Shown here: piece by piece, positions 1 to 64,000 of the stretch
Layout: each line of letters opens with the position of its first letter
Numbering within the stretch: position 1 is the first letter of the stretch
The notes under the pieces: model-generated
Databases searched by the model: none
What the model was told of the DNA's origin: nothing
What the model saw: only the letters and a program-made list of their open reading frames with translations
Virus record (IMG/VR): IMGVR_UViG_3300029305_004950
Location: 125,430-189,429 of that record
DNA: 64,000 nt
Source of the DNA: a virus
Taxonomy: Duplodnaviria > Heunggongvirae > Uroviricota > Caudoviricetes
Strand: one strand, 5' to 3'
Position numbers and translations under genes: made by a program

Positions 1-628
1 AACCATTTATAGTAACGTTACCATTTAGTTCTATTCCACTTTCAGAAATTACAATAGAATTTCCACCAGCAACTAATTTCATTGTATGTTCATTAGTGTC
101 TACTTCAATTCTACATCCATCCCAATATGATCTAATAACGTCTATATTACAACGTTTTTCAGGATCTTCATAATTTCCAGGATTTATACAATTTGTAGTA
201 TCTATTTTATTACCTTCTGTATTAGCTGAAAATGGTAAGTAATAACATTTCTGTAAGTCTGAATCAAAAAACAATACTAAGATTTGAGAACCTACTCTAG
301 GTATTCTTAATGAACCAGAACTACAATATGATTCATTATATTTCCAATTTGGATTATTACTTTCATAGTAACTCATTGGTCTAGCCCAAATATAATTACT
401 TTCCTCTAATTCCATTTCAGAATCTTCAAAATCTTTAGAATTAAGGATTAAGCTTTTATCTAATTCTACTTTAAATTCATTTTCAAAAGGTTTCTCATCA
501 TATTCATTCTCATACATTAATTGTGGTATAAAAACTGATACTTTTCCCTCATTATCTGGATCAATATTATCTCTAACTTCAGCAATTACAAATTTAGATG
601 TATCTAATTTAGAAATATCTTCTATCAT
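1..628 (-). CDS. Baseplate central spike / hub protein, gp5-like N-terminal OB-fold domain (partial; runs off window start)
   Basis: Minus-strand ORF starting at ATG (complement of 626-628) with RBS AAGGAAGG; translation MIEDISKLDTSKFVIAEVRDNIDPDNEGKVSVFIPQLM...YIWARPMSYYES...RIPRVGSQILVLFFDSDLQKCYYLPF follows the T4 gp5 N-terminal pattern (V..V.D.DP...GRV.V..P...WA.P.....G....P.VG..V.V.F..GD...Y). Not in the ORF track because it has no stop inside the window. Confidence 0.55.
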   Translation of the reverse strand, partial: MIEDISKLDTSKFVIAEVRDNIDPDNEGKVSVFIPQLMYENEYDEKPFENEFKVELDKSLILNSKDFEDSEMELEESNYIWARPMSYYESNNPNWKYNESYCSSGSLRIPRVGSQILVLFFDSDLQKCYYLPFSANTEGNKIDTTNCINPGNYEDPEKRCNIDVIRSYWDGCRIEVDTNEHTMKLVAGGNSIVISESGIELNGNVTING

Positions 629-737
629 ATTGAAAATCACCTTCCTTTTATTATTAGGTTGTTAAAAACAATTTTTCTTATAAATATATATTCTAACATT
701 GTAAGTATATTGTTTTGTAAAGGAGTTTTGATAGAAT

Positions 738-1271
738 ATGAAAGAATTAACAATAGAATCTTTAAAAGAAATTAGTAAACGATATAATGATTATGATAGC
801 CCTTTGATAAAATCATTTAATAATGGTACCTATAAAGTTTCAAAAGCATCTTTAGCTAGATTACTAATTCAAAGTATTACAACATTTAGTCATGACGATC
901 AATTAAAGAAATTTTTAAATGAAGAATTACCAAAATTAACAAAAGATGATTTAAAAGAGATTTATAATTTGAAAGTAATTTCACGTTCAGATATAACTTC
1001 AAAAATGTTTAGTCTTTTCAATTCAGATTTAATAAATCTAACAAATATGGAAAAACAATTCATTTTTCTATATGCTTGGAGACAAAATTGCATTTTATCT
1101 GATAAAGAAGAGAAAATGACAATTATTACATTTCTTAAAAAAGAAAAACATATAAAAAGTAAAGAAATTAAAAAAGATATTGCATTAGCTTTATTAGAGA
1201 TTGATTATCTAGACTACTTTAATCCAAATGATTACAAAAGAGAATTATTTGATATTTCATTAAAAATCTAA
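738..1271 (+). CDS. hypothetical protein
   Basis: 177-aa ORF, RBS AAGGAG 11 nt upstream, no recognisable motifs. Confidence 0.55.
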   Translation: MKELTIESLKEISKRYNDYDSPLIKSFNNGTYKVSKASLARLLIQSITTFSHDDQLKKFLNEELPKLTKDDLKEIYNLKVISRSDITSKMFSLFNSDLINLTNMEKQFIFLYAWRQNCILSDKEEKMTIITFLKKEKHIKSKEIKKDIALALLEIDYLDYFNPNDYKRELFDISLKI

Positions 1272-1298
1272 AACTTTTAGGGAGGATAATAAACATAT

Positions 1299-1781
1299 AT
1301 GGAGAACAAAAAGATTTTAACAGATTACCTAATTGAGAAAATGGAAGACGTTTTAGATTTAGATCATGATAATGGAAAATACACTATGCAGCAGCAGATC
1401 TTTGAAAAAGATAAAGATATTATTTGTAATCTATTTCTACCTTTTAACATTGATGGTAAAACAATTGTTGATTATAGTGAATCTGCTAATGAGATTTTAA
1501 AGAAAGACAACTATAGACATTATATTAGATTCAATCCAATTAAGTATAAATCTCATCTATGTTTACTAGAAGAAGCTTTAGTAGAATTTGGTAAAAGTAT
1601 TGGACAGGATTTAGATAGTTCTGTCATTAAAGATGATGAAGGATATTATGGTATTGTATTGATTACATTCCATGATGGATCTAAAGAAACTTTCTTAGAA
1701 ACATCTAAAGGATATAAAAAAGAAAATGAGGCTATTTTAAAAGCTATCCTGTTAGCTTTAACGGATTATGAAGAGGAATGA
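1299..1781 (+). CDS. hypothetical protein
   Basis: 160-aa ORF with GGGAGGA RBS. Confidence 0.55.
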   Translation: MENKKILTDYLIEKMEDVLDLDHDNGKYTMQQQIFEKDKDIICNLFLPFNIDGKTIVDYSESANEILKKDNYRHYIRFNPIKYKSHLCLLEEALVEFGKSIGQDLDSSVIKDDEGYYGIVLITFHDGSKETFLETSKGYKKENEAILKAILLALTDYEEE

Positions 1782-1787
1782 TATAAG

Positions 1788-2063
1788 ATGTCTTCAGATT
1801 TAGAATCTATTACTACAATTATGTCATTTAAATGTAATAATTGTAAAGGTGAATATATTGATATGAATTTAAAACCAGATTATGATAATTTCTATCATTG
1901 TAAAATTTGTGATACTTATTATGCAAAAACTTATACGTATAATGGTTTTTATTATGTAGCAGACTTATATGAAATTGATAAGAAAATAGTTTTTGATAGA
2001 ATGCTAACTAATAGCAATCATAAGATTATTGATTTAGAAGGGAGGAGTATTTACATTGTCTGA
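1788..2063 (+). CDS. small Cys-rich (CxxC...CxxC) zinc-ribbon-like protein
   Basis: 91-aa ORF, CNNCKG...CKIC motifs, overlaps start of next gene. Confidence 0.45.
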   Translation: MSSDLESITTIMSFKCNNCKGEYIDMNLKPDYDNFYHCKICDTYYAKTYTYNGFYYVADLYEIDKKIVFDRMLTNSNHKIIDLEGRSIYIV

Positions 2064-3405
2064 AATTACTATGGATTCTTTAACACATGATCAGCAAAGA
2101 GCTATAAAGAAAATGGTCATGTGGTGGAATCTGGTTGATAATCAACAGTATTATCGTTTAGTAGGTTATGCTGGAACAGGTAAGACTTTCATAGTCAATT
2201 TCCTTATTAAAGAGTTAGGCCTAGATCCTGTTTCACAGGTTGCATTTTGTGCTTTTACTGGTTCAGCAGCTATGAATTTAGTTAAGAAAGGTAATAAGAA
2301 TGCGACTACTATTCATCAGTTAATCTATGAAACTACAGTTGAAGAATATCCAGTTTACCATAAGAAAAAGAATAAAGAAACTGGAGTTATGGAAGATGAT
2401 TTAAGTCGTGAACCAATTAGATATGAGAAGAAATTCTATACTACTAAGAAAACTCAGCTAAATCCTTTAATCAAACTAATTGTTATAGATGAATACTCTA
2501 TGGCTAGTGATGAAATGTTAAAGGATATACTAAGTTTTGGTATTAAAGTCTTGATGATTGGAGATTCAGGTCAGCTCGAACCAGTGAATAAAGTAAATAC
2601 CTTTATGGATGAGTATGATTCTATACTAGAAGAAATTGTAAGACAACAAGGTGAAAGTCCCATTATTGATCTATCTTTTAAAGCGAGAAATAAGATAGCT
2701 ATTCCATATGGTACTTATAATGAAGATGCTGAAGTATTACCTATGTATTGTTTAGATGATATAGATGATGCTATAGAATTATATACATGGGCAGATCAGA
2801 TTCTTTGTGGTTCTAATAGAACTAGAAAGAATATAAATCGAATTGTTAGAAAACATTTAGGATTTACTGATATAATCCCTCAAGTAGGAGATAAGGTAGT
2901 TTGTACTCAGAATAATTGGAAACTATTAACATATAGTCCTAAATTAGGAACCTATATAAATCTAGTAAATGGCACTATGGGTTATGTAAACAAGATTAAA
3001 GCAGTTAGTCTAGTTTCTAAAGAATTCATCATGGATTTTAGATGTGACTTTGATCCAGAATGTGTATTTGAAGATATCAAAGTTAGTTTCTGTAATTTTG
3101 ATGAAGAAACACAACCACCCTCTCAAAGAGGTAAGTTTGACGGTAGAAGTATTACTAACATCTTTGATTTTGGTTATGCTATGACTGTTCATAAAGCACA
3201 GGGTAATGGATATGGTAAAGTTCTTGTTATAGTCGAAAAAATGTCCTTTAGACCTTTCAATATAGAAACTGAAAGACGTTGGCTGTATACTGCTATTACA
3301 AGAGCTGAAAAACAGTTGATTATGTTAATTGATGATAAATACTATCGTAGTCCTTTGTATGAAAGAGATAGAGAATTTTGGAATAGCTATGATGAATACT
3401 ACTAA
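2056..3405 (+). CDS. Dda/RecD-like SF1 DNA helicase
   Basis: TTG start with GGGAGGAG RBS. Walker A GYAGTGKTF, Walker B LIVIDEYSM, motif VI TVHKAQGNGYG; layout as in T4 Dda. Confidence 0.85.
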   Translation: MSEITMDSLTHDQQRAIKKMVMWWNLVDNQQYYRLVGYAGTGKTFIVNFLIKELGLDPVSQVAFCAFTGSAAMNLVKKGNKNATTIHQLIYETTVEEYPVYHKKKNKETGVMEDDLSREPIRYEKKFYTTKKTQLNPLIKLIVIDEYSMASDEMLKDILSFGIKVLMIGDSGQLEPVNKVNTFMDEYDSILEEIVRQQGESPIIDLSFKARNKIAIPYGTYNEDAEVLPMYCLDDIDDAIELYTWADQILCGSNRTRKNINRIVRKHLGFTDIIPQVGDKVVCTQNNWKLLTYSPKLGTYINLVNGTMGYVNKIKAVSLVSKEFIMDFRCDFDPECVFEDIKVSFCNFDEETQPPSQRGKFDGRSITNIFDFGYAMTVHKAQGNGYGKVLVIVEKMSFRPFNIETERRWLYTAITRAEKQLIMLIDDKYYRSPLYERDREFWNSYDEYY

Positions 3406-3426
3406 AGAAAGGATTGAAACAAACTC

Positions 3427-3819
3427 ATGACTAATAATCCAAATGAAATCATTGAAGAGTATGAAGCTAAAGAACAGATTTCTGACAAACAGAAGAAAAA
3501 GAAACCTAAGACTAAGAAAGCCGATCACAAACATGTATATGATAAGTATGTGATAAAAGAAGAAAAATTAGAAACATTATTTGGTAGCTATACATTGTAT
3601 AAGGACAAAACACAGTTTAGTATATATAAGAAATGTTCTGTATGTGGAAAACTTATTCATGAAAATCTACCACAGTATATAGAAGATGATTTAGCTAATA
3701 CTTTTGAAAAGAATTCAAAAAAATGGAAGTATTTTTATTTCTGTATTAGTAATAGAGATGAAGTAGAGTATATAGAAAAGAATTATCCTGAAATTGAAAT
3801 TTGTTATCTTGAAAAATAA
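3427..3819 (+). CDS. hypothetical protein (Lys-rich N-terminus, CxxC)
   Basis: 130-aa ORF. Confidence 0.5.
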   Translation: MTNNPNEIIEEYEAKEQISDKQKKKKPKTKKADHKHVYDKYVIKEEKLETLFGSYTLYKDKTQFSIYKKCSVCGKLIHENLPQYIEDDLANTFEKNSKKWKYFYFCISNRDEVEYIEKNYPEIEICYLEK

Positions 3820-3862
3820 GTATATATTCTTATAGTGATTCTATTGAGGAGGTTTATTAACT

Positions 3863-4123
3863 ATGAATGAAGTTTCTAATCAGCAAAACAATAATCAAGA
3901 AATGGAAAAACTATATTATAAGCCTAATGAAGCTAGTTTTAATTTCAATGGTATTACTTTGAATGTAGACATTCCTACATTTGTAGGTAACATTAAGAAG
4001 ATTAGAGAAGAAAATAGAAGAAAGAAAGCACTTAAAGAATTAAAGAAACTTGAAGGTAAGACTTTAAGAGACGCACAGCATCATGTTGAAGATGAAACTA
4101 TTGAAGTTGAAGAGGTTAAATAA
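3863..4123 (+). CDS. hypothetical protein
   Basis: 86-aa ORF, GAGGAGG RBS. Confidence 0.5.
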   Translation: MNEVSNQQNNNQEMEKLYYKPNEASFNFNGITLNVDIPTFVGNIKKIREENRRKKALKELKKLEGKTLRDAQHHVEDETIEVEEVK

Positions 4124-4368
4124 TGAATAACGAGAATACTTTTCAATCTACAGAAAATTTAGATGATATTGTATTTACTACAGATACAGAACTACCAATT
4201 GATCCAGAACAAGCTTTTATCAGTACTAAAAATTCAGATGATTTTGATTTCAATTTTAACAATCAGAATAATGCTAATAGAGCTACTAAACCAAAAGCTA
4301 TGACAAAGAAACAAAGAAGATCTCGCACTAAAATGACTAAGGCGAGTCGTAGACGTAATCATAGATAA
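4123..4368 (+). CDS. small protein with highly basic C-terminus (KKQRRSRTKMTKASRRRNHR)
   Basis: 81-aa ORF, start overlaps upstream stop (TAATGA). Confidence 0.45.
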   Translation: MNNENTFQSTENLDDIVFTTDTELPIDPEQAFISTKNSDDFDFNFNNQNNANRATKPKAMTKKQRRSRTKMTKASRRRNHR

Positions 4369-4376
4369 AAAAGTAT

Positions 4377-4425
4377 TAGGGGAAGAATGACAAAAACTGT
4401 CATTCTTCCTTAATTTTTTTGAAAA
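4377..4425 (+). terminator. rho-independent terminator
   Basis: GGGGAAGAATGACA-loop-TGTCATTCTTCC hairpin followed by a T-run. Confidence 0.55.
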
Positions 4426-4515
4426 ACACAAATTTTCACTATAACAAAAAATTACACAAAACATAAATCACTAAGGTGATAGTATTTGTTATAAATGTAT
4501 AAAGGAGATGTTTAG

Positions 4516-6774
4516 ATGAATGTAGCTGAATGGTTAGGAAAAGACAACCAACTTGGAATTGATATTTGGGAAAAGAAATATCGTCAAGATGATGAATCTT
4601 TTGACGAATGGCTAGATAGAGTAAGTGGTAAGGATGATGAAGTAAAACAGTTAATTCTTGAAAAGAAGTTTTTATTTGGTGGAAGAATTCTTTCAAATAG
4701 ACTACTTGATAGAAAAGCTACTTACAGTAATTGTTACGTTCTTCCTGCTCCTGAAGATAACATAGAAAGTATTTTTGATACTGCTAAGAACATGGCTAGA
4801 ACATATAGCTATGGTGGTGGTATTGGTTTTGATTTATCTAAGTTAGCTCCTAATGGTGCTAAGATTAACAATACCGCTAAGTATACTAGTGGTGCTATTT
4901 CATTTATGGATCTATACTCCATGGTTACAGGCTTGATTGGTCAGAATGGACGTAGAGGTGCTTTGATGTTATCTATGTCAGTATCTCACCCTGACATTGA
5001 GGAATTCATTAAGTGTAAGACAGATCTAGATAGAGTTACTAAAGCAAATATCTCTGTAAGAGTTTCTGATGATTTTATGAAAGCTGTTGTAAATGATGAA
5101 ATGTGGACTATGTCTTTTACAAGAGATGAAACTAAAGAAACTATTAGTAAAGAAGTTAAAGCTAAAGATTTATTCAGACTAATTTGTGAAACTAATCATA
5201 ACTATGCAGAACCTGGTCTACTATTCTGGGATACTGTATCTAATGGTAACTTACTAGAATTTGATAAGGATTTTAGTTATGCTGGTACTAATCCCTGTGG
5301 AGAAATGCCTCTACCTGCTGGTGGTGCATGTAATCTAGGTTCTATTAATCTAGCAGAATTTGTAGGTGAACCTTTTACAGATGATGCATATATTGATTAT
5401 ATAGATTTAGAAGAAACCGTTAGAATTGCAACTAGAGCATTAAATGAAGTTTTACATGAAGGTTTATCTAAGCATCCTCTAGACATTCAGAAAGAATCCG
5501 TTAACAATTGGAGACAGATTGGTCTTGGTGTTATGGGTATTTCTGATATGCTTATTAAGCTTGGTGTACGTTATGGTTCAGAAGAAGCATCTACAGTACT
5601 GTATAATGTAATGAAAACTATTGCATATGAATCTTTTAAAGAATCCTATAACTTAGCCGATAAGTATGGTTCTTATCCTAACTTTAAAAAGAATAAAGTC
5701 GTTCAGTCAGCATTTTATAAAAGATTAAATGTATTTACATCTAATAATAAGAAACTAGATAAACTAGCAAATTCTCAGTTACTAACTATTGCTCCTACTG
5801 GTACTCTTTCCACTATGTTAGGTATTAGTGGTGGTATTGAACCTATCTTTGCTAATTCCTATACTAGAACTACTCAAAGCTTACATGGAAATAACAATGA
5901 TGTAGTTTATAAAGTATATACTCCTATTGTAGAAGCATATATGAAAGCCAATGGTATAACTGATGAAAAGGATCTTCCTGATTACTTTGTAACTGCAAAG
6001 GATATCAATTGGAGAGAAAGAATCAATATGCAGGCTGCAGCTCAACATTGGATTGATGGTGCTATTAGTTCTACTCTTAATGTACCTGAAGATTTTACAG
6101 TTGAAGATGTAATGGAAGCATATATGTATGCTTGGAACGCTGGTCTAAAGGGTATCACTATGTTCCGTGATAACTGTAAGAGAGTAGCTATTCTAAATAC
6201 TGATAAACCTAAAGAAGAAGAAAAGTCTGTTATTGAACTAGCTGATAGTCTAGTCGGTAAGAGAAAAACTCTAACTACTGGTTGCGGTAGTTTACATTTA
6301 CAGGCATTCTTTGATAGACATACTGGTGAACTAAAAGAAGTCTTCTTAGCTAAGGGTTCTACTGGTGGCTGCAATAACTTCATGATTGGTTTATCTAGAA
6401 TGATTAGTCTAGCTGCTAAAAATGGTGTTTCTACAGCAGAAATTGTTGATCAGCTTAATAGTTGTGGTGTATGTCCTAGTTATGCAGTAAGAAGAGCAAC
6501 AAAGGGTGATACAAGTCCTGGTAGTTGCTGTCCTGTTGCAGTTGGTAAGGCATTGATTGAATTACAGAAGGAAATGAAAGATGAGATCAATCAATTTTCT
6601 TCTAATACTAAAAAAGAATCTGCTGTTCAAAAGAAAGTAGAGAAAAAAGTAGAGAAGACTAATGCTAATGTTGATCATTCTAAACCTATTAAGTGTCCAG
6701 AATGTGGAGAACCACTAAGCTTTACTAATGGATGTGACAGTTGTACTAACTGTGGTTATTCTACTTGTTCTTAA
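4516..6774 (+). CDS. nrdJ: adenosylcobalamin-dependent (class II) ribonucleotide reductase
   Basis: 752 aa. RNR active-site signature NPCGE...C.LGSINL, a G-Y...GGG glycine-rich block, and a C-terminal CxxC...CxxC zinc ribbon (CPECGEP...CDSCTNC) typical of NrdJ. Confidence 0.88.
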   Translation: MNVAEWLGKDNQLGIDIWEKKYRQDDESFDEWLDRVSGKDDEVKQLILEKKFLFGGRILSNRLLDRKATYSNCYVLPAPEDNIESIFDTAKNMARTYSYGGGIGFDLSKLAPNGAKINNTAKYTSGAISFMDLYSMVTGLIGQNGRRGALMLSMSVSHPDIEEFIKCKTDLDRVTKANISVRVSDDFMKAVVNDEMWTMSFTRDETKETISKEVKAKDLFRLICETNHNYAEPGLLFWDTVSNGNLLEFDKDFSYAGTNPCGEMPLPAGGACNLGSINLAEFVGEPFTDDAYIDYIDLEETVRIATRALNEVLHEGLSKHPLDIQKESVNNWRQIGLGVMGISDMLIKLGVRYGSEEASTVLYNVMKTIAYESFKESYNLADKYGSYPNFKKNKVVQSAFYKRLNVFTSNNKKLDKLANSQLLTIAPTGTLSTMLGISGGIEPIFANSYTRTTQSLHGNNNDVVYKVYTPIVEAYMKANGITDEKDLPDYFVTAKDINWRERINMQAAAQHWIDGAISSTLNVPEDFTVEDVMEAYMYAWNAGLKGITMFRDNCKRVAILNTDKPKEEEKSVIELADSLVGKRKTLTTGCGSLHLQAFFDRHTGELKEVFLAKGSTGGCNNFMIGLSRMISLAAKNGVSTAEIVDQLNSCGVCPSYAVRRATKGDTSPGSCCPVAVGKALIELQKEMKDEINQFSSNTKKESAVQKKVEKKVEKTNANVDHSKPIKCPECGEPLSFTNGCDSCTNCGYSTCS

Positions 6775-6785
6775 TTAAAAACTAT

Positions 6786-6826
6786 AAAAGGTATAATCCA
6801 ATACGGATTATACCTTTTTTTTATTT
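6786..6826 (+). terminator. rho-independent terminator
   Basis: AAGGTATAATCC-loop-GGATTATACCTT hairpin plus T8. Confidence 0.6.
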
Positions 6827-6890
6827 CCTTAAAGTATGTTTTAGTGAAAAAATTATTAATGATACTTTTTATGAAAGGAAGAAGTAAATA

Positions 6891-7322
6891 ATGAGAAAAT
6901 TTTTTAACTGGCTTCATAGCCTATTTAAGAGCGAGAAAAATACAGAAATTGCTGTAATTACAGAACCTACCGATGAGGTAATTGAAGAAAAGAATGATGA
7001 AGAATTAGATATCCCTGTAGAAGAAACTATTGAAACTGAGTGTCACTGTGAAGAGTGTAATTGCGATAAGCAGTCTGATGAAGATTTCTTAAAGAATCTT
7101 GATTGGGATAACTTAGATTTGTATGATTTACATACACTATATTCTCTTGATCTAGAAAATTACTGTGATGACTTAGTTAACTGGTATAAGATTTCTAAGA
7201 TTAAGGGCCTACCTGATGATTTCATTCGTAAGTATAAGGACAAGATCATCTGGAAAGAGTATAACAAGAGTTACTTAAGACATAAGACTAGAGATATGCT
7301 TAGAGAAGAAGGATATCTATAA
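6891..7322 (+). CDS. hypothetical protein, member of Trp-bracketed repeat paralog family
   Basis: 143 aa; the C-terminal half carries repeats W..IS.....L.DDFIRKYKDKIIW similar to those of ORF 7511..8734. Confidence 0.55.
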   Translation: MRKFFNWLHSLFKSEKNTEIAVITEPTDEVIEEKNDEELDIPVEETIETECHCEECNCDKQSDEDFLKNLDWDNLDLYDLHTLYSLDLENYCDDLVNWYKISKIKGLPDDFIRKYKDKIIWKEYNKSYLRHKTRDMLREEGYL

Positions 7323-7329
7323 TAGATAA

Positions 7330-7368
7330 TACAGATATAGCTTAACAAAAGCTATATCTGTATTTTTC
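7330..7368 (+). terminator. rho-independent terminator
   Basis: ACAGATATAGCTT-loop-AAGCTATATCTGT plus T-run. Confidence 0.55.
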
Positions 7369-7510
7369 AATTATAAAAATATCTATTATTCTAACTTTGA
7401 TATAAAAGAATTATTTCTTTAAAAATGCTTAAAATAATTCCATATATCAAAATAACGTATGGTTTACAAACATACATTAAAATTCTATTAAGAAAAGGAG
7501 AAGATCAAAT

Positions 7511-8734
7511 ATGACTGATCAGAAAAGATTTAACAAATCTGTTATTGATGAAGAAGATGAAATTGAAGAATATAGCGATGATCCTAGAAATGTAAAGTAC
7601 AAGAAATTTGTAAAACTATTTGACATGCCTGATGAAGAAAGACTAAAGATGTTTGATCATTTCTTTAGTGAAGAAGCTAATCATAAGTTCTGGAACTATT
7701 GTAATGAGTTTAATCAACTTTCTATTCCATTTGTAGAATACTTTATGGATATGCTTCCTACTAAGTATTGGAAGACTCAGGCTAGAAAACTAATTAGACA
7801 TGATTTAGATGAAACATTTGCTGATCATTTTGCTGATAAGATCTACTGGCCTTTGGCTTCTAAGGAAATGACAAAGCTCAGACAGGTTGATGAAGAACTA
7901 ATTAGAAAATATGATAAGTATTGGGATTGGACTCAGATTTCTAAGGCTAGATTGTCTGAAGATCTAATTGAAGATTACAAGTATTGCGTAGATTGGACTG
8001 AAGTATCTATGCATTCTAGACTATCTGAAAACTTTATTCGTAAACATGTTAATGATGTAAACTGGGAAAAGATTTCTGAATGGCAAAGAACTCTATCTGA
8101 AGACTTTATTCGCCAGTATCAAGATATGGTTAACTGGAAGTTCATCTCTCAGTATCAGAAACTATCTGAAAAGTTTATGGATGAGTTTGCTGATAAGATT
8201 GATTGGTTCTATGCTTCTAAATCTCAGAAAATGTCTGAAGGATTTATTGCAAAGCATAGAGATGATGTTGACTGGGGAAGAATTTCTCGTTATCAAGTAC
8301 TAAGCATGTACTTTATTCGTCAGTATAAGAATTATGTAAAGTGGAATAGTATCTTTATGTATCAGAAAACATCTGAAAAATTTAAAGAAGAATTTGCTGA
8401 GTTCTATCAGCCTTATGAAGACAAGTTAAAGAAAAAGGGAAAAGGTGTTAGAGCACAGAAACGTAAGATGGCAGCAAAGGCAGTCTTAGAAGATGAATGG
8501 CGTAAGGAACGTGGCTTTGAAAATCAATCTGAAAATTTCAAATATAGTAAGAGACCTTCTGGTAAGCCTTTACTAAGAAATGAACAGCAGATTAGAGAAG
8601 AGCGATCTATTGTTAATAGATCTAGTGCTCGTACAGTTGTCAAACCTGGTGATCGTTATACACCTGTTACTAGACCTACTATTGCTAAAGAAGTAAATGA
8701 AGCAAGAGATGAATCTCTTAAGAAACACTTTTAA
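7511..8734 (+). CDS. tandem-repeat protein (about seven ~27-aa W..IS..Q.LSE.FI....D.V.W repeats) with basic C-terminal tail
   Basis: 407-aa ORF; the repeats are visible directly in the translation. Confidence 0.6.
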   Translation: MTDQKRFNKSVIDEEDEIEEYSDDPRNVKYKKFVKLFDMPDEERLKMFDHFFSEEANHKFWNYCNEFNQLSIPFVEYFMDMLPTKYWKTQARKLIRHDLDETFADHFADKIYWPLASKEMTKLRQVDEELIRKYDKYWDWTQISKARLSEDLIEDYKYCVDWTEVSMHSRLSENFIRKHVNDVNWEKISEWQRTLSEDFIRQYQDMVNWKFISQYQKLSEKFMDEFADKIDWFYASKSQKMSEGFIAKHRDDVDWGRISRYQVLSMYFIRQYKNYVKWNSIFMYQKTSEKFKEEFAEFYQPYEDKLKKKGKGVRAQKRKMAAKAVLEDEWRKERGFENQSENFKYSKRPSGKPLLRNEQQIREERSIVNRSSARTVVKPGDRYTPVTRPTIAKEVNEARDESLKKHF

Positions 8735-8747
8735 GTTTTAACAATAA

Positions 8748-8805
8748 AGATAAAGTATGATTAACCTATTTAGAGAATCATACTTTATCTTTTTTAAAAG
8801 AATGA
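8748..8805 (+). terminator. rho-independent terminator
   Basis: AAGATAAAGTATGATT-loop-AATCATACTTTATCTT plus T6; covers the 5' part of track ORF 8757. Confidence 0.5.
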
Positions 8806-8816
8806 GGATTTTACAT

Positions 8817-9221
8817 ATGAATAATTCAGATACAGAAAAGAGTTTTTTAAACTTTGAACTAACTTTGGAAGCCTATGACGCAATAATGGATTATATAGAG
8901 GACAATAACTTACTAAATGAAGATAATGCTGAAAGTTTTAGTATCTATGAAAGTCTAATGTTTGAATTAGCTATAGCTGAAGTAACTAAACTAAAACAAG
9001 TACTAATACAAGAAAATGCTAAATACTTATTAGCATTATTAGAAGTTAAAAAAGCTAAAGCAATGATAGATGATTTAATAAAAGAAATTACAAAAATGGC
9101 TGAGAAAGAAAAGCTAGAAAAAGAAAGAAAAGAGCAAGAACAGAATGATACAGTAAAATCTACTAAGGAATCTTTTATAGATACACTAAAGGGTAAGTTC
9201 TCTAAGTTTTTTAATCTATAA
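8817..9221 (+). CDS. hypothetical coiled-coil protein
   Basis: Start moved to the ATG at 8817 (GAGGA RBS) because the track start at 8757 lies inside the terminator hairpin. Confidence 0.5.
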   Translation: MNNSDTEKSFLNFELTLEAYDAIMDYIEDNNLLNEDNAESFSIYESLMFELAIAEVTKLKQVLIQENAKYLLALLEVKKAKAMIDDLIKEITKMAEKEKLEKERKEQEQNDTVKSTKESFIDTLKGKFSKFFNL

Positions 9222-9332
9222 TCAAAAATAGTATAGTTTTTATAAAAACTATACTATTTTTAAATCTTTATTTTACTTATAAACATATATCATAATTCAG
9301 GTAAAATAAAAAGAAAGGAAATTTCATATCTT

Positions 9333-9938
9333 ATGGAAAACATTAAAAAGACTAAAAATTTCTTTTGTAGAAAATGCTTAACATCATATATCATCCCAAC
9401 TGAATATAAAAATGAAATTGTAAATCTAACAGAGAATATAAAGATTGATCAGCATCTAAACTTTACTTATAAGTGTTGTAAGTGTGGCCATGATGCTGAA
9501 GAAATTGATGAAAAGATGTTTTATAACGTCATAAAACTGAATAAAATGGGTTTCTATACTGATTATTGTTGTGAAGGTCATTCAGAAGATGATAAGAATA
9601 TGGATAGTGGCACTTATATTAAATTTCTAAGTTTTGATGAACGTTTCTGTGATGATTTTAGAAAAATGGATGAAGAAAAACATTTATATCTAAAATCTTT
9701 CTTAGAAAGAGAAATTAGAAATCATCCACTACTAAACTTTGAAATAAGCAAATATGATCATTCAATATCAATCGATATGAACTATAATTCAGATGAATTT
9801 GATAGATACATTGATGATAAAGGTTTTGAATATGTCAAAACTGAAACTCTATCACAATTTGATGAACTCATCAAAAAATTAGAAAAACAAATAACAAGAG
9901 AAGAAAAAATGAAGAACTATAAGAAAGGAAACTATTAA
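9333..9938 (+). CDS. hypothetical protein with CxxC...CxxC zinc-ribbon N-terminus
   Basis: 201-aa ORF. Confidence 0.5.
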   Translation: MENIKKTKNFFCRKCLTSYIIPTEYKNEIVNLTENIKIDQHLNFTYKCCKCGHDAEEIDEKMFYNVIKLNKMGFYTDYCCEGHSEDDKNMDSGTYIKFLSFDERFCDDFRKMDEEKHLYLKSFLEREIRNHPLLNFEISKYDHSISIDMNYNSDEFDRYIDDKGFEYVKTETLSQFDELIKKLEKQITREEKMKNYKKGNY

Positions 9939-9942
9939 AAAC

Positions 9943-10500
9943 ATGAATAATAACGAAAATGCAACTGTAATTGTAAAGGATAGAACTATCATTTTCTCTG
10001 GTGTTATCGATTCTGAAGCCGCTGGTAAAGGTATTTATGCTATCAAATCAATTGAAGATGAAGATAATGATAATGAATCTCATCTAAAGACTTATAATAG
10101 AGAACCTATCAATCTTATCATTAATTCTAATGGTGGTAATGCTTATGATGCATTAGCATTGATTGATGTAATTGAAACTAGTAAAACTCCTATTCATACA
10201 TATGCATATGGGATGATTATGAGTGCAGCATTACCTCTATTTGTAGCTGGTGATAAGAGATTCTGTGGTAGACGTGTAACCTTTATGCATCATGAAGCTG
10301 CTGCTAGAATTGATGATTATTCTAGTATTATTTCAGCAAAAGCTAAAGAAGTTGAACGTGTCGGTAAGGTTATTGATGATGTCTTAATTGAAAGAACTAA
10401 AGTTACTGATAAGATGGTAAAACAGTGGTATAATGAAAGAGAAAAATATTTTGACGCACAGGAAGCATTAAAGTTAGGAATTGTTCATGAAATTCTATAA
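9943..10500 (+). CDS. ClpP-family (S14) serine protease-like protein
   Basis: INSNGGNAYDALALIDVI...GMIMSAALPLF...MHHEAAA aligns with the ClpP blocks i.S.GG....g.AIyD......G.AASMg..ll and MIHQP (candidate Ser and His). Confidence 0.65.
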   Translation: MNNNENATVIVKDRTIIFSGVIDSEAAGKGIYAIKSIEDEDNDNESHLKTYNREPINLIINSNGGNAYDALALIDVIETSKTPIHTYAYGMIMSAALPLFVAGDKRFCGRRVTFMHHEAAARIDDYSSIISAKAKEVERVGKVIDDVLIERTKVTDKMVKQWYNEREKYFDAQEALKLGIVHEIL

Positions 10501-10519
10501 GTAAAGGAACTTTTGGTTT

Positions 10520-11455
10520 ATGGATGGTGAAATGAAAAAGTTTATAAAATATTACAAAAAAGAATTTGATAATAATGGAAATTTGATTGATACTAAAGAA
10601 GTAAAACTTTCATTTGATAACATGATTAAGCATTCAAATTGTTTTGACTGGTATTACTTATCTAATAACATAACTGAAGATACTTGCACCAGAGATTTCA
10701 TTACAACATTTGGCGAACATCTTAAATGGTATAATGGTAATTTCCTTATGTATGTGCCTGATGATATAATTCTAAAAAATATGAATCGAATTGATAAAGG
10801 TTCTATTTTTAGTAGAAGACAATTTTCAGAAGAATTTTGTAGTAAGATTTTGGATGATATTTTGAATACATCTCCAAAATATGCTAATGACATGTACTTT
10901 ACAAACTTGAAGTATATGATAAAGTATCAAAAGAATCTTTCAAATGACTTCTTACAGAAATATCTTTTTACTAAAATCACTACTGATAAGGTTAAAGGTA
11001 TTATTCCAGACTATCGTGTAGGAGAGTTAATGAGGAATCTAGCTGAATATTTTCCTCTTACAGAAGAACAGTATTTGATTTATATAGTAAAAACTTCTAA
11101 ATATACAACCAAATTTAGTAGATTTACAGCTTTAGTTAATGCGGATAGTAATTACAGTCTAGATTTCATTAAAAATCATAGAAAAGGTTTAAATGAAAAA
11201 GCTTTCTTAAATACCGATCAAGTAAAATACTATCTATCACATAATAAGATTTCTGAAAATGCATTAACTGTATTTAAGCAGAGAATTAACTGGATCGATC
11301 TTATTAATAGCCATGAAACAAAAGCTGAAGTTTTAGAATATATGGGAAAACACTGTAAGAAAGAAATATTTGATACTATAATGAAGCATTCAGACAAACT
11401 AAACAACAAAAAGAATCTAGAAATAGTTAATAGATCAATTTCAGAAAAAGTGTAA
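10520..11455 (+). CDS. hypothetical protein, Trp-bracketed repeat family member
   Basis: 311 aa; the N-terminus (DWYYLSNNITEDTCTRDFITTFGEHLKW) resembles the repeats of 7511..8734. Confidence 0.5.
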   Translation: MDGEMKKFIKYYKKEFDNNGNLIDTKEVKLSFDNMIKHSNCFDWYYLSNNITEDTCTRDFITTFGEHLKWYNGNFLMYVPDDIILKNMNRIDKGSIFSRRQFSEEFCSKILDDILNTSPKYANDMYFTNLKYMIKYQKNLSNDFLQKYLFTKITTDKVKGIIPDYRVGELMRNLAEYFPLTEEQYLIYIVKTSKYTTKFSRFTALVNADSNYSLDFIKNHRKGLNEKAFLNTDQVKYYLSHNKISENALTVFKQRINWIDLINSHETKAEVLEYMGKHCKKEIFDTIMKHSDKLNNKKNLEIVNRSISEKV

Positions 11456-11581
11456 AGTTAGAATTTTTAAACATATATTCTAACTATGATAGAATTATAA
11501 AGAGGAGAAAGGATTATTATAGAAAATTTCTGTGAACCTTTCTCCTTTTCCTTGTCTATAAGAAAGGAGATTTAAAGAAAA

Positions 11582-11914
11582 ATGTTTAAAATTATGAAAA
11601 AGGAAAAATATGAACTAAGATACTTTTCTGTAAAAATACCTGATGTTGGTATTGAAAGCATGAATAGCAAACAATTAGAAGCCTATTATTCGAAAGAAAA
11701 AATCATTCAATTAGCACAAGATAATGTAATTGAAATTTCATCATTTACACTATCTAAAATGTCAAATGAAGCTATAATTAGATTTAGTGTATTTGATAAT
11801 TCTTTAAAAGATAAGTTTTTAAACATTCTTAATAAAGACTATCGTGAATTGTTATTGATCAGAAGTTTGACACCGTTAGGAAGAATTAGAAATGTACACT
11901 GGATCTGCAAATGA
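11582..11914 (+). CDS. hypothetical protein
   Basis: 110-aa ORF. Confidence 0.45.
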   Translation: MFKIMKKEKYELRYFSVKIPDVGIESMNSKQLEAYYSKEKIIQLAQDNVIEISSFTLSKMSNEAIIRFSVFDNSLKDKFLNILNKDYRELLLIRSLTPLGRIRNVHWICK

Positions 11915-12338
11915 AAAATTTTTTAGTATAGCTAGAAAAGCAGCTGAGATGTCAAATTTTTATAGATGTCATACTGGTTGCGTAATAGTTTATAAAGGTG
12001 ATATTATTTCATCTGGTTATAATCAAAATAAAACTCATCCCTTGCAAAAAGTCTATAACAAAGAAAGATATGAAGAAGATAGTACACCTCATTATATGCA
12101 TGCTGAGATACATGCATTATCTAGTGTAATTAATGATACTTCTATTAATTGGAAGAAAGTACATATCTATTTATATCGTATTAGTAAGAAAAATGTATAT
12201 GCTTTAGCTAGACCTTGCCCTGCATGTATGAAATTGATACATCATTTAGGCATTAGACATATACATTACACTACTAATAATGGTTATGCTCATGAAATAT
12301 TGAATGAGAGAGGAATTGAGAATGAAATTTGTATCTAA
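11892..12338 (+). CDS. dCMP / cytidine deaminase family zinc enzyme
   Basis: HAEIHAL (H-x-E) and PCPACMKLI (PC..C) zinc-ligand motifs of the CDA fold. Confidence 0.8.
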   Translation: MYTGSANEKFFSIARKAAEMSNFYRCHTGCVIVYKGDIISSGYNQNKTHPLQKVYNKERYEEDSTPHYMHAEIHALSSVINDTSINWKKVHIYLYRISKKNVYALARPCPACMKLIHHLGIRHIHYTTNNGYAHEILNERGIENEICI

Positions 12339-12519
12339 AGAAAAGTTATCTAAGAAGAAACAAAAGGAACTAAACAAACAACATAGAAATTTTTGGTTGA
12401 TAAATCCTATTACTAGAACTCCTAAAAATCCCAAAGCTTATGATAGAAACAAAGAAAAGAATTGGATGAAGAGTCTTGATGACTCTTGATATAGAAAGGT
12501 TTATTAAGCGATTTAAGAG

Positions 12520-12714
12520 ATGAATAACTTTAAGGTTAAGGAAATGCAGAATATTCTTAGAAATAATGGTTATGCAAAGAAAAGACATCGTGGATCTCAT
12601 GAAATCTGGTATAATGATGATAAAAATGATACTGTAGTTATTACTAATCGTAAGAAAGGTGTTAATTACTTTACAGCAACTAAAATGATGAAAGAACATT
12701 GTATTGTAAGATAA
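12520..12714 (+). CDS. HicA/YcfA-like small protein (putative mRNA interferase toxin fold)
   Basis: 64 aa; LRNNGYAKKRHRGSHEIW...V.I..RKKGVNYFTATKMMKE matches the HicA pattern (GSH...h....K...tl). Confidence 0.45.
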   Translation: MNNFKVKEMQNILRNNGYAKKRHRGSHEIWYNDDKNDTVVITNRKKGVNYFTATKMMKEHCIVR

Positions 12715-12715
12715 A

Positions 12716-12762
12716 AATTATAGAGGATTTCTTTTATAAGAAATCCTCTTTTTTTTATTGGT
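12716..12762 (+). terminator. rho-independent terminator
   Basis: AGAGGATTTCTT-loop-AAGAAATCCTCT plus T8. Confidence 0.6.
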
Positions 12763-12829
12763 TAAAATAGGTTTCAAATATATATAATAAAACTAGAATA
12801 CTTTATAAAAGAAAGGAGTTTGTAGTTTT

Positions 12830-13306
12830 ATGCAATATACTTTTAAATTAGAAATCTATACTGATAGTGATTTTAGTTTTCCATACATTCCTATTGGAAT
12901 GAAATATGGCATTGAATGTTATTCTTTAGAAAAAGACTTTAAAAATAAAGAAGCTGCAGTTAAGTACATTAAGGATATTTCTGAATTTCTTAAAACACAT
13001 ATTACTGGAGATAAATATGCTATAGAATCTTTTAAGTCAATGTTAGAAAGATTTTGTAAAAATTTAGAAGATAAACCAAATAACCATTTTCATTCTTGTG
13101 TTGATTACATGGGAGGAAATTATGAAGGAACTAGTATTAGTTTAGAACAAACTTTAAACAAAGTCTATATTACAGAACTTTTCTTAACTGATGAAGAATA
13201 TGATTTGTATAAAAGTGCAAAATACTTATCTTTAGGTGATATTAAAGATGCGGTTTTAGAAAAATGTAAAGAGATAAAGGAGAAGTATAAACATGTCAAC
13301 TACTAA
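12830..13306 (+). CDS. hypothetical protein (weak HicB-like N-terminus)
   Basis: 158-aa ORF, strong RBS. Confidence 0.5.
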   Translation: MQYTFKLEIYTDSDFSFPYIPIGMKYGIECYSLEKDFKNKEAAVKYIKDISEFLKTHITGDKYAIESFKSMLERFCKNLEDKPNNHFHSCVDYMGGNYEGTSISLEQTLNKVYITELFLTDEEYDLYKSAKYLSLGDIKDAVLEKCKEIKEKYKHVNY

Positions 13307-13487
13307 TAAATGGAAAGTGACAGGTTATTATGGTTTCTCAGATTATGATGGTCCTGAAGATGATAACATTAATCTTATAATGGAAATGGATAAATCTGTA
13401 ACAAAAGAAGAATTAGAGTATTTATTATTCAAACGATATGAAAAATATAGATGTGTCGTATTAAAAACTAAAAAGGAGGAAATATAA
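13293..13487 (+). CDS. hypothetical protein
   Basis: 64-aa ORF overlapping upstream gene. Confidence 0.4.
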   Translation: MSTTNKWKVTGYYGFSDYDGPEDDNINLIMEMDKSVTKEELEYLLFKRYEKYRCVVLKTKKEEI

Positions 13488-13489
13488 AA

Positions 13490-15019
13490 ATGGCGACTAA
13501 AAAGAATCTAACATATAACGAAGATAGTATTAAAGTCCAAGAATATCCTGATAATGTAAGATCTAATCCTACAGTCTATATCAGTAGTCTTGGTAAAGAA
13601 GGTAATACGCATCTACTAAGAGAAGTAATTGATAACTCTATTGATGAATTCCTAAATGGTTTTGGTAAAACAATTACAATTGAAATTTCCAATAAAAAAG
13701 GTGTATTTAGAGTAATTGATGAAGGTCGTGGTGTTCCTCCTAAATCTATTGAAAGAGCATTTACTACATTACATGCTTCAGGTAAATTCGATAAAGATAG
13801 TTATAGCACATCAGGTGGTCAGCATGGTCTTGGTAGTACATGTGTTAATGCACTTAGTAAGTATTTCCTTGTCATTACACATGAAGGTGGTCATGAATAC
13901 TCTCAAAGATTTGAATATGGTAAGAAAGTAACTGAACTAAAAGATTTAGGAAAGTCTGATAAGGTAGGTACTATTGTAGAGTTTTGTCCTGATGAATCTG
14001 TAATGGATACATTTGAGATTGACATTGAATCAGTCAAAGATGAATGTAAGATGAAGTCTTTTATCAATAAAGGACTTACTATCATTATTAAGGACATGGA
14101 TGAAAAGAAACAGGCTAAGTATTATCATAAAGATGGTATTGAGGAATACGTACAGTTAAATGCTAAGAAAGCTCTATTTAATCCTATTACATTCTCTACA
14201 TCAACTACTGTTAACAAGGCTAATAAAGAATTGAATGTAGAAATCGATTGTTCCTTTACTTATGATAACTCTACTGATCCTATCAATATTAAATCCTTCT
14301 GTAATTCCATTTATACTAGTGATGGCGGTACTCATGAAACTGGTTTTAAAACAGCTCTTACTAGTTTGATTAAAAAGTATATTGCTGATAATAACCTACT
14401 AACTAAAAAAGATGCAAATCTAGACATTACTGGTGATTCAGTTCAGGAAGGTGTAGTAGCAGTAGTATCTATCAAACATCCTCATCCGATGTATGATCAG
14501 CAGTCTAAGAAAAAGCTTAACTCTACAGAAGTTTCTGGTGCAGTAATGAAAGCAGTTAATGCAGAATTTAGTAAGTGGATTGAAACCCATGCTAAAGAAA
14601 TGAAAGTACTTTGTACTAAAGTAATTGAATCTGCAAAGGCTAACAGTGCTGCTAAGAGAGCTAAAGAACTAGCTAATAAGAAATCTGAAAATGGAATTAC
14701 TGCTGTTTCTGATCTATCAAAATTAGCTAACTGTATTTCTAAGAAACCTGAAGAATGTGAACTGTTTGTAGTTGAGGGTAATTCTGCAAGTTCAAGTGCT
14801 AGAAATGGTAGAGATAAGCAAACTCAGGCTGTTTATGCTCTAAGAGGTAAGATTCTCAATACTAACAATCTAGCTGAAACTAAGATTTTTGAAAATAAGG
14901 AACTATCAGATTTGATTTATATCTTAACTGGTAAGAAAACTGCAATTGGTAAGAATTTCAATGTTGAAGACATGAAGTATCATAAACTGGTAGCCTTGAC
15001 TGATGCTGACGATGACGGT
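13490..15019 (+). CDS. gyrB: type II topoisomerase ATPase subunit (GyrB/ParE-like), exon 1
   Basis: GHKL ATPase motifs EVIDNSIDE, GRGVP, GGQHGLGS; Toprim EGNSASSS and DADDDG. The reading frame hits a stop two codons after the conserved DADxDG motif; the downstream ORF supplies the rest (HIASLILGF...PPLY). Confidence 0.88.
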
Positions 15020-16310
15020 AAATGACACATTAAGTCTGCATCAGTGAGAAATTTTCTAACAATACATTAGTATTAATGTTAGGAGGTTTCATTCAAATGA
15101 AAAATGAAAAAGAAACTAAAGAAAGATATGCTTCTGGTATTGAAAATTGTAAAAAACAAGCTCAAAATCTTAAACAAAAAGCATCTGAAAAATTTTTAAG
15201 TAAAGTTTACGAACAAGTTGGTGATGATTATACTTTTCTGGAAACTTATGTAACGAGTAAAACTAAACTCTGGGTAATACATAATGTTTGTGGACATAAG
15301 TATAGAGTAACTCCAAATGAGTTTACTTCTCATAAAAGACGTTGTCCAAACTGTGCAAATAAAAAAAGAGTACTTAATACTGGAATAAAACCTCATACAT
15401 TAGAATCTATTATTGAAAGTGTAAAAGAATTATCTAATGACGAATATGAGGTAGTTAGTAATGAGTATGAAAATAATAAAGAAAAAATTTGGGTTAGACA
15501 TAAAACATGTAGTTATTCATACCTTGTTCGTTATAATGACTTTCAGCAAGGATATAGATGTCCTTTATGTGCTGACATGAATAAAAGTCAGAATAATTCT
15601 AAACCAATACAGGATATTAAAAGTGTTCTAGATTTTAATAAAATTGAGTATGAATCAGAAGTGTCATTTGAAGAATGTGTAGACAAACGTTTTCTTCCAT
15701 TTGATATATTGGTTTATACTGATAAAGTCAATGATGAATACTTTTTAATTGAGTATGATGGACAACAACATTCTGATCCTAATGCACAATTTGGAGGAAC
15801 TAAAGAAGAAAGACTTATTAGATTTGAGCTAACTCAAAAACATGACACTATAAAAAATGCTTTTTGTGAAGAAAACAGTATAAAACTTTATAGAATTTCT
15901 TATAAAGAAGATTTGATGAGCAAACTAAGAAGTATATTGGAAGAAAATAATCTAATTTGACTTGCAGTGAATGCCGTCTAAAAACCTAGTTAACTGCGGG
16001 AAACTATCAATAAACACTATTTACTAAACTAAGATAGTAATATACTTAGTGGCAATGGGTAACTCCAAAGATATAGTAAAAAGAATAGTGTTTGATACAA
16101 TCGACGCAACGAAGTATCCTACATTTAGTAAAAGATAGGATATGAGTTCAACGACTATCGAAACCAACTAACTTAATGTTAGTAATAAGGTAAGTTGAAA
16201 TACTTACACGAAGGGAGTAGAGTAGGGAAATGTAAATTACAAAGTACCGAAAAGCTAGGCTATACTAATTTAGTATAGAAAATATAGTCTAAATTATGCA
16301 AAGTAATTTG
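15020..16310 (+). mobile_element. group I self-splicing intron with homing-endonuclease ORF in the P1 loop
   Basis: Internal guide GCCGTC (15973-15978) complements the exon-1 end GACGGU with a terminal U-G pair. P-like element AACTGCGGGAAAC (~15992), R element GTTCAACGACTA (16146-16157), S element AAAATATAGTCT (~16279). The intron ends in G (16310), giving an in-frame join DADDDG|LHIASLILGF. Confidence 0.75.
15097..15960 (+). CDS. intron-encoded homing endonuclease candidate: two Zn-ribbon-like modules plus a PD-(D/E)xK (Vsr/DUF559-like) nuclease domain
   Basis: ATG at 15097 with TAGGAGG RBS. Duplicated W..H..C..Y.V....F....RCP.CA modules; C-terminal RFLPFDILVY...LIEYDGQQH resembles the restriction-endonuclease-like fold core. 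Confidence 0.55.
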   Translation: MKNEKETKERYASGIENCKKQAQNLKQKASEKFLSKVYEQVGDDYTFLETYVTSKTKLWVIHNVCGHKYRVTPNEFTSHKRRCPNCANKKRVLNTGIKPHTLESIIESVKELSNDEYEVVSNEYENNKEKIWVRHKTCSYSYLVRYNDFQQGYRCPLCADMNKSQNNSKPIQDIKSVLDFNKIEYESEVSFEECVDKRFLPFDILVYTDKVNDEYFLIEYDGQQHSDPNAQFGGTKEERLIRFELTQKHDTIKNAFCEENSIKLYRISYKEDLMSKLRSILEENNLI

Positions 16311-17135
16311 CTTCACATTGCAAGCCTTATCTTAGGATTTGTATATAGACATGCTAAACCCATTTTGGAAAAAGGTTACATGTATATTGCAATGCCTCCT
16401 CTTTATTCTATCATTGAAAGAAATAAGAAACGTTATTTCTTAAATCAAGAGGAATATGATGCATATATTGAGGAAAAGATTTTTGAAAACTATGTATTTA
16501 GTTGTAATGAGATAGGTTTAAATAAGACTAAAGCTAAAACCATTCTTAAGAATTTTGAAACTTACAAAAACAAAGTAAGTGAACTATCTACTAGTACAGG
16601 TATCAATATGTATTTAATTGATGATGTATGTGATTATTTACGTACTAATGAAAATGCAACAAGTAAGGATATTGTGAATTTATTAAAACAGATTGGTGAT
16701 TTTGAATTCTTTAAGAATGATGAAGGAAATTCTGAGATTAATGGTCTTTATGATAATAGCTTTGTAAATGCAGTAATTAAGGATTTAGTAAAGTCTGCTA
16801 AAAAAGCTAAGAAGATTCTAGAAGATCTTAGTATTCCTGAAGAAGTATTCATCAATGATTATCATCTATCAATTAAGAACTATCAAGACATGTATAACAA
16901 GGTTACACCTAAGTCCAGAAGTCGATTCAAAGGCTTGGGAGAAATGGATGCTAATGAACTTTGGGAAACTACTCTTGATCCTTCAGTTAGAAACATTATG
17001 CAAGTTGTACTATCAGATGAAGAAAAGACAGATGATACTATGGATACACTACTAAATTCTAATAGTAAGTATGCAGACAAACGTAAAGTATTCTTAATGA
17101 AAAATCAGCAAAAGATTAAGGAATTAGAAATCTAA
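16311..17135 (+). CDS. gyrB: type II topoisomerase subunit B, exon 2 (C-terminal)
   Basis: HIASLILGFVYRH...YMYIAMPPLY... matches the GyrB region following DADVDG(S)HI; the KGLGEMDANELWETTLDP block matches the GyrB C-terminus. Confidence 0.85.
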   Translation, partial: LHIASLILGFVYRHAKPILEKGYMYIAMPPLYSIIERNKKRYFLNQEEYDAYIEEKIFENYVFSCNEIGLNKTKAKTILKNFETYKNKVSELSTSTGINMYLIDDVCDYLRTNENATSKDIVNLLKQIGDFEFFKNDEGNSEINGLYDNSFVNAVIKDLVKSAKKAKKILEDLSIPEEVFINDYHLSIKNYQDMYNKVTPKSRSRFKGLGEMDANELWETTLDPSVRNIMQVVLSDEEKTDDTMDTLLNSNSKYADKRKVFLMKNQQKIKELEI

Positions 17136-17146
17136 CTAATACAAAA

Positions 17147-17182
17147 AGAAAGTATCTTATTTTAGATACTTTCTTTTTTTGT
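17147..17182 (+). terminator. rho-independent terminator
   Basis: AAAGAAAGTATCT-loop-AGATACTTTCTTT plus T-run. Confidence 0.6.
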
Positions 17183-17242
17183 TTTAATAGGATTTATAAC
17201 ATTTCTATAATGAAAACTATTTTTAAGGAGTGAAATTACTAT

Positions 17243-17593
17243 ATGGCACAAGTTACTATAGATGCAACTCAGGATTACAAAGTTACTGACATTAGAAAAA
17301 ACGTCAATAATAAGTATGATACTACTATTAAGATGCTTAAGAAGTGGACTATGGAAAACTTCTATTTCAATAACAATGTAGTTCATTATCTACATCCAGA
17401 AGCAGCTTACACTACTCAGATTGATAAATCCATTAGATGTAATGAGGTTGTTTATAAGAAGTCTGAATTCGATACCCCTCTGTCTCATATGATGTACATG
17501 TTCATTGTTATTGGTAAAACAATGGAAGAAGATGAGAGAATTGAAGCTATTGATGCTTTATGTAAGTCAGTTGAGGATGACTCTGTTGTTTGA
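17243..17593 (+). CDS. hypothetical protein
   Basis: 116-aa ORF, AAGGAG RBS. Confidence 0.5.
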   Translation: MAQVTIDATQDYKVTDIRKNVNNKYDTTIKMLKKWTMENFYFNNNVVHYLHPEAAYTTQIDKSIRCNEVVYKKSEFDTPLSHMMYMFIVIGKTMEEDERIEAIDALCKSVEDDSVV

Positions 17594-17722
17594 CTACCAA
17601 TGTTTAGAAAGAATCTAGGTTCAGGAAAACAAAGAAAATTTTGGTAATTTTCTAACTTTCTTTTTAACTATATATAATAAACCTGTCATAAAAATCAAAC
17701 ATTTTTAAGGAGGACATTAGTT

Positions 17723-18160
17723 ATGTATAGTTTTGGTAAGGAAGTAAGAGATCTAAAAGAAGCAGAAAAAGTTACGATTGATCTAATTGAAAATGGTAAG
17801 TTTAATGAATTTTTAGAAAAAACAAACATTGACAAAGACTTTTTAATTAGTAAGATTGAAGTGGCAGAATGTTTTACATTAGGAATTGACTATGATATCT
17901 GTCTAGAAGATTGCTTTAATCCAGAAACTCAGCAGTCGATTATTGATGAAATCAAACAGCGAGAAGGCTATGCTGACAATTCTTTAATTGTTGGAGATTG
18001 TTCTGTATATCTAGAAGATTCTGATAAGATGCTTTTTGGTTATTTCCTATGTAGTGATGTTTTCTCTAATACCAATACTGATAGCATGCTTCTACTATCT
18101 GTAGGTTTTGCTCTAGGAGAAGATATTGCCAATGCAACTAAGCAGTTTGTAACTTTATAA
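17723..18160 (+). CDS. hypothetical protein
   Basis: 145-aa ORF, AAGGAGG RBS. Confidence 0.5.
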   Translation: MYSFGKEVRDLKEAEKVTIDLIENGKFNEFLEKTNIDKDFLISKIEVAECFTLGIDYDICLEDCFNPETQQSIIDEIKQREGYADNSLIVGDCSVYLEDSDKMLFGYFLCSDVFSNTNTDSMLLLSVGFALGEDIANATKQFVTL

Positions 18161-18170
18161 AAACACTAAA

Positions 18171-18212
18171 AAGAGGATGTTTTATTCATTAAAACATCCT
18201 CTTTATTTTGTT
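18171..18212 (+). terminator. rho-independent terminator
   Basis: AAGAGGATGTTTTA-loop-TAAAACATCCTCTT plus T-rich tail. Confidence 0.55.
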
Positions 18213-18229
18213 TTAGAGGAGAGTTAATC

Positions 18230-18487
18230 ATGGAAAGCTTAAAGAATGTAATAGAAAATGAGCATATTTTTATAGTAGAAGTTGAAGAAGTTTTACAAAA
18301 GTTAGTTGCTATTAAAGCAGATAGTAAAGAAGAAGCATTAAAAAGAGCTAAAGAAAAATACAAAAATTGTGAACTTATCTTAAATGAAGAGGATTTTAAA
18401 GAAACTAGCTTTAAGATTTATGAATACAATGATCCTAGAGAAATCATAGAACTAGTAATCACAGCTTTAGCTAATAGAACTTGTTAG
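18230..18487 (+). CDS. hypothetical protein
   Basis: 85-aa ORF, AGAGGAG RBS. Confidence 0.5.
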   Translation: MESLKNVIENEHIFIVEVEEVLQKLVAIKADSKEEALKRAKEKYKNCELILNEEDFKETSFKIYEYNDPREIIELVITALANRTC

Positions 18488-18504
18488 AAAGGACTAATGA
18501 TGAA

Positions 18505-19530
18505 ATGACTATTGAAGAAATCAAAAATATGGTTAATGGTGAATCATACGATTTTCTAAGAACTAATCCACATCTTAAGGATAGAATCATTTTTCTTACA
18601 TTAGGTGGTAGCTATGCCTATGGTACAAATAATGAAAATTCAGATGTAGATGTTCGTGGTTGTGCTCTTAATAGTGTTAATGATATCCTCGGTATGTCAA
18701 ATTTTGAACAGGTAGTAAATACAACAACAGATACGACAATCTATAGTTTTAATAAATTGATTAAACTCTTAATCAGCTGCAATCCTAACACCATTGAATT
18801 ACTTGGTTGTAAACCAGAACACTATTTTTACATTACAGATATTGGTAAAGAACTAATAGACAATAGAAAAATTTTTCTTTCTAAAAAAGCAGTTGAGGAT
18901 TCTTTTGGTGGATATGCAACTCAGCAGCTTCGTCGTTTAGAAAATGCAATAGCTAGAGATAAACTATCACAGGAAGATAATGAAAGACACATTAGAAATT
19001 CCATGCAAAGATCTTTAAATCACTTTATTGATAAATATGGAATTTCTGATGGTAATGGTGTTGAACTCTTTATAGATAAAAGTAATCGTGATGATTTAGA
19101 TTGTGAAATTTTCTGTAAGATTTACCTTGACAAAATTCCAGCAAGAGATTTTACTGTTATGTTAAACTCTCTATCAAATGTAATTAGTAGTTATGGAAAA
19201 CTAAATCATAGAAATCATAAGAAAGATGATGCACATCTTAATAAACATGCAATGCATCTAATTAGACTGTATCTAATGGCTATTGACATTCTAGAAAAAG
19301 AAGAGATCAATACTTATAGAGAAAATGATATAGAATTTCTATTAAGTATTCGTAATGGAAGATATCAAAATGAAGATGGTACTTACCATAAAGATTTCTT
19401 TGATATTGTATCTGATTATGAAAAACGTTTAGTATATGCTAAAGAAAATTCTAGTCTTCCTATGGAGCCAAATATGGAACTTATTGAAGAATTTACAATA
19501 GATGTAAATAGGAGGTCATTAGATGTATAA
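18505..19530 (+). CDS. Pol-beta-superfamily nucleotidyltransferase (GS...D.D motif) with C-terminal helical domain
   Basis: LTLGGSYAYGTNNENSDVDVRG is the hG[GS]x9-13DhD signature (as in OAS/cGAS-like and minimal NTases). ATG at 18505 with AAAGGA RBS preferred over the track's TTG at 18481. Stop overlaps the start of the CCA enzyme gene. Confidence 0.55.
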   Translation: MTIEEIKNMVNGESYDFLRTNPHLKDRIIFLTLGGSYAYGTNNENSDVDVRGCALNSVNDILGMSNFEQVVNTTTDTTIYSFNKLIKLLISCNPNTIELLGCKPEHYFYITDIGKELIDNRKIFLSKKAVEDSFGGYATQQLRRLENAIARDKLSQEDNERHIRNSMQRSLNHFIDKYGISDGNGVELFIDKSNRDDLDCEIFCKIYLDKIPARDFTVMLNSLSNVISSYGKLNHRNHKKDDAHLNKHAMHLIRLYLMAIDILEKEEINTYRENDIEFLLSIRNGRYQNEDGTYHKDFFDIVSDYEKRLVYAKENSSLPMEPNMELIEEFTIDVNRRSLDV

Positions 19531-20866
19531 TGTCTCTTTCAATATTCCAGATAATGTGAATGTTATCTTAGATACTTTACATGATAATGGATATGAAGCA
19601 TATATAGTCGGTGGATGTGTTAGAGATAGTCTGTTAGGATTACAACCAAAAGATTGGGATATTTGTACTTCAGCACTTCCACCACAAATACTAGAAGTTT
19701 TTAATGATAAGCGTATAATTGAAACAGGTTTAAAACATGGAACAGTTACTATAGTTCTAGATGACGAACAGTATGAGATTACAACATATCGTACTGATGG
19801 AAACTATTCTGATAATCGACATCCAGATTCAGTAACATTTGTTAGTAACCTTAAAGAAGATCTTGCAAGAAGAGATTTTACTATAAACGCTATGGCTTAT
19901 AACAAACAAGATGGTTTGATTGACTATTTTAATGGTTATAAGGATTTAAAGAATGGTATAATTTCTTGTGTTGGAGATGCTAATGAACGTTTTAATGAAG
20001 ATGCGTTACGTATTATGAGAGCTTTACGTTTTTCTTCTAGATATGAAATTCCAATTGCAGAATCCACACAAGAAGCTATTCATAAAAATAAGGATTTACT
20101 TAAAAATATTGCCATTGAACGCATTAATAGCGAATTATGTAAATTGTTACTTGGTTATGGTGGATCCTATATTTTAGCAAACTATAAAGATGTGATTACA
20201 ACTATTATTCCAGAATTAAAACCTTGTATTGGATTTAATCAAAATAATCGTTATCATGAATACGATGTTTATGATCATATCAGACATGCAGTATACAATT
20301 ATGGAGGTTCGGATTTAGTAGTAATTATATCACTCTTACTTCATGATATTGGCAAACCTCATTGTTATACTGAAGACTGTAACGGAGGACATTTTTATGG
20401 TCATGGAGTAGTAAGTCATGATATAGCAGAGAAAGTATTAGACAATTTAAGATTTGATAATAAAACAAAACATGATGTTCTTGAATTAGTATTATACCAT
20501 GATTCAACTATTGAACCAACACCAAAAACAGTACGTAGATGGTTAAATAAAATTGGTGAAAAACAATTTTTAAGACTTCTTGATATTCGTGAAGCAGATA
20601 TGTTAGCACACTCCAAAGATACACAGAAGTCTAGATTAGAAAGAAATGATAAACTTAGAAAAATTTTAGCTGAAATAATCCAATCTAATCAATGTTTTAC
20701 TATAAAGGACTTAGCAATTAATGGTAAAGACATTATTGCTATGGGTGTACCTGAAGGTAAACGTATAGGTGAAATACTAAATACAGTCCTTAATGAAGTT
20801 ATTAATGAAACTATTGTAAATGAAAGAAAATTTTTATTAGATTACGTATATTATAATCTAGTATAG
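19523..20866 (+). CDS. cca: CCA-adding tRNA nucleotidyltransferase (class II NTase head + HD domain)
   Basis: YIVGGCVRDSLLGLQPKDWDICT (GGxVRD...D.D) and HD motif LLHDIGKP. Confidence 0.8.
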   Translation: MYNVSFNIPDNVNVILDTLHDNGYEAYIVGGCVRDSLLGLQPKDWDICTSALPPQILEVFNDKRIIETGLKHGTVTIVLDDEQYEITTYRTDGNYSDNRHPDSVTFVSNLKEDLARRDFTINAMAYNKQDGLIDYFNGYKDLKNGIISCVGDANERFNEDALRIMRALRFSSRYEIPIAESTQEAIHKNKDLLKNIAIERINSELCKLLLGYGGSYILANYKDVITTIIPELKPCIGFNQNNRYHEYDVYDHIRHAVYNYGGSDLVVIISLLLHDIGKPHCYTEDCNGGHFYGHGVVSHDIAEKVLDNLRFDNKTKHDVLELVLYHDSTIEPTPKTVRRWLNKIGEKQFLRLLDIREADMLAHSKDTQKSRLERNDKLRKILAEIIQSNQCFTIKDLAINGKDIIAMGVPEGKRIGEILNTVLNEVINETIVNERKFLLDYVYYNLV

Positions 20867-20880
20867 AAGGAGAACACATA

Positions 20881-23800
20881 ATGGCACAGAATGTAATTCA
20901 AAAGGATATTGTTGATATTCAAAAAGACAATATGCTTCAGTATATGATGTCTCTAATGTATGATAGAGCGATTCCTGATATTAGAGATGGATTAAAACCA
21001 GTACAGAAATTTATCCTTTGGAGTTGTTACAGTTCAGGTTTCTTTCCAAATAAACCCCATGTAAAGTGTGCTAAGATTGCTGGTGATGTTATTGCTAACT
21101 TCCATCCACATTCACTAGATGCAGCTTATGAAGCATTGTGTAGACTTGCTCAGACTCATTCTATGAATATTCCATTAATTGATTTTCATGGTGCATGTGG
21201 TTCTATTGATGGATCAGGCGCAGCAGCTCATAGATATTGTGTGACTGGTGATACCTTAATTAGTCTACCAAATGGTAAATTAAAAAGAATTGATGAACTA
21301 ATTGAAAATTCTAATGATGATTCAACTATGGATGTAGATTTTGAAGTATTAGATTTTAAAAATAATCCAGTACATGTTTCTAAATTCTTTAATTCTGGAA
21401 AACATGATATAATCAAGATTAAAACCAGTTCTGGTTGTACTATTAGAGGTAGTTATAATCATCCTATCTTGTGTTTATATAAAAATCCTACTGATGGTCT
21501 ACCAGAATTCAGATGGACAACTTTAGATAAAATTGAAACTGGATGTTATGCTGTTATAGCATCTAAATTCAATAATTCTTTTAATGAAACTATAAGTGAA
21601 GAAGAAAAGCTTAAAGCAATTTTCTTTGGTGGAATGGTTTCTGAAGGAGGTTTATCTAAAAATCAGAGATACTATAGAGTAAGTTTCTCCAATCAAGATA
21701 ATGAATACTATAATCTAGTGGAATCTGGATATAAAGTATATCTTGAAGAGAATAATCTAAGTAATTTGAATATTCGTATTAATCCAAATGCTCGTGGTGG
21801 AGTTAAAGAATTTTGTACTGAAGACAAAAATCTTCATAATTTAGTTAAAGAACAAATTGGTGAAGATGCTCATAATAAACAGATTCCTCCCTATGTTCTA
21901 AACTCTAATTTAGAAATTCAAAGATGGTTTTTAAAGGCACTTTTTGAAGGAGATGGAGGAGTAACATGTCGTTTAGATAAAAGAAGAAAAGATAATGTTA
22001 CTGGACATGTATTTTATTCTACTTCTTCAACAAAACTTTTGAATGAATTAAAAATTCTATTAATGAATTTTGGTATTAGAACTAAAGTTACTAAAGACAG
22101 ATCTAATTTTAAACTTACAATTTATTCTTTAACTGACATGAAAATTTTTAAAGAAAAAATAGGATTTTTAAGTGATAGAAAAAATAAAGTATTGAATGAA
22201 TTAGTAGAAAATAAAGAAATACAAATTACTAAGTCTTATGGTGTTTCTTCTTCAGATAAAATTCCATATCTTGCCGAATTCATTAGAAATAATAAACTTA
22301 GAAATACACATTATTTAAAGTCTCATAGCCTAAATTGTAAACAAGATATAGATAAACATAATGATGTAATTAAAGATTCTTTGAGTTATGAAGAATATTT
22401 TAAGCTTATGAGAAAACTTGAAGTTTTAGATTTATACCATTATGAAGAAATTATTGAAGTTGAAAGACTACCAGAAGAAGTAGTATATTCAATTAAAGTA
22501 GATTCTAATGATCATAGTTTTATTAGTAATGGTTTTATTAGTCATAATACTGAGGCAAAACTTAGTAAATATGGATTAGATATTCTTAGTGAAATCGATA
22601 AGGATGCTGTTGATTTTGAAAAGAACTATGATGTAACTAAAGATCAACCAACTGTTTTACCTGCAGTAATTCCTAATATCCTATTGAATTCTTCAATGGG
22701 TATTGCAGGTGGTTATGCTTCTTCAATTCCTCCACATAACATCAAGGATGTATGTAATACTGTATGTGAACTAATTGATAATCCTAATATGTCAGTTCAA
22801 GATGTAGCTAAGAAACTAGTTCCTGACTTTCCTACAGGTGGTATCTTATGTTCTAAGAAGGAAATTGAAAAAGCTTACATTACTGGTCAGGGTTCAGTAA
22901 AACTAAGAGGTAGAGCAACTATCAATAGAAATAAGAATAACACATCAGAAATTGTTATTACTGAAATTCCATTTATGACTACAATTGGTCCTCGTATGAG
23001 TGGCACATCTACTAATACTGAGGGTGGTTTGATTAATTCCATTGTAGCTAAGATTAAAGATGGTACAATTGATGGAATTAAGGATATTCACGATATTTCT
23101 GATAAGAATGGTCTATGTATTAAAGTTTTTATCAAGAAAGATTATGACCCTGATGTTATTCTAAATCAGTTATACAAGTTCACTCAGTTAGAATCTACTT
23201 TTAAGATCATTCTAGTTTGTAAGAATGGTAATTTCTTTAAGGTTTATAACATCAAGGAAATTCTAACTGAATGGATTGAATTCCGTGTATCTACTATTAG
23301 ACGTATCATTACACATGATATCAAGAAAGCTAAGTATCGTGAACATATTCTAGAAGGTCTATTAAAAGCATTAACTGATATCGATACTGTTATTAGTATC
23401 ATTAAGAAAGCTAATGGAAGAGCTGATGCTAAAGTAAAGTTAGTTAGGAAATATGGATTTACTGATTTACAGGTTGAAGCTATTCTTGACATGAAACTTT
23501 CTCAGTTAAACTCTCTAGATGGAAAGAAGCTAGAAGAAGAAAAACTAAGTAAGCAAAAAGAAATTCTAGAACTAAAAGAGAATTGGAAAGAATCCAATAT
23601 CTATGAAAGAATTAAGAAAGAACAGAAAGAATTTGCTAAAAAATATGGTAGTGAAAGAAAGACTACTGTAGAAGAGATTGATACTGATATTACTACTGAA
23701 GACATTATTGCTGATGAAGATACTTTGATTGTCATTACTCAGGGTAATTACATTAAGCGTATTTCAAATGAGTTTAGAACTCAGAAACGTGGTACTCAGG

Positions 23801-24696
23801 GTATTTCTATTGGTGATAACTCTATCACAGAAATGTTCTCTGCTTCTACTAAGGATCATCTACTATGTTTTACTAATACTGCCAGAGTCTATGATTTAAA
23901 AGCTTATGACATTAAAGAATCTAAGGATCTTAAAGCTAAGGGTTTAAGAATTGAAAATTATCTAAATCTAAAAGAAAATGAAACAGTTACTAACATTCTA
24001 TGTATCAATAATACACAGATGAATGATAATGAATCCTTCCTAGTTTTCGCTACTAAGAATGGTATGATTAAGAAAACTAAGTTAGAAGAATTCAATAACA
24101 TTCGTTCTACTGGTATTATTGCTTTGATGTTAAAGTCTGGTGATGAACTAGTTTCTGTAAAGTATATTGATACTAGTAAACCTATGCAAGATATCTTGAT
24201 TTCTACTAAAAATGCTCAGACAGTTAGATATGATCATGAAGAAATCAAAGAATTAGGTAGAAATACCTATGGTGTAATTGGTATTAATCTAGAAAATGAT
24301 GACCGTATTACAGATATGTGTATCATTGAAGATGACGAACAACTAATCTTCTTTGCTACTAAAAATGGTTTAGGTAAAACTATTCGTATTACTGATAATG
24401 TAGAAAAAGTTGATCCCAATACTAAAGAAAAAGTAATCATCAATGATGGTTTTCCTAGACTAAAACGCTCATCCAACATTAAAGGCAGACTATGCATGAA
24501 ACTAAAAGAAAATGACGAATTAGTTTCAATGGTAGCTATCAATAATGTAAATGACGAACTAATGATTGTTACTGATAGCAAACTATTAGTAGTCAATACT
24601 GAAGAATTCAAAGAACCTTTAAAGAGACCTACTTATGGTAAGAAATTAGTTAGTTTGACTAATGAAGACTATGTAAGAAAGGTGATTCTAAAGTGA
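20881..24696 (+). CDS. gyrA: type II topoisomerase subunit A (GyrA/ParC-like) interrupted by an in-frame intein
   Basis: The extein reads ...GSGAAAHRY|TEAKLSKYGLD, matching GyrA AAMRYTEARL around the catalytic Tyr. A C-terminal beta-pinwheel region is present. Extein is about 834 aa after removing the 437-aa intein. Confidence 0.88.
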   Translation: MAQNVIQKDIVDIQKDNMLQYMMSLMYDRAIPDIRDGLKPVQKFILWSCYSSGFFPNKPHVKCAKIAGDVIANFHPHSLDAAYEALCRLAQTHSMNIPLIDFHGACGSIDGSGAAAHRYCVTGDTLISLPNGKLKRIDELIENSNDDSTMDVDFEVLDFKNNPVHVSKFFNSGKHDIIKIKTSSGCTIRGSYNHPILCLYKNPTDGLPEFRWTTLDKIETGCYAVIASKFNNSFNETISEEEKLKAIFFGGMVSEGGLSKNQRYYRVSFSNQDNEYYNLVESGYKVYLEENNLSNLNIRINPNARGGVKEFCTEDKNLHNLVKEQIGEDAHNKQIPPYVLNSNLEIQRWFLKALFEGDGGVTCRLDKRRKDNVTGHVFYSTSSTKLLNELKILLMNFGIRTKVTKDRSNFKLTIYSLTDMKIFKEKIGFLSDRKNKVLNELVENKEIQITKSYGVSSSDKIPYLAEFIRNNKLRNTHYLKSHSLNCKQDIDKHNDVIKDSLSYEEYFKLMRKLEVLDLYHYEEIIEVERLPEEVVYSIKVDSNDHSFISNGFISHNTEAKLSKYGLDILSEIDKDAVDFEKNYDVTKDQPTVLPAVIPNILLNSSMGIAGGYASSIPPHNIKDVCNTVCELIDNPNMSVQDVAKKLVPDFPTGGILCSKKEIEKAYITGQGSVKLRGRATINRNKNNTSEIVITEIPFMTTIGPRMSGTSTNTEGGLINSIVAKIKDGTIDGIKDIHDISDKNGLCIKVFIKKDYDPDVILNQLYKFTQLESTFKIILVCKNGNFFKVYNIKEILTEWIEFRVSTIRRIITHDIKKAKYREHILEGLLKALTDIDTVISIIKKANGRADAKVKLVRKYGFTDLQVEAILDMKLSQLNSLDGKKLEEEKLSKQKEILELKENWKESNIYERIKKEQKEFAKKYGSERKTTVEEIDTDITTEDIIADEDTLIVITQGNYIKRISNEFRTQKRGTQGISIGDNSITEMFSASTKDHLLCFTNTARVYDLKAYDIKESKDLKAKGLRIENYLNLKENETVTNILCINNTQMNDNESFLVFATKNGMIKKTKLEEFNNIRSTGIIALMLKSGDELVSVKYIDTSKPMQDILISTKNAQTVRYDHEEIKELGRNTYGVIGINLENDDRITDMCIIEDDEQLIFFATKNGLGKTIRITDNVEKVDPNTKEKVIINDGFPRLKRSSNIKGRLCMKLKENDELVSMVAINNVNDELMIVTDSKLLVVNTEEFKEPLKRPTYGKKLVSLTNEDYVRKVILK
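21238..22548 (+). mobile_element. intein (437 aa) with LAGLIDADG homing-endonuclease domain at the GyrA catalytic-Tyr site
   Basis: Starts with Cys (CVTGDTLISLPNG) and ends ...SHN before +1 Thr. Blocks resemble the Mycobacterium GyrA intein (CITGDALVALPEG ... NHPLLCL ... HAFITNGFVSHN). Two LAGLIDADG motifs: FFGGMVSEGG and LFEGDGGV. Confidence 0.85.
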
Positions 24697-24881
24697 CTGG
24701 TTTAGTTATATTTGTATTAGCTATCTTAGTTTTCTTTACAGTATATGTAGTCAAATTTCTATTAGCTTTAAAGAAAATTAAACCAAGTTTTAGTAGATCT
24801 ATTGTCATTACACATACTGTAATTATGTATGTTTTTATGGTAGTACTACTTATTTTTCCTTTATTAGAGGTGATTTTCTAA
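24693..24881 (+). CDS. small hydrophobic membrane protein (GTG start)
   Basis: 62 aa, two predicted TM helices, start overlaps the gyrA stop. Confidence 0.3.
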   Translation: MTGLVIFVLAILVFFTVYVVKFLLALKKIKPSFSRSIVITHTVIMYVFMVVLLIFPLLEVIF

Positions 24882-25052
24882 ATGTCTGTACAAATCTGTA
24901 TGTTTATTGTATCTATTAGTGTACTTCTTATAATTTCTGGTTGTTATATCAACATAAATGATACACTAAACAAAAAAGATGGAGATATTCCTGAATCTAT
25001 TGGAATTATTCTGTTTGTTACCTCTATCATTAAACTTTGGAGAATGATGTAA
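24882..25052 (+). CDS. small membrane protein
   Basis: 56-aa ORF not in the track (below its size cutoff), AGAGGTGA RBS 9 nt upstream, two hydrophobic segments. Confidence 0.4.
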   Translation: MSVQICMFIVSISVLLIISGCYININDTLNKKDGDIPESIGIILFVTSIIKLWRMM

Positions 25053-25067
25053 AAGGTAATCCTATAA

Positions 25068-25112
25068 ATTCGACTATTTCAAGGTTATATCTTGAAATAG
25101 TCGAATTTTTTA
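25068..25112 (+). terminator. rho-independent terminator
   Basis: AATTCGACTATTTCAAG-loop-CTTGAAATAGTCGAATT plus T-run. Confidence 0.6.
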
Positions 25113-25143
25113 TCTCTATATTAAAGGAGAAGTATATTCTAAG

Positions 25144-25317
25144 ATGAACGATCTCTTTAATCTATTCATGATACCATGTATTGTTATAATACTAATTGGA
25201 TTAATCACTATAACACTATTTAAAAAATCTCGTTATGAAGGATTTTGTATTCTATCTATTGGTATTATTGGATTTTTGATCTTATTAGTAACTTTCAAAA
25301 TACTTCTAAAAATCTAG
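25144..25317 (+). CDS. small membrane protein
   Basis: 57-aa ORF not in the track, AAGGAGA RBS, two hydrophobic segments. Confidence 0.4.
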   Translation: MNDLFNLFMIPCIVIILIGLITITLFKKSRYEGFCILSIGIIGFLILLVTFKILLKI

Positions 25318-25329
25318 GAGGAAATTAGA

Positions 25330-25746
25330 ATGCTAGAAAATAAAGAAATGCCTATTAGAATTGAATTCAATCTAAAAATCACCGATCAGGATATTGAAGA
25401 TATTGTAGTTACAGCAATTGAAGGCGGTATTGGATATTGGGCTTGTTTGGATAATACTACTGAAGAATGGAATGAATTTGAAAAATCTAATTTAACCACT
25501 AGTGAATATTGTTCCAAACTACTATTGGATGGAAAGAAACTAAGATTTATTGATGATGAAGATAGGAATACTTCTTGGTTGTTAGATATCGATATGTTAC
25601 TTAATGGAATTAAGATGTATATCGAGAGTTGTTCTACTGATATAGTTGATAGTGGTTGTTTTGAGTTAGACCTATGTAATCTAGATGCTAATTCTGCTGA
25701 TTGTATTTTCCAATATGCCTTATTTAAAGAAATTGTATATGGTTAA
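25330..25746 (+). CDS. hypothetical protein
   Basis: 138-aa ORF, AGGAGG RBS. Confidence 0.55.
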   Translation: MLENKEMPIRIEFNLKITDQDIEDIVVTAIEGGIGYWACLDNTTEEWNEFEKSNLTTSEYCSKLLLDGKKLRFIDDEDRNTSWLLDIDMLLNGIKMYIESCSTDIVDSGCFELDLCNLDANSADCIFQYALFKEIVYG

Positions 25747-25771
25747 AATCTAAGAAAGTAGGTATACTATT

Positions 25772-25927
25772 ATGAAATGTCCTAACTGTGGTTGTGATTT
25801 ATTACTAACAGTAACTACAAATGATATTACAGGAAATAGTTATACTAGTTTTTATAGATGTGAAAGTTGTGAAACTAAATTAGACGAAGATGAAGTAGTG
25901 AAATTTAATGATAATGAGATTATTTAG
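25772..25927 (+). CDS. small zinc-ribbon protein (CPNCGC...CESCE)
   Basis: 51-aa ORF below the track cutoff. Confidence 0.3.
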   Translation: MKCPNCGCDLLLTVTTNDITGNSYTSFYRCESCETKLDEDEVVKFNDNEII

Positions 25928-26022
25928 CTTATAACTATAAAAAGTAAAAATTTTTATAAATATATTTAATAATTCTGTAAACAAAATACTACAACACAAC
26001 TAATCAAAAAGGAGACAAAATC

Positions 26023-26220
26023 ATGAAGTATTCAGAATTGGTCGATCAGGTATTCGTAACTTCGGTGGCAGGTGTTGTACCTTATATCGAAGGACATGCT
26101 GGTGTTGGTAAGTCGCAGATGATTAGAGACGTAGCAAATCTCTATCGTGAAAAAGGATTTGAGGAAGTACCTATCGTTACCTTATTCGGTGCGCTACTAA
26201 AAGAGGGAGAGCTTAACTAA
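26023..26220 (+). CDS. MoxR/AAA_5-type ATPase, exon 1 (Walker A)
   Basis: HAGVGKSQMIRDVANL Walker A. The frame stops after 65 codons; the Walker B half lies 1.2 kb downstream. The exact 3' end of the exon is unresolved. Confidence 0.7.
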   Translation: MKYSELVDQVFVTSVAGVVPYIEGHAGVGKSQMIRDVANLYREKGFEEVPIVTLFGALLKEGELN

Positions 26221-27410
26221 AGGTTACAATTCTTTAATAAAGGGGATGTTTTTATGAGAGTAAAAACAAAACCTAATGTTGATGTTGGAGTTACTTTCAC
26301 AAATAACGATGGTTTAGATTTTATAGTAGATGAGATAGTAGAAATAAAAAAGTATGAAAAAATGTGTAAAATCACATTTTTAGAAAGTGGATATTCAGCT
26401 ATAGTTGGTAGTAGTTCTATAACAAAAGGAAGTGTTAAAGATTACTATCAGATAACTATTCTTGGTGTTGCTTGTTTTGGTGATGCTAAAACAAATCCAA
26501 GGCATACTAAGCAAACATATAGAATTTATAAAAACATGTTACATCGTTGCTATGATGAAAAAAACAAAGACTATAATTCATATGGTGGTATTGGTGTTTC
26601 TGTTTGTTCTAATTGGTTGAACTATAACAATTTTCTAAATGACCTTTATGATATTGAAGGATTTGATTTTGAAAAATTTGAAAATGGTGAAATTAGTATG
26701 GACAAAGATAAGAAACAAAAATACATTCCTAAGAATGAAAGAATTTATAGCAAGGAAACATGTTGTTTCATATCTACTAGTGAAAATTCTACTATAAGAA
26801 ATTTCGAAAATAGTCTAAATCCAGAAAAAAGAAAAATTCTTATAACCTATCCAGATGGTAATACTGAAACAATAGATAGAACAGAATTAAAAATCTATTG
26901 TGAAAAAAAGGGTTTTACAAATCCAAACCATATTAGAAGAGTTTTAAGAAAAGAACGTAATTCTTACAAAAACATTAAATTTGAACTTGTAGACTAATGG
27001 GTTCTTCATTAACAAACCTCATGAACTTAAGGTAAGATCTTAAGGTGTGTTACTTATCGTATTAAGTAATGCTAACGGTATCAGTGGAATAAGGATAGTT
27101 TACTATCACGAAGCAGCTGACTAAGAGACTCTACGGTCCAGAAATGGATAGCAGACAATACCGTGCCAAGCTTCTCAAAAGAGATGAAGGTGTACAGACT
27201 ATCGAAACCAACTAGTTTTAAACTAGTAATAAGGTAAGTTGAAATACTTACACGAAGGGAGTAGAGTAGGATAAACAATCCGAAGGATGAGGATCTAGAT
27301 TGTTTCTAGATAAAAGATAGTCGAAAAATCACATAGAAATATGGTAGTGAAAACTACATGATTTTTGCGGTGGTATTCCCGTTCCTAGACGTGATGAAAA
27401 TAGCAAGAAA
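26221..27410 (+). mobile_element. group I intron interrupting the MoxR ATPase gene (boundaries approximate), with endonuclease ORF near its 5' end
   Basis: Core 27000-27400 holds an R-like GTACAGACTATCG (27192-27204) and an S-like AAAGATAGTCG (27313-27323). A 43-nt block AATAAGGTAAGTTGAAATACTTACACGAAGGGAGTAGAGTAGG (27228-27270) is identical to the gyrB intron at 16184-16226. Confidence 0.7.
26254..26997 (+). CDS. intron-encoded endonuclease-like protein (phage HNH/free-standing homing-endonuclease-associated DNA-binding motif)
   Basis: YRIYKNMLHRCYDEKNKDYNSYGGIGVSVCSNWLNYNNFLNDL matches the Y..W..M..RC......Y..YGGRGI.VC..W..F..F..D module common in phage HNH-family endonucleases. Confidence 0.55.
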   Translation: MRVKTKPNVDVGVTFTNNDGLDFIVDEIVEIKKYEKMCKITFLESGYSAIVGSSSITKGSVKDYYQITILGVACFGDAKTNPRHTKQTYRIYKNMLHRCYDEKNKDYNSYGGIGVSVCSNWLNYNNFLNDLYDIEGFDFEKFENGEISMDKDKKQKYIPKNERIYSKETCCFISTSENSTIRNFENSLNPEKRKILITYPDGNTETIDRTELKIYCEKKGFTNPNHIRRVLRKERNSYKNIKFELVD

Positions 27411-28352
27411 ATGATCAACGATTACACTACACATGTTAAAATGCAGCAGATTTTGGATAATGATACTAGAGGTATCAACACAATCCTCTTTATTGACGAG
27501 CTAAATAGATGTGAAGCAGCAGTGAATCAGGAACTCATGCAGTTGATTCTTGACCGTAGAATCAATGAAACGATTCTTCCTGATTCTTGTATTATTGTTG
27601 CAGCAGGTAACCCTGAGTATGACGATGATAACGACTATCAGGTTCAGGTTATGAACGACGCCATGAAGAATCGGTTTGTTAAGTATACACTTGAAGCTGA
27701 TGTAAAGGACTGGCTTAAGTGGGCATCTAACACAAAGGATGATAACAAAACTGGTACAGAAGCAATTGATTCTGACGTAATTGAGTTTATTGCAGAAATG
27801 CCTAATCTACTTCACGATCCTCATAGTAAAGAAGACATCAAGCCCACTCCTAGAGGTTGGGAACTTCTTTCTAAGGTAATGAGACAGATTAAGAATTACT
27901 ATCCTGAAGATTTTGAAAGTATGTTGTTTGAAGCAGCAAAGGGTGTAGTTGGTCAGACTCCTGCAACCCAGCTAATTGGTTTCCTGAGAGATAAGAAGAA
28001 TCCTATTACTTCTACTAAGGATATTTTCAAGTCTTCTGATAAGGAATTTAACAATAACGTACTTAACAAGATTAAGGGTGATACATCCACTAGACAGTTC
28101 GTTATCATTGATCGTTGCATTCGTTACATTAGCGAAAACATTAAGGAATTCAATGATAAGAAGACTGGTGAAAATAGCTGTAAGAGATTCATTGAAGTAT
28201 GTAAGGTACTTCCCAAGGACATCATGGTTGGCGTTCTAAAGAACATTGGTGTTAATCATAAGAATATTCATGATACTTTTACTAAGTATGATGACTATAT
28301 GGATCTATTCTTTGATACCAATAAGAAGACTATGACTGCGGCAAACATCTAA
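27411..28352 (+). CDS. MoxR/AAA_5-type ATPase, exon 2 (Walker B / sensor region to C-terminus)
   Basis: ILFIDELNRCEAAVNQELMQLILDRR...IIVAAGNPEYDD matches the MoxR vlLaDEiNRa...ATqNP pattern. The frame is open upstream to 27351, so the true 3' splice site lies between about 27351 and 27411. Confidence 0.75.
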   Translation: MINDYTTHVKMQQILDNDTRGINTILFIDELNRCEAAVNQELMQLILDRRINETILPDSCIIVAAGNPEYDDDNDYQVQVMNDAMKNRFVKYTLEADVKDWLKWASNTKDDNKTGTEAIDSDVIEFIAEMPNLLHDPHSKEDIKPTPRGWELLSKVMRQIKNYYPEDFESMLFEAAKGVVGQTPATQLIGFLRDKKNPITSTKDIFKSSDKEFNNNVLNKIKGDTSTRQFVIIDRCIRYISENIKEFNDKKTGENSCKRFIEVCKVLPKDIMVGVLKNIGVNHKNIHDTFTKYDDYMDLFFDTNKKTMTAANI

Positions 28353-28362
28353 GCCATACTAA

Positions 28363-28420
28363 TAGAGTTTAAGAGTTAGAGAAAAATAAAAAATTCTCTA
28401 ACTCTTAAACTTTTTTCTTT
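28363..28420 (+). terminator. rho-independent terminator
   Basis: AGAGTTTAAGAGTTAGAGAA-loop-TTCTCTAACTCTTAAACT plus T-run. Confidence 0.6.
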
Positions 28421-28471
28421 TTTAATGAGTAATCAAAAAATCTTATAGAGAAAGGAGATGTACTATAAGTT

Positions 28472-29641
28472 TTGACTGATAAAGAATTGGAATTTGTAAA
28501 AAAGTTTCTAGATTTTAAAGAAGCTACTGAAAACAGTTACTACTATGATCGTTATATAACACCAAGTGATGTTATGAAGTTTTTACAACCAGATGCAAGA
28601 AGAAACTATAAAGATGCTTGTAACATACTTTCTTATGAAGATAGAATAGATTTAGCAAAAATCTATCTAGAAAGAATAGTAAGTATGACATTTAGTAACA
28701 ATTTTGGTTACTATAAAAATAGTCATAATAGTAATAAAGGTTACTATGAAACGATGTTATCCAATAGTGGAATTGACTGTTATGTTGATGTAGCTAAAAC
28801 AAATGAAGAAGGTTTTCCATTAGAGTTCAACAAGAAAAATGAGAACTTTTTCTATATCTTCTTAGATGGTCTCTATAAGTATTGGGATAAGCAGTTAGAA
28901 TACTATAAAAACAATCAACAAGAAGCTGTAGAGATTATGTTTGAATCTCAATGTAATGGTACTTGGTTTTACTATAACCATTTCAACTATAACTTCCTAA
29001 AAGTATATCTAGAATATCTGAAATCTAGAGGATTTAAGATTAACATCTTTGAGCTTTTCAATAAGAAACTCAAAAGAGTTATAAAAAGTATGGATAAAGG
29101 TTTAGCACATTATACTAAATCTTATCTATTTGAAAGTTTAGCTATAATCTTTGATTTCTATAATGCTATTCTAGATATCTATGGAGAAGATAATGAAAAA
29201 GTAATCAATAAGCTACAGAACAATCTAATCACTATTTTCAAAGATGAAATAGAAACTGAGAAATTTGGTTTCATGAATACTTTCTTATACACAAAGAGGT
29301 GGACTAACAATAGTAAGAATAGAAGTTCTGAATCAACTAGTGATGTAGTTCATTTCTGGGAGTATGTTTACAATAATGAACTAAATCCTACTTTAAAACG
29401 TATCTTCTTGAATGCAATAATTCATACTTGGAATAAGTCACCTATTCCAAAAGTAAGAAACTCAATGCAGTTACTAGTGGATTTAGCAACTTATAAATAT
29501 GATGGAAGATCAGGATTTCCATACCATAATCAAAGATTGTTCTATAATGACATAATTGCAAATGCAAACATGCTAAAGAAATCTGTTAAATCTATACTAT
29601 TTTCTAAAGCAATTCTAGAAGAAGGAGGTTTATTTCTATAA
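28472..29641 (+). CDS. hypothetical protein (389 aa) between the ATPase and VWA genes
   Basis: TTG start with AAAGGAGA RBS. Confidence 0.5.
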   Translation: MTDKELEFVKKFLDFKEATENSYYYDRYITPSDVMKFLQPDARRNYKDACNILSYEDRIDLAKIYLERIVSMTFSNNFGYYKNSHNSNKGYYETMLSNSGIDCYVDVAKTNEEGFPLEFNKKNENFFYIFLDGLYKYWDKQLEYYKNNQQEAVEIMFESQCNGTWFYYNHFNYNFLKVYLEYLKSRGFKINIFELFNKKLKRVIKSMDKGLAHYTKSYLFESLAIIFDFYNAILDIYGEDNEKVINKLQNNLITIFKDEIETEKFGFMNTFLYTKRWTNNSKNRSSESTSDVVHFWEYVYNNELNPTLKRIFLNAIIHTWNKSPIPKVRNSMQLLVDLATYKYDGRSGFPYHNQRLFYNDIIANANMLKKSVKSILFSKAILEEGGLFL

Positions 29642-31137
29642 TGGCAGCTAAAGTTAGTACTAAGAATACTAGTTTAGAAGACATGAATGTAGAAGAACTT
29701 AAGAAAAGATGCTTAGAATGTGTTAACAACAAGGATCTTAATACTGCAACAAGATACTTTAAAGAGTACATTGAATTGATCATCTTCAATCTATTGATTT
29801 CAGATCACTTCTTTGGTACTTTCATTATCCATATGCAAAGAGAAATTCGTTATGATTTCTATGCACCTGCAGGTGTAACTATCAAAAAAGGTTCTCCATT
29901 ATTGGTAATAAATCCTGCTCTACTACTAAGATATACTCATAAAGAAGTTAAAGCTATTCTAAAACATGAGGTTTATCATCTACTTCATTTCCATCTTCTA
30001 AGAAGTAAAGAGAATAACAATCGTTTTGATAGCTATATTGAGAATATCGTTATGGACGTTGCTATCAACCAGTTCATTCCAGAAATTCCTGATGAATGTG
30101 TTACGTTTGACAATTTCTGTAAACAGTTTAAACTAGATCCTTACAGAGTATCTCGTAAAGAATCTTTTGAGTATTACTTAGAACTAGTAAAGAATAGTGA
30201 TGTATACAAAAAAGATTCTGAACAGTATAAGCAAATGATGAAGGATATTCAGGATATTCTTGATCAGCTTAATGAAAGTATGGGTCAGAATGGTAATGGT
30301 TCTGGTAGTGGCTCTGGATCTGGTGATGGTAAAAATGGTAAAGCTTCTGGAAATGGTTCTGGAAATGGTGGAAAATCCATTCAGGAAATGTTAGATGAAA
30401 TTCTAGATAAGAAATATCCTATTGATCATTCTATCTGGAAAGAATCTGATAGTTCCGATGTTCAGAACATCAAGGAGATCGTTAAGCATATGGTAAATGA
30501 AGCAATCAAGAATTGTGGTAATGTACCTGGCGATCTACAAGAGCTAATCAATAAGATTAATGAACCTACTATCATTAAGTGGCAGGATGAACTAAAGAGA
30601 CTTGTTGGTTCTGTTAAGTGTCCTTATAAACTTACTCCTCTAAGAAGACCTAGAAGACAGCCTGATAGAATGGATCTTAAGGGTAAAATGTCTGATAGAA
30701 AAGTTAAAATCGCAGTTGCTATTGATACTTCTGGTTCTATGGGTGAAAGAGAACTTCAGTTTGTATTCTCTGAAATCTTTAAGATTCTAGAATTGGTTAA
30801 GTTTGAAATGACAATCATTGAATGTGATTATAACGTACAGAGAGTTTATAAGGCTAAGAACCTGCAAGAAGTTGACATGAATGTCAAGGGACGTGGAGGT
30901 ACAGCATTTACACCTGTCTTCAAATATCTTAAGGAAGAAATGCGTCAACAAGATAAACCTGACTTACTGGTTTATTTCACTGACGGATGGGGCGAGTCTT
31001 GTCTTGACGAAAAGTATCATATTAGTAGTAGTACCAAACTAATGTGGGTATTAACAGGACGTAAGAAAGATTTATCATGTTCTGGACATGGTGCTTGGAC
31101 TAATAAGATCAAAGAACTTAAGATGAACGAAAGATAA
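29641..31137 (+). CDS. VWA-domain protein with N-terminal HExxH putative metallopeptidase domain (DUF2201-like MoxR partner)
   Basis: HEVYHLLHFH motif; Gly/Ser/Asn linker; VWA MIDAS region KVKIAVAIDTSGSMG...FTDGWGES. Confidence 0.75.
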   Translation: MAAKVSTKNTSLEDMNVEELKKRCLECVNNKDLNTATRYFKEYIELIIFNLLISDHFFGTFIIHMQREIRYDFYAPAGVTIKKGSPLLVINPALLLRYTHKEVKAILKHEVYHLLHFHLLRSKENNNRFDSYIENIVMDVAINQFIPEIPDECVTFDNFCKQFKLDPYRVSRKESFEYYLELVKNSDVYKKDSEQYKQMMKDIQDILDQLNESMGQNGNGSGSGSGSGDGKNGKASGNGSGNGGKSIQEMLDEILDKKYPIDHSIWKESDSSDVQNIKEIVKHMVNEAIKNCGNVPGDLQELINKINEPTIIKWQDELKRLVGSVKCPYKLTPLRRPRRQPDRMDLKGKMSDRKVKIAVAIDTSGSMGERELQFVFSEIFKILELVKFEMTIIECDYNVQRVYKAKNLQEVDMNVKGRGGTAFTPVFKYLKEEMRQQDKPDLLVYFTDGWGESCLDEKYHISSSTKLMWVLTGRKKDLSCSGHGAWTNKIKELKMNER

Positions 31138-31149
31138 GTGTTAAATTCA

Positions 31150-31190
31150 TACTAGAGACTATAATACAACTTATAGTCTCTAGTATTTTA
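31150..31190 (+). terminator. rho-independent terminator
   Basis: ACTAGAGACTATAA-loop-TTATAGTCTCTAGT plus T's. Confidence 0.55.
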
Positions 31191-31223
31191 CATAAATCAA
31201 AAAATAAAAAGGAGACTTAAAAA

Positions 31224-32783
31224 ATGGCAATTATTATCCCTATCATTATTGGCGTAGTACTATTAGGATTAGTCATTGGTTTCATGTGTATGATTTACAA
31301 GGTAGCTGATATTGACAAGGCATTGATTATTACTGGTGGCAAAGAGCCTAAGATTAAGGTATCTGGTGGTAGTTTTGTAATTCCTATTTTTAGAAGAGCA
31401 CAGTATTTTGATCTTTGTATGCTTACTGTTAAGGCCGATAGAGATGAAATTCGTACTGTAACTTCTGTACCTATTGTTACCGACTGGACTGCTCAGATTC
31501 GTCCTGATACCTCTGATGAAGCAAATCTAAAGAAAGCAATTATGTCTTTTAAAGAACGTGGTCAGGAAGGTATTATTAATGATGTTAAACTAACTCTTAC
31601 TGGCGCTGTTCGTGATATTGTTGCATCTATGACTCCTGAAGCTGTTCTTAAAGATAAGGCTGAATTTGCTCAGAAGGTTCGTGATACTGTTGAAGATGAA
31701 ATGAGAAACATGGGTATGGAACTAGTTTCTCTAAACATTCAAGATATTTCTGATAATAATGGTTACTATGATAACATTGCAGCTCTAGATATGGAAGATA
31801 AGCGTCTATCCGCAGAAACTAAGAAGGCTCAGATTAATCAGGAAGTTCGTAAGAAGAAGGCAGAATCTGAACAAGCTGCTGCTCATTCTGAACTTGCTGC
31901 AAATCTAGCTATTGCTGAAAAGAAACGTGATAATGATCTTAAGAGAGCTGAATTTAAGGCTGAAACTGATACTGCTAATGCAAATGCTGAAATTGCTGGT
32001 AGACTTCAGACAACTAAGAGAGAACAGGAAGTTGCAGAACAGGAAGGTAGAATTCAGGTAATCCGTCAGGAACAGGCTAACTTTGCTGCTCAGAAGGAAA
32101 AGGAAGTTATCATCACTAAGGCACAGGCTGAAAAAGAAAAGAATCAGATTGCAGCTGAAGCAGTAGCTAACATCAAGAAGATTGATGCTGAAGCAAAGGT
32201 TATGGTTGCTGAAAGAGAAGCTAATGCTATTAAGATCAATGCTGATGCTAATGCAGAAAAGGTTAAGAAGGAAGGTCAGGCAACAGCTGATGTTACTAAG
32301 CTAAAGGGTATTGCTGAAGCTGAAGTAGCAAAGGAAAAGGGTCTAGCAGAAGTAGAAGTCATTAAGGAAAAGGGTCTAGCAGAAGCTGAAGCTGAGAAGG
32401 CTAAACTACTAGCTAAGGCAGAAGGTGAAAAGGCTCTAGCAGATGCTCGTGCTTCTAATGAAAAGGTTAACTTCGAAATCGAAAAGCTTAAGATTGAAGC
32501 TGAAGCTAGAGTAACTATTGCTACTAAGACTGCTGAAATTATGGCTGAGATTGGTAAGAATGCTGAATTCGTCAACATCAATGGTTCTTCTCAGGGTACT
32601 CAGAGTGGTAATGTACTAATCGATACTCTTAAAGGTATTCCTGAACTTATGAAGGTTCTTAATGTTGAGAATGAAGCTCTTAATGGTAAGGGTATTAATG
32701 ATGAAGTTAAAGGTATTGTCGAGAGTGTAACTGGTCCTGTAAAGGGATTACTTGTTGACAATTCTAACAAGTCTGATACATAA
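31224..32783 (+). CDS. SPFH/band-7 (flotillin-like) membrane protein with long Ala/Glu/Lys coiled coil
   Basis: N-terminal TM helix (IIIPIIIGVVLLGLVIGFM), band-7 core, then about 200 aa of AEKEK/AEAEA-rich coiled coil, as in flotillin/YqiK. Confidence 0.75.
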   Translation: MAIIIPIIIGVVLLGLVIGFMCMIYKVADIDKALIITGGKEPKIKVSGGSFVIPIFRRAQYFDLCMLTVKADRDEIRTVTSVPIVTDWTAQIRPDTSDEANLKKAIMSFKERGQEGIINDVKLTLTGAVRDIVASMTPEAVLKDKAEFAQKVRDTVEDEMRNMGMELVSLNIQDISDNNGYYDNIAALDMEDKRLSAETKKAQINQEVRKKKAESEQAAAHSELAANLAIAEKKRDNDLKRAEFKAETDTANANAEIAGRLQTTKREQEVAEQEGRIQVIRQEQANFAAQKEKEVIITKAQAEKEKNQIAAEAVANIKKIDAEAKVMVAEREANAIKINADANAEKVKKEGQATADVTKLKGIAEAEVAKEKGLAEVEVIKEKGLAEAEAEKAKLLAKAEGEKALADARASNEKVNFEIEKLKIEAEARVTIATKTAEIMAEIGKNAEFVNINGSSQGTQSGNVLIDTLKGIPELMKVLNVENEALNGKGINDEVKGIVESVTGPVKGLLVDNSNKSDT

Positions 32784-32791
32784 GCTTCTTA

Positions 32792-32830
32792 AAAAGAATA
32801 GACTCTATCAAAAGAGTCTATTCTTTTTTT
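32792..32830 (+). terminator. rho-independent terminator
   Basis: AAGAATAGACTCT-loop-AGAGTCTATTCTT plus T7. Confidence 0.6.
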
Positions 32831-32890
32831 GTTATTTTTCTAGACTTTAACAAATCTATAATAGAAAAACATAGAAGAAGGTGAACTAAA

Positions 32891-34078
32891 TTGGCTAGTC
32901 CTAAAGATTGTAGCAGTGTTATAGTTAAAACCAAATACTATCCAGAAATTGAAAAGAATATAGCTAAGAACAATGGTAGAGAGTTCTTAAGTTACATTCC
33001 TAGATACATTGATAGAAATCATGATAAACTATTCAATGCAGATTTCAAACATCTATCTTGGAGAGTTGACAGTATGGATGGCGAAGTTGTTTTTGATACA
33101 GTTGGAAAAAATCCAGAAGAACTAAATCGAATCATAAAGGAAACTAAACAGACTGAAGATAGCTGGGTTCTATACAATAAAGCAGAATATTGGTCTATGA
33201 TCTTCATCATTAAGTACTTCCAAGATAACAAAAAAGAAAGAGAAATGAAGATGTCCATACTTTACTTTGCATTAGCTCTATACTCTAGTGTTATTAGAAA
33301 GTGTTTTAAGTTTGAACCTAATCCAAACATAATGGAATACACTATAAACTCTTTATCTAATCGCTATGACATTAAGAAGTATGGTACTATCATCAATGTT
33401 CTACAAAAGCTATCCTATGGTTGTCATGAGACTTATAAGGATTACTTAGATGATAAGGATTTCTGTGACTTACACATTAAGGATTATCTAAACAACATGT
33501 ATGTTCGTATTAACAACTTTGTTAAGGAAATCCTTACTGTTTATATCAAAAATAAAGAAAACAAAAACTATATGAATACTGAAAGAGAAAAAACTGATGC
33601 TGAAGATTTTTATGAAACTAACAACATCTCAAATAAGATTTATCAGATGACAGAAAAAGTAGCAAATACTATCATAACTTCTAACTTGAATGTAAACATA
33701 GTAGAAATGTCTGCTAAGATGTCTAACGTTTCTATTAGCGAAGTTAGAAACGTAATCACTCGGATCTTAGAAAAAGATGACAAACGTATTAAGGAATTCA
33801 TAGCATTATTCTTACATCAGTATTTAGTAGTTGATAGACATCCAGAAGCAACATTCTCTAGTTCTAATTTCCTAGTTTATGTTAACAAGATTTATGGTAA
33901 GTCTAATACTAACGATAAAGGTGTTATTAGAATGAAGGAAATTCTAGATGAATGGTTAAAAGAAAATTCTGAAAAATACTTAAAAACTCAACGAGTTGCT
34001 AGTTTGATAGCATTTAGAAAGTCTATCATGCTTTTCTTCTGTATTGCAACTCAACAAGTTATACTGAATAAATACTAA
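32891..34078 (+). CDS. hypothetical protein
   Basis: 395-aa ORF, TTG start with GAAGGTGA RBS. Confidence 0.5.
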   Translation: MASPKDCSSVIVKTKYYPEIEKNIAKNNGREFLSYIPRYIDRNHDKLFNADFKHLSWRVDSMDGEVVFDTVGKNPEELNRIIKETKQTEDSWVLYNKAEYWSMIFIIKYFQDNKKEREMKMSILYFALALYSSVIRKCFKFEPNPNIMEYTINSLSNRYDIKKYGTIINVLQKLSYGCHETYKDYLDDKDFCDLHIKDYLNNMYVRINNFVKEILTVYIKNKENKNYMNTEREKTDAEDFYETNNISNKIYQMTEKVANTIITSNLNVNIVEMSAKMSNVSISEVRNVITRILEKDDKRIKEFIALFLHQYLVVDRHPEATFSSSNFLVYVNKIYGKSNTNDKGVIRMKEILDEWLKENSEKYLKTQRVASLIAFRKSIMLFFCIATQQVILNKY

Positions 34079-34104
34079 TTAAAATACAGGTAGGTGAAAA
34101 TACT

Positions 34105-35532
34105 TTGGAAATAATGAATGAAAATGTTCTTTTACAGGAATCTTACTTCGGTAAGGATAGTACTCTACTAGAATGTGAAGAATGTATTAAAGCGATGAAA
34201 GAAGCTATAGTAGCAGGCAAGAATCCTAACTCTATCAATGAAAAGACTACATTTGAATCTTTGATAGCTAAAAAGTTCAACTGTGAAAAAGTCTATTTAT
34301 CTATTTTAGCTGATGAAAGTGGATTGAATGCATATACTGTACCTTTCTATTATGAAAAGAATCGTAGTTATGATGATAAGTTTTTTGAACTAGTATCAGA
34401 TAATAATGGTATACGATATAAGTCTGCTACTGGTAAGACTTTATACATCTATATCAATACTTATACCATTAGAAACTATAGTGTCACTAACATCATGGGT
34501 ATTTTACTACATGAAGTTGGACATAATTTCTTCTATATGAAGGAACAGATACAAAATCGTAAGTCTAAGCTATTTACAGAGTTTGTACTATACTTAATGA
34601 GACTGTTAGATCAATACAATTATGATCCTAGATTAGTATCTGAAGTTGTAAGAGTTTTAATCAATGAAGGATTGAACTTTAAAAAAGGAATTCAAAAGTC
34701 TTCTTATGAAGAAACTAAGAAATTCCTATCTGATAAAGCTTTTGACATCATTAATGGTAGATACAAGTCTACCCATACTGGAATTGGTAAAGCTTTCTAT
34801 ACTTTAGCTACTGTTGTAGGTAAGGTTATAACTACTGCTTTTTCTTTAGTAAATACTGCAATATATACACTAATGTTCCCTCTATTAGTCAATTCTGCGG
34901 CTTATAAGAATCTAGAGAATTCAGCTAAGAAAACTCAGAACTATAATGCTGAAAAGTTCTGTGATAACTTCGCAGCTTCTTATGGTTATGCATTAGGTGT
35001 AGTTGATACTTTCAACTCTTCCTCTAACTTTACTTATTCTAAAAAAATTGCTAGTAAGATTCCTATTGTTAGAGTCTTAGATTACTATTCTGATGTCTTA
35101 TTCTATTTCGTTGCTTATATGAGTGACGAACATCCTACTCATCAGAAACGTGTAACATTTGCTTTAGAGAAATTAAAGTATGAGTTAGAAACTAACAAAA
35201 AGAACATGTCTCCTAAACAGATAGAAGAAATCCAGAATGATATCAATGATATCGAAAAGCTATTAAAGAAAACTCCTTATTTCAAGAAAGCTATAGATAA
35301 GCTATTTGCTGGTATTGATGATAGGAGAGATAAAGCTGGTTCTTTAGGTATGACTGATGAAGAAATCTATGATTTCGATAAGACTATACTAAAGGATAAA
35401 GTTACAACTATCAATAAAGAAGATTTAGGTATACTTTCTTATATGACAGAAGACTATCAAAAAGCTATAGATGACTATTTTGAATCTCCTGTGATGGAAA
35501 TGTTAAATGAATCCTGTATTCTAGAACAATGA
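34105..35532 (+). CDS. hypothetical protein with HExxH zinc-metalloprotease-like motif
   Basis: ILLHEVGHNFFYM; 475 aa. Confidence 0.5.
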   Translation: MEIMNENVLLQESYFGKDSTLLECEECIKAMKEAIVAGKNPNSINEKTTFESLIAKKFNCEKVYLSILADESGLNAYTVPFYYEKNRSYDDKFFELVSDNNGIRYKSATGKTLYIYINTYTIRNYSVTNIMGILLHEVGHNFFYMKEQIQNRKSKLFTEFVLYLMRLLDQYNYDPRLVSEVVRVLINEGLNFKKGIQKSSYEETKKFLSDKAFDIINGRYKSTHTGIGKAFYTLATVVGKVITTAFSLVNTAIYTLMFPLLVNSAAYKNLENSAKKTQNYNAEKFCDNFAASYGYALGVVDTFNSSSNFTYSKKIASKIPIVRVLDYYSDVLFYFVAYMSDEHPTHQKRVTFALEKLKYELETNKKNMSPKQIEEIQNDINDIEKLLKKTPYFKKAIDKLFAGIDDRRDKAGSLGMTDEEIYDFDKTILKDKVTTINKEDLGILSYMTEDYQKAIDDYFESPVMEMLNESCILEQ

Positions 35533-35579
35533 ATTATAGGATTCTTTAATCAAAAATAAAGAAAGGAGATTTTTAATTT

Positions 35580-36311
35580 ATGTTAAACATTACTGCTAGT
35601 AGTTCAGAAGACTTCAGTGCAATAGAAGCTGCGTTATTTGAATTTGATGAAAATGAAGTATTTTTAAAATATTTTGATGTTGCAGTACAGTCTGAAGCTG
35701 ATGTTGAAGGTATTACTGTTATCTTAAGAAATAATAAAAAGTTTAAGAAAGATCTCAATAAGAAAAAGTACATTGTTTCTATTCCTACTACTTTAACTAT
35801 AGATGCTTTTGAGTTCTTAAAGAAATATGAAACCAAAGGTAATAAGAGAGTTCCTTTCTATTCTGTAATAATTAAAGGTCATCTTTATCAGTCTGATGTA
35901 AAACTTATCTTAATTTTATGTGGATTTAATGATGACAATATTCGTATCTTAAGTGCCGATGAATATTCAACTGGTGACGGTATAATTGTTGACGGTGGTT
36001 CAATTGGTGGTAACAATGGTTCAATTGACGATGATTATGTTGACGGTGGTATAATTGGTGAGAATAATGGGAATAACGGTAGTAATAGTGGCGTTAATGG
36101 TGGTTTAATTGGCAACAATAATAACCATAAATGTCACCATACTAATCGTAAAATGCATGAAATGTATCATCCTCCCGCTCCTTTAGGTCCTCCTCCTCAT
36201 CATCATATGAGACCTGAAATGGCACCTCCTATGGATCATCACCATCATTGCAAACCTATAATAAGCTGTGAAGAAGAATCTTTCATAGTTGATACCTTAA
36301 TTGATCAATAA
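35580..36311 (+). CDS. hypothetical protein with Gly/Asn repeats and His/Pro-rich C-terminus
   Basis: GGIIGENNGNNGSNSGVNGGLIGNNNNH, then HPPAPLGPPPHHHMRPEMAPPMDHHHHC. Confidence 0.5.
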   Translation: MLNITASSSEDFSAIEAALFEFDENEVFLKYFDVAVQSEADVEGITVILRNNKKFKKDLNKKKYIVSIPTTLTIDAFEFLKKYETKGNKRVPFYSVIIKGHLYQSDVKLILILCGFNDDNIRILSADEYSTGDGIIVDGGSIGGNNGSIDDDYVDGGIIGENNGNNGSNSGVNGGLIGNNNNHKCHHTNRKMHEMYHPPAPLGPPPHHHMRPEMAPPMDHHHHCKPIISCEEESFIVDTLIDQ

Positions 36312-36321
36312 AAATACAAAA

Positions 36322-36358
36322 AGAAGAGTATAACCTAAAATAGGTTATACTCTTTTCT
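36322..36358. terminator. bidirectional terminator between convergent genes
   Basis: AAGAGTATAACCT-loop-AGGTTATACTCTT flanked by A- and T-runs. Confidence 0.55.
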
Positions 36359-37477
36359 TTATTTAGTTAGATTTATTCTATCAGTTAGTCTAGTAAACAA
36401 ATTTGGTTTTTTAGGAGTTTTCTTTTTAATCTGTAAAGGTTCTAAATAACTCATTGAAGCATAACCTTTTAGATTTTGTATATAACCCCAACCATTATTA
36501 GTTTTTTTATTGATATGAACAGTTTGTCCATTTTTTAATGTAGTTATTATATCATAGTTAGTACTAGGCCCTTTACGAATGTTTAGAACATCACCTTTGT
36601 CTACATTTGTAACTACAAATACCTTACTGCCAGTAACAGGGATTAAATCTATCTTAGGTGCTAAAGTAAGAAAATTCATAGATACCCAACCATCTAAAGA
36701 TTCTATATAACCCCAGTTATCATTAGTCTTTTTACTAATAGTTACTACTTTGCCTCTTTTTAAAGTATCAATAATATAAGAATTGGTATTAGGATTATTA
36801 CGAACATTTAAAGAAGAATTAGCAGCTACATTTACTACATAGTCTTTATTAACTAAAGTAGTTTTGATAGGTTCTTTTTCTAATTTTTCTTCATTAGAAA
36901 TTACAGTATCATCTCCATCAAAAAAACCAATAGGACGTCCGTAACCAGCAATACGATTGTAATCAAGTCTATAAGATTTTCTTTCAACTCCACCACCATT
37001 GGCTACGACACCATCATCAATACTAGTATTACCTTCTATAGTATAAACTCTATTAGAATCTACTTTATAGACAATACCTACGTGTGCCATCATACTATAA
37101 CTTAAATCAGGATATAAGAAAAAGATAATGTCACCAACTTTAGGTTCTTTAAAGATTCTATTCTTAGCCTTAAAGTTGTTATAGCCAACTATACAAGCAC
37201 AGAATAAATCACCACATAGCATTTCCTTAGCCTTTTTTACATTACCTTTGCATAATTCTACCATGATTACTGAAGTAAACATAGCACACCAAGGTTGACC
37301 CTGCCAATAAGTTTCACCTACACCAGTATATACACCATAATCTCGATTAAATCTAGTATAGTTATTATTACCTGCATTTGCTGAGAAATCTTCTAAATTT
37401 TCATTGGATAATTTTTCATGATAATTCTCATATTTCAATGCTATATTTACATAATCAATTGCTTTAATAATTCCCAT
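36359..37477 (-). CDS. endolysin: N-terminal CHAP peptidase + two C-terminal SH3b cell-wall-binding repeats
   Basis: CHAP Cys/His (QPWCAMFTS ... MMAHVGIV). Two SH3_5-like repeats (KVVTISKKTNDNWGYIESLDGWVSMNFL and QTVHINKKTNNGWGYIQNLKGYASMSYL). GGAGGA RBS. Confidence 0.85.
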   Translation of the reverse strand: MGIIKAIDYVNIALKYENYHEKLSNENLEDFSANAGNNNYTRFNRDYGVYTGVGETYWQGQPWCAMFTSVIMVELCKGNVKKAKEMLCGDLFCACIVGYNNFKAKNRIFKEPKVGDIIFFLYPDLSYSMMAHVGIVYKVDSNRVYTIEGNTSIDDGVVANGGGVERKSYRLDYNRIAGYGRPIGFFDGDDTVISNEEKLEKEPIKTTLVNKDYVVNVAANSSLNVRNNPNTNSYIIDTLKRGKVVTISKKTNDNWGYIESLDGWVSMNFLTLAPKIDLIPVTGSKVFVVTNVDKGDVLNIRKGPSTNYDIITTLKNGQTVHINKKTNNGWGYIQNLKGYASMSYLEPLQIKKKTPKKPNLFTRLTDRINLTK

Positions 37478-37497
37478 TTTTATAATTATCCTCCATT

Positions 37498-38127
37498 TTA
37501 GGTTCCATCTAAACTAATGTCATCTATATCCTCATAAATAAAGTCATCACCATAGTGTTTTTTCAATTCTGATAGCTCTTTAGATTGAGAAACTTTCATT
37601 GTAACTAAGTCTTTTTGATAAGCTCGTTTCATATATGCTTTAACACAGATACCTAACATAATAACAATACCTGCACCTACGTAAGCTACTGGTTCTAAAT
37701 TTTGCTGTAAGTGCATTTCAATACATATAAAAAGTATGAATAAGAAAGCTAGTGCAACACAAGCTATAGTAATTTTTTTAGAAAATTCCATTTTATGTTT
37801 AGCTTGTTTTTCTTCTTTAGTATTAAAGTTAGATGTTACTTTTTTTATTTCTTCACTAGTTAGTATGTTTAATAACTCTTTTTTAATACTTTCTTTGTCA
37901 TCTTCAGTAAGAACACTATTGCAAATCTTTTCTTCTTTAATAGGTTCTTCTATTGTAAATTCCTCTTCAGGTATTTCAGAATTTTCTTGATTATTTTCAG
38001 AGATAAACTGTAACTCTTCTGCTAAATCAGTATAATTTGATTTAGTTTCTTTTTCCTCTTTTACATCTTTTAAGATATTACTCATGTTTGATAATCTCTC
38101 TTTCCTAAGACGTTCTTTTTCAGTCAT
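37498..38127 (-). CDS. holin candidate (two C-terminal TM helices) immediately upstream of the endolysin
   Basis: 209 aa. Acidic cytoplasmic N-terminal region, then two TM helices (ITIACVALAFLFILFICI and AYVGAGIVIMLGICV) and a charged tail. Gene order is holin then lysin on the minus strand. Confidence 0.5.
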   Translation of the reverse strand: MTEKERLRKERLSNMSNILKDVKEEKETKSNYTDLAEELQFISENNQENSEIPEEEFTIEEPIKEEKICNSVLTEDDKESIKKELLNILTSEEIKKVTSNFNTKEEKQAKHKMEFSKKITIACVALAFLFILFICIEMHLQQNLEPVAYVGAGIVIMLGICVKAYMKRAYQKDLVTMKVSQSKELSELKKHYGDDFIYEDIDDISLDGT

Positions 38128-38307
38128 AAATAATCACTTCAACTTTCTTTTAAGAAACTTTTATATAGGCTTGATTATTGTATTGTTAAGAGTAATAATT
38201 AGGTAGAGTTTATAATAGTATAATCTTCCATTTCTTCTCATTATAAACAACAAACTATTAATGATTCTTAAAAAATAAAAAGAAAGGAAATGGAGGTTAA
38301 AATAACT

Positions 38308-39675
38308 ATGCCTAGTGTTATTAATATACGTCAAACTATTACTGAATATTTTTCTGGTGATAGTGCTTCTACTAATTTTACTATAACTCACCTTCCTTTA
38401 GCTATACAAAAAATTACTGTAGATGACAATTTATTAGATGAATCTACATATAGTTTATCTGATAAAGTTGTCAAGATTAAATCTGCACCTGCTAGAGGTA
38501 ATAAAAATATAGCAATTACCTATACCTATTATAGTGAACTACCTTTTATTAAAGGTAAGGATGGTAAATCTGTTTATGAAGTAGCTAAAGAAAATGGTTA
38601 TACTGGTAGTGAAATAGATCTTTACGAAGCTTTAGGTGACTTAGATAAATTCCTACCCTTTACTGGTAATGAACCTGGTTTAGTACCTTCTGGTTCTAAT
38701 TCAAATAAAGCTCTTTTCTTATCTGGTGATGGTGTTTGGAGAACTCCAAGTGTTGATTTAAATACAGCTTTAGAAGATTATCCAACTGAAGATGAATTAA
38801 ATAAATTATTAGAAAATTACCTTCAAGATAAGGATTTAAAAAATTCTAATGCATTAGCTGGTATTTTAGAAAATTATGTTAAGTCTAATAATAAAGATAC
38901 TGTATTAGAGACAGTATTAAATGATGGCTATTATACTAAGGATGCAATAGATAAACTATTAGACGGCTATATTAAAAATGGTGAATTAGATGGTAACATT
39001 GGTAGCGATGAAGTAGCTGATTTACTAGCTAACTATGTTAAAAATAGTGAACTAACAGAAACTTTAAAAAAGTATGCACTTCTTACTGAATTAAGTAATT
39101 ATTACAAAAAAACTGAAATAGATGCTACATTAGGTGATTATTACAAAAAAACTGAAATAGATGCTACATTAAAATCTTATACTACTAATACTAACTTTAC
39201 TGATCTTTCAAATAAAGTCACTAATATAGAAAATAATTATACTAAAACATCTGATTTAAGTGATTATGCTAAAACATCTGATTTAACTAATTATGTTAAA
39301 ACTACTGATTTAAATAGTAAATTAACTAGTTATGCTAAAACATCTGATTTAAGTAGTTATGTTAAAACTACTGATTTAAATAGTACATTAAATAGTTATG
39401 CTATTAAATCAACAGCTACTACAGTTACTTTATCAGCTAGTGGTTGGGAAGGAACTGAAGCTCCTTATACCTATAATGCAAGTAATATTTCTGGTATTAC
39501 TGAAAATGGTATTGTTGCATTGGCTGATAGTAATACTTCCGCTCAAAAAGAAGATGCTGCAGATGCTTTAATTAGTGTCAGTGCACAATCTGTAACCAAT
39601 AAAACTATTACATTTGCTGCTAATGGCACTAAACCTACTTCCAATATTGTTTTACAATTGGTATTCTTTGGTTAA
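38308..39675 (+). CDS. tail-fibre-like protein with short tandem peptide repeats
   Basis: ATG at 38308 with GGAGG RBS preferred over the track start at 38290. Repeats YYKKTEIDATL x2 and YAKTSDL(S/T)(N/S)YVKTTDLNS(K/T)L(T/N)SYA x2. Confidence 0.55.
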   Translation: MPSVINIRQTITEYFSGDSASTNFTITHLPLAIQKITVDDNLLDESTYSLSDKVVKIKSAPARGNKNIAITYTYYSELPFIKGKDGKSVYEVAKENGYTGSEIDLYEALGDLDKFLPFTGNEPGLVPSGSNSNKALFLSGDGVWRTPSVDLNTALEDYPTEDELNKLLENYLQDKDLKNSNALAGILENYVKSNNKDTVLETVLNDGYYTKDAIDKLLDGYIKNGELDGNIGSDEVADLLANYVKNSELTETLKKYALLTELSNYYKKTEIDATLGDYYKKTEIDATLKSYTTNTNFTDLSNKVTNIENNYTKTSDLSDYAKTSDLTNYVKTTDLNSKLTSYAKTSDLSSYVKTTDLNSTLNSYAIKSTATTVTLSASGWEGTEAPYTYNASNISGITENGIVALADSNTSAQKEDAADALISVSAQSVTNKTITFAANGTKPTSNIVLQLVFFG

Positions 39676-39732
39676 TAAAATCTTTTTAAACTTTATTTCA
39701 GTTATGATGATAAAGAAAAAAGAATAAAGGAT

Positions 39733-39760
39733 AAAGGGAATTAATTCCCTTTATCCTATT
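39733..39760. terminator. bidirectional terminator hairpin (copy 1 of a repeated element)
   Basis: GGATAAAGGGAATTAATTCCCTTTATCC perfect palindrome between convergent genes. Confidence 0.6.
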
Positions 39761-39766
39761 TTTATA

Positions 39767-39925
39767 TCACTTATTATCAATAAATTCTTCTAATTCAAAC
39801 TTATAAAACCAAATCTCTCTTAGATCCTTAGTACGACAAAGAACTTGTTCTTTACCTTCTCTTAGAACCCATAAATAATCCTTAGTAAACTTGTGAATTA
39901 GCTTTTTACCATGAGTAAATTCCAT
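39767..39925 (-). CDS. small hypothetical protein (52 aa)
   Basis: Minus-strand ORF with AGGTGG RBS, below the track cutoff. Confidence 0.3.
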   Translation of the reverse strand: MEFTHGKKLIHKFTKDYLWVLREGKEQVLCRTKDLREIWFYKFELEEFIDNK

Positions 39926-40089
39926 AGTTAAATACCACCTACAACCTTTTTAAATTTTTAGTTCATATAATTTATATAAACTAATAGTTTTTTAGTAGTA
40001 TTTTTAGTTTTTAAAAAACTTATATGATAAAGAAATATTTTAAATCATTTATCCTAAAATCTAATCTTAAATTATATTCTTATGATATA

Positions 40090-40533
40090 TTAGATGGATA
40101 AATAATAACTAAACTCATTATTAGAAAAACCATAAGCGTTCATATCTATAACCATATTATCTTTAAGGACACGTACAACCCACATAAATGCTTCATCATA
40201 ATCATCACTATTAGAATACTCAAACTTTATAGATTCAAAACTATCTGCAGGAGTAATTTCTGGTATAGTTATCCCCCATTTATAAGCACTACCTGTGTAA
40301 GTCACATTATGCATAATAATAAATATAGAATCTATAGGTACTTGTATTGTGACTCCTGAATTATCAGCATTTACTTTTAAACGAATTAGAGATTTAGTAG
40401 CATAGTCATAGTAAATAATAACATTAGCTGGACTATAAGCTTCTCTATCAGGTTCTCTATCACTATTTAATGTAATAGTAGCCATCTCTGGCATATTACC
40501 AGAATCTCCGCCTCTTTTAACAAAAACAGACAT
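40090..40533 (-). CDS. hypothetical (virion-module) protein
   Basis: 147 aa, AAAGGAGA RBS. Confidence 0.5.
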   Translation of the reverse strand: MSVFVKRGGDSGNMPEMATITLNSDREPDREAYSPANVIIYYDYATKSLIRLKVNADNSGVTIQVPIDSIFIIMHNVTYTGSAYKWGITIPEITPADSFESIKFEYSNSDDYDEAFMWVVRVLKDNMVIDMNAYGFSNNEFSYYLSI

Positions 40534-40554
40534 ATTCTTTCAAGTCTCCTTTCA

Positions 40555-40872
40555 TTATATTACACCAATATTTATAGGTATATCAACTTCAGGAATTTCT
40601 ACAGTATAGAAAGTTAAACTGTTAAGACCTTGAGCTACCTTTTGAGAAGAAGGTCCTTTAATCCAAGCTTCTAATATTGATTTATCAGCTTCTATATCTG
40701 TTCCTGATAATCTTGCATCAACAATAATTATAGGGGTATTAATAGTTACACCAGATACAAATATAGACTGTTTATATCTACCATCAGAATTAGATTCCCA
40801 TCCAGAAATAGTAAGAGTAGCTGAAGAAGCTTTTCCATGATTAGCTTGAGGAATTGAATTTATAATACCCAT
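40555..40872 (-). CDS. hypothetical (virion-module) protein
   Basis: 105 aa, AAGGAGGG RBS. Confidence 0.5.
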   Translation of the reverse strand: MGIINSIPQANHGKASSATLTISGWESNSDGRYKQSIFVSGVTINTPIIIVDARLSGTDIEADKSILEAWIKGPSSQKVAQGLNSLTFYTVEIPEVDIPINIGVI

Positions 40873-41110
40873 AAAGTCTTTATTACCCTCCTTATTAGAT
40901 TTTATTTGAAAACTTAATTTCTAATTAAAACATTTAACAATCAAAAATTTTAAAGAATAAACTATTTTAATTCCTAGAAACAAACTATTATAGTTTGTTT
41001 CTAGATTCAATAGCTTATTAATTTTTTAAAACTAAAAAGGTAAGAAGTTATTGAAAAGCTATTTTTATGTTTTTGTTATTAAATTTTAAAAGGGAGGTTA
41101 TAAATATTTT

Positions 41111-42187
41111 ATGAGTATTATAAATGCTATACCCCAAATTAAAAGTATAGATACTAGTGAATTTGCTAAAATTACTGATTTAAGTGATTGCATGAAAAAA
41201 TCTGAAGTTTTACAATTATCTTCAGAACCAAATTCAACTACAATTGGTTATGCAGGACAAATGGCAATTGTAAATACTGATACAGTATATGTTTGTGCTG
41301 GTGCTATAACTGACGGTACTACAACTCAATATGTATGGAAGAAAAATAGAAGTGGCACTGTTGCTGGAGATAATGGTAGTGATCCTCTAGTTTTTACTAC
41401 AAGTAAAACTATTGATCTTAGTGCTTATGGTTTAGAAACTGGTGATAGTATTACTATTGCTTGTGTTAGTGGTGGTAATGGTGGTCAAGCTGGCGGCGGT
41501 AATGCACTTAGAGATGAAGTAGGTGGTAATGGTGGAGCTGGTGGATGTGGTGGTAAAAGTACTGGTAATAGTCATAGTGGAGGTGGAGGAGGTAGTGGTG
41601 TAGGATATGGTGCAGGTGGCGGAGGTGGTGGAGGTAGACATTATTATAGTAGTACATCTGGCGCCACTAAGTATAAAGCTGGTAATGGTGGAGCTGGTGG
41701 AGCTGGTGGAAAATGTGAGGTAAAAACTGTAACATTAACGTCTACGTCTGTTGCTGTTACTATTGGAGCTGGTGGTACTGGAGGTAGCGGTATTGCTAGT
41801 TCTTCTGGTACTACTAGTGCCGATTATACAATTGGTAATGTTGGTGGTACTGGAGGTACTACATCCTTTGGTAGCTATTTATCAGTTACAGGTGGCGGAG
41901 GTAAAGCTGGTGGTAATGGAAGTAGTGGCGATTATCGTAGTCCTAGTACTTATGATGATTATTCTTATGGTGGTTATGGTGGCGGCGGAGGAGGCGGTTG
42001 GTACTGGACTACTGGAGTAATTGGTTCTCTAAATCAATATGGAGCTGGAAGTAATGGACCTGATACTAGTAGTGCATGGGAAACTTATGGTGGTAGAGGA
42101 GGCGGTGCTGCTGCTGCTAATGGTGGTACTGGAGGTAATTCTGGCACTGATAGTGGTTCTGGTGGCGCAGTCTTTATTTGGTATTAA
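41111..42187 (+). CDS. glycine-rich tail-fibre-like protein (GGxGG/GNGG repeat arrays)
   Basis: 358 aa; long GGNGGAGG / GGGGSG tracts in the C-terminal two-thirds; AAGGGAGG RBS. Confidence 0.55.
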   Translation: MSIINAIPQIKSIDTSEFAKITDLSDCMKKSEVLQLSSEPNSTTIGYAGQMAIVNTDTVYVCAGAITDGTTTQYVWKKNRSGTVAGDNGSDPLVFTTSKTIDLSAYGLETGDSITIACVSGGNGGQAGGGNALRDEVGGNGGAGGCGGKSTGNSHSGGGGGSGVGYGAGGGGGGGRHYYSSTSGATKYKAGNGGAGGAGGKCEVKTVTLTSTSVAVTIGAGGTGGSGIASSSGTTSADYTIGNVGGTGGTTSFGSYLSVTGGGGKAGGNGSSGDYRSPSTYDDYSYGGYGGGGGGGWYWTTGVIGSLNQYGAGSNGPDTSSAWETYGGRGGGAAAANGGTGGNSGTDSGSGGAVFIWY

Positions 42188-42205
42188 TAGGAGAGATGAT
42201 TGATT

Positions 42206-42649
42206 ATGAATAAGAAATATATAAGATTAGATGAAACTAATAGAGTTTTAGAAATTATTCCTGAATTTGATCCTGTATTTCCTGAAATACCATTAAGTGA
42301 AAGATATTCCAAAGTATTTATAGATTCTCTTATGGAAATTGAAGAAGATGTAAAAGTAGAACAAAATTGGTACTACAACAAATCTACTAATGGTTTTGTA
42401 AAAACTATTAATGAAATTCTATCTTCTTCTGAATTAAGAGAAAAGGCTTATAAAGAATTAGCTATTATTAACTGGGAATCTTCTACAATTACTGTTGATA
42501 AGGCTAATGAACTTTGGATTGCTTATACTGCTGAAGGAAATACTGAAAAGTCTAGTAAACTATCTGCTTTAATTGCAGAAGCTAAAGCTAGCATTAGAGA
42601 AATGTATCCTGATGAAGTAGTTGAAGAACCTACTGAATCTGTTGAATAA
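42206..42649 (+). CDS. hypothetical protein
   Basis: ATG at 42206 with AGGAGAG RBS (track TTG at 42200). Confidence 0.5.
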   Translation: MNKKYIRLDETNRVLEIIPEFDPVFPEIPLSERYSKVFIDSLMEIEEDVKVEQNWYYNKSTNGFVKTINEILSSSELREKAYKELAIINWESSTITVDKANELWIAYTAEGNTEKSSKLSALIAEAKASIREMYPDEVVEEPTESVE

Positions 42650-42658
42650 AAATAAAAA

Positions 42659-42687
42659 GGATAAAGGGAATTTAATTCCCTTTATCC
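42659..42687. terminator. bidirectional terminator hairpin (copy 2)
   Basis: GGATAAAGGGAATTTAATTCCCTTTATCC; same 13-bp stem as 39733-39760. Confidence 0.6.
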
Positions 42688-42702
42688 TTAAAAATTACTT
42701 AA

Positions 42703-43476
42703 TTAACCTTCATAGCAAATATAGATATCACCAGTAGGTAGTGAAGCACCAGAACCAATGTCATTAGTTCCAGCATAGATGTTTCTAACTTGTTTAGTAC
42801 CTAAGTTAGTAACAGCACTTGCATTAGCAACAACTTGTCCTGCTAAAGTACCAGCAGTAATAGTATTAGCACCTTGATTGTGAGAAGTAGGAGCTACACC
42901 ACTAACTTCAGATGCACTGTGAGTATGACCTACAGGAGAAGCACCAACTTCAGATAAGGTATAAGTAAGACCACCAGTACCGTCAAAATTCTTACTAGAA
43001 TTACCAATCTTAATAGCTCTACTAGTAGTTAACTTAGCAGCAGAATTTACACTACCAGTAGGAATTACATAATCTACACCAGCTTGAGCAACTGTAATTG
43101 TACCATTACCATTACCTTTTAATAATCCATTAGCAGTAATAGTAGCTTGTTTACCTGCAATACTAGCTAACGCAATATAAAAAGCAGCTTCAGTTCCAGT
43201 ATAACCACCAGCTACAGCAGATTCATATGCTGATTTACCATCAGCACCAGCAGTAGTAGGAATACTATCCCAATAACTATAAGAGATATTAACGAGTCCA
43301 CTAGGGGCAGTATTGAATGTAACAACATTACCAGATAGAGTATAACCAGAGTTAGCACCAGATACAATTATCTTAACATTTTGGTCTGGTATATTTTGTA
43401 AAGTAAAATCCTTCTGAGAACCATTTCCAACAAAAGTTTCAGTAATAGGAATTTTAATTTTTATAGATTCAGCCAT
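42703..43476 (-). CDS. tail-fibre / receptor-binding-like protein
   Basis: 257 aa, Gly/Thr/Ser/Ala-rich, AAGGGGG RBS. Confidence 0.5.
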   Translation of the reverse strand: MAESIKIKIPITETFVGNGSQKDFTLQNIPDQNVKIIVSGANSGYTLSGNVVTFNTAPSGLVNISYSYWDSIPTTAGADGKSAYESAVAGGYTGTEAAFYIALASIAGKQATITANGLLKGNGNGTITVAQAGVDYVIPTGSVNSAAKLTTSRAIKIGNSSKNFDGTGGLTYTLSEVGASPVGHTHSASEVSGVAPTSHNQGANTITAGTLAGQVVANASAVTNLGTKQVRNIYAGTNDIGSGASLPTGDIYICYEG

Positions 43477-43521
43477 TATAATTTACCCCCTTTATTCTAT
43501 AAATTTTTGAAATCATTTTTT

Positions 43522-44283
43522 TTAGGTATTTTTTAATCTTTCGTCTAGTAAATTCATTACAAATTGATAAACTGCATTAGAAGTGACAAGATTATCACTG
43601 CCAAAAGTTACTTCATTATCAATACTAAATCCAGTACCATCAGGATTAAACCAAACATCAATTTCATCAGTAGGTCTAACCTTACTTACTTCAATTCTAC
43701 TATTGAATTTAAGGTTTTGTACGGAAGCTTTTTTATCCTCCATATCAATAATGACAGAAACGATACTATTAACTTCAAATGCATGTTTATAATTACAGGT
43801 ACAGACGTTTTCAGAGTCTACTAATTCATAATTTTCTCCATCAATTACAATGTGAGTTAAATCACAACTAGCTACTGGAGTTTTAAAATTGATCTGTAGC
43901 TTATTCTGTACGTACATACCAGTAGGTAAAGATAATGTTAATTTTTTATCAGCGATACTACCATTAACTGTAGCTGCTACAGTACCAGCACCAGCAGTAT
44001 AAGCTACTTCATATTTTTCAAAAGGAATTAATTCATAAACACCTTTAGAAAAACTAGTAGCTTTAAAAGTATCACCAGAACGTTTATAATAAGTCTTTCC
44101 ACTTACTGCAGAATTATCAGAAGTTACTTGATAGTTAGCATAATCAGCAAAACCAGCTTCAGAAATATCAGAGAATTGTTTAAAACAAAAACCATTAGCA
44201 TCATATAATCTAATAAAAGAAGAACCTCTAACAGCTTTATTATAATCATAAGATACTAAACCTTTTACTAAAACACCTGCCAT
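43522..44283 (-). CDS. hypothetical virion protein
   Basis: 253 aa, GGAGGA RBS. Confidence 0.5.
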   Translation of the reverse strand: MAGVLVKGLVSYDYNKAVRGSSFIRLYDANGFCFKQFSDISEAGFADYANYQVTSDNSAVSGKTYYKRSGDTFKATSFSKGVYELIPFEKYEVAYTAGAGTVAATVNGSIADKKLTLSLPTGMYVQNKLQINFKTPVASCDLTHIVIDGENYELVDSENVCTCNYKHAFEVNSIVSVIIDMEDKKASVQNLKFNSRIEVSKVRPTDEIDVWFNPDGTGFSIDNEVTFGSDNLVTSNAVYQFVMNLLDERLKNT

Positions 44284-44303
44284 AATAAGTTTCCTCCTTC
44301 CGA

Positions 44304-45191
44304 TTAATAGTTAGCTAGGGTAGGTTGAGCATTTACAGAAATAGTACCACCAGTACTATAAGTATATAGAGTTCTAGCAACTAAATTAGTAGTTTTAATA
44401 CTTACAGAACTTCCACTATCAACAATAATACCATCAACAACTTCATTATTACCACCAGTAATGGTATCTATATACATCTGAGATAACTCAGATACTTTAA
44501 CTGCTGTAATGGCACTATTAACATTGATAATACCTTTGCTAATAAAAGTACTAGCTTCTTTTAGTTCAATACCAGTATCAGTACTATTAATAGTAATTGT
44601 ATATCCACTATCAAAAACAACAGCACTGTCAGTAATAGTTATACTATTAGCAGTTAAGTGTATTCCATTAAACTTTACAGAAACACTGTAAGAAATGGAT
44701 AAATTATTGATAGTGATATCATAATTATCTCCACTAAAAATAATAGAACCACCAAAGAAACCAGTTACATTAACGACTTCATTATAAGTTCCATTATCTA
44801 TAAAGGTAATATATGCATTATTACCATTTAAATTTTTAGGAATTACACTTAAAGCCTTATTAATAGTAGCATAAGGAGCATCCTTACTACCATCTCCAGT
44901 TTCATCATTACCAGATATACCTACATAAATAGTTGCATCTACTAATAGATTAGGACTTTTTGAACTAACTATATTGTTTATGCTACTATTGTTATTATTA
45001 CTATTTTCTTTAGTAACAAACCAAACAACTTCACTACCAGAAGGAGCCTCACTACCAACATGAACTTCAGGAGGACTAATGTTATTTTCTAAAGCAGTAT
45101 ATATACCGCCAGATGTAACTAGATTAGGACTACCAGAGATAGGCATTTCATCAATTGGACGAGTAGCTTTTGCTAGGATAGCTTCACCCAT
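44304..45191 (-). CDS. tailspike-like protein with parallel beta-helix-type repeats
   Basis: Repetitive N/T/S/I/V-rich ~22-aa segments (ITINNLSISYSVSVKFNGIHLTANSITITDSAVVFDSGYTITINSTDTGIELK). Confidence 0.5.
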   Translation of the reverse strand: MGEAILAKATRPIDEMPISGSPNLVTSGGIYTALENNISPPEVHVGSEAPSGSEVVWFVTKENSNNNNSSINNIVSSKSPNLLVDATIYVGISGNDETGDGSKDAPYATINKALSVIPKNLNGNNAYITFIDNGTYNEVVNVTGFFGGSIIFSGDNYDITINNLSISYSVSVKFNGIHLTANSITITDSAVVFDSGYTITINSTDTGIELKEASTFISKGIINVNSAITAVKVSELSQMYIDTITGGNNEVVDGIIVDSGSSVSIKTTNLVARTLYTYSTGGTISVNAQPTLANY

Positions 45192-45437
45192 GTATAATCA
45201 CTTTCCTTTCTTCATTAGATTAAAAGAAATTATCTTTTTTAAGAATTTTTACAATTAAAGGACTTTTTAATCATTATTTAATTCATTATAGATTTGTTTA
45301 AAATGTTGCATTTTTCTATTTTGAGTGGTTATTAAGAGTGCATTTTTTATAGAAAATTTATACTCAAACAATACTATAAAACAAATTTTAATAAAGAAGA
45401 TAAAAATCATAAAAATATTAGGAGGTTAACCATTATC

Positions 45438-46358
45438 ATGACTGAGTTTTATCATTCTTATTTTGATGAAAGATGGAATAAAGAAAAATCTAAGAATGAT
45501 ATAGATATTTCTGAGATAACAAGTAATTTATCTATATCTATGTGTCTTTCTATATTATTCAAACAAGAAATCTTACCTACAGAATTTATTAATAACGATT
45601 TATTCGGTATTATTGAAAAGTATAAACTTTATATGACTAAACTAGAAAACATAAATGAAATTATAACTCAGTTAAAAATTGGTAATCCTATTGTAGTAAA
45701 TATACATTCAAGTAATGCAGTATATAATAAAAAACAATCCTTAGTTATTACTAGTTTTGATGAAAGCACTAATACATTTTCTATAAAAGATCCTTATTTA
45801 TATACAACTAAATATACTAAGGCAATAAAAGAAAATCTAGTTAATTATAAAACACCTACAGGATCAGTAAATCTTATTAGTAATAATGATGCACTTAAAG
45901 GTTTTGATATCTTCATATCAAAACATGCATTAGAGGAAATTAGTAATACTATGGATTTTTATTCCATATCTGATAATGAAAAAACAAGTGAAGAAACTCC
46001 TATTTACATTATGAAAATAACTAGTACTAGTAAAGTTTCTATTAGAAAATTACCCAGTTATTCTTCAGGAAAAATCTGTTATAAATACATTAATGATATA
46101 GTCAATATCTATGAATTGGCCGATGAAAATTGGGCTAGAACTGATAAAGGTTGGATACAACTAGAAGAAGGTTTGATTCTAAATCAGCCAGTAACTAAGG
46201 TATTAAAAGAAAAAACTAACATTAGAAAATATCCTAATAATAATGCTACAAAACTAGGTAGATATAATAAGGATGCCGAAGTTAAGATAACTCAAGTTTT
46301 AACAGATTGGGTTAGAACTAATAAAGGTTGGATATTATCTAGTTCCTTAACAGATTAA
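45438..46358 (+). CDS. hypothetical protein with two C-terminal SH3-like repeats
   Basis: Repeats ...ENWARTDKGWIQLEEG and ...TDWVRTNKGWILSSS; AGGAGG RBS. Confidence 0.5.
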   Translation: MTEFYHSYFDERWNKEKSKNDIDISEITSNLSISMCLSILFKQEILPTEFINNDLFGIIEKYKLYMTKLENINEIITQLKIGNPIVVNIHSSNAVYNKKQSLVITSFDESTNTFSIKDPYLYTTKYTKAIKENLVNYKTPTGSVNLISNNDALKGFDIFISKHALEEISNTMDFYSISDNEKTSEETPIYIMKITSTSKVSIRKLPSYSSGKICYKYINDIVNIYELADENWARTDKGWIQLEEGLILNQPVTKVLKEKTNIRKYPNNNATKLGRYNKDAEVKITQVLTDWVRTNKGWILSSSLTD

Positions 46359-46361
46359 AAA

Positions 46362-46392
46362 TGACAAAGGGAATTTAATATTCCCTTTGTCA
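46362..46392. terminator. bidirectional terminator hairpin (related to 39733 and 42659 copies)
   Basis: TGACAAAGGGAATTTAATATTCCCTTTGTCA. Confidence 0.55.
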
Positions 46393-46398
46393 ATTATT

Positions 46399-46758
46399 TT
46401 AAGTAAAAGATAAAACCTGAATATCAAATGCTTCAGTTAAAGCTTTATTACTATAAACTGTAATAGAACCGTCATTAGAAACGATTTTAACAATATTTGC
46501 AAATAAGTTATCTTTCTCTAAAGTTTGCTCATAAGTATCTTCTACTAATTTTTTAACTTGAACTACTAACTTACAACTAGCAGTAATATCTTCCATATCT
46601 CCAATAGTTTGCATATAGTAATTACCATTTAATTCCCAATTAGTAGTTATGGTAACTTCATTTAACTTACAAACACTAGCACCAGCTTTAGCATATCTTG
46701 GATCTAAAACATCATATAATTCAGGTAAATCTAACTGTTTAGATCTAACTAATCCCAT
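46399..46758 (-). CDS. hypothetical protein
   Basis: 119 aa, AAAGGGGAG RBS. Confidence 0.5.
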   Translation of the reverse strand: MGLVRSKQLDLPELYDVLDPRYAKAGASVCKLNEVTITTNWELNGNYYMQTIGDMEDITASCKLVVQVKKLVEDTYEQTLEKDNLFANIVKIVSNDGSITVYSNKALTEAFDIQVLSFT

Positions 46759-46939
46759 ATACTATTGCTCCCCTTTCTATTTTAGTTTTATATAAAACGA
46801 ATCTATATATTTTTTACTTTCTTATATATTTGTTTCCTTTTTATAAGATATATTATTTTACTTTCTATAGTATTTTTAGTTTAACAAAAAATTATACTTT
46901 GTATAAAGTATTTGTATAAAGGAGGATAGTTTTAGAATT

Positions 46940-47299
46940 ATGTATATAGGAGAAACTACATTAACATCTATAATTAAAAATGATGAAAATATTGATTGGA
47001 TTGAAATATTTAGTATTAATGAAAATAGAAGCGAGATTTGTTTATCTAATAATGAAAAATTCACTATTAATAAATCATTGGAATACATAATCAATATTTT
47101 TAAAAAATTTGAAGATAGATATGCTCTTCCGCCATTAGAGGATATTTGTTACAAATTTATAGCTATAAATCATACCAATATACAATATATTGATGATGAG
47201 AATATTTTCTTTAAAGATGGTTTAAAATATACTGATTTTTATGCCAATACAATGATACTAATTGATAAGTATCAATTATCCTTTGAATATCCATATTAA
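46940..47299 (+). CDS. hypothetical protein
   Basis: 119 aa, AAGGAGG RBS. Confidence 0.5.
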   Translation: MYIGETTLTSIIKNDENIDWIEIFSINENRSEICLSNNEKFTINKSLEYIINIFKKFEDRYALPPLEDICYKFIAINHTNIQYIDDENIFFKDGLKYTDFYANTMILIDKYQLSFEYPY

Positions 47300-47302
47300 A
47301 AA

Positions 47303-47342
47303 TAATGAGACTAACCTTTAAATTAGGTTAGTCTCATTATTT
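47303..47342. terminator. bidirectional terminator
   Basis: AATGAGACTAACCT-loop-AGGTTAGTCTCATT. Confidence 0.55.
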
Positions 47343-47349
47343 TAGTCAA

Positions 47350-47853
47350 TTATCTATTAAGAATTAAAATACTTAAATCATCTTTTTCATCAGGTCGATA
47401 TCTATTAAATGTAATTGTGTTAGCATTTAATTTAAATAAATCAGTAGAATATAGAATTCCATTTACAATTACTGCTATTACAGTTTTATTAGCTTGAAGT
47501 ACTAAAGATTCCTTTAAGTTTACAGTAGTATCATCTAATACATTAAAATTATATAATTTGTATTGAGAGATATAACCACTATTACCAGCACTTGAAGATG
47601 TAAAAATCATATATATTCTATCAGTAGAATAAACAGGATAATCTTTATTAATAACAACTTTATTCTTAGCAAAACTATAATTAACAGATTCTAATAGAAT
47701 ACCATTTATAAAAATACCAATAGGAAATTTTAATTTTTTATTTATTTTGAAAATTTCAGTAAGATCTATACAAATATCTTTATTTTCATCTAAATAAAAA
47801 TTTCTCTGATTAGATTTAAAATCTTCCTCTAATTTTATAAACTCATATTTCAT
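47350..47853 (-). CDS. hypothetical protein
   Basis: 167 aa, AAGGAGG RBS. Confidence 0.5.
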   Translation of the reverse strand: MKYEFIKLEEDFKSNQRNFYLDENKDICIDLTEIFKINKKLKFPIGIFINGILLESVNYSFAKNKVVINKDYPVYSTDRIYMIFTSSSAGNSGYISQYKLYNFNVLDDTTVNLKESLVLQANKTVIAVIVNGILYSTDLFKLNANTITFNRYRPDEKDDLSILILNR

Positions 47854-47979
47854 ATAACATTTTTACCTCCTTATCTTTATTATTTTTGATAAGCTTAATA
47901 ATGTTTTGTTTTAAGAAATAAGAAAATCCATAGTAAAACAATTCTATAAATAGTATTATGAAAGGAGGTATCTTTAGTT

Positions 47980-48312
47980 TTGACAATTCAAGAAAAAAGA
48001 AAAAAGATAGAAACTATGATTATCAATACTATGAACTTAATGGATAAGACTGGTAGTAACGGAAACAAGTATAAAGTCTTTTTTAAATCTATGAATGATG
48101 ATCAATTTTCTAAATGGGCAAAAAATTTCTTAAAAGATGATGAGGAAAATTTTTATATGGAAATCTTACCATATAAAAATGAACCAAAGCTAAAAGATTT
48201 AATTGAAGCTGGAGAATACCTAGATGTTCCATTAGATGAGTATATATACTATCGTGATAATGGAAATATGGATAATCCAATTAGAAGTAAGTATAAAGTA
48301 CCAGTTGGGTAA
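47980..48312 (+). CDS. hypothetical protein; possible 5' exon of an intron-split gene
   Basis: TTG start with AAAGGAGG RBS. Stop lies about 35 nt before a group I intron P element. Confidence 0.45.
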   Translation: MTIQEKRKKIETMIINTMNLMDKTGSNGNKYKVFFKSMNDDQFSKWAKNFLKDDEENFYMEILPYKNEPKLKDLIEAGEYLDVPLDEYIYYRDNGNMDNPIRSKYKVPVG

Positions 48313-48752
48313 AAGAATTCATTATATGCTCAACTTATAAATTTTCTTTAAATGCTGGAAATACTCATTTAGTAAAGAGTTAATCAGCAGCTAAAAAATT
48401 AAATGAATTTTTGTTTATATATTTTAATTACGTTCCCAACTCCATGAGATCGTAAAAGTATTCTAAAAACCCTGAGAATACTAATGAGTATAGTTTTAAG
48501 GCTGGTCTATACTCATCCCTCCTTTCCAAAAGTATATAATCAAAAAATCATTTTTGAAGAAGTCTTTACAGGTGACTTCTTTTTTTTTAGTTCAACGACT
48601 ATTTTTGTAGGATTTAAATGAATCTGAAATAAGAAAACTATCTTATATGATAGAAGATATAGTCTAAACTTTATTGAAATATAAAGATTAGTGTAGATTA
48701 ATGGACTACACACTTGAAATAATGATATAATGATACGCAAACTCCAACAGAT
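48313..48752 (+). mobile_element. group I intron core (P/Q/R/S) between two same-frame ORFs, boundaries approximate
   Basis: P AAATGCTGGAAAT 48350-48362, Q AATCAGCAGC 48382-48391, R GTTCAACGACTA 48590-48601, S AAGATATAGTCT 48654-48665, followed by P9-type hairpins. Confidence 0.55.
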
Positions 48753-49167
48753 GTTGATGAAAAAGAACTCTTATAGCCTATCAATAGATTCTCGTAATCT
48801 ACGTACAAATCAGCTTTCTGGCGATGACAAAGTAGCTAGATTAACTGAAGCGGAGAACTTTGCATCCTCAATTTGGGGAATCGAGGATGGATTAAAAGAG
48901 ATGATGGGTCCAAGAGCTGATGATAGTGTAGCTAAAACACAGCTATATAAACAAATAGCACAACAGGGTTATTGTTCTCTAAATGATATAGAAAATGATC
49001 CAGCTAATAAATACACTCTTAATACAGTTGATGTATTTATGATAGGCGCTGGATTAATGTCAGACTTAGTAACTGATGGCTTAGAATTGCGTAGAACTGA
49101 AGATGCTAGAAAACGTAGAACTTCTACATCTGAAAGAATCTCTGATAAAACTGAACGAAAAGATTAA
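48730..49167 (+). CDS. hypothetical protein; possible 3' exon (Arg/Asp-rich, composition differs from neighbours)
   Basis: 145-aa ORF in the same frame as 47980..48312, beginning inside or at the 3' end of the intron core. Confidence 0.4.
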   Translation: MIRKLQQMLMKKNSYSLSIDSRNLRTNQLSGDDKVARLTEAENFASSIWGIEDGLKEMMGPRADDSVAKTQLYKQIAQQGYCSLNDIENDPANKYTLNTVDVFMIGAGLMSDLVTDGLELRRTEDARKRRTSTSERISDKTERKD

Positions 49168-49293
49168 GTTAAATTTTCTGTATAGGATAATAAGTCCTAT
49201 ACAGAAAATTTTTTAACGTATTTATTCAAATTTTAAGTATATATTATAAAAGTAATACAATAATAGTTACTTACAAAGGAGGACTAATCACAC

Positions 49294-51060
49294 ATGGCAC
49301 AACCAATAAAGAAAACCTTACTAAAAAAGAATATGTCTATGGAGGAAATGGAAAGACAGCTTAATGCAATTACTAAAAATGATGTTTTGCTTTCTTTTAG
49401 TACATTATCTTCTAAGCAAGTAGATCCTATTTATCGTAGAAAATACTTGCAACGAATTACAAAGTTATTCACGTTAGAAGAATTGATTAAAAAATGGGGA
49501 TCTAGCAAAACTACTGTATGTAAGTTCTTTATTAACAACAAGATCTCTATTTTCGAAGAAAAAAATCTGTTTGAAAAAGAACTTAACATGCTCTTGGAAG
49601 CAGAAAATGTTACATGTAAAGAAATCAGAAAAAGAATAACATCTATGTTTGCAATGTATAGTGTTCATACTATTCTGAGACGTTACAAAATTTCATTGAA
49701 TGAATTAAAATTCTACTGTAGTTTATTTGGAATGGATGATACAACAAATTTTATTCCTGCTAAGAATGAATTTTTCAAAGATATTCCTGAAAACTATACT
49801 CTCATATTAAATACTGATATTTTGAAAAAGAAAGAGGAACAAACAATGCAAGAAACTAAAACTACTGTAGATATTACTACTGGTTTGGTAGATAAAGTTG
49901 AATTTTTAAATAAGACTTCAAATATTGATAGTCAGCATCAGATTAAGAAATCTGATGATTACTATAAGAAACCTATTTCTATTATTGAATTCCTGAAACT
50001 TCCTGAAAACACCAGAAAAGATAGAATCACCACTCTATTAAAAGATTATGATCTGAAGCATGATGAAATCGAAAAGATTTTGGGTATTCCTTCCGTAAAC
50101 TATTTTAGACAGGTCAAAGCAAGACATCTTATTTTCGATGATCTTCGAAAAAATGAGATTAAGAAAAAATTAGAAACATTCAATACCTTTGAAGAATGTC
50201 AAAATTTCATTTTGGAAGTTTTCAATTCTAATAGTTATAGTAAATATAAGTTTTCTGCAAGTGGTTTTGAAGCATTCGCTAAAAACTATTTTGGTATTTG
50301 CAAAAATAAAAATTCTCTTAGAGTTGATACATGGGAAGACTTTTGTAAGAAAATTACTAAACAAGCAGTACGTGTATACAAAAATGATTCTAGAGTTACT
50401 AATTTTGATAAAGATCAGGTGGATGAATATGATAACACTAATCGTAAAGTAATTAATCTGTCTAGTCTTATTAGAATTACTAGAGAAACTATCAAACAGA
50501 GCCATAGTGAAAATCAGAGTTGGATTTCCATCTATGACTTCAAGTCTGCTATTGAGAAAGAAGGATTTGAACTAGATTCTAATGATACTCTGATTAAGAC
50601 TATTGATAATCTCATTGCAGGTAATTCTTTCAGAAATGAAAATTTCACTCTGAAGAAGATTACTCTTGATAATCCTATTCTTTCTGATGATAGTTCTATT
50701 AGATGGGAATTTGTTAGCACTAAACCTATTGAAGCTCCTGTAGTTACTGCTACTGTTGTTAAAGAAGAAACTCCTGTAATGTCTAATTCTGAGTTGGAAG
50801 AAGCTCTTGCAACTAAGATTGAAGAAGATGTTAAAGAAGAAGTAGTAGTTACTAAGGAAGATATTAAGGAAGAGGAACAGTTCATCAAAGAACCTCCTAA
50901 GAAGGAAGAACCTGTTACTAAGAAGAAAGACTTTATCAATGACACTACTGTTAGTCTTTCTTTCAATGAAGAAAATATTGATGAAGTAATTGACTTTGTC
51001 AAGATGACTTTCAAACTGTTTGGTAGAGGTAACGTTACTCTTAACGTTTCTAAGACTTAA
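49294..51060 (+). CDS. hypothetical protein (588 aa) with acidic/Lys-rich C-terminal region
   Basis: AAGGAGG RBS. Confidence 0.55.
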   Translation: MAQPIKKTLLKKNMSMEEMERQLNAITKNDVLLSFSTLSSKQVDPIYRRKYLQRITKLFTLEELIKKWGSSKTTVCKFFINNKISIFEEKNLFEKELNMLLEAENVTCKEIRKRITSMFAMYSVHTILRRYKISLNELKFYCSLFGMDDTTNFIPAKNEFFKDIPENYTLILNTDILKKKEEQTMQETKTTVDITTGLVDKVEFLNKTSNIDSQHQIKKSDDYYKKPISIIEFLKLPENTRKDRITTLLKDYDLKHDEIEKILGIPSVNYFRQVKARHLIFDDLRKNEIKKKLETFNTFEECQNFILEVFNSNSYSKYKFSASGFEAFAKNYFGICKNKNSLRVDTWEDFCKKITKQAVRVYKNDSRVTNFDKDQVDEYDNTNRKVINLSSLIRITRETIKQSHSENQSWISIYDFKSAIEKEGFELDSNDTLIKTIDNLIAGNSFRNENFTLKKITLDNPILSDDSSIRWEFVSTKPIEAPVVTATVVKEETPVMSNSELEEALATKIEEDVKEEVVVTKEDIKEEEQFIKEPPKKEEPVTKKKDFINDTTVSLSFNEENIDEVIDFVKMTFKLFGRGNVTLNVSKT

Positions 51061-51071
51061 TAGCTTTTATA

Positions 51072-51110
51072 AAGATGCTAGTTTTCTAATGAGAACTAGC
51101 ATCTTTTTTT
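51072..51110 (+). terminator. rho-independent terminator
   Basis: AAGATGCTAGTTCTC-loop-GAACTAGCATCTT plus T7. Confidence 0.6.
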
Positions 51111-51189
51111 GTCTATTTTATAATACTTTACCTTAACAATACATTATAAACAATAAGAAAATCATATAAAAGTAGGTGAATTATATACG

Positions 51190-53649
51190 ATGAATCTATA
51201 TAATATATACACTGAATCTGCTTTAGTAAAAGCTGAACGTGATAAGTTAGCAGATTCTGATTTTGGTTTACCAAAAACTAGACAATTTCCATTACATGAT
51301 GCCGAACATGTAAGAAAAGCTATACAAATGTTTGGTCATTGTCCAGAGGAACATAGAAAAGAATTAGCGGAAAATATTTATAAGGCAGCTAAAAAATTTT
51401 CTGTAGAAATATCAGAGAAATCTCTAGTTTTCAAATATTTATCTAAATCACAACAGTCTGATATTCTAAATACTAATAGAAAACAAAAAAAGTTAAGTGA
51501 GAATAATCCATTTCTAAACTTTGTAGATTTCTATCAGTTACCTTTAACTGAAGGAAACATTGAAAAGTATAGCAAATACTACTCTAAACTAAACTGTATT
51601 CAGGAAAGTAAAGATAGAAAAGGAACATTACTAATTGATAGTAAAGATCAAGTAGCTGGATTTATTCAAGTTGATACTAAATCTGGTTATCTAAACGACC
51701 TTGAAGTTAATCCAATTTATACTAATCAAGGTATTGGTAGTAAGTTACTAAATACTAATACTGGTAAGTTAGCTACTAGAGTCAGTATTAAATCTGATAA
51801 TGACAAAACTATCAATTTTTTTAAGAATAATGGATTTGAAGTAGTTTCTGATAGTAACTATAAAACCATAATGAAACGAAAACTAGCTATTAATGAAGAT
51901 TCTGGATTTATGTTATCTGGAAATACTTCAAAACTAGATATGCAAAGTATTATGGATGAGAAATTAATAGATTCTATAGATCAATTAGAAAATTCTAATG
52001 ATATAGTAACTCAATTAGAAAATTACTTAGATTGTTTAAAAGAAACATCTGTAGCTGGATTAGCTTGTGTAGCTCCATTGGCTGGGAAAACTATAAGAAA
52101 TCCATATGTAAACAATACTGTTAGACCAGCTACTAAAGATTGTCCTAACATGTTTGACTATGATGAATTCTATGAGCCTGAAGAAAGTAATCTTACTTAT
52201 TCCGAAGACTTCTATTCATCTAAGTTAGACACTAGTGAACCAGTTGATGTAGTTAAAAATACTGCTGATAGAGATAAGAATTCTTCTAGTGTTATACAAA
52301 AACCTCAAGCTATGATGGAAAATAATAAAGATATTGATAGCAATATATTTACAAGAGGAGAATTTAAAAAATATAGAAAAGATGATTTAACAGAAAATAG
52401 AGGAGAAATAATAGTTAATGAAGATGATGGTATCTTAAGTGCTATTATTTGGGATATCATTAAGTTCATAGTAAAGTTACCATTCAAAATCGGTAAGTTT
52501 ATTGCAAGAAGAATTAAGAATTCTGATTCTCATAAAATCGAAAAAGCAATTAAAGAATATAGAAAAGCTTATGATAGTTGTTTAGATATTTCTAGAATAG
52601 CTAAAAACCATAAAGAAATTTCTTTACAACAGTTATGTAAGGAACTAGGTGCATCTTCTAGTGAAGTAAAACATATCAAAACAACTGGTATTATAAAAGT
52701 AACTGCATGGTATAAAGGTAAGAATCTAATTTCTTATTTCATAGAAATTCTAAAGAATAAAGATTCCACTCAATATGAATACGTATTAGGTATAGTAGAC
52801 GGAGATTATACTAAAGATCCTACTAAAACCTTATTATGTGCAATTATGGAGTATACTACTAATTCTTATGGTAAATACTTAGATAGACTAAATACTATCT
52901 TAAGAAAACGTGGTAAAAAGCTTTTGGAAGATGTAGTACTATTTGAAGATATAGATGCTACTGCTGCACCAAATAGTAAAGTAGTTGATTACAAAGACCA
53001 ATCTACAGATGTAATTACTGGTATCGATCGTTATACTAACCATAAAGATGAAAATGGTTGTTATTATATAAAACTAAATGCTAATGAATATGAAGATCAA
53101 GTACAAAAGAGTCTAATTCTGCCTTATATTAATGAGGATATGTTTATTACTTCAGATTTACATCTAAATCATAAGAATCGTAACTCAGCTAACTTAGCTA
53201 ATATTCTAGTTAGTGAGATTAATGCTAAAGTTTCAGTAGATGGTGTATTAATGATTCTTGGTGATCTAGGTAATAAAGGTGATGCTAATCAAAAAGAATA
53301 TCTTAAATCTTTTATACAGAGACTTAATGTAAGTAAGAAAATCTTAATACTTGGTAATCATGATAACTTATCATTAAAAGATTACTACGATATGGGATTT
53401 ACCTTTGTTTCCGATAGATTAGAAAATGATGATTACATTTTCTCTCATTGTCCTGAAGATCCAAAAAATAAGATCAATGTTCATGGACATATTCATGATG
53501 AAAAAGAATATTGGAACATACCTGCTGAAGGGCATATCAATGTTTATATCAATTCTCATAATTATAAAGTTCATACATTAAGAGAATACTTAAAGTTTTA
53601 TAAACAAGGTAGATATAAAGGTAAATCTGTAAAAAAGAAATTTAATTGA
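51190..53649 (+). CDS. multidomain protein: GNAT acetyltransferase-like domain + C-terminal calcineurin-like metallophosphoesterase
   Basis: GNAT motif A NQGIGSKLL near residue 190. MPP motifs ITSDLHLNH (D.H), MILGDLGNKGD (GD..D), ILILGNHD (GNHD), HGHIH (GH.H) in the last ~200 aa. Confidence 0.6.
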   Translation: MNLYNIYTESALVKAERDKLADSDFGLPKTRQFPLHDAEHVRKAIQMFGHCPEEHRKELAENIYKAAKKFSVEISEKSLVFKYLSKSQQSDILNTNRKQKKLSENNPFLNFVDFYQLPLTEGNIEKYSKYYSKLNCIQESKDRKGTLLIDSKDQVAGFIQVDTKSGYLNDLEVNPIYTNQGIGSKLLNTNTGKLATRVSIKSDNDKTINFFKNNGFEVVSDSNYKTIMKRKLAINEDSGFMLSGNTSKLDMQSIMDEKLIDSIDQLENSNDIVTQLENYLDCLKETSVAGLACVAPLAGKTIRNPYVNNTVRPATKDCPNMFDYDEFYEPEESNLTYSEDFYSSKLDTSEPVDVVKNTADRDKNSSSVIQKPQAMMENNKDIDSNIFTRGEFKKYRKDDLTENRGEIIVNEDDGILSAIIWDIIKFIVKLPFKIGKFIARRIKNSDSHKIEKAIKEYRKAYDSCLDISRIAKNHKEISLQQLCKELGASSSEVKHIKTTGIIKVTAWYKGKNLISYFIEILKNKDSTQYEYVLGIVDGDYTKDPTKTLLCAIMEYTTNSYGKYLDRLNTILRKRGKKLLEDVVLFEDIDATAAPNSKVVDYKDQSTDVITGIDRYTNHKDENGCYYIKLNANEYEDQVQKSLILPYINEDMFITSDLHLNHKNRNSANLANILVSEINAKVSVDGVLMILGDLGNKGDANQKEYLKSFIQRLNVSKKILILGNHDNLSLKDYYDMGFTFVSDRLENDDYIFSHCPEDPKNKINVHGHIHDEKEYWNIPAEGHINVYINSHNYKVHTLREYLKFYKQGRYKGKSVKKKFN

Positions 53650-53653
53650 AAGG

Positions 53654-54445
53654 ATGATAAAAAAGTATATGTTTGATGAAAGATCTTGTTGTTTAGAAGA
53701 TGCATCCTATTCTATTTTCAGTGAATCTAAAACTAATTACATTATACAAAATAATGAAAAAATGTATCCTATTTATATTTTCTGTTTATCAGGTAATTGT
53801 ATTGCATCTAAAGCAATACAGAAATTTACCAAATCTCCATATAGTCATGCTGCCATTGGTTTTGATTTAGCTTTTAAAAACTTATATTCATTCAATTTTG
53901 ACAATCTAAGAATGGGTGGTTTTAGTAATGAAAGCTTAGCTGGTTATATCGAAGAACTAAAATCAGAAGATGTTTATTTTAAAGTAAATGTATTTTTTGT
54001 AAGAGAAAAATACTATAAGATTATAAGAAATAGAATTTCATACTATAATAAACATAGTAAGGATACTAAATACGATTTTGTTAATTTAGTACGTAATGTA
54101 TTCAAAATACAGGTTAAAGTAGATAGTTTAAAACTAGTATGTTCAGAATTCGTAGCTGCTGTTTGTAACTTTGCAGGTATTAGTATTGTAAATAAGCCAA
54201 TTAATCTAGTAACACCTAAAGATTTAGCTGATGCTGATAAAACTAATAGAAAAGTATATAATCTTTATGAAGGAACTTATAAAGATTTCTCAGTCAGTTC
54301 TATGCGTGGTAAATTAGCAGGTATTAAACATAGAGGTGGATTTATTAGAGTATCTACTAAAAATATGACTAATGAAAATGTAACTAGTAATAAGAAAGAG
54401 TTATATGATATGTGTACTTTCTTAGAATACAAAGAATTTAAGTAA
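53654..54445 (+). CDS. putative permuted papain-fold (NlpC/P60-like, His-before-Cys) peptidase
   Basis: SPYSHAAIGFD (His) precedes LVCSEFVAAVCNF (Cys), the order seen in YiiX/PPPDE-type permuted peptidases; weak call. Confidence 0.35.
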   Translation: MIKKYMFDERSCCLEDASYSIFSESKTNYIIQNNEKMYPIYIFCLSGNCIASKAIQKFTKSPYSHAAIGFDLAFKNLYSFNFDNLRMGGFSNESLAGYIEELKSEDVYFKVNVFFVREKYYKIIRNRISYYNKHSKDTKYDFVNLVRNVFKIQVKVDSLKLVCSEFVAAVCNFAGISIVNKPINLVTPKDLADADKTNRKVYNLYEGTYKDFSVSSMRGKLAGIKHRGGFIRVSTKNMTNENVTSNKKELYDMCTFLEYKEFK

Positions 54446-54474
54446 TATTTTCATTTTAAGGAGGTTAATTAACT

Positions 54475-54627
54475 ATGACTGAAATTGAAAGACTGAGACA
54501 AAAGAAACAAAAAGAAGAGGAAGAAAAGAAAAGAAGACAAACTACTAAGCAGGATTATAATCGTATAATTACTGAAGATGGTACTTTAGCTTCTTTTAAT
54601 TTCAATGATAATTACAAATCTAAGTAA
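54475..54627 (+). CDS. small Lys/Glu-rich protein (50 aa)
   Basis: AAGGAGG RBS 10 nt upstream; below the track cutoff. Confidence 0.45.
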   Translation: MTEIERLRQKKQKEEEEKKRRQTTKQDYNRIITEDGTLASFNFNDNYKSK

Positions 54628-54637
54628 TAATAGAAAA

Positions 54638-54680
54638 AATTTAAGTCTAACTACTTTTTACAGTAGTTAGACTTAAATTT
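54638..54680 (+). terminator. rho-independent terminator
   Basis: AAATTTAAGTCTAACTACT-loop-AGTAGTTAGACTTAAATTT plus T's. Confidence 0.6.
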
Positions 54681-55045
54681 TCACGACACAAAACCAAAAA
54701 TAAGGAGAACAAAAATAAAAACACGGACAAATCACACAAGAGGAGGACCACATACGAAAATCAGAAAGGACTATGTTCCACAGAATCTTTCGCCATAAAA
54801 ATTCTATGACCTATTCTATATTAACTTTCACCCCGGCAGAAAAATATAGAATCTTATTTAGTAAGCTTAATATGAAGAAATTCACGACCATTTCCTTTTA
54901 GATTTATACTATCTGCGAGAAAAAAACAAGATAGTAATTACTCTTTTTAAATCTAAAACATCATATAATTACTTACAACTCTTAAGTAAAGGGTTTTATA
55001 CTAAGACATTATAAGTATATCACTTACCTATTAATAAAATGTTCA

Positions 55046-55645
55046 TTATCTTTTATTCTTTAATTTACAATTAATAAATTCTATTAATTGTTCTTTATTA
55101 CTCATAACTAATAGAGTTAATAGATAAGAAGAAATATATTCATCCAATTTTTTAGTAATAGTCATTATCTCAGTATTGATATAATCCTTATTACTAGCAT
55201 CAGACTTTTCAAGCTTTCTTTTAAGAGCATAAAAATTTTTTCTAATAGAAACATAACGTTGAAATTTCTTATCTTTAATCTGTCTTAAAAACTTTTCATC
55301 ACGAATTAAACGAGTACCATTATCATAAATCATAGGTTCCATATCATGATAAACATCTTTAGCTAAAGAAGAAAAGAATTTACTAACTTCTAATTCATTT
55401 CTAACATCAGCTAAATCATAATCCTTATGAATAAATCTCATTAATTCAAATTCAGTAATATCGAGTTTCTTAAGAAACATATCCTTTTGATATTTCTTAC
55501 GAGCTTTTTCTAACTCTTCTGGAGTTATTTTATCAATACAATCATACTCATCATCTATAATGTCTGATAAATCAGTATTCTTTACTAAAGTAGCTGCTTC
55601 GTCTAATAGATCTGCATCATTTTTAATTTTAGACATTTTAATCAC
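55046..55645 (-). CDS. hypothetical protein
   Basis: 199 aa. Confidence 0.5.
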   Translation of the reverse strand: MIKMSKIKNDADLLDEAATLVKNTDLSDIIDDEYDCIDKITPEELEKARKKYQKDMFLKKLDITEFELMRFIHKDYDLADVRNELEVSKFFSSLAKDVYHDMEPMIYDNGTRLIRDEKFLRQIKDKKFQRYVSIRKNFYALKRKLEKSDASNKDYINTEIMTITKKLDEYISSYLLTLLVMSNKEQLIEFINCKLKNKR

Positions 55646-56297
55646 TTCTTTCCCTATTCAATTTTTTTAATTCTTTTGTATATTCTTTATAATCTTTATG
55701 ATATACTAAAGAATTTATTAGATTACTACTATATTTATGTTTTTTAAATTCATTAAATACTTTTTTAATAGTATCACTATCTGTATAGATAATTTTATCC
55801 TCTAAATCTTTATATGTTAAAACATAAGTTTTATCTGGTTTTACTGGGACATCAATAGTGAACTCTTCAATAGATTTATCATGCCCTCTACCTACTAATT
55901 TTGTAGGTACAGTTTTTTCATAAATAAAAACTTTATCTGATGTAAATAGTTTTATAAACTTTTCTTTATCTTTTTTATCTACTAATACTTTCATATTAGG
56001 AATATCAAAAGCACATTTAATGTTAATATCATTTTTGATTAATTTTCCTAAGTATTCATAAACTGCAAAAGTTTTTGAATGTTCTATATTATTAAACCAG
56101 AAAGAAGACATTCTACCAGTAGATAATCTAGTTCCAGCATTATATGAATTTGGATTAATGTTACTTAAACTAAAAGAAGAAGCATGATATAAAGTAATTT
56201 CTTTACCTATAAATGGTTTAGTTAATTTAGTTTCCAATGTTTCATTTAAGAATATACATTGTGATTGTATATATAGCTGATTATCATTTAAAATCAT
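55638..56297 (-). CDS. hypothetical protein
   Basis: 219 aa; overlaps downstream gene start. Confidence 0.5.
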   Translation of the reverse strand: MILNDNQLYIQSQCIFLNETLETKLTKPFIGKEITLYHASSFSLSNINPNSYNAGTRLSTGRMSSFWFNNIEHSKTFAVYEYLGKLIKNDINIKCAFDIPNMKVLVDKKDKEKFIKLFTSDKVFIYEKTVPTKLVGRGHDKSIEEFTIDVPVKPDKTYVLTYKDLEDKIIYTDSDTIKKVFNEFKKHKYSSNLINSLVYHKDYKEYTKELKKLNRERSD

Positions 56298-56350
56298 ATT
56301 TAGTTCACCTACTTTTATAGTACATATTAATATATTGGTAGTTACTTTAT

Positions 56351-56392
56351 ATAGATTATAAAAAAAGATAGTATTATAAAAATACTATCTTT
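56351..56392 (-). terminator. rho-independent terminator for leftward transcripts
   Basis: AAGATAGTATT-loop-AATACTATCTT flanked by T/A runs. Confidence 0.5.
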
Positions 56393-56400
56393 TTTTATAA

Positions 56401-56835
56401 TCACATACTAATCACAAACCATTTATTCTTAGTAGAATCAAACTTAACTGTATAACTAAAAGATTTAGTTCCAATTTCTTTATCACTACTAAAACTAATT
56501 AAATTGTATTCGTCTTTTTCTTCCCAAAAGACTCTACTATGTTTTGGCTCTTTAAAGAAATATGGACAAATACCATCAGACAATTCAGTTCTCATACTAG
56601 GCTCATAACTAAATTCACTAGACTCAAAGAAAGAAAGTAAATCACAAGCCTTTTCTTTAGATATATTGTTTAGCATCTTTGCAAATTCATAATCTCTTGG
56701 ATGGCAGTTAATATGGTTATGTAATTCATCACAAAATATTCGCCAATACTCATTTCTACCAACTAGATTTTTTAGTTGATAATAATACTCTTCATAATTC
56801 TCATTTGAAAATATCGATTCTTTACTAATAATCAT
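56401..56835 (-). CDS. hypothetical protein
   Basis: Internal ATG at 56835 with AAGGAGA RBS preferred over the track start at 56859. Confidence 0.45.
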   Translation of the reverse strand: MIISKESIFSNENYEEYYYQLKNLVGRNEYWRIFCDELHNHINCHPRDYEFAKMLNNISKEKACDLLSFFESSEFSYEPSMRTELSDGICPYFFKEPKHSRVFWEEKDEYNLISFSSDKEIGTKSFSYTVKFDSTKNKWFVISM

Positions 56836-57241
56836 AATGGGATTCTCCTTATCTTTCATTCAATCTTTTCATTTGTTCTGCAACTTGTTTTCTTTTTTCA
56901 ATTTCTTCTTCAATCAAGTTAATTGCATAGTTTCTATTCATACTAGGTCTATATCTTTTAGATTCTTCAAGTAACATGTTTAATTCTCTATTAGTCATTA
57001 CACTAACTTCTTTTTTTGTTATTTTACAACAATCATAAATTGAATAAAAGCTAAGATCATCATCTTCTTTTTTCCCATAAAATAGTATTCTCCTTTAAAA
57101 GTTTTATAGTATATACTATTATAATATATAACTATAAAATTTTATTATACATATTTTATTATATGCTTAGTTTTTATATATAATTATTTTAATCCCCTAT
57201 ATTATTAGTATTTAATAGTTTTAATTAAAAATTTTTATAAA

Positions 57242-57275
57242 AAAAGAGAATTACTTTTAAAGTAATTCTCTTTAG
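57242..57275 (-). terminator. rho-independent terminator for leftward transcripts
   Basis: AAGAGAATTACTTT-loop-AAGTAATTCTCTT. Confidence 0.5.
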
Positions 57276-57282
57276 TTTAAGA

Positions 57283-57582
57283 TTAATCAGGAAGTAAAGA
57301 AAGAAGTTCTCTAGTTGAAAGAATAGCGCATTCTACACCATTGCTATTTACTTCAGTAAACATTCTTTCAAGTCCACCTCTAGTTTCAGTATATTTCTTT
57401 TCTTCGTCAGTTAGTAAATCAAGGAACTCTAGAGCAACTGCTAACTTACTACTTTCATTAATAAATTTTCCCCAATCTTTAACTTCAGTATAGTAAGTAT
57501 AATTAGAAAATTCTGGTCTATGACAATTCTTAATATAAAATTCTTCTACAATACTTTTTGCATATTGAGTTTTTGTCATCAT
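57283..57582 (-). CDS. hypothetical protein
   Basis: 99 aa. Confidence 0.5.
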   Translation of the reverse strand: MMTKTQYAKSIVEEFYIKNCHRPEFSNYTYYTEVKDWGKFINESSKLAVALEFLDLLTDEEKKYTETRGGLERMFTEVNSNGVECAILSTRELLSLLPD

Positions 57583-57597
57583 AGAATATTACCCCTC

Positions 57598-58176
57598 TTA
57601 TCTAGCTTTAAAGAATTGAATTTTTCTAATTTGTGTTTTAGATAACTTCCAAAATGTAGCCTGAATGTATTTTCCTTGTATAATCCATCCATTATCAATT
57701 GGATCAATATTGAAAATATTATTCCAACTAAGCTCAATTTGTTTTTGTCTTTCGTCGTTAGGTAAAGAATCTAACCAATTATTAATCACATCCCATTCTT
57801 CTTCATTTTTAGAATAATTATGATGCCAATTATTAAGTATATAATGCCATGAATTATGATCTGATAATACAATATCTTCATCAGGAATTTCAATTTCCAT
57901 ACAAACACATTGAGAACCTTTATTACCTAATCCAATACATCTTAAATCAGGTTTTTTATGTTTCCAGTTGTATGTATACCATGCCCATACTGGATATTGT
58001 ATATTTAAAGGAGGTTGACCGATTTTTTCTTTCATTTTTTCAACTAACCAATCATATTGTTTTTCAAATTGCATAGTTTTAATACAACTTGATTCATGAT
58101 TCGGATCACAGAAATAATAACCTTGTTTTTGAATTAAATCATAAACTTCTAGTGTTTGTATTGTCCATAAAATCAT
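57598..58176 (-). CDS. hypothetical Trp-rich protein
   Basis: 192 aa. Confidence 0.5.
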   Translation of the reverse strand: MILWTIQTLEVYDLIQKQGYYFCDPNHESSCIKTMQFEKQYDWLVEKMKEKIGQPPLNIQYPVWAWYTYNWKHKKPDLRCIGLGNKGSQCVCMEIEIPDEDIVLSDHNSWHYILNNWHHNYSKNEEEWDVINNWLDSLPNDERQKQIELSWNNIFNIDPIDNGWIIQGKYIQATFWKLSKTQIRKIQFFKAR

Positions 58177-58212
58177 TGATTAAGAATCAACTCTTTTCTT
58201 AGAAATGTCTTA

Positions 58213-58410
58213 TTAATAACGAGAATCAATAAGTCTAAAGATAGCGTTATCAATAGATTCTTGAGTTTTAAAAGATTTAAGAACTTCTAATTCTTTCTCA
58301 GTAGGATTGATATAAAAGTCATCCTTAAGAATCTTTAATTTTCTATTAAGATATTTGTTATGATCATTTTCCCATCTAGGATTATAAGAAACAGCGTTAC
58401 CAATACTCAT
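58213..58410 (-). CDS. hypothetical small protein
   Basis: 65 aa. Confidence 0.45.
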   Translation of the reverse strand: MSIGNAVSYNPRWENDHNKYLNRKLKILKDDFYINPTEKELEVLKSFKTQESIDNAIFRLIDSRY

Positions 58411-58586
58411 TTTAATTCTCCTTTGTAGTAATAAAATACTAGTAAACTCAATCTATGTTCACTATAGTTAAAATATATGTATATAAAGTGTAAAAATACG
58501 AATTTTTTCATAAAAAACAATAGAAAACTATAAATTACTAATCATTAAACTTGATTAATTTTTATAAAGGAAGGAAAATAAGAATT

Positions 58587-59180
58587 ATGGGTTTATTAAA
58601 AGCACAGTTTAACAAGGCTATTGATAATGGTAAGTTAGGTAAAAAAGTAGAATATATTCCTTTTTATCGTACGGGTATTGATATTTTTGACTATATTAAT
58701 GGTGTAAGAAAAGCAGATGGTACTATGGACTTAGGTATCCAAGGCGGTAGAATCATGATGGATATTGGTCAGTCTGGTACTGGTAAGACTTCTAAGATTA
58801 TTCAGCAGGCATGTTATATCGCCGATCAGTTTGAAGAAGCAGACGTATGGCATTATGATTATGAAAGATCTACTAGTAAGGAACGTGTTATGGCTCTAAC
58901 TGGTTGGTCTTCTGATCATTATGATGAAAAGTATCAAATTTTCCAAGAGAATATTTCTGTAGAAACTCTATTTAGAGCTTGTAAAGAAATTGAAAAGATT
59001 AAGATGGAAAATAAAGAAGCTATTCAGATTGATACTGGTAGAAAAGATGGCAGTGGTAAACCTGTTTACATCTTACCTCCTACAATTATGATTGTAGACT
59101 CCGTCGCTATGTTAGCTCCTGAAGATGTCGAGGATGATGATGAACTAAAGGGATCAATGGGTAAACTTGCAATTGCATAA
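58587..59180 (+). CDS. uvsX: UvsX/RecA-like recombinase, exon 1 (3' end approximate)
   Basis: ATG at 58587 with AAGGAAGGA RBS. Walker A GQSGTGKTS. IMIVDSVAMLAPE matches RecA/UvsX VIDSLGNL / VVDSVAAL. The frame stops at 59180 inside the conserved core, about 25 nt before an intron P element. Confidence 0.8.
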   Translation: MGLLKAQFNKAIDNGKLGKKVEYIPFYRTGIDIFDYINGVRKADGTMDLGIQGGRIMMDIGQSGTGKTSKIIQQACYIADQFEEADVWHYDYERSTSKERVMALTGWSSDHYDEKYQIFQENISVETLFRACKEIEKIKMENKEAIQIDTGRKDGSGKPVYILPPTIMIVDSVAMLAPEDVEDDDELKGSMGKLAIA

Positions 59181-60196
59181 TGTGCTCATTTAAAACTCAC
59201 TTAATTGCTGGAAAAACTAATTTAGAAAATCAGCAGCTTATAAACAGTTGAAAAAATTATTGCACTAATTTTCGCACCCAAAATCTAACATATAATTAAA
59301 TTCTATATGTTAGGAGTTGTAAAAATGAAAATAGATTTTCAAAGTTTTATGGTTGGATGTTGTTTAGGTGATTCTAGTTTTGAATTTAGAGCTAGAACAG
59401 ATACATTTGATAGAATTTCATTTGGACATAAGATAGAGAATAAAGATTATGTTGATTTAAAGAAAAATATTTTATCTGAAAATAACATAGAGTTTTCAGA
59501 ATTAAAAGGATTAAGTATGACTAATATCTGTCGTTTTAGAATTTCTTATTCAAAATATAGTGAGTTAATTGAAACTTATTATGAATTAACTAGAAATAAT
59601 GATAGAAGTAGAAAACTTCCATCAATTGAGTATATTACTCCAACTACTCTTTTCTTTTGGTTTTTAGATGATGGTTATACTACAGCTAGAAATTGTAAAA
59701 ATAAGAGTTCTAAAATTTCTGGTTATGTTAGAACTGAAATAGGAATTGCTTTAAAGAGCTATGCTGACGAGGATATTATGAACTTAACACCTCAAATCAA
59801 TGAAAAATTTGGTTTAAATTTTACTTATAAGTATGATTACTATAATGGTACTAAAAAGATTAAAGATATTATCCTTTCAAAAAAGAAAGACCAATATAAG
59901 TTTTTGGATCTTATGTATCAATTTAAAGAAATTTTACCTGTAAGTATGGAATATAAATTCTGTCTTTGTGAAATACCTAAACGAAATGGAATTAGTGTAG
60001 ATACAAGATACAATATGTGTGATGTACATGAAACTGGATTTTGTACATGTAGAGAAAAAGATTTCTCTAATTGTTTATAAGTTCAACGACTATGTCATTG
60101 CAAGTGCAATGTGAATATTGAGTACTGGAAACAGTAAAGATATAGTCTAATCTAAGTAGTAATACTTAGAAGAAGAACTAACAATTCTTCAAATAA
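59181..60196 (+). mobile_element. group I intron 1 in the recombinase gene, carrying a LAGLIDADG homing endonuclease gene in a peripheral loop (boundaries approximate)
   Basis: P AATTGCTGGAAAA 59203-59215, Q AATCAGCAGC 59227-59236, then the ORF, then R GTTCAACGACTA 60081-60092 directly after the ORF stop, and S AAGATATAGTCT 60137-60148. Confidence 0.75.
59325..60080 (+). CDS. LAGLIDADG-family homing endonuclease (double-motif)
   Basis: ATG at 59325 with TAGGAG RBS. Motif 1 FMVGCCLGDSSF, motif 2 LFFWFLDDGYTT. Confidence 0.65.
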   Translation: MKIDFQSFMVGCCLGDSSFEFRARTDTFDRISFGHKIENKDYVDLKKNILSENNIEFSELKGLSMTNICRFRISYSKYSELIETYYELTRNNDRSRKLPSIEYITPTTLFFWFLDDGYTTARNCKNKSSKISGYVRTEIGIALKSYADEDIMNLTPQINEKFGLNFTYKYDYYNGTKKIKDIILSKKKDQYKFLDLMYQFKEILPVSMEYKFCLCEIPKRNGISVDTRYNMCDVHETGFCTCREKDFSNCL

Positions 60197-60328
60197 AAGC
60201 TGGCAACAGCAATTGCAAAGGCAAATACTAACGTTTTTAAGCGTATTATGTCTCCTATGCAGAATGCTAACATTATTCTAATGCTAGTTAATCATATTAC
60301 ACAGAAAATTGATAGATTTTTGTCAATG
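60197..60328 (+). CDS. uvsX: UvsX/RecA-like recombinase, internal micro-exon
   Basis: Open frame KLATAIAKANTNVFKRIMSPMQNANIILMLVNHITQKIDRFLSM. It aligns with RecA [26 protein letters not shown] and T4 UvsX CIAINHTYETQEMFSKTVM. Bounded upstream by intron-1 S and downstream by the intron-2 P element. Confidence 0.55.
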
Positions 60329-60758
60329 TAAAATCTTAAGAATTGCTGGAAAAATCGATAAGATAAATCAGCATCCCTTATATTAAGGGTTCAACGACTA
60401 TATACTATAGAAATCTATAGTTAGTATAAGACTTAGAAGATATAGTCTGAACTTCTATGAAAATAGAAGACTTAAGTACGATTAATGAACGTACTAATAA
60501 TACAATTGATTAATCCGATGGCTCGAACCAAGGCTCAGATAAACTATCTTAAGCAGGATGAGTCAATTCCAGGTAAACTATTTACTGCCTGATGTATATT
60601 CTTAAATGCTGGAAAATTTATAAAACAATCAGCATCTAGTATTTTATACTAGTTCAACGACTAATTTTACTTTTCAAATGAAAAGGAAATGGAATCTTTG
60701 AAGATATAGTCTCAACTTCTATGGAAACATAGAGAAATTTGTAGCTTAATAAACTACA
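60329..60758 (+). mobile_element. two tandem minimal group I intron cores (introns 2 and 3) in the recombinase gene
   Basis: Core A: P 60341-60353, Q 60365-60374, R 60389-60400, S 60437-60448. Core B: P 60604-60616, Q 60627-60636, R 60652-60663, S 60701-60712. Each has P6/P8/P9-type hairpins. An in-frame stop at 60750 forces the 3' splice site to between 60753 and about 60775. Confidence 0.6.
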
Positions 60759-61379
60759 ATGAAGAAATGTAAAAAATTGGGTAAAGCAGTTTCTTACCTA
60801 ACTAATACACTAACTAAACTAGAAACAGGCTCTAAGCTAGAAACTGATAAGGAATTTGGTATTAAGGGTTTCTATCTATCTGGTATTCTAGTTAAGTCTC
60901 GTTCTACTGAAGCTGGTGTATCCTTTAAGATGGTATTTGAACAGAAGAAGGGTGTTAATAACCTACTAACAAACTTTGCTAATCTTAAGGATCTAGGTCG
61001 TATCACTGGTGCAGGTCGTAGCTTTAAACTAGATACTTGTCCTGATGTTAAGTTCTCTATTAAGGAATTCCAGAATAAGTACTATGAATCTGCAGAACTT
61101 AGAAAAGCTTTTGATGCAGCAGTTCATGAAGAATATTCTAAGTTCCTACCTGAAGCTGGTGTTGCACCTAGTCAGTCTATTGATATGAATAAGCTAGATG
61201 AACTAATTGAAGATGATGTTAAGTCTGCAGGTAAGAAATCTAGTAAGACAACTAAAACTACTAAAGCAACTACTTATGAACTAGTAGATGAAGAAAATGG
61301 TGTTTACCAAGGTACAGATGGTAAGTACTATATCATCGAGAATGGTGAATATGTAGAAGTAGAATATGAAGAAGAATAA
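60759..61379 (+). CDS. uvsX: UvsX/RecA-like recombinase, 3' exon
   Basis: GKAVSYLTNTL...GFYLSGILVKSRSTEAGVSFKMVF aligns with T4 UvsX GPMYSADTVF...GYQFVLNVEKSRTVKEKSKFFIDV and RecA GNALKFYASVRLDIRR; acidic C-terminal tail as in UvsX. Confidence 0.75.
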   Translation: MKKCKKLGKAVSYLTNTLTKLETGSKLETDKEFGIKGFYLSGILVKSRSTEAGVSFKMVFEQKKGVNNLLTNFANLKDLGRITGAGRSFKLDTCPDVKFSIKEFQNKYYESAELRKAFDAAVHEEYSKFLPEAGVAPSQSIDMNKLDELIEDDVKSAGKKSSKTTKTTKATTYELVDEENGVYQGTDGKYYIIENGEYVEVEYEEE

Positions 61380-61389
61380 ATAAAACAAA

Positions 61390-61428
61390 GGAGATAGAGA
61401 ATGTTAAATCTCTATCTCCTTTTCATCT
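61390..61428 (+). terminator. rho-independent terminator
   Basis: AGGAGATAGAGA-loop-CTCTATCTCCT plus T's. Confidence 0.55.
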
Positions 61429-61480
61429 ATATATTCTTTCTATAGTAAATAAAAACTATAGAAAGGAGTTTAGATTCAAG

Positions 61481-61846
61481 ATGATTTGTCCAAATTGTGA
61501 AAAAGAAATGAAAGATAAGTCATATTGGTATTATGGTATTAGTGATTGGGATATGGATTATCCTGCTACATTACATGAAGAACATTATTGTAAAGATTGT
61601 AGAATTACTTTTGTTAATGGAAAATGGAAAATTCCTAAGAAATTTGAAAGACCTACTGAAAAGCAAATTAGAACTGTTCTCTTTATAAATTCAAAATTAG
61701 GTACTAATCTTACACCACTTTTAAAAAGACAGTGTTGGAAGTTTATTTCTAAACATTTTGAAGAAGCTAAACTACAAGCTAAATATGACAGAGAAGAGTA
61801 TTTTGAATGGCACAGAGAAATGTATGGTGAATTTGAATACTACTAA
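61481..61846 (+). CDS. zinc-ribbon protein (CPNCEK...CKDC), paralog of 62420..62839
   Basis: Shared P-T-E-K-Q ... K-R-Q ... K-F-I-S block with ORF 62420. Confidence 0.5.
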   Translation: MICPNCEKEMKDKSYWYYGISDWDMDYPATLHEEHYCKDCRITFVNGKWKIPKKFERPTEKQIRTVLFINSKLGTNLTPLLKRQCWKFISKHFEEAKLQAKYDREEYFEWHREMYGEFEYY

Positions 61847-61865
61847 TGGGAGATATACCAGAATT

Positions 61866-62177
61866 ATGAGTAATAACCTTAAAGACTATGTAGTAATTCT
61901 TTGTAGAGAATATGACAAATATCAAGGAAGAGAACCTATAGTTTATAAACTTGATATAAAACAAGAAGACATGACAAATATTCTATTACATTCTCTAAAT
62001 TTGAGATCCAGATATAATCCTGAATTGGCATATTTCCTAGTTTTAAAGGAAAATTGGGAAGAGAACAAAGAAGATATAACTAATAAGATTTTCAGAGAAT
62101 ATGAATTTGAAATGTTTGATAGTTTTATAGGCAATGGTTCTAATGTATTAGAAAATAATGGTATTGTAAGAATTTAA
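61866..62177 (+). CDS. hypothetical protein
   Basis: ATG at 61866 just after the upstream stop; the track start at 61758 would overlap the previous gene by 88 nt. Confidence 0.45.
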   Translation: MSNNLKDYVVILCREYDKYQGREPIVYKLDIKQEDMTNILLHSLNLRSRYNPELAYFLVLKENWEENKEDITNKIFREYEFEMFDSFIGNGSNVLENNGIVRI

Positions 62178-62205
62178 TAGAGAGAATTTATGAGGATAAT
62201 TGACT

Positions 62206-62412
62206 ATGCCAAAAATTATATTTGAAGGTATTGAAATTCCAAAAAATTGTAATGAATGTGAACATATAGGACACTATGAAAATGGACTATTTTCTCGTAA
62301 TCCACATTGTTGTTGTGAATTGATTTGGCAATTAAAACATGAAGATTATAAAGTTGATAAAAATTCTTTAGATGAAAATTGTCCATTAAAAATTGGATAT
62401 ATAGAACTTTAA
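62206..62412 (+). CDS. small Cys-rich protein
   Basis: ATG at 62206 with GAGGA RBS; CNECEH...CCC motifs. Confidence 0.45.
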   Translation: MPKIIFEGIEIPKNCNECEHIGHYENGLFSRNPHCCCELIWQLKHEDYKVDKNSLDENCPLKIGYIEL

Positions 62413-62419
62413 AAGTATT

Positions 62420-62839
62420 ATGAAATGTATAGAATGTAAAAAGCATATGAAACTAGTAAATGTAGAAAACTTCTACATTTCAGATACTAGTGAAGCTACA
62501 TCTTCTATAAATGAGTATGATTGTCCTAATTGTGGTATTAAGATTTTCATGAACATGAGTATTTCTAATTATGGTATAGAAAAATTGTATATACCAGATT
62601 TACTAAAACCAACTGAAAAACAATTAGAATTTGCTGAGTATCTTTGTAGTATAATGCCAGAATTAAGGTATTCTAGATCAAAGTGTTATACTAAAAGACA
62701 GTTAAGTAAATTCATATCTGAAAATAAGGAAGAAGTATTTAGATTTAAAAAAGAAGAACAAGAAAAAGCTAGTAGTAAAGTAAGTAAATCTATAGCTACT
62801 AGAAGAAGTATAAAGAAAAGGAGTAATACAGATGAGTGA
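62420..62839 (+). CDS. zinc-ribbon protein (CIECKK...CPNCG), paralog of 61481..61846
   Basis: 139 aa, basic C-terminus. Confidence 0.5.
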   Translation: MKCIECKKHMKLVNVENFYISDTSEATSSINEYDCPNCGIKIFMNMSISNYGIEKLYIPDLLKPTEKQLEFAEYLCSIMPELRYSRSKCYTKRQLSKFISENKEEVFRFKKEEQEKASSKVSKSIATRRSIKKRSNTDE

Positions 62840-63284
62840 CAAGAAAGAACTATTAGTTAAAACTGATGTGATTACTTGTATCGATGAAGTTTGGACTCCT
62901 CATAATTGGGGACTTAAAGAAAGACTTAATAATCTGCCTACAACTACTATTGATGGTAATACTTCAGATGGTTATCATACTTTTAATGAACTTTACCATC
63001 ATAGAGCTATGCTTTTTAAGACTATTTGTGAAACTTATTATCAATATGCTTGGAAGTCAATGCAACATGATGATCCTGAAAGTAATCCTATGTATGATGG
63101 AATGTTTATCGTAGGAATTGAAACTCCAGAAGGTCAAGCTACTTATCATTATGATGTTGATCCTTATTGGGATTTATTTAATGTTAGAGAAATCGCAAGA
63201 GCACCTGAATGGGATGGTCATACTCCAGAAGAAGCATTAGAAAGAATTCAAAGTCTTACTAAATATAAAACTTCCATTTACTAA
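62832..63284 (+). CDS. hypothetical protein
   Basis: 150 aa, AAGGAG RBS, overlaps upstream stop. Confidence 0.5.
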   Translation: MSDKKELLVKTDVITCIDEVWTPHNWGLKERLNNLPTTTIDGNTSDGYHTFNELYHHRAMLFKTICETYYQYAWKSMQHDDPESNPMYDGMFIVGIETPEGQATYHYDVDPYWDLFNVREIARAPEWDGHTPEEALERIQSLTKYKTSIY

Positions 63285-63305
63285 AATATAGGAGTTGAAT
63301 TATAA

Positions 63306-63638
63306 ATGGCTAGAATGGTAAAGAAAGATAAAGTAATTGAAAAGAAAACTTTAGTTTTAAAAAATGAAGGATATATTGATAATCTAGATGATTTTAGTGC
63401 TATTCTAATCTGTGCTGTTAGATATTGCCTTGGTAGAATGACTTATATGCCAAAACTAGTAACATCATTTATTAAAAGAAATTTAAAAGATTTCATTACT
63501 GATAACGATATTACTGTTATGATTCAAGATATTCAGAGTTGTAACAATTATGGACATTCTTGTGATGAAGAAACATGGATGGATTTTCTATATTGGTTGA
63601 AAGAAGTTAAAAAAGAAAGAGATGATATTATTAAATGA
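63306..63638 (+). CDS. hypothetical protein
   Basis: 110 aa, TAGGAG RBS. Confidence 0.5.
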   Translation: MARMVKKDKVIEKKTLVLKNEGYIDNLDDFSAILICAVRYCLGRMTYMPKLVTSFIKRNLKDFITDNDITVMIQDIQSCNNYGHSCDEETWMDFLYWLKEVKKERDDIIK

Positions 63639-63776
63639 AAGCACTTTTGGTAATTGGTTTATTGATTTTTTGTACTTTAGCAGTCCAGTATAATATGTTT
63701 AATGATTAATACAAAAGATAATTTAGTTTACTTTTATATATAATGATGAAAACATAAAGAAAGGAAAACTTAATTA

Positions 63777-64000
63777 TGCCTTTAGATATTCAAAAAGTCC
63801 AAGAATCATGTGTAAATTTAGAAAATTCACATAAGTTCTTAGCAGAAGAATTATTGATTCCAAATCTAAACAACTGTGATACTGTACGAATTAACATGTT
63901 TGATAATCATCTACCACAGGCATTAGTTTTATCTAATCCTGACTTTCCAAATGTATTTACTAACTTTGAAAATCAAATTGGTAAGTACAGTACTAGTTAT
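63777..64000 (+). CDS. hypothetical protein (partial, runs off window end)
   Basis: ATG at 63777 with AAAGGAAA RBS; open to the end of the window. Confidence 0.4.

Follow-up and report, generated by a model that had tools for sequence, protein, structure and literature searches.

In phage T4 the genes td, nrdB and nrdD each carry one group I intron of subgroup IA2, with a complete core including P2 and P8. These introns bring along homing endonucleases of the GIY-YIG or HNH type, not of the LAGLIDADG type, and home by double-strand-break repair. In Staphylococcus phage Twort, a large Firmicute-type myovirus, the introns reportedly have a full IA2 core including P8, and for the gene orf142 both splicing and exon skipping are said to have been shown experimentally. 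In this one gene three group I introns reportedly self-splice (Landthaler & Shub 1999, PNAS 96:7005).

RecA-family genes are interrupted as well. Twort-like Staphylococcus phages carry a Rec gene with a group I intron and I-MsaII, and in fRuSau02 the split leaves a 74-aa Rec.1 (PMC5618024), which puts the intron site close to the N-terminus, away from both L1 and L2. Further group I introns are present in recA of Bacillus anthracis/cereus and of phage 0305phi8-36 (PMC2504315). For these intron-bearing recombinase genes a full-length protein resulting from splicing has been either inferred or detected (PMC5618024, PMC2504315). Relatives within the AR9/PBS1 and MarsHill-like jumbo phages differ in the introns they carry, and genes with several introns occur: MarsHill gp248 is joined from 4 pieces and AR9 g078 from 3 (GenBank KU878088, MW248466). 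The disrupted genes reported for these phages do not include UvsX (Korn et al., bioRxiv 10.1101/2020.12.14.422802), and the gene is uninterrupted in AR9, PBS1, MarsHill, LPJP1 and other cultured relatives.

The locus analyzed here is located in a 64-kb stretch of DNA, referred to as the window, from an uncultured AR9/PBS1-like jumbo phage. It shares lineage and gene order with the phages of that group, the non-virion RNA polymerase beta gene being found two to six genes downstream of UvsX, as in AR9/PBS1/MarsHill-like phages. We infer, with a probability of roughly 85%, that positions 58587-61379 are one UvsX/RecA-type recombinase gene whose four exons are joined by splicing out three group I introns. 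The reference for the junctions was the uninterrupted orthologue L010 (~80% nucleotide identity), which is collinear with the four window segments:

58587-59162, + strand: exon 1, 192 codons, N-terminal part of the recombinase, ending ...GSMG (GGU)
59163-60202, + strand: intron 1, group I, 1040 nt, boundaries from the L010 comparison
60203-60313, + strand: exon 2, 37 codons, ATAIAK...NHITQKID, maps to L010 4577-4688
60314-60508, + strand: intron 2, group I, 195 nt, without ORF, P2 and P8
60509-60574, + strand: exon 3, 66 nt, 22 codons, INPMARTKAQINYLKQDESIPG, maps to L010 4688-4753
60575-60779, + strand: intron 3, group I, 205 nt, without ORF, P2 and P8
60780-61379, + strand: exon 4, 199 codons and the stop codon, from GKAVSYL... 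across the C-terminal domain, L010 from 4754, phrog_97

The arrangement resembles Twort orf142 in that three small phage IA-type introns crowd into a small part of a single protein-coding gene of a large Firmicute-type myovirus, with short internal exons. Unlike in orf142, the host gene is a RecA/UvsX-type recombinase, one intron carries a LAGLIDADG gene and two introns lack the P8 that the Twort introns reportedly possess. Similarities to T4 td, nrdB and nrdD comprise a host gene of DNA metabolism, a hairpin between P7 and P3' (P7.1/P7.2), an early stop in the intron and an ORF looped out of the core. The Staphylococcus phage Rec gene and recA of Bacillus and 0305phi8-36 are likewise RecA-family genes with a group I intron and sometimes an endonuclease gene, but they carry one intron each, whereas here three interrupt a member of the AR9-type UvsX-like family (phrog_97). 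A sequence-only reading of this DNA had called this an extreme intron load. The three introns are borne out; "extreme", however, is relative in view of Twort orf142 and of a CDS joined from four pieces that is annotated beside the UvsX gene of MarsHill. The locus is a crowded but familiar kind of phage gene, multi-intron genes being documented in the AR9/PBS1 group, and its unusual feature is two very small introns without the normally conserved P8 hairpin.

The ATG of exon 1 at 58587 is preceded by GGAAGGAAAA, and the match of exon 1 to L010 stops exactly at 59162 (blastn). At the other end of the gene a hairpin with a T-run (61387-61426) is located 3' of the exon 4 stop codon. At all junctions the group I rules (U before the 5' site, terminal G, P1/P10 pairing) and the continuity of L010 agree to the nucleotide; the joined exon 1/exon 2 sequence reads GGATCAATGGGTGCAACAGCAATTGC. 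An alternative junction of intron 1 at 59168/60203 (...GSMGKL followed by ATAI) was ruled out, since homologues lack KL and L010 is continuous at 59162/60203. All three introns are in phase 0 and account for 52% of the gene. The interruptions contain stop codons in all frames, with an in-frame stop exactly five codons past the 5' splice site in each intron, and neither a frameshift nor a stop codon was seen in any of the four exons.

The ORF limits 58551-59180, 60197-60328 (44 codons) and 60759-61379, which the sequence-only reading had given, hold for the ORFs but not for the exons. The 66-nt exon 3 had been given no coordinates. The locus was at least 99.87% identical (0-2 mismatches) across the eight contigs compared, which came from at least eight samples, and is thus not an assembly artefact. 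Public assemblies give the recombinase gene as three unrelated hypothetical proteins. A near-identity search of 50,697 phage records returned only 36-50-nt intron-core matches, and the window phage is not one of them.

Conceptual splicing yields a product of 450 aa which is collinear with AR9 gp086 (47% identity) and with the MarsHill and LPJP1 homologues, gapless over all three junctions. It matched phrog_97 "UvsX-like recombinase" with E 7e-41 (exon 1 alone: E 5e-22) and reached 18.4 bits against Pfam RecA PF00154 (cut-off 27), which together suggest that it belongs to a divergent clade of UvsX-like proteins rather than to canonical RecA. A profile built from 35 homologues matched RecA (1e-8, single chains) and phage UvsX (7z3m, 1.8e-12; 3io5, 1.9e-5). 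The top Foldseek matches to an AlphaFold (AF2) model of the product (pLDDT 85.5) were RecA (7jy6_A, E 1e-19, TM 0.80 on target), to whose structures the product is only 15-17% identical in sequence. The product is therefore predicted from the model to fold as RecA. Restoration of a continuous RecA-fold protein by conceptual splicing had been named beforehand as a point on which the four-exon reading could fail; by the gapless alignment and the predicted fold, such a protein is restored.

Walker A (GQSGTGKT) and Walker B (IMIVDS) are both located in exon 1. According to a profile alignment to E. coli RecA, exon 2 represents the segment between loops L1 and L2 and exon 3 is the counterpart of the L2 DNA-binding loop, which is a low-pLDDT loop in the predicted model. 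The introns are inserted at the end of loop L1, at the start of loop L2 and at the GG after L2. Conservation of the protein is highest in these segments, which are typical homing targets. Exons 1 to 4 had dN/dS values of 0.08, 0.01, 0 and 0.13, with synonymous sites near saturation; exon 2 showed 1 amino-acid change against 16 synonymous differences, exon 3 no non-synonymous and 11 synonymous differences. Judged by these substitutions the exons are under strong purifying selection, a signal that could largely predate the intron insertions. The intron-bearing copies of the window strain are near-identical and so cannot show constraint on introns 2 and 3 after insertion.

The first reading had claimed a complete group I core in every gap, and the four elements it named are found three times in the right order. 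TGCTGGAAA is present once per intron (59206, 60344 and 60607) with AATCAGCA downstream of each copy, followed by TCAACGACTA (60083, 60391 and 60654) and AGATATAGTC (60138, 60438 and 60702). Exact 10-mers of these elements have only 4-5 copies in the window, the extra copies marking two further introns. In a 2.1-kb scan, Rfam RF00028 gave full-model matches in all three gaps (43.3, 33.3 and 33.2 bits; E 3e-9 to 4e-6). All are below the gathering score of 50 bits because P2 and P8 are missing and P5 is tiny or, in intron 1, because of the 0.8-kb ORF insert. Rfam scans of the whole window, at gathering and at E<=0.01, gave no match; since the introns are found by short-range scans only, this is a filter effect and not absence.

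P3, P4, P6, P7 and P9 could be assigned in all three introns. P1 of each intron places a U.G pair at the 5' splice site, the last exon base being U. The terminal G (omega-G, at 60202, 60508 and 60779) directly precedes the first base in common with L010. A covariance model built in this analysis (R1) also gave a weak match on the minus strand at 2163-2282 (E 0.012), which lacks the J8/7-P7 strand, runs antisense within an ORF and was taken as chance.

The elements of intron 1, read from the sequence, are:

59157-59162 (AUGGGU) with 59184-59189 (GCUCAU), + strand: P1
59195-59199 with 60119-60123, + strand: P3
59206-59211 with 59230-59235, + strand: P4
59237-59246 with 60072-60081, + strand: P6, enclosing the ORF
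59325-60080, + strand: LAGLIDADG homing endonuclease gene, 251 aa, within P6; PF03161
60088-60092 with 60143-60147, + strand: P7
60096-60111, + strand: P7.1-like hairpin
60124-60135, + strand: P8, ACUG-GAAA-CAGU
60152-60169, + strand: P9
60172-60190, + strand: P9.1

The Rfam match covers 60020-60169, and R1 matches both halves of the intron. That one intron carries a LAGLIDADG endonuclease gene, as initially proposed, was confirmed by Pfam PF03161 LAGLIDADG_2 (E 9e-14, 52.2 bits, cut-off 25); phrog_11023 was matched as well. The protein is of the monomeric type, its two LAGLIDADG motifs carrying the catalytic acidic residues: FMVGCCLGDSS at residue 8 (CCLGDSS within 8-17) and LFFWFLDDGYT at residue 107 (FWFLDDGYT within 107-117). 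Its gene has an RBS of its own (AGGAG, 59312-59316), gene callers choose the start at 59325, and the stop codon sits in the 3' strand of P6. Compared with the copy in the relative L221 the endonuclease gene has a dN/dS of 0.105, and the 5' non-coding part of the intron is identical at 151/162 positions (93%) despite an exon dS of 0.47. A candidate target of the endonuclease is the L010-type sequence GGCTCGATGGGT/GCTACTGCAATCGC, which is identical to the joined exons of the window at 37/48 positions.

Introns 2 and 3 are far smaller. For intron 2 the elements are:

60309-60313 (UUGAU) with 60322-60326 (GUCAA), + strand: P1
60334-60338 with 60427-60431, + strand: P3
60344-60349 with 60368-60373, + strand: P4
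60354-60364, + strand: P5
60375-60389, + strand: P6
60396-60400 with 60443-60447, + strand: P7
60405-60420, + strand: P7.1-like hairpin
60432-60436, + strand: linker CUUAG replacing P8
60452-60469, + strand: P9
60475-60495, + strand: P9.1

and for intron 3:

60570-60574 (CAGGU) with 60587-60591 (GCCUG), + strand: P1
60581-60586 (UUUACU) with exon 4 60780-60785 (GGUAAA), + strand: P10
60598-60602 with 60691-60695, + strand: P3
60607-60612 with 60629-60634, + strand: P4
60636-60652, + strand: P6
60659-60663 with 60707-60711, + strand: P7
60670-60685, + strand: P7.1-like hairpin
60696-60700, + strand: linker CUUUG replacing P8
60717-60734, + strand: P9
60739-60759, + strand: P9.1

Only CUUAG or CUUUG lies between P3' and AAGAUAUAGUC, without a P8 hairpin, and P5 measures just 2-3 bp in both introns. 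Intron 2 scored 33.2 bits with Rfam and 128 bits with R1, and its MFE fold (z = -4.2) gives P4/P5, P6, P7, P7.1, P9 and P9.1. For intron 3 (Rfam 43.3 bits, E 3e-9; R1 129.5 bits) the computed fold and covariation agree too. In an alignment of eight related introns (A5) 96.7% of cells were paired, compared with 78.9% in shuffles, and 17/34 pairs had changes on both sides (4/6 pairs in P3, 3/5 in P6 and 4/6 in P9), P4 and P7 being invariant. A canonical P8, formed either by the post-P7 hairpin or by UUCAAA with UUUGAA, was rejected because such folds need a J8/7 of 15-21 nt or use conserved J8/7 bases, leaving P3 unpaired; P3 as adopted covaries in the eight introns.

At least eight independent introns show the P8-less design, and P3, P6, P7.1 and P9 have undergone compensatory changes in them, which, from the alignment, indicates selection on the RNA fold. 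The design is common to introns 2 and 3 of the window and an intron of AR9 g078 (virion RNA polymerase subunit, an essential gene of this cultured phage, annotated as a spliced CDS), which has the same P3'-CUUAG-J8/7 join and is P8-less. In IMG/VR contigs P8-less introns are mostly ORF-less, and smaller introns of ~125-140 nt without both the P7-P3' hairpin and P8 are present there. We propose only tentatively, and with considerable doubt, that introns 2 and 3 belong to an unrecognised natural minimal group I class, catalytically competent and common in jumbo phages including AR9. Such a class may have no P2 and a 3-6-nt turn (GAAA, GUAA, CUUAG, CUUUG...) for P8, and may keep a 6-bp hairpin between P7 and P3', with a P3-P9 core of only ~150 nt. 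A literature search on P8-less or "smallest" group I introns, with the AR9 genome paper outside its reach, found nothing relevant, and the novelty of the class is not established.

Without P2 and P8 and with a minimal P5, autonomous catalysis by introns 2 and 3 is not guaranteed. The introns might splice with the help of a protein, for example the LAGLIDADG protein of intron 1 in the role of maturase, or an RNA chaperone of phage or host origin, which would stand in for the missing peripheral and P8 contacts. We consider this unlikely. LAGLIDADG maturases of group I introns are established in fungal mitochondria, whereas characterised bacterial and phage group I introns generally self-splice in vitro. 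The bI3 maturase is mentioned in PMC2813881. A LAGLIDADG protein under purifying selection is indeed encoded 0.2-0.5 kb upstream in the same transcript; however, the P8-less intron of the relative L222 has no LAGLIDADG gene within the 4.7 kb available, and the lack of ORFs in most P8-less IMG/VR introns argues in the same direction.

Less probable still is a decay of introns 2 and/or 3 into ribozymes that no longer splice, in which case the recombinase would be a recently inactivated pseudogene and other recombination functions would be used. The missing P8, the minimal P5 and the sub-threshold Rfam scores would fit, and UvsX essentiality is not proven in this phage group. The spliced sequence is also not on record: the exact protein was not found among 15 billion collected proteins and the 26-28-mers of the spliced junctions are absent from JGI metagenome contigs, but DNA makes up most of these data, so that these absences are uninformative. 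Against decay stand the compensatory changes in at least eight independent P8-less introns, the same design in the AR9 virion RNA polymerase gene annotated as spliced, the intact catalytic-core strands (P4, P7, J8/7), U.G pair and terminal G, and exons free of frameshifts and stop codons.

That the pieces are separate genes for several polypeptides, like the split RNA polymerase subunits of these phages, or are separated by inteins can practically be dismissed: both occur in this phage group, and public assemblies treat ORFs 58587-59180 and 60759-61379, each with a start codon, as separate genes, but exons 2 and 3 (37 and 22 codons) have neither start codon nor RBS and yet dN/dS <=0.01, the interruptions combine stops in all frames with group I cores, the ATG at 60759 falls within P9.1 of intron 3, and the orthologues are single polypeptides. 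On the four-exon reading, the introns, their junctions and core helices, the endonuclease family, the product fold and the selection on the exons are established.

For a spliced gene of four exons, we infer the in vivo splicing, the activity of the endonuclease and the way the introns spread as follows. One pre-mRNA of ~2.8 kb would carry the whole recombinase gene, and the three introns would be excised by the standard two-step, guanosine-initiated transesterification. P1, with the U.G wobble at the cleavage site, would form between the internal guide sequence and the final 5-6 exon bases. The terminal G of the intron would then fill the G-site in P7 for exon ligation, the 6-bp P10 positioning the 3' exon in intron 3, and the 450-aa recombinase would result. 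As the reading frame stops five codons into each intron, ribosomes would be released before the catalytic core. More tentatively, with introns in phase 0 and internal exons of 111 and 66 nt, exon skipping, by analogy with Twort orf142, would give recombinase variants that stay in frame but lose the L2 loop.

Relatives of the window phage carry different introns, even within one and the same sample: L010 has no intron, L221 has intron 1 with the endonuclease gene, and in L222 the only intron lies 3 nt from site 3. The site of intron 3 holds larger group I introns in four relatives, and those of L013 and L015 have P8. Intron 1 would be a mobile element whose LAGLIDADG endonuclease cuts intron-less alleles such as that of L010, whereupon double-strand-break repair would copy the intron in. 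The ORF-less introns 2 and 3, which lie only 111 and 177 coding nt downstream of intron 1, would most likely have spread by co-conversion with it or persisted by vertical descent. A search for a co-conversion signature, a local dip or peak of identity to L010 near the sites, gave no clear pattern.

The locus exemplifies the accumulation of selfish introns where an essential-type gene is most conserved, here at the codons of the recombinase L1/L2 loops. Related phages with intron-minus, one-intron and three-intron alleles provide a convenient system for homing and for co-conversion of ORF-less introns beside one that has an endonuclease gene. For annotation it follows that gene callers and Rfam thresholds miss loci of this kind. 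If active, the compact P8-less introns would define a natural group I core below textbook size and would appeal to structural and engineering studies. If active alone, the ~125-140-nt versions would count as some of the smallest natural group I introns capable of self-splicing, and P8 would be dispensable for the fold.

The recombinase locus contained three ORFs on the plus strand:

58551-59180 (+), ORF with its first ATG at 58587, matching the N-terminal part of the profile phrog_97 'UvsX-like recombinase'
59307-60080 (+), middle ORF, LAGLIDADG_2 endonuclease (52 bits to Pfam PF03161, whose cut-off is 25)
60759-61379 (+), last recombinase ORF, matching the C-terminal part of phrog_97

Frame translation revealed a short open frame (ATAIAK...NHITQKID) between the flanking ORFs and a second one, INPMARTKAQINYLKQDESIPG, to which the sequence-only reading had given no position. 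A strong hairpin with a T-run lies 3' of the recombinase stop codon, and no terminator-like site was found on the plus strand within the recombinase unit. The four group I core motifs named by that reading (P, Q, R and S) recurred in a motif scan three times each between the coding pieces and in this order. In a scan restricted to 2.1 kb, the Rfam group I model matched end to end in all three gaps with 43.3, 33.3 and 33.2 bits (E 3e-9 to 4e-6), all lower than the curated threshold of 50 bits. Rfam scans of the whole window missed these three introns.

The recombinase is one uninterrupted piece in all closest cultured relatives. An initial junction for intron 1 was rejected because it left two extra residues compared with their aligned proteins. 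An intron-less orthologue (83% amino-acid and ~80% nucleotide identity) was present in L010, an IMG/VR contig of 299 kb, and blastn placed four window segments on one unbroken stretch of it:

window 58468-59162, L010 3855-4576
window 60203-60314, L010 4577-4688
window 60509-60574, L010 4688-4753
window 60780-61422, L010 4754-5418

Since the four segments are contiguous in L010, the intron limits are:

59163-60202 (+), intron 1, 1040 nt, phase 0
60314-60508 (+), intron 2, 195 nt, phase 0
60575-60779 (+), intron 3, 205 nt, phase 0

The three-intron recombinase gene proposed earlier was upheld in observation and interpretation, and its coordinates were corrected by the L010 mapping. The L010-derived junctions fit the group I rules with no adjustment. 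At each of them the final exon base is a U paired with G in a P1 helix of 5-6 bp (intron 1 AUGGGU/GCUCAU, intron 2 UUGAU/GUCAA, intron 3 CAGGU/GCCUG), each intron ends with G, and intron 3 has a P10 of 6 bp (UUUACU with GGUAAA). Additionally, the upstream frame stops exactly five codons past the 5' splice site in all three introns (59163-59180, KLAIA-stop; 60314-60331, RFLSM-stop; 60575-60592, KLFTA-stop), an arrangement which in T4 introns keeps ribosomes off the ribozyme core. As the introns are all in phase 0 and the internal exons measure 111 and 66 nt, any exon-skipped mRNA would stay in frame. We give the presence of group I introns at these three junctions a probability of about 0.95.

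Conceptual splicing resulted in a continuous RecA-fold recombinase of 450 aa. The protein matched phrog_97 over residues 4-445 (E 7e-41), and a profile of it together with 34 homologues matched RecA and phage UvsX structures. Its AlphaFold model (mean pLDDT 85.5) had internal low-confidence blocks only at the two DNA-binding loops, and the top Foldseek matches were RecA filaments (E 1e-19, TM 0.80 normalised to target). In the RecA alignment the insertion point of intron 1 (site 1) is the end of loop L1, site 2 is the start of L2 and site 3 lies between two glycines after L2; exon 3 therefore essentially encodes the L2 loop.

Compared with L010, from which some divergence may be older than the intron insertions, dN/dS was 0.083 in exon 1, 0.013 in exon 2 (2 non-synonymous and 16 synonymous differences), 0 in exon 3 (0 and 11, respectively) and 0.133 in exon 4. 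Since exons 2 and 3 are without a start codon, their constraint is explicable only by in-frame joining. Judged from the sequence, the three introns would very probably be spliced to give a functional recombinase. An assembly artefact is excluded, since the three-intron locus recurred with just 0-2 mismatches (identity no lower than 99.87%) on all eight contigs compared, which come from at least eight samples (longest record 320 kb).

Intron content varies between related phages, L010 being without any recombinase-gene intron. Contig L221 of the same sample carries intron 1 with its endonuclease gene at the identical site. Its endonuclease is identical to the window copy at 232 of 251 positions (dN/dS 0.105) and the 5' non-coding part of the intron at 151 of 162, while exon dS is 0.47. 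In L222, a third contig of this sample, the one small intron sits a codon upstream of site 3 and has its own matching P1 (GAUCCCU/GGGGAUC). About a dozen proteins in the 68 homologue clusters stop at or near query residue 251. In each of the four loci examined (L011, L013, L015 and L016) a group I intron, 0.3-1.0 kb long, occupies precisely site 3, which is thus a recurrent target. The insertion at site 1 is common to two lineages, and that at site 2 was found only in the window among the loci compared. The ORF-less introns 2 and 3 are 111 and 177 coding nt away from the intron 1 cleavage site and would be within ordinary co-conversion distance of it. We infer homing of the recombinase-gene introns.

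The distant recombinase orthologue of L016 (3637-6859; Logan ERR14657339_2262) carries two inserted elements, an in-frame intein of ~350 aa with a LAGLIDADG_3 domain inside Walker A (GKSGSGK...T) and, at site 3, a group I intron of ~1 kb encoding a DUF723 protein.

Intron 1 contains a P7.1-like hairpin, P3 (ACUCA/UGAGU), a GAAA-looped P8, P9 and P9.1; its ORF is located inside P6, whose 10-bp stem includes the ORF stop codon. Introns 2 and 3, 72% identical across their alignable cores of ~140 nt, are without P2 and P8 and have a P5 of only 2-3 bp. Just CUUAG or CUUUG is found between their P3 3' strand and the invariant AAGAUAUAGUC. More compact introns were obtained by pattern scans of IMG/VR, and a covariance model built from seven of them (R1) picked up introns 2 and 3, intron 1 in both its halves, and two further introns of the window. 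A weak R1 match at 2163-2282 on the minus strand (23.4 bits, E 0.012), antisense within ORF 2056-3405 and without the J8/7 motif, is probably due to chance. In an alignment of eight introns 96.7% of the cells were paired compared with 78.9% in shuffles, and pairing fell to 26-45% when partners were slid by 1-3 columns. Double changes affected 4/6 pairs of P3, 6/6 of the post-P7 hairpin, 3/5 of P6 and 4/6 of P9. In different compact introns P3 read:

AUUCU/GGAAU; UCUUA/UAAGA; CUUUUU/AAAAAG; AUUCUU/AAGAAU
UUUUCU/AGAAAA; UAUGGU/GCCAUA; UCUUUC/GGAAGA; ACUCUU/GAGAGU

In the compact members P3 is always followed by 3-6 nt; a normal P8 occupies that position in the larger site 3 introns of L013 and L015 and in the window intron at ~48.3-48.7 kb. 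The P3'-CUUAG-J8/7 join of window intron 2 was also present in a cultured phage, in intron 2 of AR9 g078 (KU878088.1 62753-67796, here L225, locus 2490-2525), where P3 UUUCCU/AGGAAA is directly followed by CUUAG and AAGAUAUAGUCU. This intron holds the VSR-type homing endonuclease g079; g078 is a virion RNA polymerase subunit whose annotated CDS is joined from three pieces. The mature mRNAs of AR9 have reportedly been determined by experiment (cited in 10.1101/2020.12.14.422802). The AR9 occurrence argues that the reduced P8-less design would be functional.

Still smaller group I-like cores, with 125-140 nt from P3 to P9, were seen in IMG/VR jumbo-phage contigs in several copies per contig (L066:3546-3671, L148:2707-2834, L183:365-503 and L064:1035-1172). 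Here P3' follows 3-4 nt after P7 and another 3-4 nt only lead to J8/7, so that neither a P7.1 hairpin nor P8 is present.

Elsewhere in the window the gene for the large subunit of topoisomerase II is in two pieces (13490-17135):

13490-15025, piece 1, phrog_543 (E 2e-105)
15076-15960, HNH endonuclease ORF in the gap of ~1.27 kb, phrog_559 (E 1.5e-53)
16296-17135, piece 2, C-terminal part of phrog_543

After the HNH ORF, which precedes P4 rather than lying within P6, the group I elements TGCGGGAAA, TCAACGACTA and AAATATAGTC follow at 15995, 16148 and 16280, respectively. Rfam gave no match in this gap, the short scan included. An RNA polymerase beta-subunit piece (phrog_3233, 47980-49167) contains a group I intron of ~415 nt (roughly 48313-48727) with P1 GUUGGGU/GCUCAAC and a normal P8 (CUAUC/GAUAG), to which Rfam gave partial matches only and R1 39.6 bits. 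The group I introns of the 64-kb window, the recombinase ones included, therefore number at least five. Downstream of the recombinase gene (61481-63638) small ORFs with CxxC pairs (e.g. 61481-61846, 62200-62412 and 62420-62839) and a WDGH-domain ORF (62832-63284) were found. In contig L004 the non-virion RNA polymerase beta gene is located just past the window end, and in AR9, MarsHill and LPJP1 the UvsX gene likewise precedes that for RNA polymerase beta.

Phage genes of DNA metabolism are a classical location of group I introns, and Twort orf142 reportedly carries three in one gene. In Twort-like phages one endonuclease-bearing intron is present in the RecA-like gene, with a Rec.1 of 74 aa (PMC5618024), and group I introns are found in recA of B. 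anthracis and of phage 0305phi8-36 (PMC2504315). Genes with several introns are numerous in AR9- and MarsHill-like phages, the intron content differing between relatives (10.1101/2020.12.14.422802). We found no earlier case of introns in a UvsX gene of the AR9 type, nor of a recombinase gene carrying three. The literature search yielded no account of group I introns lacking P8, the searchable library being incomplete. For the specialist the locus is neat more than surprising, and what may go further than current knowledge is the class of compact ribozymes without P8.

Follow-up and report, generated by a model that had tools for sequence, protein, structure and literature searches.

The region described here very probably belongs to an AR9/PBS1-like jumbo phage and is the central part of its UvsX/RecA-like recombinase gene, which is cut by three separate group I introns. 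By the same reading, introns 2 and 3 are independent, ORF-less and miniaturised ribozymes, putatively of the IA2 type (195 and 205 nt), and a real exon of 66 nt lies between them. In the window (the whole stretch of 64 000 nucleotides that was analysed), the fragmented open reading frame at 58.5–61.4 kb consists of pieces resembling a recombinase of the RecA/UvsX type. The exon–intron map, the helices and the covariation of the helices at this locus are read directly from the data, and the features are listed in Table 1.

Table 1. Exons, introns and intron helices of the recombinase gene (window coordinates; two ranges separated by a slash are the two strands of a helix)
Feature	Position	Strand	Description
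Exon 1, recombinase	58587–59162	+	576 nt; residues 1–192; ends ...DELKGSMG; alignment to uninterrupted P0001–P0014 and blastn to intronless L216
Intron 1, group I	59163–60202	+	1040 nt; terminal G 60202; junction GSMG↓ATAIAKA from homolog alignment
Intron 1 P1 guide	59184–59189		GCUCAU, with exon AUGGGU; U·G at cleavage site
Homing endonuclease gene	59325–60080	+	251 aa; two LAGLIDADG motifs; in P6 loop of intron 1; Pfam PF03161 LAGLIDADG_2, E 8.9e-14
Exon 2	60203–60313	+	111 nt; residues 193–229; ATAIAKANTNVFKRIMSPMQNANIILMLVNHITQKID; ATAIAKA...TQKID; homolog alignment; blastn block 60203–60314 vs L216
Intron 2, group I, ORF-less	60314–60508	+	195 nt; terminal G 60508
Intron 2 P1 guide	60322–60327		GUCAAU, with exon AUUGAU; U·G at splice site
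Intron 2 P3	60334–60338 / 60427–60431		UCUUA/UAAGA
Intron 2 P4	60344–60349 / 60368–60373
Intron 2 P5	60354–60356 / 60362–60364
Intron 2 P6	60375–60380 / 60384–60389		CCCUUA/UAAGGG
Intron 2 P7	60396–60400 / 60443–60447
Intron 2 P7.1-type hairpin	60405–60420		CUAUAG-AAAU-CUAUAG
Intron 2, place of P8	60432–60435		CUUA only
Intron 2 P9	60452–60469		GAAA loop
Intron 2 P9.1	60475–60495
Exon 3 (micro-exon)	60509–60574	+	66 nt; 22 codons; encodes INPMARTKAQINYLKQDESIPG; homolog alignment; blastn block 60509–60573 vs L216
Intron 3, group I, ORF-less	60575–60779	+	205 nt; terminal G 60779
Intron 3 P10 strand	60581–60586		UUUACU, with GGUAAA, the first six bases of exon 4; directly 5' of the P1 guide
Intron 3 P1 guide	60587–60591		GCCUG, with exon CAGGU; U·G at splice site
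Intron 3 P3	60598–60602 / 60691–60695		AUUCU/GGAAU
Intron 3 P4	60607–60612 / 60629–60634
Intron 3 P6	60636–60641 / 60647–60652		CUAGUA/UACUAG
Intron 3 P7	60659–60663 / 60707–60711
Intron 3 P7.1-type hairpin	60670–60685		CUUUUC-AAAU-GAAAAG
Intron 3, place of P8	60696–60699		CUUU only
Intron 3 P9	60718–60733		GAAA loop
Intron 3 P9.1	60739–60759
Exon 4	60780–61379	+	600 nt; residues 252–450 and stop; GKAVSYLTNTLTKLE...; starts GKAVSYL; homolog alignment and blastn vs L216
Introns at IPG↓G in related loci			L001/L011, ~620 nt with small ORF; L004, ~300 nt; L161, ~370 nt

A trial joined protein retrieved 184 homologs in a protein search. The named ones are the UvsX-like recombinases of the Bacillus phages AR9, PBS1 and Internexus (47%) and of Staphylococcus jumbo phages (37–40%), and the closest ones are the metagenomic proteins P0001 (86%) and P0002 (81%), both uninterrupted. 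The exon ends were set by aligning 14 uninterrupted homologs, and blastn against the intronless allele L216 was used as a check at the DNA level. The blastn alignment breaks exactly at 60313/60314, 60508/60509, 60574 and 60780. A second intronless allele is present on a 299-kb contig (L009, 83% protein identity). The four exons joined give 1353 nt and 450 aa in frame, with no internal stops. The 450-aa product is aligned with P0001 gap-free through all three junctions, with 86% identity overall and only two differences in residues 181–300. For the first junction, GSMGKL↓ATAIA was also considered and was ruled out, as the alignment gives GSMG↓ATAIA.

The product of exon 3 is identical to P0001 at 22 of 22 positions. 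Asn243, Pro252 and Gly253 are invariant in 15 homologs, and the 3' end of the exon encodes the invariant P-G of a P-G-G motif. The first-pass annotation, which relied on a comparison with T4 UvsX, had expected essentially no exon between the two intron cores, and had taken the ~150 nt separating them as a P9 extension or a tiny exon. That comparison was misleading, and the closer homologs (86% identity) resolve the exon. The ~150 nt are composed of the P9/P9.1 tail of intron 2 (60449–60508), the conserved 66-nt exon 3, and the P1 region of intron 3 (60575–60603). The exon ends proposed earlier, ...RFLSM and MKKCKKL, turned out to be intron sequence read as codons: the former comes from the first 15 bases of intron 2, the latter from the final 21 of intron 3. 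The true ends are ...TQKID and GKAVSYL.... The statement that read-through is impossible agrees with our map: stop codons are located 3' of the 5' splice sites of both mini introns, and TAA is present at 60747–60752. At the junctions of the predicted spliced RNA, exon 2 to exon 3 would read ...AAAATTGAT followed by ATTAATCCG..., and exon 3 to exon 4 would read ...ATTCCAGGT followed by GGTAAAGCA...; skipping of exon 3 would give ...AAAATTGAT followed by GGTAAAGCA....

The recombinase locus (58551–61400, or the portion covered) is 99.96–100% identical in at least seven independent assemblies from different samples. An assembly artefact is thus discounted. Source samples of the phage include JGI 3300018475, 3300018430 and 3300024270, and ENA ERZ272483xx. 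The translated 60759–61379 segment is present on 24 contigs. In a search for a near-identical allele without introns, the closest intronless genes were only 82–85% identical in DNA. No protein of the spliced form was found at 90% identity or more in a collection of 5.8 billion proteins, and no RNA-derived assembly was found at that identity. A megablast search of the locus against 50 697 phage records gave only matches of 36–50 nt, in the conserved P7–P9 core, and no close cultured relative.

In all three introns, the 5' splice site follows a U, and the 3' end is a G; aligning protein and DNA with intronless alleles gave the position of this G independently. A guide sequence complementary to the exon is located 8–21 nt into each intron; it matches the end of the upstream exon exactly and forms P1 with a U·G wobble. 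The two cores noted in the first pass (60341–60448 and 60604–60712) each span P4 to the 3' strand of P7, and both are matched by RF00028 and by our R1 model. They belong to minimal group I introns as claimed, each with P1, P3, P4, P5, P6, P7, P9 and the terminal G. The first-pass annotation had named in advance the failure of either core to form the P3–P7 pairings as grounds for abandoning the claim, and both cores form them. Introns 2 and 3 have in common P4 (UGCUGG/UCAGCA), a short P5, P7 (GACUA/UAGUC) and P9 with a GAAA loop, and P3–P4–P5–P6 and P7 are arranged with the P3/P7 pseudoknot. The signatures UCAACGACUA and AGAUAUAGUCU match introns of AR9, PBS1, and Enterococcus and Staphylococcus phages. 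Intron 3 has a textbook P10, and the P10 of intron 2 is weak. Two copies of AATTGAT are present, one closing exon 2 (60307–60313) and one spanning the 3' splice site of intron 2 (60505–60511), so that the 3' junction of this intron is a second possible pairing site for the guide GUCAAU. According to the unconstrained minimum-energy fold, P1, P4–P6, P7, the hairpin, P9 and P9.1 of intron 2 are recovered (z -4.56). In the case of intron 3, the unconstrained fold recovers P1, P4, P5, P6, the hairpin after P7, P9 and P9.1, and P7 is not recovered (z -2.45).

An Rfam scan of the whole window at the gathering threshold gave no match. The RF00028 scores of introns 3, 1 and 2 are 43.3, 33.4 and 33.2 bits, respectively, all below the gathering score of 50; the matches of introns 3 and 2 cover 60502–60734 (E 3e-9) and 60280–60469 (E 3e-6), where the E-values are those of a 1.8-kb search. 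The general RF00028 model is known to under-score compact phage introns. Therefore, the assignment to group I rests on P1, the core helices and the terminal G. A custom covariance model (R1), built from five introns of the mini-intron type, gives 126.9 bits for intron 2 and 133.1 bits for intron 3. In an alignment of eight introns of this architecture, which was fitted to the structure of the model and represents only about six distinct lineages, 90.9% of the cells are paired vs 33–43% when the partners are slid, 22 of the 36 pairs are changed on both sides, and none of 500 shuffles matches this. P4 and P7 are invariant, and P3, P5, P6 and P9 covary. As part of P3 is misplaced in the fitted alignment (70% paired), P3 was checked by hand in each intron, and it covaries as UCUUA/UAAGA, AUUCU/GGAAU, ACUCA/UGAGU, GUCUU/AAGAC and UUUCU/AGAAA. 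MAFFT alignments of the mini introns were discarded, with P3, P6 and P9 out of register.

Intron 1 has the P3 ACUCA/UGAGU and a 4-bp P8 (ACUG-GAAA-CAGU), and the R1 model matches its 5' half at 59189–59282 and its 3' half at 60055–60172. Of the three recombinase introns, only intron 1 encodes a homing endonuclease; none is encoded in introns 2 and 3, and no ORF fits 195 or 205 nt. A 251-aa gene is called at the corresponding place in L202 and L204–L207. The palindrome GCAATTGC lies 7 nt into intron 1 (59169–59176), with a second copy 7 nt into exon 2 (60209–60216). By pairing with each other, these could form an extended helix of the P10 type, and because of this repeat, alignments overrun the true 5' splice site of intron 1 by 18 nt.

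The mini introns differ from the usual plan at P2 and P8. In introns 2 and 3, P1 and P3 are joined by about six bases, and there is no P2. After the 5' strand of P7, one hairpin is followed by a joiner of 5–6 nt, the 3' strand of P3, CUUA or CUUU, and the J8/7–P7 sequence GAAGAUAUAGUC; no hairpin is present between the 3' strand of P3 and J8/7. The single hairpin lies between the 5' strand of P7 and the 3' strand of P3, where two are expected in IA2 introns. It appears to occupy the IA-type P7.1/P7.2 position, and nothing appears to be at the P8 position. The canonical reading, in which the 3' strand of P3 directly follows P7 and the hairpin is P8, was rejected because only 4–6 nt precede the hairpin, no complementary 5' strand is found, and 15–16 nt follow the hairpin vs the 0–1 expected. 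We therefore file introns 2 and 3 as a variant architecture, with the missing P8 as an atypical reduction, and still as members of group I.

Comparison with relatives bearing P8 supports a probable loss of this helix. Intron 1 shows the same order of elements as the mini introns with the 4-bp P8 in addition, the intron of L107 has a 3-bp P8, and P2, P7.1, P7.2 and a P8 of 5–6 bp are all present in the L004 and L161 orthologs of intron 3. At this one insertion site, the introns form a size series of roughly 620 nt, about 300 nt and 205 nt. The plan without P8 recurs in other viral contigs with covarying P3 (L074/L051, GUCUU/AAGAC; L070/L109/L071, UUUCU/AGAAA), and also in L071b and L049. In the Azoarcus intron structure, P8 is the receptor for the L2 tetraloop, so a joint loss of P2 and P8 would be coherent. 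P2 and P8 are elements within or near the conserved core, and without both, efficient protein-independent splicing is not guaranteed. Our literature search, of incomplete coverage, returned no description of a natural group I intron lacking P8 or of the smallest group I intron. We tentatively consider it possible, with real doubt, that introns 2 and 3 and the similar introns in L070/L071, L074/L051 and L049 share a naturally occurring group I architecture that is ~195 nt long, is catalytically competent, and has a single P7.1-type hairpin but neither P2 nor P8. If they are self-splicing, introns 2 and 3 would be among the smallest natural group I ribozymes, and P8 would not be an obligatory core element. 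Introns of working size lacking P2 and P8 would also offer a natural minimal scaffold, directly testable as a ribozyme. Mini cores seemingly without both P8 and the P7.1-type hairpin were observed at L042 10644–10780, L053 1041–1173 and L078 3741–3870, with only 10–17 nt from the 5' strand of P7 to J8/7. They may function as ribozymes at a still smaller size, or they may be copies in decay.

The anatomy suggests that each intron would be spliced on its own by the two-step pathway initiated by guanosine. Each intron would fold on the pre-mRNA, and the guide would pair with the last 5–6 exon bases, so that cleavage falls at the U·G pair of P1. The 5' splice site would be attacked by exogenous guanosine bound in P7, and then the freed 3'-OH of the exon would attack after the terminal G. 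The four exons would thus be joined to the 1353-nt reading frame. By this reading, introns 2 and 3 have lost P2 and P8 and retain one hairpin of the P7.1/P7.2 type. Intron 1 is located 111 and 177 exon bases upstream of introns 2 and 3, respectively. The two mini introns have no endonuclease; they most likely persist, and spread if they do so at all, by co-conversion with intron 1, which bears the LAGLIDADG gene. Catalysis, the order of splicing and mobility are all deduced.

A rival reading starts from the first-pass suggestion of a twintron-like arrangement or a recent tandem duplication; in it, back-to-back cores with no meaningful exon are removed together, with the ~150 nt between them as a P9 extension. 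Introns 2 and 3 are mutual best matches among the 55 distinct cores sampled, the sequences of P4, P7, J8/7 and P9 are nearly identical between them, and similar introns in Twort orf142 can act as one ribozyme that skips the exon (PMC10136302). However, 60509–60574 encodes 22 residues identical to those of uninterrupted homologs, invariant ones included, and neither intron shares its P1 guide or its terminal G with the other. A hybrid ribozyme combining the 5' half of intron 2 with the 3' half of intron 3 would have no P3, since UCUUA of intron 2 cannot pair with GGAAU of intron 3. The introns lie side by side with the coding exon between them, each with its own P1–P9, and are not nested as in a twintron. 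Their identity in the structural columns is just 63%, vs 58–61% for unrelated loci. They differ in the P1 guide, P3, P6 and the P7.1-type hairpin, and as the stems differ by compensatory changes, there is no support for tandem duplication as a recent event; common descent from the distant past is plausible. We regard removal as a single back-to-back unit as scarcely credible. A further reading is regulated skipping of exon 3: since 66 nt is a multiple of three, the recombinase lacking 22 residues would stay in frame. Skipping is documented for the 23-nt exon of Twort orf142, the 34-nt exon of Coxiella 23S rRNA and the SIOphi polymerase gene, but differentiation of the kind seen here in P1, P3, P6 and P7.1 suppressed skipping in engineered tandem introns (PMC10136302). 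The skipped segment contains invariant residues, and the product would probably be inactive. Such a use of exon 3 is improbable in our view.

It is also conceivable, at a very low probability, that the introns are decayed remnants that do not splice and that the recombinase is a pseudogene or exists only as fragments. P2 and P8 are missing, and the Rfam scores are below gathering. Against this, the four exons are intact, in frame and 86% identical to the uninterrupted homolog, the stems show compensatory change, the guides match the exons exactly, and the locus is unchanged in many samples. A less improbable variant, though still an unlikely one, keeps group I splicing and adds a helper that would offset the lost P2/P8 contacts, for example a maturase, in the form of the LAGLIDADG protein from intron 1, or else an RNA chaperone from the host or the phage. 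Some organellar group I introns have LAGLIDADG proteins as their maturases, the mini introns have lost stabilising elements at the periphery, and intron 1 with its ORF is in the same transcript. On the other hand, other small phage introns self-splice, and the contig L213 has an ortholog of intron 2 without an intron 1 at site 192, so this helper is not always linked.

Of some 80 related recombinase loci, taken from viral and metagenome collections, the majority are uninterrupted, and roughly a quarter to a third are split or end close to known insertion sites. Larger introns with the same start (AAAC...CUGCCUG) and the same end (GAAGA...UUG) occupy the intron 3 site (IPG↓G) in several lineages. 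The most natural interpretation of intron 3 is that it arose by deletion from an intron that had long occupied this site. At the intron 1 site (GSMG↓A), L161 has an ORF-less intron of ~280 nt, and L191 has another intron. Further insertion points are located near residues 65–71, 174/175, 246, 250 and 254. Comparison with the relatives marks residues 229–255 of the recombinase as a hot spot, in which five or more distinct insertion points are located. The recombinase of L161 (Ga0326512_10009839, 1660–2860) has three introns, at sites 192, 246 and 251. Between its introns at KQD↓ESIPG and IPG↓G there are only 15 nt of exon, GAGAGTATCCCAGGT, which code for ESIPG; this locus is much nearer to the idea of no exon than the locus in the window.

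Intron 2 was absent from the ~80 loci first surveyed, and its ortholog was found by a short-query protein search in L213 (ENA ERZ27248446; 340–702), from samples that also contain the window phage. This 193-nt ortholog is located at the same KID↓I site, and the exon that follows is 63 nt. The two introns are about 93% identical, vs 78–88% for the flanking exons, with a compensatory change from A–U to G–C in P5 and a change from GAAA to GUAA in L9. L213 has no intron at site 192, which shows that intron 2 can exist without intron 1. A further mini intron in L213 starts 3 nt (one codon) upstream of the intron 3 site, after CCU, with the guide GGGGAUG. It resembles intron 3 in the first bases and in P6, and the contig ends before its 3' splice site. 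The shift could result from intron sliding or reinsertion.

Two more group I introns are present in the window. The one at 15026–16300 (about 1.27 kb, with an ORF at 15076–15960) is flanked by the ORFs 13490–15025 and 16296–17135, shows the full IA2 layout with P7.1, P7.2 and P8, and is inserted right after ...LTDADDDGK. From motifs recognised by eye, the split gene resembles that of a type II topoisomerase (GyrB-like). The other, at 48313–48729, splits a second gene, into the ORFs 47980–48312 and 48730–49167, and is ORF-less and about 400 nt, with a P7.1-type hairpin and P8; the custom-model matches are 48336–48477 and 48543–48689. An Rfam scan of 1–59100 by E-value gave nothing at E ≤0.01, though motif and custom-model searches show these two introns there. 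All five group I introns of the window are below the Rfam gathering score, and default annotation misses them. Gene callers break the recombinase into three or four pieces whose ends carry residues translated from intron sequence, and the exon map restores the intact 450-aa protein. Many small cores of the huge-phage type were found in the viral contigs analysed. Runs of at least five mini group I cores were observed in huge-phage contigs of 230–400 kb (L079 6240–7220, L055 12378–13561 and L114 9985–12248). Their spacing of 170–215 nt would imply chains of micro-exons in one gene.

Multi-intron phage genes with micro-exons are already known, and the closest precedent is orf142 of the Staphylococcus phage Twort. 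According to the summary in PMC10136302 of the work of Landthaler & Shub (1999), this gene has three group I introns, and introns 2 and 3 are highly similar IA2 introns around a 23-nt exon. Both cases thus have three introns of the self-splicing type in one phage gene, with the two downstream ones being close relatives around a very short exon, and the signatures UCAACGACUA ... AGAUAUAGUCU of the IA2 type are common to both. The genes differ (tail tube protein vs recombinase), as do the exons (23 nt vs 66 nt). Unlike the Twort ribozymes, the window mini introns appear to lack P2 and P8. They are presumably about 50 nt smaller than the Twort ribozymes. In Coxiella 23S rRNA, an exon of 34 nt lies between two introns (PMC10136302).

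The AR9-like jumbo phages (AR9, PBS1, MarsHill, Madawaska and Machias) belong to the same lineage as the window phage, and the UvsX-like protein of AR9 is 47% identical to the product described here. In these phages, group I introns split essential genes (RNA polymerase, gyrase, polymerase and terminase). The annotation of AR9 gp204 joins three pieces, with ~60 nt of exon between two introns, and a mini intron of about 175 nt lies in the MarsHill DNA polymerase I gene. By contrast with the present locus, the cultured relatives have an uninterrupted recombinase gene, and their introns retain P8. The Jug phages, which are huge gut phages, have 2513 group I introns, about 18 per genome, with a mean size of ~206 nt, and 37 of 76 were confirmed by metatranscriptome reads (PMC12880540). 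These introns are similar to introns 2 and 3 in that they are of the same size class, ORF-less, several per gene and located in essential genes of jumbo phages, but the clade and the host genes are different. In most small huge-phage cores, the 3' strand of P3 directly follows P7 and then the P8 hairpin appears, whereas introns 2 and 3 have the P7.1-type hairpin and no P8.

Among RecA-family genes, recA of Bacillus anthracis contains a group I intron. [quoted passage not shown] As in the window, a recombinase of this family is split in a conserved region, but these introns are single, have their own endonuclease, and show no tandem mini introns or micro-exon. The new details of the present locus are the recombinase as the host gene, the particular insertion sites and the architecture without P2 and P8. 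With this locus, a recombinase gene is added to those phage genes in which several group I introns are combined with micro-exons.
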